DNA of 42,182 bases, from the IMG/VR virus record IMGVR_UViG_3300045988_041703; one strand, given 5' to 3'. Of this stretch, positions 1 to 42,182 are shown piece after piece; position 1 is the stretch's first letter, and every line of letters begins with the position of its first letter. The notes beneath the pieces are model-generated. The model did no database searches, was not told where the DNA came from, and was given only the letters and a program-made list of their open reading frames with translations. The stretch is from a virus. The position numbers and the translations under genes were made by a program.

Positions 1-55
1 ACGTCTTAATTGACGTGGTTATTTTTTTACGTGAATGTTTTGTAACAACTACAGT
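1..55. repeat. attL: 55-bp perfect direct repeat identical to 42128-42182 (prophage left boundary)
   Basis: Exact 55-nt identity between window start and end. Contains the palindrome acgtc-ttaatt-gacgt plus a T-run, so it looks like the 3' terminator of a host gene. Confidence 0.7.
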
Positions 56-77
56 CTACCGCGTAACACACCATTCA

Positions 78-1469
78 TCAAAATTTAAACTGTATCTCAT
101 TGATTTTAACTGTGTTGAGAGTCTTATTTTTGTTAAACTCTTTAGGTATAAATTCGAATTTAATTACATCAACACTACTTGTAATTAAATCCTCTTTATC
201 TTCAAGTGTTGCTATTTTAAAACCTTTAATCAATAAGTTTTTAACTGTTCTTATTTGTTCTTCATTTAATTTTTCATCGGTATGTGATTTCGCTTTTTCT
301 TCAATATCTTTTAATAAGTTTTCTGTTTCGTCCATTAACATAAAATATTCTTCGTCTTTGATATATCCTAATGACCAAGACCGTGTATAATTTGCTCTTT
401 GTTCATTTATCTTTACCTTGTTATCTTCAATATCGTAGCTTTTCTTTTTAGGTACACTTATTTTAAAATTATCCGTTCCTTTTTTGAGTAAGGTGTTTAT
501 AAACTGTCTTTCTATTTCACTTTCGTTAAATGATATATTTTTAACTGTGTTGTCCCTATGACATTTGTCACATGAATAACGTCTAACTTCACGAGTTTTA
601 CCGTTATCGTATTTCTTTATAGATCTAGATAGGTGTAATTTGCTTTGGCATCGCGGACATTCCAAAACACCTCTAAATATAGCTTTGTGTTTCGATTTAG
701 TTTTATAAGTACGTTTTTCGATAATATCAATCAGTTTTAAATATTCATCTTCGCTTATAATTGGTTCGTGAGTGTTCTCTATTAATAAGTCTCCAAATTT
801 AGTATGGCCACGCATAACTGGATTTTTTATCCAATTAAGAATCATTTTTCTATTCCATTTCGTTATACCAGGTGGCTTCTTCTTGCTTTCTAACTGCCTA
901 ACAACTTCACTCGCACTCTTACCAATCATTAACTTATCTACCATGAAACGAATATATTTAGCGTGTTGATTAGGTTTTAATTTATCGTCTATTAAATCGT
1001 AACAAAATGGCCGAGCCCTAATATATTTACCACTTCTAATCGCAGCGTGACTACCCATTAAAGAACGCTCTCGTATTGTCTCACGCTCCCACTCTGCCAT
1101 TGCACCAACCATTGTTATAAATAACTTGCCTATAGCGGAATTTGTGTCAAATACCTCAGTTGCGCTTTTAAAAGCTATATTGTTTTTTTCGAAAACTTCT
1201 AACATTTCCAGTAAATCTCTAACATTACGTGTTAATCTATCCAATTTGTATACTAGTACTAAATCGAATTCTTCTAATCTATCAAACAACTTTTGTAATG
1301 ATGGCCTTTTCATTGAACCTCCAGAAACGCCCGGGTCTGAAAATACTTCGTATCGATTCCAGTCGTTAACTTCACAAAATGAAATTAACTTTCTTTTTTG
1401 TTCGTGTATAGAATACCCTTCATTTGCCTGTTCAGCGCTTGAAACTCTAGTGTAAATTGCTACTTTCAT
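78..1469 (-). CDS. int: large serine recombinase (phage integrase)
   Basis: N-terminal resolvase catalytic domain (MKVAIYTRVSSAEQ...GYSIHEQ), recombinase domain, Zn-ribbon CPRCQS...YSCDKC and C-terminal coiled coil. ATG at 1469 is preceded by GAGGAGGG; the track start 1493 is a TTG inside the RBS. Adjacent to attL. Confidence 0.85.
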   Translation of the reverse strand: MKVAIYTRVSSAEQANEGYSIHEQKRKLISFCEVNDWNRYEVFSDPGVSGGSMKRPSLQKLFDRLEEFDLVLVYKLDRLTRNVRDLLEMLEVFEKNNIAFKSATEVFDTNSAIGKLFITMVGAMAEWERETIRERSLMGSHAAIRSGKYIRARPFCYDLIDDKLKPNQHAKYIRFMVDKLMIGKSASEVVRQLESKKKPPGITKWNRKMILNWIKNPVMRGHTKFGDLLIENTHEPIISEDEYLKLIDIIEKRTYKTKSKHKAIFRGVLECPRCQSKLHLSRSIKKYDNGKTREVRRYSCDKCHRDNTVKNISFNESEIERQFINTLLKKGTDNFKISVPKKKSYDIEDNKVKINEQRANYTRSWSLGYIKDEEYFMLMDETENLLKDIEEKAKSHTDEKLNEEQIRTVKNLLIKGFKIATLEDKEDLITSSVDVIKFEFIPKEFNKNKTLNTVKINEIQFKF

Positions 1470-1503
1470 GTGCTCCCTCCTCAAAATTGGCAAAAAATAA
1501 TAA

Positions 1504-1520
1504 GGGTAGGCGGGCTACCC
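1504..1520 (-). terminator. hairpin gggtag-gcggg-ctaccc with T-run on minus strand (1489-1501)
   Basis: Perfect 6-bp inverted repeat. The minus strand continues TTATTATTTTTTG. Lies between the lipoprotein gene and int. Confidence 0.4.
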
Positions 1521-1526
1521 GAAATT

Positions 1527-2030
1527 TTATTGTTGAACAACTATTGCTTCACTTCTTGCTTTTCCTACTTCTTTTCTAAAACTATCATATGATTGATTAG
1601 GGTGTGTTAACGACATTCCTGGACCACCTCCAGCATGTTGGTTTTTGTCCGGATTATTTTCCATTTCTTCAGTGGCTCTTTTAGCATTTAAATATTCTTC
1701 GTAACTAGGTTCGTTTGGGTCGCGTGGTTGTGCTTGTTGTCCATTATTGGTAGCTGGAAGATCCTTCTGTACCTGTTGCTTAGATGTGTTATTGGTTTGT
1801 TGATCGTTGTTAACGTTTGTGTTGTTCTCGTTGTTTACTTGATTATTGTTATCGTTTTGATTAGCATTTTCTTTTTTCGCTTCTGCTTTTTCTTTAGTTT
1901 CTTTCTTTTTATCTTTGTTCTCTTTCTTTGTTTCTGTTTTTTTACTTTCCTCTTTCTTATCGCCGTCGTTACTACCACATGCACCTAACACCAACGTACT
2001 TGCTAATAGTAAACCTAATAATCTTTTCAT
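1527..2030 (-). CDS. prophage lipoprotein (signal peptide + lipobox LGAC, low-complexity K/E/N/Q-rich linker)
   Basis: MKRLLGLLLASTLVLGACGSN is a typical Gram-positive lipoprotein signal with lipobox Cys. RBS AAAGGAGA 8 nt upstream. Located in the lysogeny module next to int. Confidence 0.6.
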   Translation of the reverse strand: MKRLLGLLLASTLVLGACGSNDGDKKEESKKTETKKENKDKKKETKEKAEAKKENANQNDNNNQVNNENNTNVNNDQQTNNTSKQQVQKDLPATNNGQQAQPRDPNEPSYEEYLNAKRATEEMENNPDKNQHAGGGPGMSLTHPNQSYDSFRKEVGKARSEAIVVQQ

Positions 2031-2085
2031 TTTAATTTCTCCTTTGTTTACTTTTTATATTAAAACACCATATAGGCGCTATTAA

Positions 2086-2271
2086 TCACATTTTAGTTCT
2101 ATCGGTAATTTTAGACTCCATAACTCTTTGACGTGACTCTTTAGCTTCTCGAATCATATCTTTAAATCCTTGACTGTCTATAAAAGCTTTGGCTTCTTCT
2201 ATTTGTTCTTGAGTAAGCTCTTTACCACCAGTATTGATGTGTAAGTGTTCAATTTCTTTATAAGTACTCAT
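2086..2271 (-). CDS. hypothetical protein (61 aa), lysogeny module
   Basis: ORF with start overlapping the upstream small ORF (ATGA). Acidic helical protein, no recognisable domain. Confidence 0.4.
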   Translation of the reverse strand: MSTYKEIEHLHINTGGKELTQEQIEEAKAFIDSQGFKDMIREAKESRQRVMESKITDRTKM

Positions 2272-2414
2272 TTTTTCGACTCCTGTTCTTCAAGTTCACT
2301 TTTAGTTATAGGTAAACCATTATTCAACCTATAAGTCAGTTCTTCTTCTGTATAAAAGGGGATTTCAACCATTTCCCACTCTTCAATGTTAATGTCAACT
2401 TCTTTTAAATTCAT
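2268..2414 (-). CDS. small hypothetical protein (48 aa)
   Basis: Not in the ORF track (<60 aa). Strong RBS AGGAGGTAG 7 nt before ATG at 2414. Stop overlaps the start of the 2086-2271 gene (ATGA coupling). Confidence 0.35.
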   Translation of the reverse strand: MNLKEVDINIEEWEMVEIPFYTEEELTYRLNNGLPITKSELEEQESKK

Positions 2415-2425
2415 TTTACTACCTC

Positions 2426-3136
2426 CTATAAAATAACTTTTCCAACTAACCTCACACTTTCATTATCATAAAAATGTAAATCTTTATACTTTTTATTTAA
2501 AGAAACCAACGTTAATCTGTTATCTTCTACATAAACCTTCTTTACGTAAGCATCTCCATTTATAATAAAGACGCCTATTTGTCCATCTTTGATAGTGTGA
2601 GATTTTTCAATGAATATAATTTGTCCATTTTTAAATAACGGCTCCATTGAGTCTCCATTTACTTTTAAAGCTATATCATGTGCGGGGACATAACCTCTTA
2701 CGAATTCTTTTGAAATAGGTTCGTTATATAATCTTTCACCAATACCAGCAGACGCACAACCATATATATCCACTTCGGATTTTTCTTGAATGTAAGAATT
2801 GAAATCTACCAGATTATCATCACTGTCATTATTTTGCTCTTCTAATTGATTAGTCGCATATTTTAGTACATTGCTTTGTCTTGGAGGCGTGAGTTGAGAT
2901 GACACGTTATGAATTTCTTCAATAATTTTCGAATCATCCATATCATGTATTAAATCTAAGGGTTTAACTCCAAAAACGTTAGCTATTTCAGGTAATTTAT
3001 CTAGTTTTGGACTTCTAATTCCCTTTCTCCATCTTGTGACTGTTGTTCTATTTACATCTACTAATTCTGCTAATTCACTATCACTCATATCTCTTTTGTT
3101 CATCAGACGTTCTAGATTCGAAGAAAATGAACTCAT
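2426..3136 (-). CDS. cI: cI-like repressor (XRE HTH N-terminus + S24 LexA-like peptidase C-terminus)
   Basis: HTH at the N-terminus (SDSELAELVDVNRTTVTRWRKG). C-terminus has S24 motifs GDSMEP (Ser) and a downstream Lys. ATG at 3136 is preceded by AAAGGAGA; the track start 3157 lies upstream of the RBS. Confidence 0.8.
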   Translation of the reverse strand: MSSFSSNLERLMNKRDMSDSELAELVDVNRTTVTRWRKGIRSPKLDKLPEIANVFGVKPLDLIHDMDDSKIIEEIHNVSSQLTPPRQSNVLKYATNQLEEQNNDSDDNLVDFNSYIQEKSEVDIYGCASAGIGERLYNEPISKEFVRGYVPAHDIALKVNGDSMEPLFKNGQIIFIEKSHTIKDGQIGVFIINGDAYVKKVYVEDNRLTLVSLNKKYKDLHFYDNESVRLVGKVIL

Positions 3137-3177
3137 ATTTTTATCTCCTTTAAACATATTATCTAACTAATAACTTC

Positions 3178-3311
3178 ATTATATGCCTACAGTTCCAAAA
3201 ATGCAACAAAAACATAAAAATATGTGTAGAGGCAAAAAAATATGTAAAAAGCACTTGCAATTTTGGAACATCAGGTGTAGTATTGTTTTCAGGAGGTGTT
3301 CCAAAAATGCA
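3178..3311. promoter_or_regulatory. cI/cro divergent promoter-operator region with three copies of the operator motif gttccaaaa(a/t)tgca
   Basis: Motif at 3192-3205 (direct), 3256-3269 (inverted) and 3298-3311 (direct). Leftward promoter TTGCAT(3206-3201)-17-TATAAT(3183-3178) on the minus strand for cI. Rightward candidate TTGCAA(3255-3260)-17-TAGTAT(3278-3283) for cro. Operators overlap the spacers. Confidence 0.55.
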
Positions 3312-3546
3312 CAAAGATTTATATAGCTTTAGAAAAGCGGCGAAAAAGAACCAAGACTTTATGGGGAGTTTGATTGGTGTTTCGGGTCAACAATACGGAA
3401 AAAGAGAACGCGGAGAGATTCCTATTAATTTAGATGAAGCGATGATTTTTTCTAAGGCACTCGAAACACCTATACAAGAACTATTTCCAGAATATTTTTT
3501 TATTGAGCGAGTTCCAAAAATGCACAAAAACGAAATAACATCTTAA
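3307..3546 (+). CDS. cro: Cro-like HTH regulator
   Basis: Divergent from cI. HTH-like segment [20 protein letters not shown] 3307 is 11 nt after AGGAGG. The track start 3283 would place the RBS inside the CDS. Confidence 0.55.
3511..3530. promoter_or_regulatory. fourth copy of operator motif (gttccaaaaatgcacaaaaa) at 3' end of cro
   Basis: Exact 14-nt match to the 3192 and 3298 sites, extended to about 20 nt. About 200 bp downstream of the OR cluster. Confidence 0.45.
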
Positions 3547-3558
3547 AAGGAGGACACT

Positions 3559-4002
3559 ATGGAACAAATCACGTTAACCAAAGAAGAGTTGAAAGAAATT
3601 ATAGCGAAAGAAGTTAGAAATGCTATAAAAGGCGAGAAACCAATCAGTTCAGGTGCAATTTTCAGTAAAGTAAGAATCAATAATGACGATTTAGAAGAAA
3701 TCAATAAAAAACTCAATTTCGCAAAAGATTTGTCACTAGGAAGATTGAGGAAGCTTAATCATCCGATTCCACTAAAAAAGTATCAGCATGGCTTCGAATC
3801 AATTCATCAAAAAGCTTATGTACAAGATGTTCATGATCATATTAGAAAATTAACATTATCGATTTTTGGAGTGACGCTTAATTCAGATTTGAGTGAAAGT
3901 GAATACAACCTAGCAGCAAAATTTTACAGAGATATCAAAAATTATTATTTATATATCTATGAAAAGAGAGTTTCAGAATTAACCATCGATGATTTCGAAT
4001 AA
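3559..4002 (+). CDS. hypothetical early protein (147 aa)
   Basis: RBS AAAGGAGGA. No recognisable motif. Confidence 0.5.
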   Translation: MEQITLTKEELKEIIAKEVRNAIKGEKPISSGAIFSKVRINNDDLEEINKKLNFAKDLSLGRLRKLNHPIPLKKYQHGFESIHQKAYVQDVHDHIRKLTLSIFGVTLNSDLSESEYNLAAKFYRDIKNYYLYIYEKRVSELTIDDFE

Positions 4003-4016
4003 AGGAGGAACAACAA

Positions 4017-4160
4017 ATGTTACAAAAATTTAGAATCGCGAAAGAAAAAAGTAAATTAAAACTTAATTTACTAAAACATGCAAACAGTAATTTAGAAACA
4101 AGAAACAACCCTGAACTGTTGCGAGCAGTTGCAGAGTTGCTTAAAGAGATTAATCGATAA
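4017..4160 (+). CDS. small hypothetical protein (47 aa)
   Basis: Not in the track. RBS AAAGGAGGAA 6 nt upstream of ATG 4017. Its 3' end overlaps the convergent gene 4150-4368. Confidence 0.3.
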   Translation: MLQKFRIAKEKSKLKLNLLKHANSNLETRNNPELLRAVAELLKEINR

Positions 4161-4368
4161 ATTCTATGAATTCGATTTTAGCTGAAGCGATAGCTACTAT
4201 TTTGTCTCCAACAAAAGTATATGAGCCATTAGTGAACAAGGAACTTTTAATTTTTTCTTTTGATATTTCAACAGTTCCGCGATGACCTGACTTTATCACT
4301 TTTTCTAAATTATCGATTTCAACAAATTTATCGTTAGAAAGATATAAACAAGCTTTCATACTTATCAC
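4150..4368 (-). CDS. hypothetical protein (72 aa), antisense to the early operon
   Basis: Own RBS AAGGAGGTGA 5 nt before ATG 4368. TATAAT at 4394-4389 (minus). Opposite orientation to flanking early genes. Confidence 0.45.
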   Translation of the reverse strand: MISMKACLYLSNDKFVEIDNLEKVIKSGHRGTVEISKEKIKSSLFTNGSYTFVGDKIVAIASAKIEFIEFID

Positions 4369-4415
4369 CTCCTTAGGTTGATAACAACATTATACACGAA
4401 AGGAGCATAAACATT

Positions 4416-5129
4416 ATGCAAGCATTACAAATATTTAATTTTGAAGAATTACCAGTAAGAACATTAGAGGTTGACGGAGAACCATATTTTATAGGAAAAG
4501 ATGTTGCTGACATTTTAGGATACGCAAACGGACGAGATGCTTTGTCAAAACATGTTGATGCAGAAGATAAGCTGACGTCGCAAATCGCGACGGCAGGTCA
4601 AAACAGAAATGTAACGATCATCAACGAATCAGGATTATACAGTTTAATCTTTTCTAGCAAATTAGAAAATGCGAAGCGGTTTAAACGTTGGGTAACTTCG
4701 GAAGTTTTACCAACATTAAGAAAAACTGGTGCTTACCAAGTACCTAGCGACCCAATGCAAGCATTGAGATTAATGTTTGAAGCTACAGAAGAAACAAAAC
4801 AAGAAATTAAAAACGTAAAAGATGATGTTATTGATTTGAAAGAAAATCAAAAACTGGATGCGGGAGACTACAATTTCTTAACTAGAACTATCAATCAAAG
4901 AGTAGCTCACATACAAAGACTACATGCGATAACAAATCAAAAACAACGTAGCGAATTATTCAGGGATATTAATTCAGAAGTGAAAAAGATGACTGGTGCA
5001 AGTTCAAGAACGAATGTAAGACAAAAACATTTCAATGATGTAATCGAAATGATTGCTAATTGGTTCCCGTCACAAGCTACGTTATACAGAATCAAGCAAA
5101 TTGAAATGAAATTCGAAAACGAATTGTAG
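4416..5129 (+). CDS. ant: phage antirepressor (Bro-N domain N-terminus, KilAC-like C-terminus)
   Basis: N-terminus ...LPVRTLEVDGEPYFIGKDVADILGYANGRDALSKHVD is a typical Bro-N/AntA domain. RBS AAAGGAGC. Confidence 0.7.
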   Translation: MQALQIFNFEELPVRTLEVDGEPYFIGKDVADILGYANGRDALSKHVDAEDKLTSQIATAGQNRNVTIINESGLYSLIFSSKLENAKRFKRWVTSEVLPTLRKTGAYQVPSDPMQALRLMFEATEETKQEIKNVKDDVIDLKENQKLDAGDYNFLTRTINQRVAHIQRLHAITNQKQRSELFRDINSEVKKMTGASSRTNVRQKHFNDVIEMIANWFPSQATLYRIKQIEMKFENEL

Positions 5130-5141
5130 GAGGAACTAAAA

Positions 5142-5234
5142 ATGAGTGAAGAAATGGCGACTTATTGGTTTAACAAAATGTACGAACTCGGAATTATTCA
5201 CGAAGTATTAAGGCAGGAGGGAGTTATCAAATGA
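5142..5234 (+). CDS. small hypothetical protein (30 aa)
   Basis: AGGAGGAA 7 nt before ATG. Its stop overlaps the start of the next small ORF (ATGA). Confidence 0.25.
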   Translation: MSEEMATYWFNKMYELGIIHEVLRQEGVIK

Positions 5235-5392
5235 GTAACATTTATAAAAGCTACCTAGTAGCAATACTATGCTTCACAGTCTTAGCAATTGTGCTTATGC
5301 CATTGCTGTACTTCACTACAGCATGGTCAATCGCGGGATTCGCAAGTATAGCGACATTCATATTTTATAAGGAATACTTTTATGGAGAATAA
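5231..5392 (+). CDS. small membrane protein (53 aa)
   Basis: RBS GGAGGGAG. Hydrophobic segments LVAILCFTVLAIVLMPLLYF and WSIAGFASIATFIF. Followed by a weak hairpin. Confidence 0.3.
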   Translation: MSNIYKSYLVAILCFTVLAIVLMPLLYFTTAWSIAGFASIATFIFYKEYFYGE

Positions 5393-5483
5393 AAAAACTG
5401 CTACTTGCGCCAACAAGTAACAGTATCAAGCACTTAAGAAAAATTTCAAGTTAAATATAAAACGAAAAACGGAGGAAGTCAAG

Positions 5484-5744
5484 ATGTATTACGAAATAGG
5501 CGAAATCATACGCAAAAATATTCATGTTAACGGATTCGATTTTAAGCTATTCATTTTAAAAGGTCATATGGGCATATCAATACAAGTTAAAGATATGAAC
5601 AATGTACCAATTAAACATGCTTATGTCGTAGATGAGAATGACTTAGATATGGCATCAGACTTATTCAACCAAGCAATAGATGAATGGATTGAAGAGAACA
5701 CAGACGAACAGGACAGACTAATTAACTTAGTCATGAAATGGTAG
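5484..5744 (+). CDS. hypothetical protein (86 aa)
   Basis: RBS ACGGAGGAAG. No recognisable motif. Confidence 0.5.
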   Translation: MYYEIGEIIRKNIHVNGFDFKLFILKGHMGISIQVKDMNNVPIKHAYVVDENDLDMASDLFNQAIDEWIEENTDEQDRLINLVMKW

Positions 5745-5753
5745 GAGGTCGCT

Positions 5754-5975
5754 ATGAAGCAGACTGTAACTTACATCATCCGTCATAGGGATATGCCAAT
5801 TTATATAACTAACAAACCAACTGATAATAATTCAGATGTTAGTTACTCCACAAATAGAAATAGAGCTAGGGAATTTAACGGTATGGAAGAAGCGAGTATC
5901 AATATGGATTATCACAAAGCAATCAAGAAAACAGTGACAGAAACTATTGAGTACGAGGAGGTAGAACATGACTGA
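5754..5975 (+). CDS. hypothetical protein (73 aa)
   Basis: RBS TAGGAGG. Coupled to neighbouring genes. Confidence 0.45.
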   Translation: MKQTVTYIIRHRDMPIYITNKPTDNNSDVSYSTNRNRAREFNGMEEASINMDYHKAIKKTVTETIEYEEVEHD

Positions 5976-6591
5976 ACAAACATTATTTGAACAGTTGAAC
6001 AGTAAAAACGTGAATGATCATACAGAACAAAAAAATGGATTAACTTATCTAGCATGGTCATATGCACACCAAGAGCTGAAAAAGATTGACCCAAACTACA
6101 CAGTAAAAGTACACGAGTTTCCACATCCAGATATTAACACAGAAAATTATTTTGTACCTTATTTGGCTACACCAGAAGGCTATTTTGTACAGGTATCTGT
6201 GACTGTGAAAGATAGTACAGAGACTGAGTGGCTTCCAGTATTGGACTTTAGAAATAAATCGCTTGCTAAAGGTAGTGCAACAACTTTCGATATTAACAAA
6301 GCGCAAAAACGATGTTTTGTTAAAGCTTCGGCTTTACACGGTTTAGGCTTATATATCTACAACGGCGAGGAACTACCAAGTGCAAGTGACAACGATATTA
6401 CAGAATTAGAAGAGCGTATCAATCAGTTCGTGAACTTATCTCAAGAAAAAGGGCGAGATGCAACTATCGATAAAACGATGAGATGGCTAAAAATATCTAA
6501 CATTAATAAATTAAGTCAAAAACAAATCGCAGAAGCACACCAAAAATTAGATGCAGGATTAAAACAATTGGATAGTGAGGAGAAACAATAA
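5968..6591 (+). CDS. putative single-strand annealing protein (Rad52/Sak-like, DUF1071-type)
   Basis: Lies immediately upstream of ssb, as in many Gram-positive phages. The [13 protein letters not shown]... segment resembles the Rad52-like Sak family. Assignment from memory only. Confidence 0.4.
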
Positions 6592-7016
6592 TGTTAAATA
6601 GAACAGTATTAGTAGGACGCTTAACAAAAGATCCAGAATATAGAACAACGCCAAATGGTGTGAGTGTTACCACTTTCACTATCGCAGTTAACAGAACATT
6701 TACTAACGCTCAAGGAGAACGTGAGGCAGACTTTATTAACTGTGTAACTTTTAGAAAACAAGCAGAAAATGTAAATAATTATTTATCCAAAGGGTCATTG
6801 GCTGGCGTTGATGGACGTTTACAATCACGCAGTTATGAAAACAAAGACGGGCAACGTGTATTTGTCACAGAAGTAGTAGCGGACAGTGTTCAATTCTTAG
6901 AACCGAAGAATAACAACCAACAACCAAACAACAATTATCATCAACAAAGACAAACTCAAACTGGTAATAATCCTTTTGATAACAACGCAGACTCTATAGA
7001 GGATCTTCCTTTTTAG
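6591..7016 (+). CDS. ssb: single-stranded DNA-binding protein
   Basis: OB-fold N-terminus [25 protein letters not shown]-rich tail and acidic C-terminal DDLPF-type tip (SIEDLPF). Confidence 0.85.
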
Positions 7017-7026
7017 GAGGCGTTAG

Positions 7027-7578
7027 ATGAACGAATTATGGAAAGATGTTGTAGGTTACGAGGGCATATACGAAGTAAGCAGTAAAGGTAGAGTTAGAAC
7101 TCACAAAAATAAAGTTACTTGGTCTAACCGTTATCAAAAATGGAGGCATTGGAAACAGCGTTATTTAAAAGATAAAACACCTAATGGTCGAGATGTAAGA
7201 GTAACCCTTTGGAAAAATGGTAAACGCAAAGATTTTTTAGTCCACAGATTAGTGGCATTCGCCTTTATACCAATGATAGAAGGTAAAAATTGTATTAACC
7301 ATATTGACGGGAACCCCAAAAATAACAATGTAGAAAATCTTGAATGGTGTAATCACTTGGAAAATAATAGGCATGCATTTGAAACAGGATTAATGCATAC
7401 CAATATGGCTGTAAAACTTATTAATCATTTAGGTATCGAATATGAATTTATAAGTATGAGTAGAGCAGGAAAATTCTTAGGCAGAAGTCATAGTTATATT
7501 AGCGACAAAATAAAAAATAATCACAAAGATGTTACTGATATACATGGTAATAAATATAAATTTGAGAAGTTGATATAA
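7027..7578 (+). CDS. HNH homing endonuclease (NUMOD4 + HNH_3)
   Basis: N-terminal NUMOD4 (LWKDVVGYEGIYEVSSKGRVRT). HNH_3 (HRLVAFAFIP...INHIDGNPKNNNVENLEWCNHLENNRH). Confidence 0.6.
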   Translation: MNELWKDVVGYEGIYEVSSKGRVRTHKNKVTWSNRYQKWRHWKQRYLKDKTPNGRDVRVTLWKNGKRKDFLVHRLVAFAFIPMIEGKNCINHIDGNPKNNNVENLEWCNHLENNRHAFETGLMHTNMAVKLINHLGIEYEFISMSRAGKFLGRSHSYISDKIKNNHKDVTDIHGNKYKFEKLI

Positions 7579-8253
7579 ATGCCGAAAATTACTAGTTATA
7601 TCACTCAAGATGACGGTACAACAACAGTTGTCATCTCGGGTGTTGAATTAGGTAATAAAGAAACATTACTACTTGATAACGGGTTTGATGTGGAAGTCGA
7701 TGTGAGCGTCATAGATCCGTTTCGAATTACCGGCAAGCAACGACGAAAAATATTCGCGCTTGTCAAAGACATAGAAGAATATACAGGTCAACCAATGGAC
7801 TATATGCGACATATGTTCATCGAGTATGTAAGGACTTACTACGGCTATGATGAACGTATTTCACTAAGTAATTGTACGAGAACACAAGCAAGTCAAATCA
7901 TTGAAGCAACGCTTGACTGGACGTTCTACAATGACATACCACTTAGCTACAAAACGAGTAATCTACTGAAACGAGATAAATCATTCTTATACTGGTCAAC
8001 TGTTAACCGCAACTGTGTAATATGCGGAAAGCCTCACGCTGACTTAGCACATTACGAAGCAGTAGGTAGAGGCATGAACAGAAACAAGATGAATCACTAC
8101 GACAAACATGTATTAGCGTTATGTCGCGAACATCACAACGAGCAACATGCAATTGGTGTTAAGTCGTTTGATGATAAATATCACTTGCATGACTCGTGGA
8201 TAAAAGTTGATGAGAGGCTCAATAAAATGTTGAAAGGAGAGAAAGAGAAATGA
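7579..8253 (+). CDS. DUF968-like protein with HNH-type Cys/His cluster
   Basis: CVICGKPHADLAHYEAVGRGMNRNK...CREHHNEQH. Common Staphylococcus phage replication-module protein. Confidence 0.45.
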   Translation: MPKITSYITQDDGTTTVVISGVELGNKETLLLDNGFDVEVDVSVIDPFRITGKQRRKIFALVKDIEEYTGQPMDYMRHMFIEYVRTYYGYDERISLSNCTRTQASQIIEATLDWTFYNDIPLSYKTSNLLKRDKSFLYWSTVNRNCVICGKPHADLAHYEAVGRGMNRNKMNHYDKHVLALCREHHNEQHAIGVKSFDDKYHLHDSWIKVDERLNKMLKGEKEK

Positions 8254-8369
8254 ACAAAATATTAATACGCTTTGCTATTAACTATATAAAATATCAACAA
8301 AAACAATTGCGTGAAAAAGAAGCCCGAATTAAATATCTAGAGGGTTTCTTAAAAGGGAAGGGTTATTGA
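8250..8369 (+). CDS. small basic peptide (39 aa)
   Basis: ATG overlaps the stop of the upstream gene (ATGA). GGAGA 10 nt upstream. Converges on the antisense gene. Confidence 0.25.
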   Translation: MNKILIRFAINYIKYQQKQLREKEARIKYLEGFLKGKGY

Positions 8370-9013
8370 CTGTTTTTGTTTTGCAATTCCATCAATCTTT
8401 CAAATTGATCCGGATACTGAACGGCAAGTTCCATCATTCTTACCATAGAATCAGCGGGAATATCAGGGTCTTGTTTGGTCACTGAAGGTAGAAACTCTTT
8501 TAATTCGGATAAATCGCTTTTTATATCTAACAAATGTCTATTTAAAACACCGTATTCATTATCGATATTATTATACTTATTGACTGGATTTTCAAAATTG
8601 AAATCATTATCTGTAAATGTTTTGATAGTTTCTTTAAGTTGGTCTTTGGCATTTACTACATCCGCGTATAATTCGCTGTAGTAAATTGTACGGTAAGTGC
8701 TAACATCAAAAGGGATATTCTCATCTTTGTTAATCATAGTAATTGTTGGTCTCTCTAGAGCGTGTCTGTAACCTAATTCATAAAATACGTTCGGGTTATG
8801 CGTACTCAAATCTACAATAACTAATTCAGAATTCGTTAATCCACCAATTATTTCATCAGTGATTTTATTGGTCGATGATATAAGGTCAGATCGTTGGATT
8901 TCAAAATCTGATTCTAAAGCAGGTTTTATGATGGATTGTAAAAGAAAATCAGAGTTTCTTCTTACTTTAGAATCATCAGTACCTATAGGGCAAGCAATGA
9001 AACATTTTTTCAA
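8363..9013 (-). CDS. DNPH1 / nucleoside 2-deoxyribosyltransferase-like (SLOG-fold) protein with C-terminal helical extension; antisense moron
   Basis: CFIACPIG...SELVIVDLSTHNPNVFYELGYRHALERPTITMI aligns by eye with the DNPH1/Rcl segment ADVVVAEVTQPSLGVGYELGRAVALGKPIL, which holds the catalytic Glu in YELG. Likely TTG start at 9013 (AGGAG-N8-TTG); the track GTG at 9022 overlaps the SD. Extended -10 TGTTATAAT upstream on the minus strand. Confidence 0.55.
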   Translation of the reverse strand: MKKCFIACPIGTDDSKVRRNSDFLLQSIIKPALESDFEIQRSDLISSTNKITDEIIGGLTNSELVIVDLSTHNPNVFYELGYRHALERPTITMINKDENIPFDVSTYRTIYYSELYADVVNAKDQLKETIKTFTDNDFNFENPVNKYNNIDNEYGVLNRHLLDIKSDLSELKEFLPSVTKQDPDIPADSMVRMMELAVQYPDQFERLMELQNKNSQ

Positions 9014-9037
9014 GTTATTCACTCCTAATCATATTTT

Positions 9038-9049
9038 TATTAATTATAA
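9038..9049 (-). promoter_or_regulatory. extended -10 promoter (TGtTATAAT) for the antisense gene 8363-9013
   Basis: Reverse complement of 9038-9049 reads ...ctgTTATAATta. Possible -35 TTGCCA at 20-nt spacing. Overlaps the RBS of the divergent rep gene. Confidence 0.4.
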
Positions 9050-9067
9050 CAGAAAGGAGATAAAAAA

Positions 9068-9838
9068 ATGGCAACATTTAGAACGATAAAAGAAAGTGGC
9101 GATTTTGTAACTGTGCATAAATCTTTTGTGTTCGATAGTAATTTAAGTGCTAAAGCTAAAGGGATATTATTGTATTTCCTGAGTCGTCCTGACAATTGGC
9201 AAATATACACGTCAGAAGTAGTTAAACATATGAATGATGGACAAAAATCAATCAATAGTGGCGTTCAAGAACTTATGGATAATAAATATGTTCACAGAAT
9301 ACAAAAAAGAGCTGAAAACGGTGTGTTTAAAGGTTTTGAATACTTAGTTTACGAAAAACCAACCGAAATGCCATTTTCGGAAAACGGATTATCGGCAAAC
9401 GGGTTTTCGGAAAACGGAAAAACGGAAAACCGAAAAGGGCGTACTACTAATAATAATAGTACTAATAATGATTTAACTAATAATAACAATACTAATAATG
9501 AAGGAAGTATATTGTCGGGCAACCCGACGGTGTCTTCCATTCCCTATAAAGAAATTATCGAATACTTAAATAAAAAAGCAGGAAAGCATTTTAAACATAA
9601 TACAGCTAAAACAAAAGATTTTATTAAAGCAAGATGGAATCAAGATTTTAGGTTGGAGGATTTTAAAAAGGTGATTGATATCAAAACAGCTGAATGGTTA
9701 AACACGGATAGCGATAAATACCTTAGACCAGAAACACTTTTTGGCAATAAATTTGAGGGATACCTCAATCAAAAAGTACAACCAACTGGCACGGATCAAT
9801 TGGAACGTATGAAGTACGACGAAAGTTATTGGGATTAG
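9068..9838 (+). CDS. replisome organizer / replication initiation protein (DnaD-like C-terminal domain)
   Basis: N-terminal phage replisome-organizer-like region, N/T-rich linker and DnaD-type C-terminus (YKEIIEYLNKKAGKHFKHNTAKTKDFIKARWNQ...FKKVID). Followed by the DnaC-like gene. Confidence 0.6.
   Translation: MATFRTIKESGDFVTVHKSFVFDSNLSAKAKGILLYFLSRPDNWQIYTSEVVKHMNDGQKSINSGVQELMDNKYVHRIQKRAENGVFKGFEYLVYEKPTEMPFSENGLSANGFSENGKTENRKGRTTNNNSTNNDLTNNNNTNNEGSILSGNPTVSSIPYKEIIEYLNKKAGKHFKHNTAKTKDFIKARWNQDFRLEDFKKVIDIKTAEWLNTDSDKYLRPETLFGNKFEGYLNQKVQPTGTDQLERMKYDESYWD
9365..9425. repeat. direct repeats ttttcggaaaacgg (x2) plus degenerate copies inside rep gene: candidate origin iterons
   Basis: ccattttcggaaaacggattatcggcaaacgggttttcggaaaacggaaaaacggaaaaccgaaaag. 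Protein-level repeat FSENG...FSENG. Origins inside initiator genes are a known phage arrangement. Confidence 0.4.
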
Positions 9839-9848
9839 GGGGGATATT

Positions 9849-10628
9849 ATGAAACCACTATTCAGTGAAAAGATAAACGAAAGTTTGAAAAAATATCAAC
9901 CTACTCATGTCGAAAAAGGATTGAATTGTGAGAGATGTGGAAGTGAATATGACTTATATAAGTTTGCTCCTACTAAAAAACACCCGAATGGTTACGAGTA
10001 TAAAGACGGTTGCAAATGTGAAATCTATGAGGAATATAAGCGAAACAAGCAACGGAAGATAAACAACATATTCAATCAATCAAACGTTAATCCGTCTTTA
10101 AGAGATGCAACAGTCAAAAACTACAAGCCACAAAATGAAAAACAAGTACAAGCTAAGCAAACAGCAATAGAGTACGTACAAGGCTTCTCTACAAAAGAAC
10201 CAAAATCATTAATATTGCAAGGTTCATATGGAACTGGTAAAAGCCACCTAGCATACGCTATCGCAAAAGCAGTTAAAGCTAAAGGGCATACAGTTGCTTT
10301 TATGCATATACCAATGTTGATGGATCGTATCAAAGCGACATACAACAAAAATGCAGTAGAGACTACAGACGAACTAGTCAAATTACTTAGTGAGATTGAT
10401 TTACTTGTACTAGATGATATGGGTGTAGAAAACACAGAACACACTATAAATAAACTTTTCAGCATTGTTGATAACAGAGTAGGTAAAAACAACATCTTTA
10501 CAACTAACTTTAGTGATAAAGAACTAAATCAAAATATGAACTGGCAACGTATAAATTCGAGAATGAAAAAAAGAGCAAGAAAAGTAAGAGTAATCGGAGA
10601 CGATTTCAGGGAGCGAGATGCGTGGTAA
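9849..10628 (+). CDS. DnaC/DnaI-like helicase loader (AAA+ ATPase) with N-terminal Zn-finger
   Basis: Walker A GSYGTGKSHLAYAIAK. Walker B DLLVLDDMG. N-terminal CERCGS...CKCE. Confidence 0.7.
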   Translation: MKPLFSEKINESLKKYQPTHVEKGLNCERCGSEYDLYKFAPTKKHPNGYEYKDGCKCEIYEEYKRNKQRKINNIFNQSNVNPSLRDATVKNYKPQNEKQVQAKQTAIEYVQGFSTKEPKSLILQGSYGTGKSHLAYAIAKAVKAKGHTVAFMHIPMLMDRIKATYNKNAVETTDELVKLLSEIDLLVLDDMGVENTEHTINKLFSIVDNRVGKNNIFTTNFSDKELNQNMNWQRINSRMKKRARKVRVIGDDFRERDAW

Positions 10629-10795
10629 TCACAAAACAAAATATAAAAGAAATATTACATTGTAGAGATGTATATGCTCAAAAGATGATTGATTTTGCAA
10701 ACGGAGACCAAGAGAAACTTAAAAAACTTATTGATGATAAGTTGAAAGAAAAAGAAGAAAGACCCGCAATCGTCGAATATTAAGGAGTGTTAAAA

Positions 10796-11017
10796 ATGCC
10801 GAAAGAAAAATATTACTTATACCGAGAAGATGGCACAGAAGATATTAAGGTCATCAAGTATAAAGACAACGTAAATGAGGTTTATTCGCTCACAGGAGCC
10901 CATTTCAGCGACGAAAAGAAAATTATGACTGATAGTGACCTAAAACGATTCAAAGGCGCTCACGGGCTTCTATATGAGCAAGAGCTAGGATTGCAAGCAA
11001 CGATATTTGATATTTAG
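10796..11017 (+). CDS. hypothetical protein (73 aa)
   Basis: ATG 10796 is 7 nt after AAGGAGTG. The track start is a GTG in the RBS. Confidence 0.5.
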   Translation: MPKEKYYLYREDGTEDIKVIKYKDNVNEVYSLTGAHFSDEKKIMTDSDLKRFKGAHGLLYEQELGLQATIFDI

Positions 11018-11027
11018 AGGTGGCACA

Positions 11028-11432
11028 ATGAGTAAATACAATGCTAAGAAAGTTGAGTACAAAGGAATTGTATTTGATAGCAAAGTAGAGTGCGAATATT
11101 ACCAATATTTAGAAAGTAATATGAATGGCACTAACTATGATCGTATCGAAATACAACCGAAATTTGAATTACAACCTAAATTCGGGAAACAAAGACCGAT
11201 TACGTATATAGCCGATTTCTCTTTGTGGAAGGAAGGGAAACTGGTTGAAGTTATAGACGTTAAAGGTAAGGCGACTGAAGTTGCCAACATCAAAGCGAAG
11301 ATATTCAGATATCAGTATAGAGATGTGAATTTAACGTGGATATGTAAAGCGCCTAAATACACAGGTCAAGAATGGATGGTATATGAGGACTTAGTGAAAG
11401 TCAGACGTAAAAGAAAAAGAGAAATGAAGTGA
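11028..11432 (+). CDS. DUF1064-family protein (putative nuclease)
   Basis: MSKYNAKKVEYKGIVFDSKVECEYYQYLE is the typical DUF1064 N-terminus of Staphylococcus phages. ATG 11028 follows AGAGGTGG. Confidence 0.5.
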   Translation: MSKYNAKKVEYKGIVFDSKVECEYYQYLESNMNGTNYDRIEIQPKFELQPKFGKQRPITYIADFSLWKEGKLVEVIDVKGKATEVANIKAKIFRYQYRDVNLTWICKAPKYTGQEWMVYEDLVKVRRKRKREMK

Positions 11433-11436
11433 TCTA

Positions 11437-11622
11437 ATGCAACAACAAGCATATATAAACGCAACGATTGATATAAGGATACCTACAGAAGTTGAATATC
11501 AGCATTTCGATGATGTGGATAAAGAAAAAGAAACGCTGGCAGATTACTTATATAACAACCCGAATGCATTACTAGAGTATGACAATTTAAAAATTAGAAA
11601 TATAAATGTAGAGGTGGAATAA
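11437..11622 (+). CDS. hypothetical protein (61 aa)
   Basis: Acidic small ORF, coupled. Confidence 0.45.
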   Translation: MQQQAYINATIDIRIPTEVEYQHFDDVDKEKETLADYLYNNPNALLEYDNLKIRNINVEVE

Positions 11623-11799
11623 ATGGCAAGAATTACCAAAGAAACAAAAACTGTAAGTGACGGTTATTCAAAAGAAGACCGCGAAACGACATTGAACTAT
11701 GATTACGAAAACCAAGAATGGATTGCTTACTCATCGGTGCCAACACATATTACTAGAATGACAAAGTTGTATGGTGACGATGTAGAGGTATTGGAGTAA
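11623..11799 (+). CDS. small hypothetical protein (58 aa)
   Basis: Not in the track. RBS GAGGTGGAAT then ATG (TAAATG coupling). Confidence 0.35.
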   Translation: MARITKETKTVSDGYSKEDRETTLNYDYENQEWIAYSSVPTHITRMTKLYGDDVEVLE

Positions 11800-12055
11800 T
11801 TAGAATCTGGGACTGCGGTATTAGTTAGGTCAAAACTACCTAAAAGCGCAATAGGATTTAGAAAATTAATGTCTGAAGAGCGACGACAAGAATTATCTGA
11901 GAGAGCAAAAAGAGCTTTTGGTCATTAGTGCTCATGAATATAGGGCGAAAAGCGACCAAAAAGACGCGCTAATACTTTTTAGGATAAATAACATCCGGAG
12001 TAAAAAACATGAGATTTAAAAATTTTAACACAGGATAAATGCAGAGGTGGAATGA

Positions 12056-12415
12056 ATGAGTATCGTAAAGATTAATGGTAAACCATATAAATTTACCGAA
12101 CATGAAAATGAATTGATAAAAAAGAACGGGTTAACTCCAGGAATGGTTGCAAAAAGAGTACGAGGTGGCTGGGCGTTGTTAGAAGCCTTACATGCACCTT
12201 ATGGTATGCGCTTAGCTGAGTATAAAGAAATTGTGTTATCCAAAATCATGGAGCGAGAGAGCAAAGAACGTAAATTGGAAAGACAGCGAAAGAAAGAAGC
12301 TGAGCTAAGAAGAAAGAAGCCACATTTGTTTAATGTACCTCAAAAACATTCACGTGATCCGTACTGGTTCGATGTCACTTATAACCAAATGTTCAAGAAG
12401 TGGCAGGAAGTATAA
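12056..12415 (+). CDS. hypothetical protein (119 aa)
   Basis: RBS GAGGTGGAATG. Basic helical C-terminus. Confidence 0.5.
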   Translation: MSIVKINGKPYKFTEHENELIKKNGLTPGMVAKRVRGGWALLEALHAPYGMRLAEYKEIVLSKIMERESKERKLERQRKKEAELRRKKPHLFNVPQKHSRDPYWFDVTYNQMFKKWQEV

Positions 12416-12669
12416 TGAGCATAATCAGTAACAGAAAAGTAGATATGAACAAAACGCAAGACAACGTTAAGCAACCTGCGCATTACACATACGGCGACAT
12501 TGAAATTATAGATTTTATTGAACAAGTTACGGCACAGTACCCACCACAATTAGCATTCGCAATAGGTAATGCAATTAAATACTTGTCTAGAGCACCGTTA
12601 AAGAATGGTCATGAGGATTTAGCAAAGGCGAAGTTTTACGTCGATAGAGTATTTGACTTGCGGGAGTGA
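12415..12669 (+). CDS. hypothetical protein (84 aa; DUF3310-like?)
   Basis: ATG 12415 overlaps the upstream stop (TAATG). HYTYGDIEIIDFI motif. Weak recollection of the DUF3310 family. Confidence 0.4.
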   Translation: MSIISNRKVDMNKTQDNVKQPAHYTYGDIEIIDFIEQVTAQYPPQLAFAIGNAIKYLSRAPLKNGHEDLAKAKFYVDRVFDLRE

Positions 12670-12917
12670 TGACCATGACAGATAGCGGACGTAAAGAATA
12701 CTTAAAACATTTTTTCGGCTCTAAGAGATATCTGTATCAGGATAACGAACGAGTGGCACATATCCATGTAGTAAATGGCACTTATTACTTTCACGGTCAT
12801 ATCGTGCCAGGTTGGCAAGGTGTGAAAAAGACATTTGATACAGCGGAAGAGCTTGAAACATATATAAAGCAACATGGTTTGGAATACGAGGAACAGAAGC
12901 AACTAACTTTATTTTAG
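12666..12917 (+). CDS. hypothetical protein (83 aa)
   Basis: ATGA-coupled ORF. Confidence 0.45.
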   Translation: MMTMTDSGRKEYLKHFFGSKRYLYQDNERVAHIHVVNGTYYFHGHIVPGWQGVKKTFDTAEELETYIKQHGLEYEEQKQLTLF

Positions 12918-12931
12918 AGGAGATGGAAATA

Positions 12932-13138
12932 ATGAAAGGCAAAGTTGAAAAAGAAGTGAATTTACCTGAACTTATCCAATGGGCTTGGGATAACCCCAAG
13001 TTATCAGGAAACAAAAGATTCTATTCAAATGATGTTGAACGCAACTGTTGTGTGACTTTTGATGTTGATAGCATCTTATGTAATGTGGCTGGATACGTAT
13101 CAATTAACGATAAATTTACTATTCAAGAGGAGATATAA
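12932..13138 (+). CDS. hypothetical protein (68 aa), short paralog of the next gene
   Basis: N-terminus MKGKVEKEVNLPELIQWAWDNPKLSGNKRFYS matches MKIKVKKEMRLDELIKWARENPDLSQGKIFFS of 13141-13545. ATG 12932 is 9 nt after GAGGAG. Confidence 0.45.
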   Translation: MKGKVEKEVNLPELIQWAWDNPKLSGNKRFYSNDVERNCCVTFDVDSILCNVAGYVSINDKFTIQEEI

Positions 13139-13140
13139 AA

Positions 13141-13545
13141 ATGAAAATCAAAGTTAAAAAAGAAATGAGATTAGATGAATTAATTAAATGGGCGCGAGAA
13201 AATCCGGATCTATCACAAGGAAAAATATTTTTTTCAACAGGATTTAGTGATGGATTCGTTCGTTTTCATCCAAATACAAATAAGTGTTCGACGTCAAGTT
13301 TTATTCCAATTGATATCCCCTTCATAGTTGATATTGAAAAAGAAGTAACGGAAGAGACTAAGTTTGATAGGTTGTTAGAGGTATATGAGATTCAAGAAGG
13401 AGTCTATAAATCCGCATTACACAAAGGTATCAGTTTGAACGAACGTTTTGAAGACGACAATATTTTTCCTACTAAAGCATTCTATATCTTAAACGATGAC
13501 ATGACGATGACATTGATTTGGAAAGATGGGGAGTTGGTAGAATGA
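13141..13545 (+). CDS. hypothetical protein (134 aa), long paralog
   Basis: Shares a 32-aa N-terminal module with the preceding gene. RBS GAGGAG. Confidence 0.5.
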   Translation: MKIKVKKEMRLDELIKWARENPDLSQGKIFFSTGFSDGFVRFHPNTNKCSTSSFIPIDIPFIVDIEKEVTEETKFDRLLEVYEIQEGVYKSALHKGISLNERFEDDNIFPTKAFYILNDDMTMTLIWKDGELVE

Positions 13546-13889
13546 TGTTGAAATTTAAAGCTTGGGATAAAGATAAAAAAGTTATGAGTATTATTGACGA
13601 AATCGATTTTAATAGTGGGTACATTTTGATTTCAACAGGTTATAAAAGTTTCAATGAAGTAAAACTATTACAATACACAGGATTTAAAGATGTGCACGGT
13701 GTGGAGATTTATGAAGGGGATATTGTTCAAGATTGTTATTCGAGAGAAGTAAGTTTTATCGAGTTTAAAGAAGGAGCCTTTTATATAACTTTTAGCAATG
13801 TAACTGAATTACTAAGTGAAAATGACGATATTATTGAAATTGTTGGAAATATTTTTGAAAATGAGATGCTATTGGAGGTTATGAGATGA
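13542..13889 (+). CDS. YopX-family phage protein
   Basis: MMLKFKAWDKDKKVM...QYTGFKDVHGVEIYEGDIV is the typical YopX signature. Confidence 0.55.
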   Translation: MMLKFKAWDKDKKVMSIIDEIDFNSGYILISTGYKSFNEVKLLQYTGFKDVHGVEIYEGDIVQDCYSREVSFIEFKEGAFYITFSNVTELLSENDDIIEIVGNIFENEMLLEVMR

Positions 13890-14194
13890 CGTTCACCTTA
13901 TCAGATGAACAATATAAAAATCTTTGTACTAACTTTAACAAGTTATTAGATAAACTTCACAAAGCATTAAAAGATCGTGAAGAGTACAAGAAGCAACGTG
14001 ATGAGCTTATTGGAGATATAGCTAAGTTAAGAGAGCGCAACAAAGATCTGGAGAAGAAAGCGAGCGCATGGGATAGGTATTGCAAGAGTGTTGAAAAAGA
14101 TTTAATAAACGAATTCGGCAACGATGATGAAAGAGTTAAATTTGGAATGAAATTAAACAATAAAATTTTTATGGAGGATGACACTAATGAATAA
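13886..14194 (+). CDS. hypothetical coiled-coil protein (102 aa)
   Basis: Heptad-rich sequence (KQRDELIGDIAKLRERNKDLEKK). Confidence 0.45.
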   Translation: MTFTLSDEQYKNLCTNFNKLLDKLHKALKDREEYKKQRDELIGDIAKLRERNKDLEKKASAWDRYCKSVEKDLINEFGNDDERVKFGMKLNNKIFMEDDTNE

Positions 14195-14435
14195 CCGCGA
14201 ACAAATCGAACAATCAGTTATCAGCGCTAGTGCATATAACGGTAATGACACAGAGGGATTGCTAAAAGAGATTGAGGACGTGTATAAGAAAGCGCAAGCG
14301 TTTGATGAAATACTTGAGGGTTTACCTAATGCTATGCAAGATGCACTCAAAGAAGATATTTATCTTGATGAAGCAGTAGGGATTATGACGAGTCAAGTGG
14401 TCTATAAATATGAGGAGGAGCAGGAAAATGACTAA
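14187..14435 (+). CDS. hypothetical acidic protein (82 aa)
   Basis: ATG 14187 is 9 nt after GGAGG. Confidence 0.45.
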   Translation: MNNREQIEQSVISASAYNGNDTEGLLKEIEDVYKKAQAFDEILEGLPNAMQDALKEDIYLDEAVGIMTSQVVYKYEEEQEND

Positions 14436-14964
14436 CACATTAACAATTGATCAGTTACAAGAGTTATTACAAATACAAAAGGAGTTCGACGATAGAATAC
14501 CAACTAGAAATTTAAATGACACAGTAGCTAGTATGATTATTGAATTTGTAGAGTGGATTAACACACTTGAGTTTTTTAAAAATTGGAAGAAACAACCAGG
14601 TAAGCCACTAGATACACAATTAGATGAGATTGCTGATTACTTAGCTTTCAGTTTGCAATTAACTTTGACTATTGTTGATGAAGAAGATTTGGAAGAAACT
14701 ACTGAGGTTATGGTTGATTTGATTGAAAATGAAGTTACTTTACCTAAACTACATTCAGTTTATTTTGTTCATGTAATGCATACACTAACAGAACAATTTG
14801 TAAAAGGTATTGATAATAGCATTGTACAAGTTTTAATAATGCCGTTTTTGTACGCCAATACTTACTATTCTATCGACCAACTCATTGACGCATACAAAAA
14901 GAAAATGAAAAGGAATCATGAAAGACAAGATGGAACAGCAGACGCAGGAAAAGGATACGTGTAA
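14428..14964 (+). CDS. dimeric (all-alpha) dUTPase-like protein
   Basis: MTNTLTIDQLQELLQIQKEFDDRIP... resembles dimeric Dut of Staphylococcus phages (phiNM1-type). The position before the late activator is typical. ATG 14428 follows GAGGAGGAG. Confidence 0.45.
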   Translation: MTNTLTIDQLQELLQIQKEFDDRIPTRNLNDTVASMIIEFVEWINTLEFFKNWKKQPGKPLDTQLDEIADYLAFSLQLTLTIVDEEDLEETTEVMVDLIENEVTLPKLHSVYFVHVMHTLTEQFVKGIDNSIVQVLIMPFLYANTYYSIDQLIDAYKKKMKRNHERQDGTADAGKGYV

Positions 14965-15000
14965 AGACATATTAGATCGAGTCAAGGAGGTTTTGGGGAA

Positions 15001-15207
15001 GTGACACAATACCTAGTCACAACATTCAAAGATTCAACAGGACGCAAGCATACACACATAACTAAAGCTAAGAGCAATCAAAGGTTTACAGTTGTTGAGG
15101 CAGAGAGTAAAGAAGAAGCGAAAGAGAGGTACGAGGCGCAAGTTAAAAGAGGTGCAGTTATTAAAGTGGGTCAGTTGTTTGAAAATATAAGGGAGTGTGG
15201 GAAATGA
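15001..15207 (+). CDS. hypothetical protein (68 aa)
   Basis: GTG start 9 nt after AAGGAGG. Confidence 0.4.
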   Translation: MTQYLVTTFKDSTGRKHTHITKAKSNQRFTVVEAESKEEAKERYEAQVKRGAVIKVGQLFENIRECGK

Positions 15208-15377
15208 TTAAGCAAATACTAAGATTATTATTCCTACTAGCAATGTACGAGTTAGGTAAGTATGTAACTGAGCAAGTATATATTATGATGACGGCTAATG
15301 ATGATGTAGAGGCGTCGAGTGACTTCGCAAAGTTGAGCGATCAGTCTGATTTGATGAGGGCGGAGGTGTCAGAGTAG
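15204..15377 (+). CDS. small membrane protein (57 aa)
   Basis: ILRLLFLLAMYEL hydrophobic helix. ATGA-coupled. Confidence 0.35.
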   Translation: MIKQILRLLFLLAMYELGKYVTEQVYIMMTANDDVEASSDFAKLSDQSDLMRAEVSE

Positions 15378-15779
15378 ATGTATAGCAAAGAGTCAATTGT
15401 TAATATGATAGGCACACATAAAATGAAGTGTAATGTATTAGCTGATGTAATACCGGAATATGATAGCAATTCAATTGCACAGTATGGCATACAAGCAACG
15501 TTGCCGAAACCACAAGGGGAAAACTCAAGTAAAGTTGAAGATGTTGTTGTGAGGCTTGAGAGAGCAAATAAAAGGTATGCTCAGATGTTAAAAGAGGTTG
15601 AGTTTATAAATCAATCGCAACAGAGATTGGGACACGTTGACTTTTGTTTCTTAGAGTTATTGAAGAAAGGTTATAACAGGGATGCGATTATCAAGAAGAT
15701 GCCTAACTCTAAATTAAATAGAAACAACTTCTTAGCGCGCCGTGATGAGTTAGCAGAAAAGATTTATCTACTACAGTGA
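15378..15779 (+). CDS. late-gene transcriptional activator (RinA/ArpU-like)
   Basis: About 130-aa protein immediately upstream of the terS region. C-terminal HTH-like segment (GYNRDAIIKKMPNSKLNRNNFLARRDELAEKIY). Family assignment uncertain. Confidence 0.45.
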   Translation: MYSKESIVNMIGTHKMKCNVLADVIPEYDSNSIAQYGIQATLPKPQGENSSKVEDVVVRLERANKRYAQMLKEVEFINQSQQRLGHVDFCFLELLKKGYNRDAIIKKMPNSKLNRNNFLARRDELAEKIYLLQ

Positions 15780-15818
15780 CGAAAATGACAAAAATGACAG
15801 AAATGACGAAAATGACAC
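15777..15818. repeat. 4.5 tandem copies of 9-bp unit tgacRRaaa directly after the activator gene
   Basis: tgacgaaaa tgacaaaaa tgacagaaa tgacgaaaa tgacac, seen directly in the sequence. Confidence 0.6.
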
Positions 15819-16047
15819 TATTTTTAAACTGTGAATTAATTTTATATAATTGATTTGTAAGAATTATCTTAAGACGTGGGGTAATAGCCACAACAGATGT
15901 TCTCATCGATGTGATTAAGAAGTGACAAACATATAAAAGATGATATGTTACGCTATTAATCACTTACTACCTGCCTATATGGTGGGTAGTTTAATTCTTG
16001 CATTTTGAGTCATAACTATTTTCCTCCTTTCACATTTATTGAACGTA

Positions 16048-16080
16048 GCTCCTGCACAAGATGTAGGGGCATTTTTTTAT
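16048..16080 (+). terminator. candidate rho-independent terminator upstream of terS
   Basis: Stem gctcctgca / tgtaggggc (9 bp with 2 G-U), loop caaga, then ATTTTTTTAT. Confidence 0.35.
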
Positions 16081-16133
16081 ATTTAAAATAACTAGAGTAA
16101 TTAACGTAAAGGCGTGTGATACAGTGAAAACAA

Positions 16134-16628
16134 TTGATTAAATTAACACCGAAGCAAGAAAAGTTTGTGCTAGGACTCATAGAGGGCAAGAGCCAACGGA
16201 AAGCATATATTGACGCAGGGTATTCGACTAAAGGTAAGAGTGGGGAATATCTAGATAAAGAAGCGAGTACACTTTTTAAAAATCGGAAGGTTTCCGGAAG
16301 GTACGAAAAATTGCGTCAAGAAGTAGCTGAACAATCAAAATGGACACGCCAAAAGGCCTTTGAAGAATATGAGTGGCTAAAGAATGTAGCTAAGAATGAC
16401 ATTGAAATAGAGGGAGTGAAGAAAGCGACAGCTGATGCATTCCTCGCTAGTTTAGATGGTATGAATAGAATGACGTTAGGTAACGAAGTTTTAGCTAACA
16501 AGAAAATAGAAACTGAAATTAAGATGCTTGAGAAGAAGATTGAACAAATAGATAAAGGTGACAGTGGAACAGAAGATAAAATCAAACAACTTCACGACGC
16601 AATAACGGAAGTGATCGTCAATGAATAA
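16134..16628 (+). CDS. terS: terminase small subunit
   Basis: KLTPKQEKFVLGLIEGKSQRKAYIDAGYS... is the classic Terminase_2/P27-type terS N-terminus. TTG start. Confidence 0.75.
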   Translation: MIKLTPKQEKFVLGLIEGKSQRKAYIDAGYSTKGKSGEYLDKEASTLFKNRKVSGRYEKLRQEVAEQSKWTRQKAFEEYEWLKNVAKNDIEIEGVKKATADAFLASLDGMNRMTLGNEVLANKKIETEIKMLEKKIEQIDKGDSGTEDKIKQLHDAITEVIVNE

Positions 16629-17844
16629 ACTTAAATCTTTATATACGGACAAACAAATTGAAATATTGAAGCAAACGCAAAAACGAGATTGGTTTATGTT
16701 AATTAATCACGGAGCAAAGCGTACAGGTAAAACAATATTAAACAATGACTTATTTTTACGTGAGTTAATGCGTGTGCGAAAGATAGCAGACGAAGAAGGA
16801 ATTGAGACACCTCAATATATACTTGCTGGTGCAACATTAGGTACGATTCAAAAAAACGTACTAATAGAGTTAACTAACAAATATGGCATTGAGTTTAATT
16901 TTGATAAATATAATTCATTCATGTTATTTGGCGTTCAAGTGGTTCAGACAGGTCACAGTAAAGTAAGTGGTATAGGAGCTATACGTGGTATGACATCGTT
17001 TGGTGCATATATCAACGAAGCGTCGTTAGCGCATGAAGAAGTGTTTGACGAGATTAAGTCACGTTGTAGTGGAACTGGTGCAAGAATATTGGTAGATACC
17101 AACCCTGACCATCCCGAGCATTGGTTGTTGAAAGATTATATTGAAAATACAGATCCTAAAGCAGGTATACTGAGTCACCAATTTAAGCTCGATGACAATA
17201 ACTTTCTTAATGATAGATATAAAGAGTCTATTAAGGCTTCAACACCATCAGGTATGTTCTATGAACGTAATATCAACGGTATGTGGGTGTCTGGTGACGG
17301 TGTAGTATATGCCGACTTTGATTTGAATGAGAATACGATTAAAGCAGATGAACTGGACGACATACCTATCAAAGAATACTTTGCTGGTGTCGACTGGGGT
17401 TACGAGCACTATGGATCTATTGTGTTAATAGGACGAGGTATAGATGGTAACTTTTATTTTATTGAGGAGCACGCACACCAATTTAAGTTTATTGATGATT
17501 GGGTGGTTATTGCAAAAGATATTGTAAGTAGATATGGCAATATTAATTTTTACTGCGATACTGCACGACCTGAATACATCACTGAATTTAGAAGACATAG
17601 ATTACGTGCAATTAACGCTGATAAAAGTAAACTATCGGGTGTAGAGGAAGTTGCTAAGTTGTTCAAACAAAACAAGTTACTTGTTCTTTATGATAATATG
17701 GATAGGTTTAAGCAAGAGGTATTTAAATATGTTTGGCACCCTACAAACGGAGAGCCTATAAAAGAATTTGATGACGTGTTGGACTCGTTAAGATATGCCA
17801 TATACACACATACTAAACCTGAACGATTAAGGAGGGGGAAATGA
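16621..17844 (+). CDS. terL: terminase large subunit (PBSX/XtmB family)
   Basis: Walker A-like HGAKRTGKT, about 407 aa, follows terS. Nuclease-type C-terminus (VDWGYEHYGSIVLIGRG). Confidence 0.8.
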   Translation: MNKLKSLYTDKQIEILKQTQKRDWFMLINHGAKRTGKTILNNDLFLRELMRVRKIADEEGIETPQYILAGATLGTIQKNVLIELTNKYGIEFNFDKYNSFMLFGVQVVQTGHSKVSGIGAIRGMTSFGAYINEASLAHEEVFDEIKSRCSGTGARILVDTNPDHPEHWLLKDYIENTDPKAGILSHQFKLDDNNFLNDRYKESIKASTPSGMFYERNINGMWVSGDGVVYADFDLNENTIKADELDDIPIKEYFAGVDWGYEHYGSIVLIGRGIDGNFYFIEEHAHQFKFIDDWVVIAKDIVSRYGNINFYCDTARPEYITEFRRHRLRAINADKSKLSGVEEVAKLFKQNKLLVLYDNMDRFKQEVFKYVWHPTNGEPIKEFDDVLDSLRYAIYTHTKPERLRRGK

Positions 17845-19265
17845 CATTGTATAAGTTAATAGATGATATTGAAGCACAAGGAATATTGCCTAAGCATATT
17901 GAGGCTCTAATAGAGTCACATAAAGACGATAGAGAGAGAATGGTTAATCTCTATAATAGATACAAGACACATATTGACTATGTACCAATATTCAAACGTC
18001 GACCAATTGAAGAAAAAGAAGATTTTGAAACTGGTGGAAATGTAAGGCGATTAGACGTGTCTGTTAATAACAAACTTAACAACTCTTTTGACAGCGAAAT
18101 TGTTGATACACGTGTTGGTTATTTACATGGTGTTCCTGTTACTTATGATTTAGATGAAAACGCAGAAAAAAACGAAAAGTTGAAAAAGTTTATAACCAAC
18201 TTTGCCATTAGAAATAGTGTTGATGATGAGGATTCTGAAATAGGTAAAATGGCAGCAATTTGCGGATATGGTGCTAGGTTAGCATATATTGATACGAATG
18301 GTGATATTAGGATTAAGAATATAGATCCCTATAATGTTATTTTTGTTGGCGACAATATTTTAGAACCTACATACTCATTGCGCTACTTTTATGAAAAAGA
18401 TGATGATAATGGCACTGATTATGTGTACGCAGAGTTTTACGATAATGCTTATTATTATGTATTTCGAGGAGAAGGTATTGACGCTTTGCAAGAAGTTGGA
18501 CGATATGAACATTTATTTGATTACAATCCATTGTTTGGTGTACCTAACAACAAAGAGATGATAGGAGATGCTGAAAAGGTTATTCACTTAATTGACGCAT
18601 ATGATTTAACAATGAGCGATGCATCAAGTGAGATTAGTCAGACACGTTTAGCATACCTTGTGTTACGCGGTATGGGTATGAGTGAAGAAATGATTCAAGA
18701 AACACAAAAGAGTGGCGCATTTGAGTTGTTCGACAAAGATATGGACGTTAAATACTTAACAAAAGATGTAAATGACACAATGATTGAGAACCATTTAGAT
18801 CGAATCGAAAAGAATATCATGCGTTTTGCAAAGTCAGTAAACTTTAATTCTGACGAGTTTAACGGAAATGTACCTATCATTGGAATGAAACTTAAACTTA
18901 TGGCTTTAGAGAACAAGTGTATGACGTTTGAGCGTAAGATGACAGCTATGTTGAGGTATCAATTCAAAGTTATTTTATCTGCATTAAAGCGTAAAGGGTA
19001 CAACTTGGATGATGATAGTTATTTAAACCTGATATTTAAGTTCACTCGTAACATTCCAGTTAATAAGTTAGAAGAATCACAAGTGCTAATTAACCTGAAG
19101 GGACAAGTTTCAGAACGAACAAGGTTAGGACAATCACAACTAGTTGATGATGTTGATTACGAATTAGACGAAATGGAAAAAGAAAGTCTTGAATTTAATG
19201 ACAAATTACCTGACATAGATGAAGGTGACGCAAATGACAAATCCCAAAATAACCAATCAGAATGA
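17841..19265 (+). CDS. portal protein (SPP1 gp6-like)
   Basis: 474 aa, immediately after terL. Acidic C-terminus. Confidence 0.75.
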   Translation: MTLYKLIDDIEAQGILPKHIEALIESHKDDRERMVNLYNRYKTHIDYVPIFKRRPIEEKEDFETGGNVRRLDVSVNNKLNNSFDSEIVDTRVGYLHGVPVTYDLDENAEKNEKLKKFITNFAIRNSVDDEDSEIGKMAAICGYGARLAYIDTNGDIRIKNIDPYNVIFVGDNILEPTYSLRYFYEKDDDNGTDYVYAEFYDNAYYYVFRGEGIDALQEVGRYEHLFDYNPLFGVPNNKEMIGDAEKVIHLIDAYDLTMSDASSEISQTRLAYLVLRGMGMSEEMIQETQKSGAFELFDKDMDVKYLTKDVNDTMIENHLDRIEKNIMRFAKSVNFNSDEFNGNVPIIGMKLKLMALENKCMTFERKMTAMLRYQFKVILSALKRKGYNLDDDSYLNLIFKFTRNIPVNKLEESQVLINLKGQVSERTRLGQSQLVDDVDYELDEMEKESLEFNDKLPDIDEGDANDKSQNNQSE

Positions 19266-20184
19266 TATTGATGAGTATATCGAGGGTTTAATCTCTAAAG
19301 CAGAAAAACCAATAGAACAACTATTTGCTAATCGACTTAAAGAGATAAAACAAATCATCGCAGATATGTTTGAGAAATATCAAAATGATGATGTGTATGT
19401 TACATGGACTGAATTCAATAAATACAACAGGCTCAATAAGGAGTTAACTCGTATAGGTACAATGTTGACTGATGACTATAGGCAAGTAGCTAAGATGATT
19501 CAGAAGTCACAAGAAGATGCTTATATAGAAAAATTCCTTATGAGCCTTTATTTATATGAAATGGCGAGTCAAACATCTATGCAGTTTGATGTTCCGAGTA
19601 AAGAGGTAATCAAATCAGCTATTGAACAACCTATTGAGTTCATTCGTTTAATGCCAACACTACAAAAACATCGTGATGAAGTATTGAAAAAGATACGTAT
19701 GCACATTACACAAGGTATTATGAGTGGAGAGGGTTACTCTAAGATAGCTAAAGCAATACGTGATGATGTCGGCATGTCTAAAGCTCAATCATTGCGTGTG
19801 GCTCGTACAGAAGCAGGCAGAGCAATGTCACAAGCTGGACTTGATAGCGCAATGGTTGCTAAAGATAACGGTTTGAAGATGAAGAAACGTTGGAATGCTA
19901 CTAAAGATACACGAACACGTGATACTCATCGTCATTTAGATGGGGAATCAGTGGAAATAGACCAAAACTTTCAATCAAGTGGATGTGTTGGACAGGCACC
20001 CAAGCTATTTATCGGTGTAAACAGTGCGAAAGAGAATATTAATTGTCGTTGTAAATTACTCTATTACATTGATGAAGATGAATTACCAACTGTGATGAGA
20101 GTGCGTAATGATGATGGTGAAAACGAAGTTATACCATTCATGAATTATCGTGAGTGGGAAAAGCACAAGAGGAAAAAGAAATAA
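19234..20184 (+). CDS. minor head / head morphogenesis protein (SPP1 gp7 / Mu F-like)
   Basis: Position after portal. ATG 19234 follows GAAGGTGA. Confidence 0.6.
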   Translation: MTNPKITNQNDIDEYIEGLISKAEKPIEQLFANRLKEIKQIIADMFEKYQNDDVYVTWTEFNKYNRLNKELTRIGTMLTDDYRQVAKMIQKSQEDAYIEKFLMSLYLYEMASQTSMQFDVPSKEVIKSAIEQPIEFIRLMPTLQKHRDEVLKKIRMHITQGIMSGEGYSKIAKAIRDDVGMSKAQSLRVARTEAGRAMSQAGLDSAMVAKDNGLKMKKRWNATKDTRTRDTHRHLDGESVEIDQNFQSSGCVGQAPKLFIGVNSAKENINCRCKLLYYIDEDELPTVMRVRNDDGENEVIPFMNYREWEKHKRKKK

Positions 20185-20279
20185 TACACCTATCGACCTT
20201 AGCATGTCGTTAAACTGCTTTTTATTATGCACTTTTCGGACTGTTAGGGTACGCGAAGGGCAAAAAGGAGTTCTGATAT

Positions 20280-20864
20280 ATGAATATCGAAGAAGTTAAG
20301 TCTTTTTTTGAAGAACACAAAGACGATAAAGAAGTAAAAGATTATCTAAACGGACTTAAGACGGTGTCTGTTGATGACGTTAAAGGCTTTTTAGATACAG
20401 AAGAAGGTAAACGATTCATTCAACCTGAATTAGATCGTTATCATTCGAAAGGATTAGAATCATGGAAAGAGAAAAATCTTGAGGATCTAATCGAACAAGA
20501 AGTACGGAAGCGTAATCCTGAGCAATCAGAAGAACAAAAACGTATTAGTGCTCTTGAACAAGAGTTAGAAAAACGCGACGCAGAGGCAAAACGTGAGAAG
20601 TTAAGAAGTAACGCGCTAGGTAAAGCGCAGGAACTAAATTTACCAACATCCTTAGTTGATAGATTTTTAGGCGATTCTGATGAAGATACTGAGCAAAACT
20701 TAAAAGCTTTAAAAGAAACCTTTGACAAGTATGTTCAAAAAGGTGTTGAGTCTAAATTTAAATCGAGTGGAAGAGATGTTAAAGAATCACGAAATCAAGA
20801 TTTAGACCCTTCAAATGTAAAGTCCATTGAAGAAATGGCGAAAGAAATCAATATTAGAAAATAA
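20280..20864 (+). CDS. scaffolding protein
   Basis: Acidic coiled-coil protein directly upstream of the capsid gene. Confidence 0.6.
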   Translation: MNIEEVKSFFEEHKDDKEVKDYLNGLKTVSVDDVKGFLDTEEGKRFIQPELDRYHSKGLESWKEKNLEDLIEQEVRKRNPEQSEEQKRISALEQELEKRDAEAKREKLRSNALGKAQELNLPTSLVDRFLGDSDEDTEQNLKALKETFDKYVQKGVESKFKSSGRDVKESRNQDLDPSNVKSIEEMAKEINIRK

Positions 20865-20880
20865 AGTGAGGTAATAAAAT

Positions 20881-21795
20881 ATGGCAACTCCAACATACAC
20901 GCCAGGCAATGTTATTTTATCGGATTTTAAAAACGGCGTTATTCCAGCAGAACAAGGTACTTTAATCATGAAAGACATTATGGCTAATTCAGCAATTATG
21001 AAATTAGCTAAAAATGAGCCAATGACAGCACAAAAGAAAAAATTTACTTACTTAGCAAAAGGTGTAGGCGCCTACTGGGTATCAGAAACGGAACGTATTC
21101 AAACTTCTAAGCCTGAATATGCTCAAGCAGAAATGGAAGCTAAGAAAATTGGTGTAATTATTCCGTTATCAAAAGAGTTTCTTAAATGGACTGCAAAAGA
21201 TTTCTTTAATGAGGTTAAACCTCTAATTGCAGAGGCATTTTACAAAGCGTTTGACCAAGCTGTTATCTTTGGTACTAAATCACCTTACAACACTTCAACT
21301 AGTGGTAAACCGCTTGTTGAAGGCGCAGAAGAGAAAGGTAACGTTGTTACAGATACTAATAATTTATACGTAGACCTTTCGGCATTAATGGCTACTATTG
21401 AAGATGAAGAGTTAGATCCAAACGGAGTATTAACTACACGTTCATTCAGAAGTAAAATGCGTAATGCTTTAGATGCTAATGACAGACCATTATTTGATGC
21501 TAACGGGAACGAGATTATGGGATTACCACTATCTTATACTGGAGCGGATGTATACGACAAAAAGAAATCGTTAGCACTAATGGGTGATTGGGATTACGCA
21601 CGTTACGGTATCTTACAAGGTATTGAGTATGCAATTTCTGAAGATGCCACGTTAACGACGTTACAAGCATCAGATGCTTCTGGCCAACCAGTATCATTAT
21701 TTGAACGTGATATGTTCGCTTTACGTGCGACGATGCATATTGCATACATGAACGTTAAACCAGAAGCGTTCGCAACGCTTAAACCAACTGAATAG
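20881..21795 (+). CDS. major capsid protein
   Basis: 304 aa after the scaffold gene. RBS GAGGTAATAAAAT. Confidence 0.7.
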   Translation: MATPTYTPGNVILSDFKNGVIPAEQGTLIMKDIMANSAIMKLAKNEPMTAQKKKFTYLAKGVGAYWVSETERIQTSKPEYAQAEMEAKKIGVIIPLSKEFLKWTAKDFFNEVKPLIAEAFYKAFDQAVIFGTKSPYNTSTSGKPLVEGAEEKGNVVTDTNNLYVDLSALMATIEDEELDPNGVLTTRSFRSKMRNALDANDRPLFDANGNEIMGLPLSYTGADVYDKKKSLALMGDWDYARYGILQGIEYAISEDATLTTLQASDASGQPVSLFERDMFALRATMHIAYMNVKPEAFATLKPTE

Positions 21796-21803
21796 GAGGA
21801 GAT

Positions 21804-21950
21804 ATGATGGCTAATCCTGCAGAAGAGATTAAGGTAAAAAAAAACAATATGACTATTACTGTTACAAAGAAGGCGTTTGACTCTTATTACAGTCTTGTCG
21901 GTTACAAAGAGGTTAAATCACGCCGTACTACGTCTGATAAGAGCGAGTGA
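21804..21950 (+). CDS. small hypothetical protein (48 aa)
   Basis: Not in the track. TAGGAGGAG RBS. Contains an A9 tract (21835-21843). Confidence 0.3.
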   Translation: MMANPAEEIKVKKNNMTITVTKKAFDSYYSLVGYKEVKSRRTTSDKSE

Positions 21951-21955
21951 TAAAA

Positions 21956-22306
21956 ATGACTCTTTATGAAGATGTTAAACTTTTACTCAAGAAAAATGGA
22001 GTGGAAGTTAAAAGTGATGAAGAAGAAATATTTAAGATGGAAGTTGACGGAATAATAGAAGATGTTAGGGATATAACAAACAATGATTTTATGAAAGATG
22101 GTCAAGTCATTTATCCTTACTCAATCAAAAAGTATGTCGCAGACGTCCTAGAGTATTATCAACGACTTGAAGTTAAAAAGAATTTAAAGTCAAGAAGTAT
22201 GGGGACAGTGTCGTACACTTATAACGATGGTGTCCCTGATTACATTAGTGGAGTATTAAACAGGTATAAACGAGCAAAGTTTCATCCGTTTAAATCAATA
22301 AGGTAG
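21956..22306 (+). CDS. head-tail connector / DNA-packaging protein (gp15-like)
   Basis: Position and size. ATG 21956. Confidence 0.5.
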   Translation: MTLYEDVKLLLKKNGVEVKSDEEEIFKMEVDGIIEDVRDITNNDFMKDGQVIYPYSIKKYVADVLEYYQRLEVKKNLKSRSMGTVSYTYNDGVPDYISGVLNRYKRAKFHPFKSIR

Positions 22307-22308
22307 AG

Positions 22309-22653
22309 GTGTTGTTTGTGTTTAACCCATACGACGAATTCCCTCACACTATTTCTATTGGAAGTATCAAAAAAGTAGGAGAGTATCCAATTATACAAGA
22401 GCGCTTTGTAAGCGATAAAACAATTAAAGGATTTATGGATACGCCTACTACATCTGAACAACTAAAATTTCATCAAATGTCACAAGAATATGACAGAAAC
22501 CTATATGTACCTTACGACTTACCAATAGCTAAAAACAATTTATTTGAGTATGAGGGTAGAATCTTTAGTATTGTAGGCGATTCTGTAGATCAGGGCGGAC
22601 AACATGAAATTAAACTACTACGACTTAAGCAGGTGCCATATGGCAAAAGTTAA
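22309..22653 (+). CDS. head-tail joining (head closure) protein
   Basis: Position and size. Start uncertain (GTG/TTG cluster 22309-22320). Confidence 0.45.
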   Translation: MLFVFNPYDEFPHTISIGSIKKVGEYPIIQERFVSDKTIKGFMDTPTTSEQLKFHQMSQEYDRNLYVPYDLPIAKNNLFEYEGRIFSIVGDSVDQGGQHEIKLLRLKQVPYGKS

Positions 22654-23053
22654 GTACGGTGCTGATAGCATGGTTGTTGAATTGGATAAGTTCGATAAGA
22701 AAATAGAAGAGTGGGTTAAAAAAGGTATTGCTAAAACAACGACGAAGATTTACAACACTGCTGTAGCATTAGCTCCTGTTGACTTAGGTTTTTTAGAAGA
22801 AAGTATTGACTTTAAATATTTCGATGGTGGGTTATCCAGTGTTATAAGTGTCGGCGCAGATTATGCAATATACGTTGAATACGGTACTGGTATATATGCT
22901 ACTGGTCCTGGTGGTAGTCGTGCTACAAAGATTCCGTGGAGTTTTAAAGGTGATGACGGCGAATGGTACACAACATATGGTCAAGCGCCACAGCCATTTT
23001 GGAACCCTGCAATTGACGCAGGACGCAAGACATTCGAGCAGTATTTTTCATAG
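22604..23053 (+). CDS. HK97 gp10-family tail component
   Basis: KVKYGADSMVVELDKFDKKIEEW...TAVALAPVDLGFL is HK97 gp10-like. Alternative start ATG 22640. Confidence 0.5.
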   Translation: MKLNYYDLSRCHMAKVKYGADSMVVELDKFDKKIEEWVKKGIAKTTTKIYNTAVALAPVDLGFLEESIDFKYFDGGLSSVISVGADYAIYVEYGTGIYATGPGGSRATKIPWSFKGDDGEWYTTYGQAPQPFWNPAIDAGRKTFEQYFS

Positions 23054-23065
23054 AGGTGGTTAAAT

Positions 23066-23491
23066 ATGTGGGTATCAGTTGAGCCTGAACTTACAAATCA
23101 AATATATAAAAGATTAATCTCAGACCCTAACATTAACAAACTAGTTGATGATAGGGTCTTTGACGTTGTTCAAGATGACGCTGTTTACCCATATATTGTT
23201 GTGGGTGAATCAAACGTCACTAACAACGAATCTAGTGCAACAATGAGAGAAACAGTCGGTATTGTCATACATGTGTATTCACAGTTCGCTACACAATACG
23301 AGGCTAAGCTCATTTTAAGCGCGATAGGTTATGTGCTTAACAGACCTATAGAAATAGATAATTACGAGTTTCAATTTAGCCGTATCGATAGTCAAGCAGT
23401 ATTCCCTGATATAGACAGGTTTACTAAGCATGGCACGATACGGCTTTTATTTAAGTACAGACATAAAAAGAAAAACGAAGGAGTGTATTAA
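23066..23491 (+). CDS. tail completion protein
   Basis: Position between the gp10-like and major tail genes. RBS AGAGGTGG. Confidence 0.45.
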   Translation: MWVSVEPELTNQIYKRLISDPNINKLVDDRVFDVVQDDAVYPYIVVGESNVTNNESSATMRETVGIVIHVYSQFATQYEAKLILSAIGYVLNRPIEIDNYEFQFSRIDSQAVFPDIDRFTKHGTIRLLFKYRHKKKNEGVY

Positions 23492-24049
23492 ATGGCGCAA
23501 AAAAACTATTTAGCAGTTGTACGTCCAGCTGAAACTGACTTAGATCCAGTAGAATCTTTATTATTAGCTGACTTACAAGAAGGTGGACATACGATTGAAA
23601 ATGATTTAGCTGAAATAGTACGAGGCGGTAAAACGGACTATTCTCCCAATGCAATGTCAGAATCATTTAAATTAACAATTGGTAATGTGCCTGGAGATAA
23701 AGGAATTGAAGCAGTGAAACACGCTGTACAAACAGGTGGACAGTTGCGTATATGGCTTTATGAGCGTAATAAACGTGCAGACGGTAAACATCACGGAATG
23801 TTTGGTTATGTTGTTCCAGAATCATTTGAAATGTCATTTGATGATGAAAGTGACAAAATCGAACTATCATTAAAAGTTAAATGGAATACAGCAGAAGGTG
23901 CTGAAGATAACTTGCCGAAAGAGTGGTTTGAAGCTGCAGGTGCGCCTACAGTTGAATACGAAAAATTCGGCGAAAAAGTCGGAACATTCGAGAATCAAAA
24001 GAAAGCTAGTGTTGTATCTGATTCACACACGGAAGACCATTCTATGTAA
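23492..24049 (+). CDS. major tail protein
   Basis: Position before the chaperone/TMP genes. Followed by a terminator-like hairpin. Confidence 0.6.
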   Translation: MAQKNYLAVVRPAETDLDPVESLLLADLQEGGHTIENDLAEIVRGGKTDYSPNAMSESFKLTIGNVPGDKGIEAVKHAVQTGGQLRIWLYERNKRADGKHHGMFGYVVPESFEMSFDDESDKIELSLKVKWNTAEGAEDNLPKEWFEAAGAPTVEYEKFGEKVGTFENQKKASVVSDSHTEDHSM

Positions 24050-24061
24050 ACTAATAGATCA

Positions 24062-24087
24062 AGGGGGCGTAAGCTCCCTATTTTTTT
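24062..24087 (+). terminator. hairpin aggggg-cgtaa-gctccct followed by TTTTTTT
   Basis: 7-bp stem (one G-U) with a T7 run immediately after the major tail gene. Classic attenuator position. Confidence 0.45.
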
Positions 24088-24115
24088 ATAAAAAAATTGA
24101 AAAGAGGTATATATT

Positions 24116-24622
24116 TTGACTGAATTTAATCCAATTACAACATTAAAAATTAATGACGGAGAAAAAGATTACGAAGTAGAAGCAAAAGTAACATTTGCAT
24201 TTGACCGAAAAGCTGAAAAATTCTCAGAAGATAGCGAAGATGGGAGAAAAGGAGCAATGCCAGGATTCAATGTTATCTTTAACGGTTTGCTAGAATCTAG
24301 AAACAAAGCGATTTTACAATTTTGGGAATGTGCTACTGCTTATTTAAAAAACCCACCAACTCGAGAACAATTAGAAAAAGCAATTGATGATTTCATCACT
24401 GAAAACGAGGATACTTTGCCGTTATTACAAGGGGCTTTGGACAAACTTAACAATAGTGGTTTTTTCAAGAGGGAGAGTCGCTCGTACTGGATGACATTGA
24501 ACAAAGCACCGAATATGGCCAAAAGCGAGGACAAAGAAATGACGAAAGCAGGCATAGAAATGATGAAAGAGAATTACAAGGAAATCATGGGCGCAGAACC
24601 TTACACGATTACTCAAAAATAA
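24116..24622 (+). CDS. tail assembly chaperone (gpG-like)
   Basis: Position before TMP. TTG start 8 nt after AAAGAGGT. Confidence 0.55.
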   Translation: MTEFNPITTLKINDGEKDYEVEAKVTFAFDRKAEKFSEDSEDGRKGAMPGFNVIFNGLLESRNKAILQFWECATAYLKNPPTREQLEKAIDDFITENEDTLPLLQGALDKLNNSGFFKRESRSYWMTLNKAPNMAKSEDKEMTKAGIEMMKENYKEIMGAEPYTITQK

Positions 24623-24951
24623 GGCAACTGACAGCTAGATATTTAGGATATATCCCTGAACATGAATTGTTAGCACTAACACCTGCTGAATGGCGTGATT
24701 GGCTTATTGGTGGTCAGGATAGGTACCTAGATCAAAGACAATTATTAATTGAACAAGCGCAAGCTAACGGCTTAGTACAAGCTTCTAAGAGGCTAACTAG
24801 TATGATTCGTGACATTGAGAAACAACGTTACGAAATAAGAGAACCTGGTAGCTATGCTCGTGTACAAAAAGTTAGATTAGAAGAAGAAAAAAGAAGACGT
24901 GAACTCTTCAAAGAAGGTACAAGAAAATTCCTTGAATCGAAAGGAGGTTAG
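24116..24951 (+). CDS. tail assembly chaperone gpGT-like product via -1 programmed frameshift at T_TTT_TTC (24460-24466)
   Basis: The -1 frame is open from 24457 to 24951 and overlaps the 0-frame ORF by about 165 nt. Canonical X_XXY_YYZ heptamer in the 0 frame. The track ORF 24667-24951 (TTG start) is the tail of this frame. Confidence 0.5.
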
Positions 24952-24954
24952 CCT

Positions 24955-27840
24955 TTGGATACTCATTTTATGGCAAAGATTATGGCCAATATTAGAGATT
25001 TCCAAAGCAACGTAAGGAAAGCTCAACGATTAGCAAAGACGTCTGTACCAAACGAAATTGAAACAGATGTAAAAGCAGATATTTCAAGATTCCAAAGAGC
25101 TTTACAACGCGCTAAAGCTATGGCGCAAAAATGGCGTGAACATAACGTTAAAATAGATGGTAATAATTCACCGTTAAAACGTGCAATTGCTAGTGCAAAA
25201 ACGATGTTGGCCACGTTACACAACAAAACAATAAAAGTTAATTTCGATACGAGAGGTATGACAAAAACCCAAATTTTAACTAAGGCACTGAATCAGTCCT
25301 TAACTGATTATAGTGAGAAAATGGACGCGCTAGCTACTAAAATTCGTACATTTGGTACAATTTTTGCACAACAAGTTAAAGGCTTAATGATTGCTAGTAT
25401 ACAAGCATTGATACCAGTGATTGCCGGGTTAGTACCTGCAATAATGGCAGTACTTAATGCGGTTGGTGTATTAGGTGGTGGCGTTTTAGGTTTAGTTGGC
25501 GCATTCTCTGTCGCAGGTCTTGGAGTTGTTGGCTTTGGTGCAATGGCTATTAGCGCTCTTAAAATGGTTGAAGATGGTACGCTAGCAGTAACAAAAGAGG
25601 TACAAGACTTCAGAAAAGCCAGCGATCAATTAAAAGATACATGGCGTGATATTGTTAAAGAGAATCAAGCTAAAATATTTAACGCTATGTCAGCAGGATT
25701 AAGAGGTATTGCAAGCGCGTTAACTAAAATGAAACCTTTCTTGTCTGAGGTATCAATGTTAGTTGAAGCGAATGTGCGTAAGTTTGAAGAATGGGTCAAA
25801 ACGTCTAACACTGCAAAAAAAGCGTTCGAGTCGTTGAATACCATCGGTGGGGCTATATTTGGTGATTTATTGAACGCTGCAGGACGATTTGGTGATGGAT
25901 TAGTCAATATCTTTACTCAATTGATGCCGTTATTTAAATTCATGTCACAAGGTCTGCAAAACATGTCTATAGATTTCCAAAATTGGGCTAATAGTGTAGC
26001 AGGACAAAATGCGATACAAGCGTTTATCGAGTACACTAAGACAAATCTACCCAAGATAGGTAAAATATTCGGAAACGTTTTTAAAGGTATTGGTAATTTA
26101 ATGATTGCGTTCAGTCAAAACAGTTCTAATATTTTTGACTGGCTCGTCGAATTGACAAATAAGTTTAGAGAATGGTCTGAACAAGTAGGGCAATCTCAAG
26201 GTTTTAAAGATTTCATCAACTATGTTCAAGAGAATGGCCCAACTATTATGAAATTAATCGGTAACATTGTTAAAGCGTTAGTAGCGTTTGGTGAAGCAAT
26301 GGCACCTATAGCTAGTAAATTACTAGATTTCATCACCAATCTAGCTGATTTTATCGGTAAGTTATTTGAAACTCATCCGGCAGTAGCTCAGGCTATGGGT
26401 ATTTTAGGTATATTAGGTGGTGCATTCTGGGCTTTGATGGCTCCGATTGCAGCAGTGAGTAGTGTTTTAAGCAATGTATTTGGTACAAGTTTATTAAGAA
26501 TTATAAAGAAAATGTTAGATTTAACAGGGATACCGAAATTGTTATCTAAAGCTTTTGCGCCATTAGCTGGTGTGTTTACAAGTATTTCTTGGCCTGTATT
26601 ACTAGTTATTGCAATTATAGCTGCGTTCATCGGTGTTGTCGTTTACTTATGGAAAACTAACGAGACTTTCAGAAAGAATATGACAAAAGCGTGGGAAGAT
26701 ATCAAAAGCGCTGTTTCTGAAGCGATTCAAGGCGTAATTGATTGGTTAAGTGAACTATGGGATAAAATACAGACCACAATAGAACCAATCAAACCGATAT
26801 TAGAAGCGTTAGGTAAAGTTTTTATGACTGTGTTAGGCGTTTTAGTGATAGGTGTCATAGTAAACGTAATGAATGTCATTCAAGGATTATGGACAGTGAT
26901 AAAAATAGCATTCGAAGCTATAGGAACAGTGATATCTGTAGCAGTCCAAATCATAGTAGGATTGTTCACTGCTTTAATTCAGTTGCTTACTGGCGACTTC
27001 TCAGGTGCTTTGGAGACTATTAAAACTACGGTTACCAATGTACTTGATACGATTTGGCAATACATGCAATCAGTTTGGGAGTCAATTATCGGCTTTTTAA
27101 CTGGCGTAATGAATCGAACGCTTTCAATGTTTGGTACAAGTTGGTCACAGATATGGAGTACAATCACTAATTTTGTTAGCAGTATTTGGAACACTGTTAC
27201 AAGTTGGTTCAGTCGTGTTGCTTGGAGTGTAGCTGAAAAAATGGGACAAGCATTAAACTTTATTATCACAAAAGGTTCTGAATGGGTTTCTAACATTTGG
27301 AATACAGTTACAAGTTTCGCGAGTAAAGTAGCTGATGGGTTTAAAAGAGTTGTCTCAAATGTAGGTGACGGTATGAGTGATGCACTTGGTAAGATTAAAA
27401 GTTTCTTCAGTGATTTCTTAAATGCCGGAGCGGAATTAATCGGCAAAGTAGCTGAGGGTGTAGCTAATGCTGCGCACAAAGTAGTCAGCGCGGTAGGCGA
27501 TGCGATTTCATCAGCTTGGGACTCTGTAACTTCATTCGTAAGTGGACACGGTGGAGGTAGTAGCTTAGGTAAAGGTTTAGCGGTATCGCAAGCAAAAGTA
27601 ATTGCTACAGACTTTGGCAGTGCCTTTAATAAAGAGCTATCCTCTACTTTGACAGATAGTATAGTAGATCCTGTAAGTACTTCTATAGACAGACACATGA
27701 CTAGCGATGTTCAACATAGCTTAAAAGAAAATAATAGACCTATTGTGAATGTAACGATTAGAAATGAGGGCGACCTTGATTTAATTAAATCACGCATTGA
27801 TGACATGAACGCTATAGACGGAAGTTTCAACTTATTATAA
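24955..27840 (+). CDS. tail tape measure protein
   Basis: 961 aa with helical and glycine-rich hydrophobic segments. TTG start 7 nt after GGAGG. Confidence 0.85.
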   Translation: MDTHFMAKIMANIRDFQSNVRKAQRLAKTSVPNEIETDVKADISRFQRALQRAKAMAQKWREHNVKIDGNNSPLKRAIASAKTMLATLHNKTIKVNFDTRGMTKTQILTKALNQSLTDYSEKMDALATKIRTFGTIFAQQVKGLMIASIQALIPVIAGLVPAIMAVLNAVGVLGGGVLGLVGAFSVAGLGVVGFGAMAISALKMVEDGTLAVTKEVQDFRKASDQLKDTWRDIVKENQAKIFNAMSAGLRGIASALTKMKPFLSEVSMLVEANVRKFEEWVKTSNTAKKAFESLNTIGGAIFGDLLNAAGRFGDGLVNIFTQLMPLFKFMSQGLQNMSIDFQNWANSVAGQNAIQAFIEYTKTNLPKIGKIFGNVFKGIGNLMIAFSQNSSNIFDWLVELTNKFREWSEQVGQSQGFKDFINYVQENGPTIMKLIGNIVKALVAFGEAMAPIASKLLDFITNLADFIGKLFETHPAVAQAMGILGILGGAFWALMAPIAAVSSVLSNVFGTSLLRIIKKMLDLTGIPKLLSKAFAPLAGVFTSISWPVLLVIAIIAAFIGVVVYLWKTNETFRKNMTKAWEDIKSAVSEAIQGVIDWLSELWDKIQTTIEPIKPILEALGKVFMTVLGVLVIGVIVNVMNVIQGLWTVIKIAFEAIGTVISVAVQIIVGLFTALIQLLTGDFSGALETIKTTVTNVLDTIWQYMQSVWESIIGFLTGVMNRTLSMFGTSWSQIWSTITNFVSSIWNTVTSWFSRVAWSVAEKMGQALNFIITKGSEWVSNIWNTVTSFASKVADGFKRVVSNVGDGMSDALGKIKSFFSDFLNAGAELIGKVAEGVANAAHKVVSAVGDAISSAWDSVTSFVSGHGGGSSLGKGLAVSQAKVIATDFGSAFNKELSSTLTDSIVDPVSTSIDRHMTSDVQHSLKENNRPIVNVTIRNEGDLDLIKSRIDDMNAIDGSFNLL

Positions 27841-27854
27841 GGGAGGTTTGTTAG

Positions 27855-28796
27855 TTGATAGCGCACGATATAGAAGTAATAAGGAATGGTTTGCAGTATC
27901 GCGTCAGTGACAATCCTTTCACTTATAATCACTTGGAAGTAGTTGAATATAACGTTACAGGCGCAGGATATCATCGTAACTATTCTGATATAGAGGGTAT
28001 TGATGGTAGATTTCATAATTACGCTAAAGAAGAACTTAAAAAAGTAGAGCTTAAGATAAGGTATAAAGTACCTAAAATTGCTTATGCTTCACATTTAAAG
28101 TCAGACGTCCAAGCACTATTTGCTGGACGTTTTTATTTAAGGGAATTAGCTACACCAGACAATTCAATTAAGTATGAGCATATATTAGATATACCAAAAG
28201 ACAAACAAGCATTTGAGCTTGATTATGTTGATGGACGACAACTTTTTGTAGGACTAGTAAGTGAAGTTTCTTTTGACACAACACAAACATCAGGGGAATT
28301 TTCTTTGTCGTTTGAAACAACCGAACTACCATACTTTGAAAGTGTCGGTTATAGTACTGATCTTGAAAGTAATAACGACCCTGAAAAATGGTCGGTACCT
28401 GATAGATTGCCTACAAACGAAGGTGATAAGAGGCGTCAAATGACATTTTACAACACTAACTCAGGAGAAGTTTATTATAACGGTGATGTTCCTTTAACAC
28501 AGTTTAATCAGTTTAATGTTGTTGAAATAGAGTTAGCTGAAGATGTTAAAGCTAATGATAAGGATGGATTCACTTTCTATACAGATAAAGGAAATATCTC
28601 AGTTATTAAGGAAGTTGATTTAAAAGCCGGAGATAAAATAATCTTCGACGGTAAACATACCTATAGAGGTTATTTAAATATAGATTCTTTTAATAAAACT
28701 TTAGAACAACCGGTTTTATATCCAGGCTGGAATCGATTCAAGTCTAATAAAGTAATGAAACAAATTACATTTAGACACAAATTATATTTTAGATAA
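27855..28796 (+). CDS. distal tail protein (Dit)
   Basis: Follows TMP, 313 aa. RBS GGGAGG. Confidence 0.6.
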   Translation: MIAHDIEVIRNGLQYRVSDNPFTYNHLEVVEYNVTGAGYHRNYSDIEGIDGRFHNYAKEELKKVELKIRYKVPKIAYASHLKSDVQALFAGRFYLRELATPDNSIKYEHILDIPKDKQAFELDYVDGRQLFVGLVSEVSFDTTQTSGEFSLSFETTELPYFESVGYSTDLESNNDPEKWSVPDRLPTNEGDKRRQMTFYNTNSGEVYYNGDVPLTQFNQFNVVEIELAEDVKANDKDGFTFYTDKGNISVIKEVDLKAGDKIIFDGKHTYRGYLNIDSFNKTLEQPVLYPGWNRFKSNKVMKQITFRHKLYFR

Positions 28797-28806
28797 GGAG
28801 TAGCCT

Positions 28807-30693
28807 ATGCCAATTTTATTAAAAAGTCTACAGGGTGTAGGGCACGCTATTAATGTTAGTACAAAAGTAAGTAAAAAGCTAAATGAAGATAGTTCTTTGG
28901 ATCTAACTATTATCGAGAACGCGAGTACGTTTGACGCAATAGGTGCTATAACTAAAATGTGGACGATCACTCATGTTGAAGGTGAAGATGATTTCAACGA
29001 ATATGTAATTGTCATACTTGATAAGTCTACTATTGGCGAAAAAATAAGGCTTGATATCAAAGCTAGGCAAAAAGAACTTGATGACCTTAACAATTCTAGG
29101 ATTTACCAAGAGTATAACGAAAGTTTTACAGGCGTTGAGTTCTTCAATACTGTCTTTAAAGGAACGGGTTATAAGTATGTATTACATCCAAAAGTAGATG
29201 CATCTAAATTCGAGGGATTAGGCAAAGGAGATACACGATTAGAAATCTTTAAAAAAGGACTTGAGCGTTATCATCTCGAATATGAATACGATGCAAAGAC
29301 TAAAACGTTTCATTTGTATGATGAATTATCTAAGTTTGCCAATTATTACATTAAAGCTGGTGTGAATGCTGATAACGTCAAAATACAAGAAGATGCATCT
29401 AAATGTTATACCTTTATTAAAGGTTATGGTGATTTTGATGGACAACAGACTTTTGCAGAAGCGGGACTACAAATTGAATTCACTCATCCATTAGCACAAT
29501 TGATAGGTAAAAGAGAAGCGCCACCGCTTGTTGATGGACGTATTAAAAAAGAAGATAGTTTAAAAAAAGCAATGGAGTTATTGATAAAGAAAAGTGTCAC
29601 TGCTTCTATTTCCTTAGACTTTGTAGCGTTACGTGAACATTTCCCAGAAGCTAACCCTAAAATAGGTGATGTTGTTAGAGTGGTGGATTCTGCCATAGGA
29701 TATAACGACTTAGTGAGAATAGTCGAAATCACTACACATAGAGATGCGTACAATAATATCACTAAGCAAGATGTAGTATTAGGAGACTTTACAAGGCGTA
29801 ATCGTTATAACAAAGCAGTTCATGATGCTGCAAATTATGTTAAAAGCGTAAAATCTACAAAATCCGACCCATCTAAAGAACTAAAAGCATTAAACGCAAA
29901 AGTTAACGCAAGTTTATCTATAAATAATGAATTGGTTAAGCAGAATGAAAAAATAAACGCTAAAGTCGATAAGATGAATACTAAAACAGTTACAACTGCT
30001 AATGGTACGATCATGTACGACTTTACTAGTCAATCAAGTATAAGAAACATCAAATCAATTGGAACGATTGGCGACTCTGTAGCTAGAGGGTCGCACGCAA
30101 AAACTAATTTCACAGAAATGTTAGGCAAGAAATTGAAAGCTAAAACGACTAATCTTGCAAGAGGTGGCGCAACAATGGCAACAGTTCCAATAGGTAAAGA
30201 AGCGGTAGAAAACAGCATTTATAGACAAGCAGAGCAAATAAGAGGAGACCTAATCATATTACAAGGCACTGATGATGACTGGTTACACGGTTATTGGGCA
30301 GGCGTACCGATAGGCACTGATAAAACGGATACAAAAACGTTTTACGGTGCCTTTTGTTCTGCAATTGAAGTTATTAGAAAGAATAATCCAGATTCAAAAA
30401 TACTAGTGATGACAGCTACAAGACAATGCCCTATGAGTGGTACAACAATACGCCGTAAAGACACGGACAAAAACAAACTAGGGTTAACACTTGAGGACTA
30501 TGTAAACGCTCAAATATTAGCTTGTAGTGAGTTAGATGTACCAGTGTTTGACGCATATCACACAGATTACTTTAAGCCATACAATCCAGCTTTTAGGAAA
30601 GCGAGCATGGAGGACGGCTTACACCCTAACGAAAAAGGTCACGAGGTTATTATGTACGAGTTAATCAAGGATTATTACAGTTTTTACGACTAA
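28807..30693 (+). CDS. tail-associated lysin-like protein (Tal) with C-terminal SGNH/GDSL hydrolase domain
   Basis: C-terminal IGTIGDSVARGS (GDS block I) and DGLHPNEKGH (DxxH block V). N-terminus is a prophage tail endopeptidase-like domain. Confidence 0.7.
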   Translation: MPILLKSLQGVGHAINVSTKVSKKLNEDSSLDLTIIENASTFDAIGAITKMWTITHVEGEDDFNEYVIVILDKSTIGEKIRLDIKARQKELDDLNNSRIYQEYNESFTGVEFFNTVFKGTGYKYVLHPKVDASKFEGLGKGDTRLEIFKKGLERYHLEYEYDAKTKTFHLYDELSKFANYYIKAGVNADNVKIQEDASKCYTFIKGYGDFDGQQTFAEAGLQIEFTHPLAQLIGKREAPPLVDGRIKKEDSLKKAMELLIKKSVTASISLDFVALREHFPEANPKIGDVVRVVDSAIGYNDLVRIVEITTHRDAYNNITKQDVVLGDFTRRNRYNKAVHDAANYVKSVKSTKSDPSKELKALNAKVNASLSINNELVKQNEKINAKVDKMNTKTVTTANGTIMYDFTSQSSIRNIKSIGTIGDSVARGSHAKTNFTEMLGKKLKAKTTNLARGGATMATVPIGKEAVENSIYRQAEQIRGDLIILQGTDDDWLHGYWAGVPIGTDKTDTKTFYGAFCSAIEVIRKNNPDSKILVMTATRQCPMSGTTIRRKDTDKNKLGLTLEDYVNAQILACSELDVPVFDAYHTDYFKPYNPAFRKASMEDGLHPNEKGHEVIMYELIKDYYSFYD

Positions 30694-30705
30694 AGGAGGC
30701 AACCA

Positions 30706-32604
30706 ATGGCTTACGGATTAATTACAAGTTTACATTCAATGACAGGTCGGAAAATAGTTGCTCAACATGAGTATAACTATCGCTTGTTAGATGAAGGTAT
30801 GAGCAAACTTGAGAAAATGTTTATATACCATCAAAAAGAAGAAATATACGCACACTCAGCGAAACAAATTAAATACTTGAATGACAGTGTTGAAGATTAT
30901 TTAACGTATTTAAATGGCCGTTTTAGCAATATGATTCTAGGCCATAACGGCGACGGTATCAATGAAGTAAAAGACGCGCGTATTGATAATACAGGTTATG
31001 GTCATAAGACATTGCAAGATCGTTTGTATCATGATTATTCAACACTAGATGCTTTCACTAAAAAGGTTGAGAAAGCTGTAGATGAACACTATAAAGAATA
31101 TCGAGCGACAGAATACCGATTCGAACCAAAAGAGCAAGAACCGGAATTCATCACAGATTTATCGCCATATACTAACGCAGTAATGCAATCATTTTGGGTA
31201 GACCCTAGAACGAAAATTATTTATATGACGCAAGCTCGTCCAGGTAATCATTACATGTTATCTAGATTGAAGCCCAACGGACAATTTATTGATAGATTGC
31301 TTGTTAAAAACGGCGGTCACGGTACACACAATGCGTATAGATACATTGATGGAGAATTATGGATTTATTCAGCTGTATTGGACAGTAACAAAAACAACAA
31401 GTTTGTACGTTTCCAATATAGAACTGGAGAAATAACTTATGGTAATGAAATGCAAGATGTCATGCCGAATATATTTAACGACAGATATACGTCAGCGATT
31501 TATAATCCGGTAGAAAATTTAATGATTTTTAGACGTGAATATAAACCCACTGAAAGACAACTTAAGAATTCGTTGAACTTTGTTGAGGTTAGAAGTGCTG
31601 ACGATATTGATAAAGGTATAGACAAAGTATTGTATCAAATGGATATACCTATGGAATACACTTCAGATACACAACCTATGCAAGGTATCACTTATGATGC
31701 AGGTATCTTATATTGGTATACAGGTGATTCGAATACAGCCAACCCTAACTACTTACAAGGTTTCGATATAAAAACAAAAGAATTGTTATTTAAACGACGT
31801 ATCGATATTGGCGGTGTGAATAATAACTTTAAAGGAGACTTCCAAGAAGCTGAGGGTCTAGATATGTATTACGATCTAGAAACAGGACGCAAAGCGCTTT
31901 TAATAGGGGTAACTATTGGACCTGGTAACAACAGACATCACTCAATTTATTCCATCGGCCAAAGAGGTGTTAACCAATTCTTAAAAAACATTGCACCTCA
32001 AGTATCGATGACTGATTCAGGCGGACGTGTTAAACCGTTACCAATACAGAACCCAGCATATCTAAGTGATATTACGGAAGTTGGTCATTACTATATCTAT
32101 ACGCAAGACACACAAAATGCGTTAGATTTCCCGTTACCGAAAGCGTTTAGAGATGCAGGTTGGTTCTTTGATGTACTGCCTGGACACTATAATGGTGCTC
32201 TAAGACAAGTACTTACCAGAAACAGCACAGGTAGAAATATGCTTAAATTCGAACGTGTCATTGACATTTTCAATAAGAAAAACAACGGAGCATGGAATTT
32301 CTGTCCGCAAAACGCCGGTTATTGGGAACATATCCCTAAGAATATTACAAAATTATCAGATTTAAAAATCGTTGGTTTAGATTTCTATATCACTACTGAA
32401 GAATCAAAACGATTTACTGATTTTCCTAAAGACTTTAAAGGTATTGCAGGTTGGATATTAGAAGTAAAATCGAATACACCAGGTAACACAACACAAGTAT
32501 TAAGACGTAATAACTTCCCGTCTGCACATCAATTTTTAGTTAGAAACTTTGGTACTGGTGGCGTTGGTAAATGGAGTTTATTCGAGGGAAAGGTGGTTGA
32601 ATAA
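30706..32604 (+). CDS. baseplate / tail fibre protein (632 aa)
   Basis: Position after Tal, with size similar to phi11/80alpha baseplate proteins. No catalytic motif seen. Confidence 0.5.
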   Translation: MAYGLITSLHSMTGRKIVAQHEYNYRLLDEGMSKLEKMFIYHQKEEIYAHSAKQIKYLNDSVEDYLTYLNGRFSNMILGHNGDGINEVKDARIDNTGYGHKTLQDRLYHDYSTLDAFTKKVEKAVDEHYKEYRATEYRFEPKEQEPEFITDLSPYTNAVMQSFWVDPRTKIIYMTQARPGNHYMLSRLKPNGQFIDRLLVKNGGHGTHNAYRYIDGELWIYSAVLDSNKNNKFVRFQYRTGEITYGNEMQDVMPNIFNDRYTSAIYNPVENLMIFRREYKPTERQLKNSLNFVEVRSADDIDKGIDKVLYQMDIPMEYTSDTQPMQGITYDAGILYWYTGDSNTANPNYLQGFDIKTKELLFKRRIDIGGVNNNFKGDFQEAEGLDMYYDLETGRKALLIGVTIGPGNNRHHSIYSIGQRGVNQFLKNIAPQVSMTDSGGRVKPLPIQNPAYLSDITEVGHYYIYTQDTQNALDFPLPKAFRDAGWFFDVLPGHYNGALRQVLTRNSTGRNMLKFERVIDIFNKKNNGAWNFCPQNAGYWEHIPKNITKLSDLKIVGLDFYITTEESKRFTDFPKDFKGIAGWILEVKSNTPGNTTQVLRRNNFPSAHQFLVRNFGTGGVGKWSLFEGKVVE

Positions 32605-34427
32605 TGGTAGTAGATAATTTTTCGAAAGACGATAACTTAATCGAGTTACAAACAACATCACAATATAATCCAATTATTGACACAAACATCAGTTTCTATG
32701 AATCAGATAGAGGAACTGGTGTTTTAAATTTTGCAGTAACTAAGAATAACAGACCGTTATCTATAAGTTCTGAACATGTTAAAACATCTATCGTGTTAAA
32801 AACCGATGATTATAACGTAGATAGAGGCGCTTATATTTCAGACGAATTAACGATAGTAGACGCAATTAATGGGCGTTTGCAGTATGTGATACCGAATGAA
32901 TTTTTAAAACATTCAGGCAAGGTGCATGCTCAGGCATTCTTTACACAAAACGGGAGTAATAATGTTGTTGTTGAACGTCAATTTAGCTTCAATATTGAAA
33001 ATGATTTAGTTAGTGGGTTTGATGGTATAACAAAGCTTGTTTATATCAAATCTATTCAAGATACTATCGAAGCTGTCGGTAAAGACTTTAACCAATTAAA
33101 GCAAAATATGGCTGATACACAAACGTTAATAGCAAAAGTGAATGATAGTGCGACAAAAGGCATTCAACAAATCGAAATCAAGCAAAACGAAGCTATACAA
33201 GCTATTACTGCGACGCAAACTAGTGCAACACAAGCTGTTACAGCTGAAGTCGATAAAATAGTTGAAAAAGAGCAAGCGATTTTTGAACGTGTTAACGAAG
33301 TTGAACAACAAATCAATGGCGCTGACCTTGTTAAAGGTAATTCAACAACAAATTGGCAAAAGTCTAAACTTACAGATGATTACGGTAAAGCAATTGAATC
33401 GTATGAGCAGTCCATAGATAGCGTTTTAAGCGCAGTTAACACATCTAGGATTATTCATATTACTAATGCAACAGATGCGCCAGAAAAGACGGATATAGGC
33501 ACGTTAGAGAAGCCTGGACAAGATGGTGTTGATGACGGTTCTTCGTTCGATGAATCAACTTATACATCAAGCAAATCTGGTGTGTTAGTTGTTTATGTTG
33601 TTGATAATAATACTGCTCGTGCAACATGGTACCCAGACGATTCAAACGATGAGTACACAAAATACAAAATCTACGGCACATGGTACCCATTTTATAAAAA
33701 GAATGATGGAAACTTAACTAAGCAATTTGTTGAAGAAACGTCTAACAACGCTTTAAATCAAGCTAAGCAGTATGTAGATGATAAATTCGGAACAACGAGC
33801 TGGCAACAACATAAGATGACAGAGGCGAATGGTCAATCAATTCAAGTTAACTTAAATAATGCGCAAGGCGATTTGGGATATTTAACTGCTGGTAATTACT
33901 ATGCAACAAGAGTGCCGGATTTACCAGGTAGCGTTGAAAGTTATGAGGGTTATTTATCGGTATTCGTTAAAGATGATACAAACAAGCTATTTAACTTCAC
34001 ACCTTATAACTCTAAAAAGATTTACACACGATCAATCACAAACGGCAGACTTGAGCGACAGTGGACAGTTCCTAATGAACATAAATCAACGGTATTGTTC
34101 GACGGTGGCGCAAATGGTGTAGGTACAACAATCAATCTAACTGAACCGTACACAAACTATTCTATTTTGTTGGTAAGTGGAACTTATCCAGGTGGCGTTA
34201 TTGAGGGATTCGGACTAACCGCATTACCTAACGCGATTCAATTGAGTAAAGCGAATGTAGTTGACTCAGACGGCAACGGTGGCGGTATTTATGAGTGCTT
34301 ACTATCCAAAACAAGTAGCACTACTTTAAGAATAGATAACGATGTGTACTTTGATTTAGGTAAAACATCAGGTTCTGGAGCGAATGCCAACAAAGTTACT
34401 ATAACTAAAATTATGGGGTGGAAATAA
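32604..34427 (+). CDS. receptor-binding-protein-like baseplate protein (607 aa)
   Basis: N-terminal region, coiled-coil stem (IQQIEIKQNEAIQAITATQTSATQAV...) and beta-rich C-terminus. Architecture matches Staphylococcus siphovirus RBPs. Confidence 0.5.
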   Translation: MVVDNFSKDDNLIELQTTSQYNPIIDTNISFYESDRGTGVLNFAVTKNNRPLSISSEHVKTSIVLKTDDYNVDRGAYISDELTIVDAINGRLQYVIPNEFLKHSGKVHAQAFFTQNGSNNVVVERQFSFNIENDLVSGFDGITKLVYIKSIQDTIEAVGKDFNQLKQNMADTQTLIAKVNDSATKGIQQIEIKQNEAIQAITATQTSATQAVTAEVDKIVEKEQAIFERVNEVEQQINGADLVKGNSTTNWQKSKLTDDYGKAIESYEQSIDSVLSAVNTSRIIHITNATDAPEKTDIGTLEKPGQDGVDDGSSFDESTYTSSKSGVLVVYVVDNNTARATWYPDDSNDEYTKYKIYGTWYPFYKKNDGNLTKQFVEETSNNALNQAKQYVDDKFGTTSWQQHKMTEANGQSIQVNLNNAQGDLGYLTAGNYYATRVPDLPGSVESYEGYLSVFVKDDTNKLFNFTPYNSKKIYTRSITNGRLERQWTVPNEHKSTVLFDGGANGVGTTINLTEPYTNYSILLVSGTYPGGVIEGFGLTALPNAIQLSKANVVDSDGNGGGIYECLLSKTSSTTLRIDNDVYFDLGKTSGSGANANKVTITKIMGWK

Positions 34428-34804
34428 TGAAAATCACAGTAAACGATAAAAACGAAGTTATCGGATTCGTTAATACTGGCGGTTTACGCAATAGTTTAGA
34501 TGTAGATGATAACAATGTGCCTATTAAATTTAAAGAAGAGTTCGAACCTAGAAAGTTTGTTTTCACTAACGGCGAAATTAAATACAATAGCAATTTCGAA
34601 AAAGAAGACGTACCGAATGCATCAAACCAACAAAGTGCGTCAGATTTAAGTGATGAGGAACTTCGCGGAATGGTTGCAAGTATGCAAATGCAGATGACGC
34701 AAGTGAACATGTTGACAATGCAATTGACGCAACAAAACGCTATGTTAACACAACAGTTGACCGAACTGAAAACTAACAAAACAAATACTGAGGGGGACGT
34801 TTAA
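34427..34804 (+). CDS. hypothetical structural protein (125 aa)
   Basis: ATG 34427 overlaps the upstream stop. Q/M-rich C-terminus. Confidence 0.45.
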   Translation: MKITVNDKNEVIGFVNTGGLRNSLDVDDNNVPIKFKEEFEPRKFVFTNGEIKYNSNFEKEDVPNASNQQSASDLSDEELRGMVASMQMQMTQVNMLTMQLTQQNAMLTQQLTELKTNKTNTEGDV

Positions 34805-34981
34805 ATGATGAAGATGATTTATCCAACTTTTAAAGACATTAAAACTTTTTATGTGTGGGGTTGCTATAAAAATGAGCAAATTAAGTGGTACGTAGATATG
34901 GGTGTAATCGACAAAGAAGAATATGCATTGATCACTGGTGAAAAATATCCAGAGGCAAAAGATGAAAAGTCACAGGTGTAA
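34805..34981 (+). CDS. XkdX-family small protein (58 aa)
   Basis: Not in the track. ...KDIKTFYVWGCYKNEQIKWYVDMGVIDKEEYALITGE resembles XkdX. Confidence 0.4.
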   Translation: MMKMIYPTFKDIKTFYVWGCYKNEQIKWYVDMGVIDKEEYALITGEKYPEAKDEKSQV

Positions 34982-35021
34982 TGCTTGAGGCTTTTTAATT
35001 TAACACAAAGTAGGTGGCGTA

Positions 35022-35321
35022 ATGTTTGGATTTACCAAACGGCACGAACATGAATGGCGAATTAGAAGATTAGAAGAGAATGATAAAACAATGCTTAGCA
35101 CTCTCAATGAGATTAAATTAGGTCAAAAAACTCAAGAGCAAGTTAACATTAAATTAGATAAAACTTTAGATGCTATCCAGAGGGAAAGACAGATAGACGA
35201 AAAAAATAAGAAAGAAAACGACAAAAATATACGCGATATGAAAATGTGGATTCTTGGTTTGATAGGGACTATCTTCAGTACGATTGTCATAGCTTTACTA
35301 AGAACTATTTTTGGTATTTAA
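35022..35321 (+). CDS. XhlA-like (coiled-coil + C-terminal TM) protein
   Basis: N-terminal coiled coil. C-terminal TM WILGLIGTIFSTIVIALL. Confidence 0.45.
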   Translation: MFGFTKRHEHEWRIRRLEENDKTMLSTLNEIKLGQKTQEQVNIKLDKTLDAIQRERQIDEKNKKENDKNIRDMKMWILGLIGTIFSTIVIALLRTIFGI

Positions 35322-35335
35322 AGGAGGTGATTACC

Positions 35336-35398
35336 ATGCTTAAAGGGATTTTAGGATATAGCTTCTGGGCGTGCTTCTGGTTTGGTAAATGTAAATAA
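35336..35398 (+). CDS. 20-aa Cys/Trp-rich hydrophobic peptide (MLKGILGYSFWACFWFGKCK)
   Basis: Excellent RBS AAGGAGGTGA 8 nt before ATG. Immediately followed by a strong terminator. Confidence 0.3.
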   Translation: MLKGILGYSFWACFWFGKCK

Positions 35399-35406
35399 CA
35401 GTTAAG

Positions 35407-35438
35407 AGTCAGTGCTTCGGCACTGGCTTTTTATTTTG
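35407..35438 (+). terminator. rho-independent terminator (stem agtcagtgc/gcactggct, UUCG loop, TTTTTATTTT)
   Basis: 9-bp stem with tetraloop ttcg followed by a T-run. Confidence 0.7.
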
Positions 35439-35457
35439 ATTGAAATGAGGTGCATAC

Positions 35458-42182: not shown

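Follow-up and report, generated by a model that had tools for sequence, protein, structure and literature searches.

A large minus-strand gene and a 39-aa gene that converges on its 3' end probably form a two-gene prophage immunity module, laid out as a "noncontiguous operon" within the early lytic operon of a temperate phage of S. aureus, a reading that we hold with moderate confidence. The window, which is the whole 42,182-nucleotide stretch of viral DNA analysed here (IMG/VR record IMGVR_UViG_3300045988_041703), contains both traits of such an operon: a candidate immune gene with a promoter of its own lies antisense within an operon that serves the opposite programme, and a small overlapping gene on the opposite strand is conserved alongside it.

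Anatomy of the two genes and their signals

The anatomy of the locus is established by the features in Table 1. As the preliminary description had it, the large gene (PHROG 3634, function unknown) is antisense to both of its neighbours, a DUF968 gene and a replication initiator. Its reading frame can be opened at a GTG at 9022, which gives 219 aa (8363..9022, minus strand), or at a TTG at 9013-9011, which gives 216 aa. The GTG lies inside the AGGAG of the Shine-Dalgarno (SD) sequence, and the TTG start is preferred because the spacing from the SD and the RefSeq annotation of the SA13 ortholog (651 nt) both fit it. Residue numbers below are those of the longer reading frame.

Table 1. Features of the locus, in positions of the window
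Feature	Position	Strand	Remarks
HNHc_6/DUF968 gene	7579..8253	plus	left edge of the slot, early lytic operon; Pfam E 6.2e-80
SD of the 39-aa gene, AAGGAG	8234..8239	plus	10 nt upstream of the ATG; from sequence
39-aa partner gene (MNKILIRFAINYIKYQQKQLREKEARIKYLEGFLKGKGY)	8250..8369	plus	lytic orientation; PHROG 19309, function unknown
Overlap of convergent stop codons	8363..8369	both genes	7 nt, TTATTGA / TCAATAA
Large gene, 216 aa	8363..9013	minus	TTG start; ORF list, SD spacing, SA13 annotation
C-terminal helical region of the large gene	8366..8617	minus	residues ~136-219; AF2 helices 154-182, 190-202, 204-217
Catalytic-type domain of the large gene	8618..9013	minus	residues ~1-135; flavodoxin-like alpha/beta fold of NDT/DNPH1/MilB type
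Motif NPNVFYELGYR	8765..8797	minus	residues 76-86
Putative catalytic Glu82	8777-8779	minus	YELG motif; Glu79 in the 216-aa protein
SD of the large gene, AGGAG	9022..9026	minus	8 nt upstream of the TTG; from sequence
Extended -10 promoter of the large gene, TGTTATAAT	9043..9051	minus	from sequence
Replication initiator gene	9068..9838	plus	right edge of the slot; Phg_2220_C + HTH_36, Pfam E 1.2e-31

The extended -10 promoter and SD that had been ascribed to the large gene are both present. The promoter overlaps the ribosome-binding region of the divergent initiator gene and has a poor -35 (TTGCCA, 20 nt off), and it is for want of a good -35 that a generic promoter scan missed it. All of the orthologs compared from Staphylococcus and Streptococcus (12/12), copies at other prophage sites included, have TGnTATAAT 28-40 nt 5' of the start, and judged from sequence this recurrence is greatly above chance. 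The SD context GATT(A/G)GAG is likewise kept among orthologs of both genera. The preliminary description had missed that, across genera, the large gene is accompanied by both the promoter and the small partner.

The 39-aa gene begins with an ATG that overlaps the stop codon of the DUF968 gene (ATGA). It had been suggested that this ORF, which overlaps the 3' end of the large gene by 7 nt, belongs to the same unit, and selection, co-occurrence and homologs in other genera now strongly support the suggestion. To judge by its pattern of change it is a real gene, a status that is new in the present analysis. Between the window and S. simulans there are 18 nucleotide differences, 15 of them at codon position 3, which amount to 15 synonymous and 2 non-synonymous codon changes and thus to purifying selection; the shifted frames of the same region give 1-2 synonymous and 16-17 non-synonymous changes. 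The stop-codon overlap is kept in S. simulans, in S. auricularis and in two divergent alleles, and in the phage collection the gene is present in exactly the 16 records that have the large gene. In Streptococcus prophages the 3' end of the large gene is overlapped by partner homologs that carry the motif I-x-[YF]-L-x-G, and the partner family, homologous across genera, is convergent with it in all cases.

A chance ORF that opens at the conserved ATG after the DUF968 gene was considered and rejected, as the codon-position pattern contradicts it and the small ORF is also present downstream of SSB or cro instead of DUF968. Phage phiPV83, whose site is empty, has this SD region (AAGGAG) in front of its rep gene start. 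The search for the partner family found it in Bacillota prophages only, and no homology was detected with the small convergent genes of three distant prophages (L003, L007 and one of Latilactobacillus). Between the two genes a scan found no terminator, a hairpin was not significant (z -0.47), and there was no Rfam match to a structured RNA.

A cassette slot at the DUF968/rep junction

The preliminary description had raised the presence or absence of the insert in related prophages. The large gene is carried by 16 of ~218 phage records that have the same flanks; it is accessory and not core. Since its copies are 98.3-100% identical at the nucleotide level among phages whose flanks are just 91-98% identical, the gene moves horizontally. 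The junction is empty in phiPV83, and in many other records, among them phages 53, 77, 80alpha, phiJB and phiNM1, it is occupied by an antisense Abi_alpha gene (PF14337, Pfam E 8.8e-45), named gp19 (orf19) in 80alpha, A0EWI8 in phiNM1 and ORF015 in phage 53. The DUF968/rep junction is therefore a cassette slot common to the large gene and Abi_alpha, which had also been overlooked. In phiJB and 80alpha the counterpart of the right-hand flank is annotated as a replication initiation protein, with the origin within its gene.

The two occupants share more than their position. The Abi_alpha cassette lies in the identical antisense slot, its -10 is TGnTATAAT, its SD context is similar, and it carries its own 38-aa plus-strand ORF with an 8-nt overlap at the Abi_alpha 3' end; the phiJB record annotates a promoter, P1L, at the equivalent place. 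In contrast, the proteins are unrelated in fold and family, and the small ORFs are unrelated past their first residues. Expression of the allelic slot gene in lysogens is known from the literature (10.1101/2025.10.23.684294; PMC11087260): in uninfected lysogens, 42% of prophage protein is the Abi_alpha protein of phiNM1 (10.1101/2025.10.23.684294), and transcription of 80alpha orf19 switches upon induction (PMC11087260).

Identity of the large gene with PdpSau, the abortive-infection protein of the phage 53 prophage, was rejected, as PdpSau is ORF016 and the slot gene is ORF015; PdpSau is also described among accessory genes shown with the lytic module. A 97-aa minus-strand ORF at 12721-13014, considered as a second moron, is spurious and overlaps plus-strand genes.

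At least ~2,000 contigs of S. aureus carry the large gene (clusters P0004 and P0029), and the two-gene pair or its relatives occur in S. aureus, coagulase-negative staphylococci, S. pyogenes, S. agalactiae, S. mitis and S. suis. A literature search found no report on the large gene. In Streptococcus prophages its orthologs are placed between cI and cro and have the orientation of the repressor. More distant relatives either stand as single antisense genes in other prophages or adjoin Abi_2, AAA_21/RloB or HerA genes, and some homologs have Abi_2 or AAA_21/RloB neighbours in islets that are not phage. Genes with a Tad2-like Pfam match are also found at the prophage loci of S. simulans and S. 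auricularis.

It is conceivable, if unlikely, that the pair is a toxin-antitoxin-like addiction or lysogeny-stabilising device, in which an NDT-like toxin and a 39-aa antitoxin would serve prophage maintenance or lysis-lysogeny control and not defence. The conserved pairing of a small partner with an enzyme-like protein fits such a device, as do the neighbourhood of the cI/cro switch in Streptococcus prophages and the direction of the antisense promoter, which is aimed at the replication operon and might lower its activity. The two genes are, however, convergent and belong to opposite programmes, one on the lysogenic and one on the lytic strand; the "antitoxin" would lack co-expression with the "toxin" in the lysogen, and the slot is common to Abi_alpha, an abortive-infection family. 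This alternative also overlaps the immunity module, as many toxin-antitoxin systems serve defence anyway.

Fold, active site and family of the large protein

The AlphaFold (AF2) model of the large protein has a pLDDT of 77.8, and its best structural matches are MilB, NDT and DNPH1, with TIR domains second. The earlier assignment to a "DNPH1/NDT-like (SLOG-fold)" class thus stands in its first part, while the SLOG label is imprecise, as neither LOG nor DprA is a best match. The strings CFIACPIG and VIVDLSTHNPNVFYELGYRHAL, on which that assignment drew, are found in the protein, and the DNPH1 segment quoted beside them is genuine Rcl sequence that aligns as claimed. No solved structure of any close relative was found.

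The fold is accompanied by a conserved set of active-site residues, established across 29 homologs. N76, P77, N78, V79, F80, E82 and R86 are invariant, as are the polar residues R21, R44, D71 and D106. The invariance of E82 confirms the proposed conservation of this glutamate, and in profile alignment it lies opposite the catalytic Glu of the Rcl/DNPH1 YELG, the DNPH1 nucleophile. The position of the nucleophile, in (Y/F)E(L/I)G at the start of the helix after beta3, is also present. The same alignment places an invariant Ile58 at the equivalent of DNPH1 Asp69. Rcl Asp69, like NDT Asp72, is the residue that touches the sugar 3'-OH. PDB entries show D, N and A at this position. The invariant Ile suggests that the chemistry of the large protein may differ. 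As a substrate, NAD+ is no less likely than the dNMP/dNTP of the preliminary description, and the binding of a phosphorylated substrate would be in keeping with the invariant Arg21, Arg44 and Arg86.

A non-catalytic role, in which the NDT/TIR-like fold would only bind a ligand for sensing or regulation, we find hardly credible. Related Rossmann-like folds (SLOG, some TIRs) do serve as ligand sensors, and the sugar-binding Asp of DNPH1 is missing, but the nucleophile is invariant and the dense set of invariant polar residues (R21, R44, D71, N76, N78, R86, D106) resembles an active site; moreover, the large gene is accompanied by neither an effector domain nor a conserved effector gene.

The catalytic-type domain is followed by the helical extension that had been predicted earlier. 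Its helices have lower pLDDT than the rest of the model, and many relatives from a deep search align over positions 3-185 only. This region is thus variable in the wider family and may act as a sensor or in oligomerisation.

Against Pfam at E<=10, the large protein matches PF05014 only, at 18.0 bits (E 0.0033) and below the gathering threshold of 28.8 bits, with no match to TIR, TIR_2, DUF1863 or DUF4062; some relatives pass PF05014 (P0146, 34.4 bits). The protein differs from DNPH1/Rcl, NDT (PF05014) and the CMP hydrolase MilB in this sub-threshold score and in the Ile at the Asp69 position, in its own invariants (R21, R44, D71, NPN, R86 and PFD), in the added ~80-aa helical region, and in being a lysogen-type moron with a small partner. 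The model does have a TIR-like fold in which the topologically equivalent helix bears a Glu. It is set apart from TIR and TIR-like NADase effectors (PDLC00733, SpbK, DUF4062 "Swarozyc") by the lack of a Pfam TIR-type match and by motif spacing and a YELG that are of NDT type.

PADLOC gives one domain-level match for the large gene and no system model. The match is to the CBASS effector profile PDLC00733, at profile positions 264-372 of 388 only, and the same C-terminal domain of that profile is matched by the 29 homologs and by 10/10 distant representatives. A CBASS effector was nevertheless rejected: the match is at domain level, the N-terminal part of the profile is missing from the large protein, and neither cyclase genes in the neighbourhood within the window nor a CD-NTase nearby were found. 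Proteins of ~400 aa that carry the C-terminal domain likewise have no N-terminal PDLC00733 match and no CD-NTase neighbour.

The match to a defence effector profile also bears on whether the large gene is a counter-defence enzyme that cleaves or sequesters host immune signals (cADPR isomers, cyclic oligonucleotides) or restores pools. Folds of the NDT-like and TIR-like kinds are nucleotide binders, the gene is carried by a phage, and the Tad2-like matches at the S. simulans and S. auricularis loci would be in keeping with such a role, which the preliminary description had itself raised. Known anti-defence genes are early lytic, however, whereas the large gene has the lysogenic orientation, and with homologs in non-phage islets beside Abi_2 or AAA_21/RloB and an enzyme domain matching PDLC00733, we regard counter-defence as very unlikely.

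The broad family of the large protein comprises 33,576 cluster representatives. For 68 distant members, the 115 genes directly beside them are mostly housekeeping genes with a handful of defence genes (a count made without a background rate), so defence cannot be assumed for the whole broad family. No operon partner is conserved across it, the 115 neighbours falling into 105 different Pfam families. Several members adjoin guaA, guaB or RNR genes. These last neighbours, the position in the replication module, the nearest folds (the metabolic enzymes MilB, NDT and DNPH1) and the name nucleoside 2-deoxyribosyltransferase, which some databases give to the large protein, are what would be expected of a nucleotide-metabolism enzyme, a deoxyribosyltransferase or dNMP/NMP hydrolase that tunes pools for the phage's own replication, with its strand incidental. 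Such a role is quite unlikely, as the gene runs against the lytic operon and has a promoter of its own that is conserved across genera, is accessory and allelic with Abi_alpha, encodes an additional C-terminal domain and comes with a small partner dedicated to it. The DNPH1 Asp for the sugar 3'-OH is also not conserved, and a related prophage (L023) has, besides the large gene, a separate canonical PF05014 NDT in lytic orientation.

Proposed mode of action and known relatives

In the immunity module that we favour, the extended -10 promoter would drive the large gene in the lysogen, against the direction of the silent lytic operon. The product would be a latent enzyme, an N-glycosidase of the NDT/DNPH1/TIR kind whose nucleophile would be Glu82; its enzyme activity, substrate and trigger are what we infer here. 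Infection by a foreign phage would activate the enzyme, presumably via the variable helical C-terminal part, and the active enzyme would destroy NAD+ or the nucleotide pool so that the infection is aborted. When the resident prophage is induced, transcription of the early operon would pass antisense through the large gene, and the transcript would yield the 39-aa partner, translationally coupled to the DUF968 gene. As a putative inhibitor, by analogy with Ith, which acts as the off-switch of Tha, the partner would neutralise the enzyme and so spare the phage from killing its own lytic cycle.

The literature offers precedents for the effector type as well as for the off-switch. DUF4062 Swarozyc is a TIR-like NADase effector, and the NDT-like effector of retron Ec86 (Retron-Eco1) is inactive until phage infection and is reported to deplete NAD+ or adenine nucleotides. 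In Ec86 an NDT-like N-glycosidase domain serves as an abortive-infection effector, as is proposed for the large protein. Unlike the retron, the locus has no reverse transcriptase, msDNA or wHTH lobe and gives no PADLOC retron-effector match, and the proposed control is exerted by a small protein and antisense transcription in place of msDNA.

The closest parallel in arrangement is Tha-Ith of S. aureus prophages, in which an immune gene expressed in lysogeny has as its counterpart a small gene of the lytic programme that overlaps it on the opposite strand (Rostol et al. 2024, PMC11087260). The pair described here has the same layout and occurs in the same phage group. It differs in its effector, which is NDT-like where Tha is HEPN, and in its place, which is the replication module (beside cro in Streptococcus) where Tha-Ith lies in the cI operon; the 39-aa protein has no sequence relation to Ith, and its inhibitory role is putative.

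It is possible, and we advance this only tentatively, that these loci make up an immunity system of Bacillota prophages not recognised before, in which a latent NDT-like N-glycosidase, made in the lysogen from a conserved promoter without a -35, is matched by a convergent lytic-cycle antidote of 39-57 aa with the I-x-[YF]-L-x-G motif. If true, the known abortive-infection effectors would gain an NDT-type enzyme with a dedicated peptide off-switch, and the Tha/Ith principle would extend to a new effector class, as a second, independent case in which prophages avoid autoimmunity via small opposite-strand genes. The DUF968/rep junction would then be a cassette slot for effector-antidote pairs, given that the Abi_alpha cassette also has a small ORF. 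The large enzyme may define a new substrate specificity in a superfamily of >30,000 sequence clusters, and with its conserved promoter, single putative catalytic Glu and 39-aa partner the model is open to simple genetics. If it is a defence module, it would affect which therapeutic or transducing phages can infect lysogens of S. aureus and of streptococcal pathogens.

Genomic setting and promoter of the antisense gene

The window represents a complete temperate phage of Staphylococcus aureus, a siphovirus; a tested 2.5 kb of it matches phage Phi06_2986 B at 100% identity and SA13 and SA75 at ~98%. A minus-strand lysogeny module, which includes genes for a serine recombinase and for a repressor of the cI type, precedes a long plus-strand lytic operon. 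In the ORF list a single long minus-strand ORF stands amid plus-strand genes, at the junction (here called the slot) between the HNHc_6/DUF968 gene and the replication initiator (rep); we refer to it as the nucleoside 2-deoxyribosyltransferase (NDT)-like gene. A homing-endonuclease gene (NUMOD4 and HNH_3) separates the SSB and HNHc_6/DUF968 genes; SA13 is without it and has the DUF968 gene directly after SSB. A second small antisense ORF, of 72 aa, is nested amid plus-strand early genes in a position analogous to that of 80alpha gp11, another antisense "noncontiguous operon" gene. Between integrase and repressor, the lysogeny module also encodes a 167-aa protein that combines a lipoprotein-type signal (LLASTLVLGAC) with a region of low complexity and is possibly a surface or exclusion factor.

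The preliminary description gave the NDT-like gene a 216-aa product, its own extended -10 and a Shine-Dalgarno (SD) site, and all three are borne out. Upstream on the minus strand are TTGCCA, 20 nt and TATAAT, and a TG lies 5' of this last hexamer with a single base between them. The GTG at 9022 falls within the SD site, so that the 216-aa product, starting from a TTG 8 nt after AGGAG, is the likely protein; the SA13 ortholog is 651 nt in the RefSeq annotation. A simple promoter scan of the window did not list the -10 site because there is no canonical -35. When 12 orthologs from four Staphylococcus and five Streptococcus species were compared, including copies elsewhere in their prophages, all 12 had TGnTATAAT 28-40 nt 5' of the start, followed by an A-rich leader and GATT(A/G)GAG, which indicates that the predicted promoter travels with the gene.

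Features of the window and of comparison loci (L-numbers, retrieved loci; P-numbers, protein clusters or representatives)
Feature	Location	Strand	Position or basis
NDT-like gene, 216 aa	8363-9013 (ORF to 9022)	minus	TTG start
39-aa partner ORF	8250-8369	plus	convergent with NDT-like gene
Extended -10, TGTTATAAT	9051-9043	minus	sequence
SD site AGGAG	9026-9022	minus	sequence
HNHc_6/DUF968 gene	7579-8253		upstream neighbour; Pfam match
Replication initiator	9068-9838		divergent, downstream neighbour; Phg_2220_C and HTH_36 match
Homing-endonuclease gene	7027-7578	plus
72-aa ORF	4150-4368	minus
167-aa protein gene	1527-2030	minus
38-aa ORF, Abi_alpha cassettes	L002 2679-2795 (phage 53); L011 799-915 (phiJB); L016 972-1088 (80alpha)	plus
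93-aa ORF, phi13	L012 about 900-1180	minus
Canonical NDT gene	L023 142-606	minus	PF05014
Tad2-like matches	L017 10194-10427; L020 8215-8439 (weak)		PF11195
"Primase"-labelled homolog	L110 1001-1558
Variant architectures	L049, L079, L082, L091-L096; P0121, P0156, P0191, P0123, P0146

An accessory cassette with a convergent partner

Among related Staphylococcus prophages the slot is a hot one and the NDT-like gene an accessory cassette of it, present in only 16 (about 11 distinct phages) of ~218 phage records that have the slot flanks. It is 98.3-100% identical among its carriers, even though their flanks are 91-98% identical. The slot of phages 53, 77, 88, 92, 80alpha, phiJB, phiNM1, phiNM2, phiNM4 and others holds an antisense 285-aa gene annotated DUF4393, for which the Pfam Abi_alpha match was confirmed in phage 53 (E 8.8e-45). 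A third cassette type is found in phi13, an unannotated 93-aa antisense ORF (PHROG 1090, no function annotated) behind the same SD island as the other slot cassettes, while the slot of phiPV83 is empty and its DUF968 gene overlaps rep. The -10 element and SD island are alike between cassettes; in the record of phiJB the slot has an annotated leftward promoter, P1L. Published expression data concern the Abi_alpha allele of the slot, not the NDT-like gene itself. Before infection, Abi_alpha is the most abundant prophage protein (42%) in phiNM1 lysogens (10.1101/2025.10.23.684294). We confirmed that phiNM1 has no antisense gene in this region other than the 285-aa slot gene. Rostol et al. place 80alpha orf19 (gp19, the slot gene) among the antisense genes of "noncontiguous operons", with a transcription switch on induction (PMC11087260).

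Orthologs of the NDT-like gene are again antisense and divergent from rep in S. simulans, S. auricularis, S. marylandisciuri and two divergent S. aureus alleles (48-49% identity); on one staphylococcal contig the copy adjoins cro instead of occupying the slot. In Streptococcus prophages Javan37, 315.2, SM1, Javan367 and Javan566 the orthologs (34-38% identity) lie between the cI-like repressor and cro, oriented with repressor and integrase. The orthologs thus retain a lysogen-type position, and the positional reading first proposed is supported. Some more distant relatives are lone antisense genes in early regions of other prophages, and others sit in islets, accompanied either by Abi_2 and a cI-like gene or by genes of the AAA_21/RloB, HerA-like and recombinase types. 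A homolog adjoining cro in Latilactobacillus phage TMW 1.1365 P2 is publicly labelled "primase", probably a misannotation. Tad2-like Pfam matches occur in early regions of the module-bearing S. simulans and S. auricularis prophages.

The small convergent ORF, already proposed as a possible part of the unit, has an ATG overlapping the DUF968 stop codon (ATGA) behind AAGGAG and ends 7 nt inside the NDT-like gene, so that the two stop codons interlock. Its sequence is peculiar to this cassette; the 38-aa ORF of Abi_alpha phages is a different one and phiPV83 lacks any such ORF, and tblastn with the peptide returns exactly the 16 phage records that carry the NDT-like gene. It accompanies all staphylococcal orthologs, including that of S. 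auricularis, with SSB as the gene upstream, and the cro-adjacent copy, in which its start codon is GTG. Between the window and S. simulans, 18 of its 120 nt differ, 15 of them at third codon positions, giving 15 synonymous versus 2 non-synonymous codon changes; in shifted frames the ratio is reversed (1-2 versus 16-17). In the Streptococcus prophages an opposite-strand gene of 45-57 aa shares 32-65 nt with the large gene at the latter's 3' end. A motif common to the small proteins reads EKEARIKYLEGFLKG in Staphylococcus, ENEELKISYLKGKVEG in 315.2, SISFLRGYIKG in Javan37, ELAISYLRGIVD in SM1, ELAITYLRGVMDG in Javan367, DKATIAYLIGLVQG in an unannotated Javan566 ORF and DKAHIAYLEGFVKG in a Bacillota MAG. 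PHROGs keeps them in four separate families, none with an annotated function, and their kinship therefore appears to have gone unnoticed. Codon pattern, co-occurrence and these homologs mark the 39-aa ORF as a real, dedicated partner. The 38-aa ORF of the Abi_alpha cassettes (MNRLRIIKIALLIVILAEEIRNAMHAVKVEKILKSPFS), with an 8-nt overlap at the Abi_alpha 3' end, is possibly an analogous partner; its sequence does not vary among five phages, which leaves no differences by which to gauge selection.

Two other readings are weakened by this setting. A metabolic NDT fits poorly with the orientation, accessory distribution and dedicated partner, and with a related staphylococcal prophage that carries a canonical 154-aa deoxyribosyltransferase in lytic orientation alongside its antisense NDT-like gene. 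Against a counter-defence enzyme stand the lysogenic orientation and the homologs outside phages.

Fold and wider family of the large protein

The only Pfam match of the large protein is sub-threshold, to the NDT family PF05014 (18 bits versus a cut-off of 28.8); NCBIfam gave nothing useful, and PHROGs places it in family 3634, which has no annotated function. The AlphaFold2 model (mean pLDDT 77.8; 88-93 across most of the N-terminal-domain core) has a five-stranded α/β domain (residues 1-135) followed by three lower-confidence helices (154-217). In Foldseek searches of the PDB, NDTs take the first 14 places, with TIR-STING next and then DNPH1. Searched against PDB sequences, the family profile has Rcl/DNPH1 as its sole enzyme match (E 0.005), and the alignment sets ...LVIVDLTSHNPNVFYELGYR... 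opposite ...VVVAEVTQPSLGVGYELGRA..., so that Glu82 falls on the catalytic Glu of that enzyme. An alignment of 29 homologs (identity down to 31%; numbering of the 219-aa ORF) has C7, F8, R21, R44, D71, N76-P77-N78-V79-F80, E82, R86 and P104-F105-D106 invariant, E82 being the glutamate of the YELG segment singled out in the preliminary description. In PADLOC the protein significantly matches (E 1.4e-12) a CBASS "Effector / TIR" profile of 388 positions, over positions 264-372, a match common to 29/29 homologs and 10/10 distant representatives. Together, these matches indicate a predicted NDT-type N-glycosidase fold that is also in use as an immune effector domain, in keeping with the NDT/DNPH1-type structure first proposed. 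The Rcl Asp69 position aligns with invariant Ile58, so the predicted active site is not a copy of that of DNPH1. The putative substrate may be NAD+, whose cleavage is reported for TIRs and the NDT-like effector of retron Ec86, or nucleotides, which DNPH1 and MilB cleave. A non-catalytic sensor is made less probable by the invariance of the Glu and the polar residues around it.

When 1.84 billion cluster representatives were searched with the family profile, 33,576 matched at E<=0.001 and 4,463 at E<=1e-30, with lengths of ~190-470 aa and many aligning to positions 3-185 only; scanning for the motif, with each species represented by a single genome, found the family in at least 585 species, from nearly all bacterial phyla and some archaea. 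Architectures include C-terminal pentapeptide repeats, an N-terminal AbiEi-like wHTH, tandem domain copies and a ~400-aa form with the domain C-terminal to a part of no recognised type. No conserved partner was found among the immediate neighbours of 68 distant members, and an HMM of the small proteins had no match next to distant family members. These neighbours are heterogeneous, comprising a few restriction-modification, mad, LmuB and ThsA-macro genes and integrases as well as guaA, guaB and RNR, and functional claims are therefore confined to the prophage subfamily.

A candidate defence module

The anatomy of the module matches that of Tha/Ith in the same group of phages, in which lysogens make an immune protein that is blocked on prophage induction by a small, overlapping gene belonging to the opposite programme, antisense transcription aiding the switch (PMC11087260). 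On this analogy, the large protein would be a latent N-glycosidase effector, triggered by a foreign phage via its variable helical C-terminal part, and the 39-aa product, made when the early lytic operon is translated, would be its off-switch. Precedents for such an effector are the NDT-like effector of retron Ec86 and the single-gene TIR-like NADases Swarozyc and SpbK. A toxin-antitoxin or lysogeny-control module is a further alternative. Literature searches found no report on the large gene, and the defence function first suggested for it is plausible by analogy. Compared with the earlier description, the unit is larger and more clearly defined, consisting of a promoter, an NDT-like gene and a small convergent partner, and is conserved between prophages of Staphylococcus and of Streptococcus. 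It is not a categorically new system and draws on known kinds, namely prophage abortive-infection morons, NDT/TIR-type effectors and noncontiguous-operon immunity.
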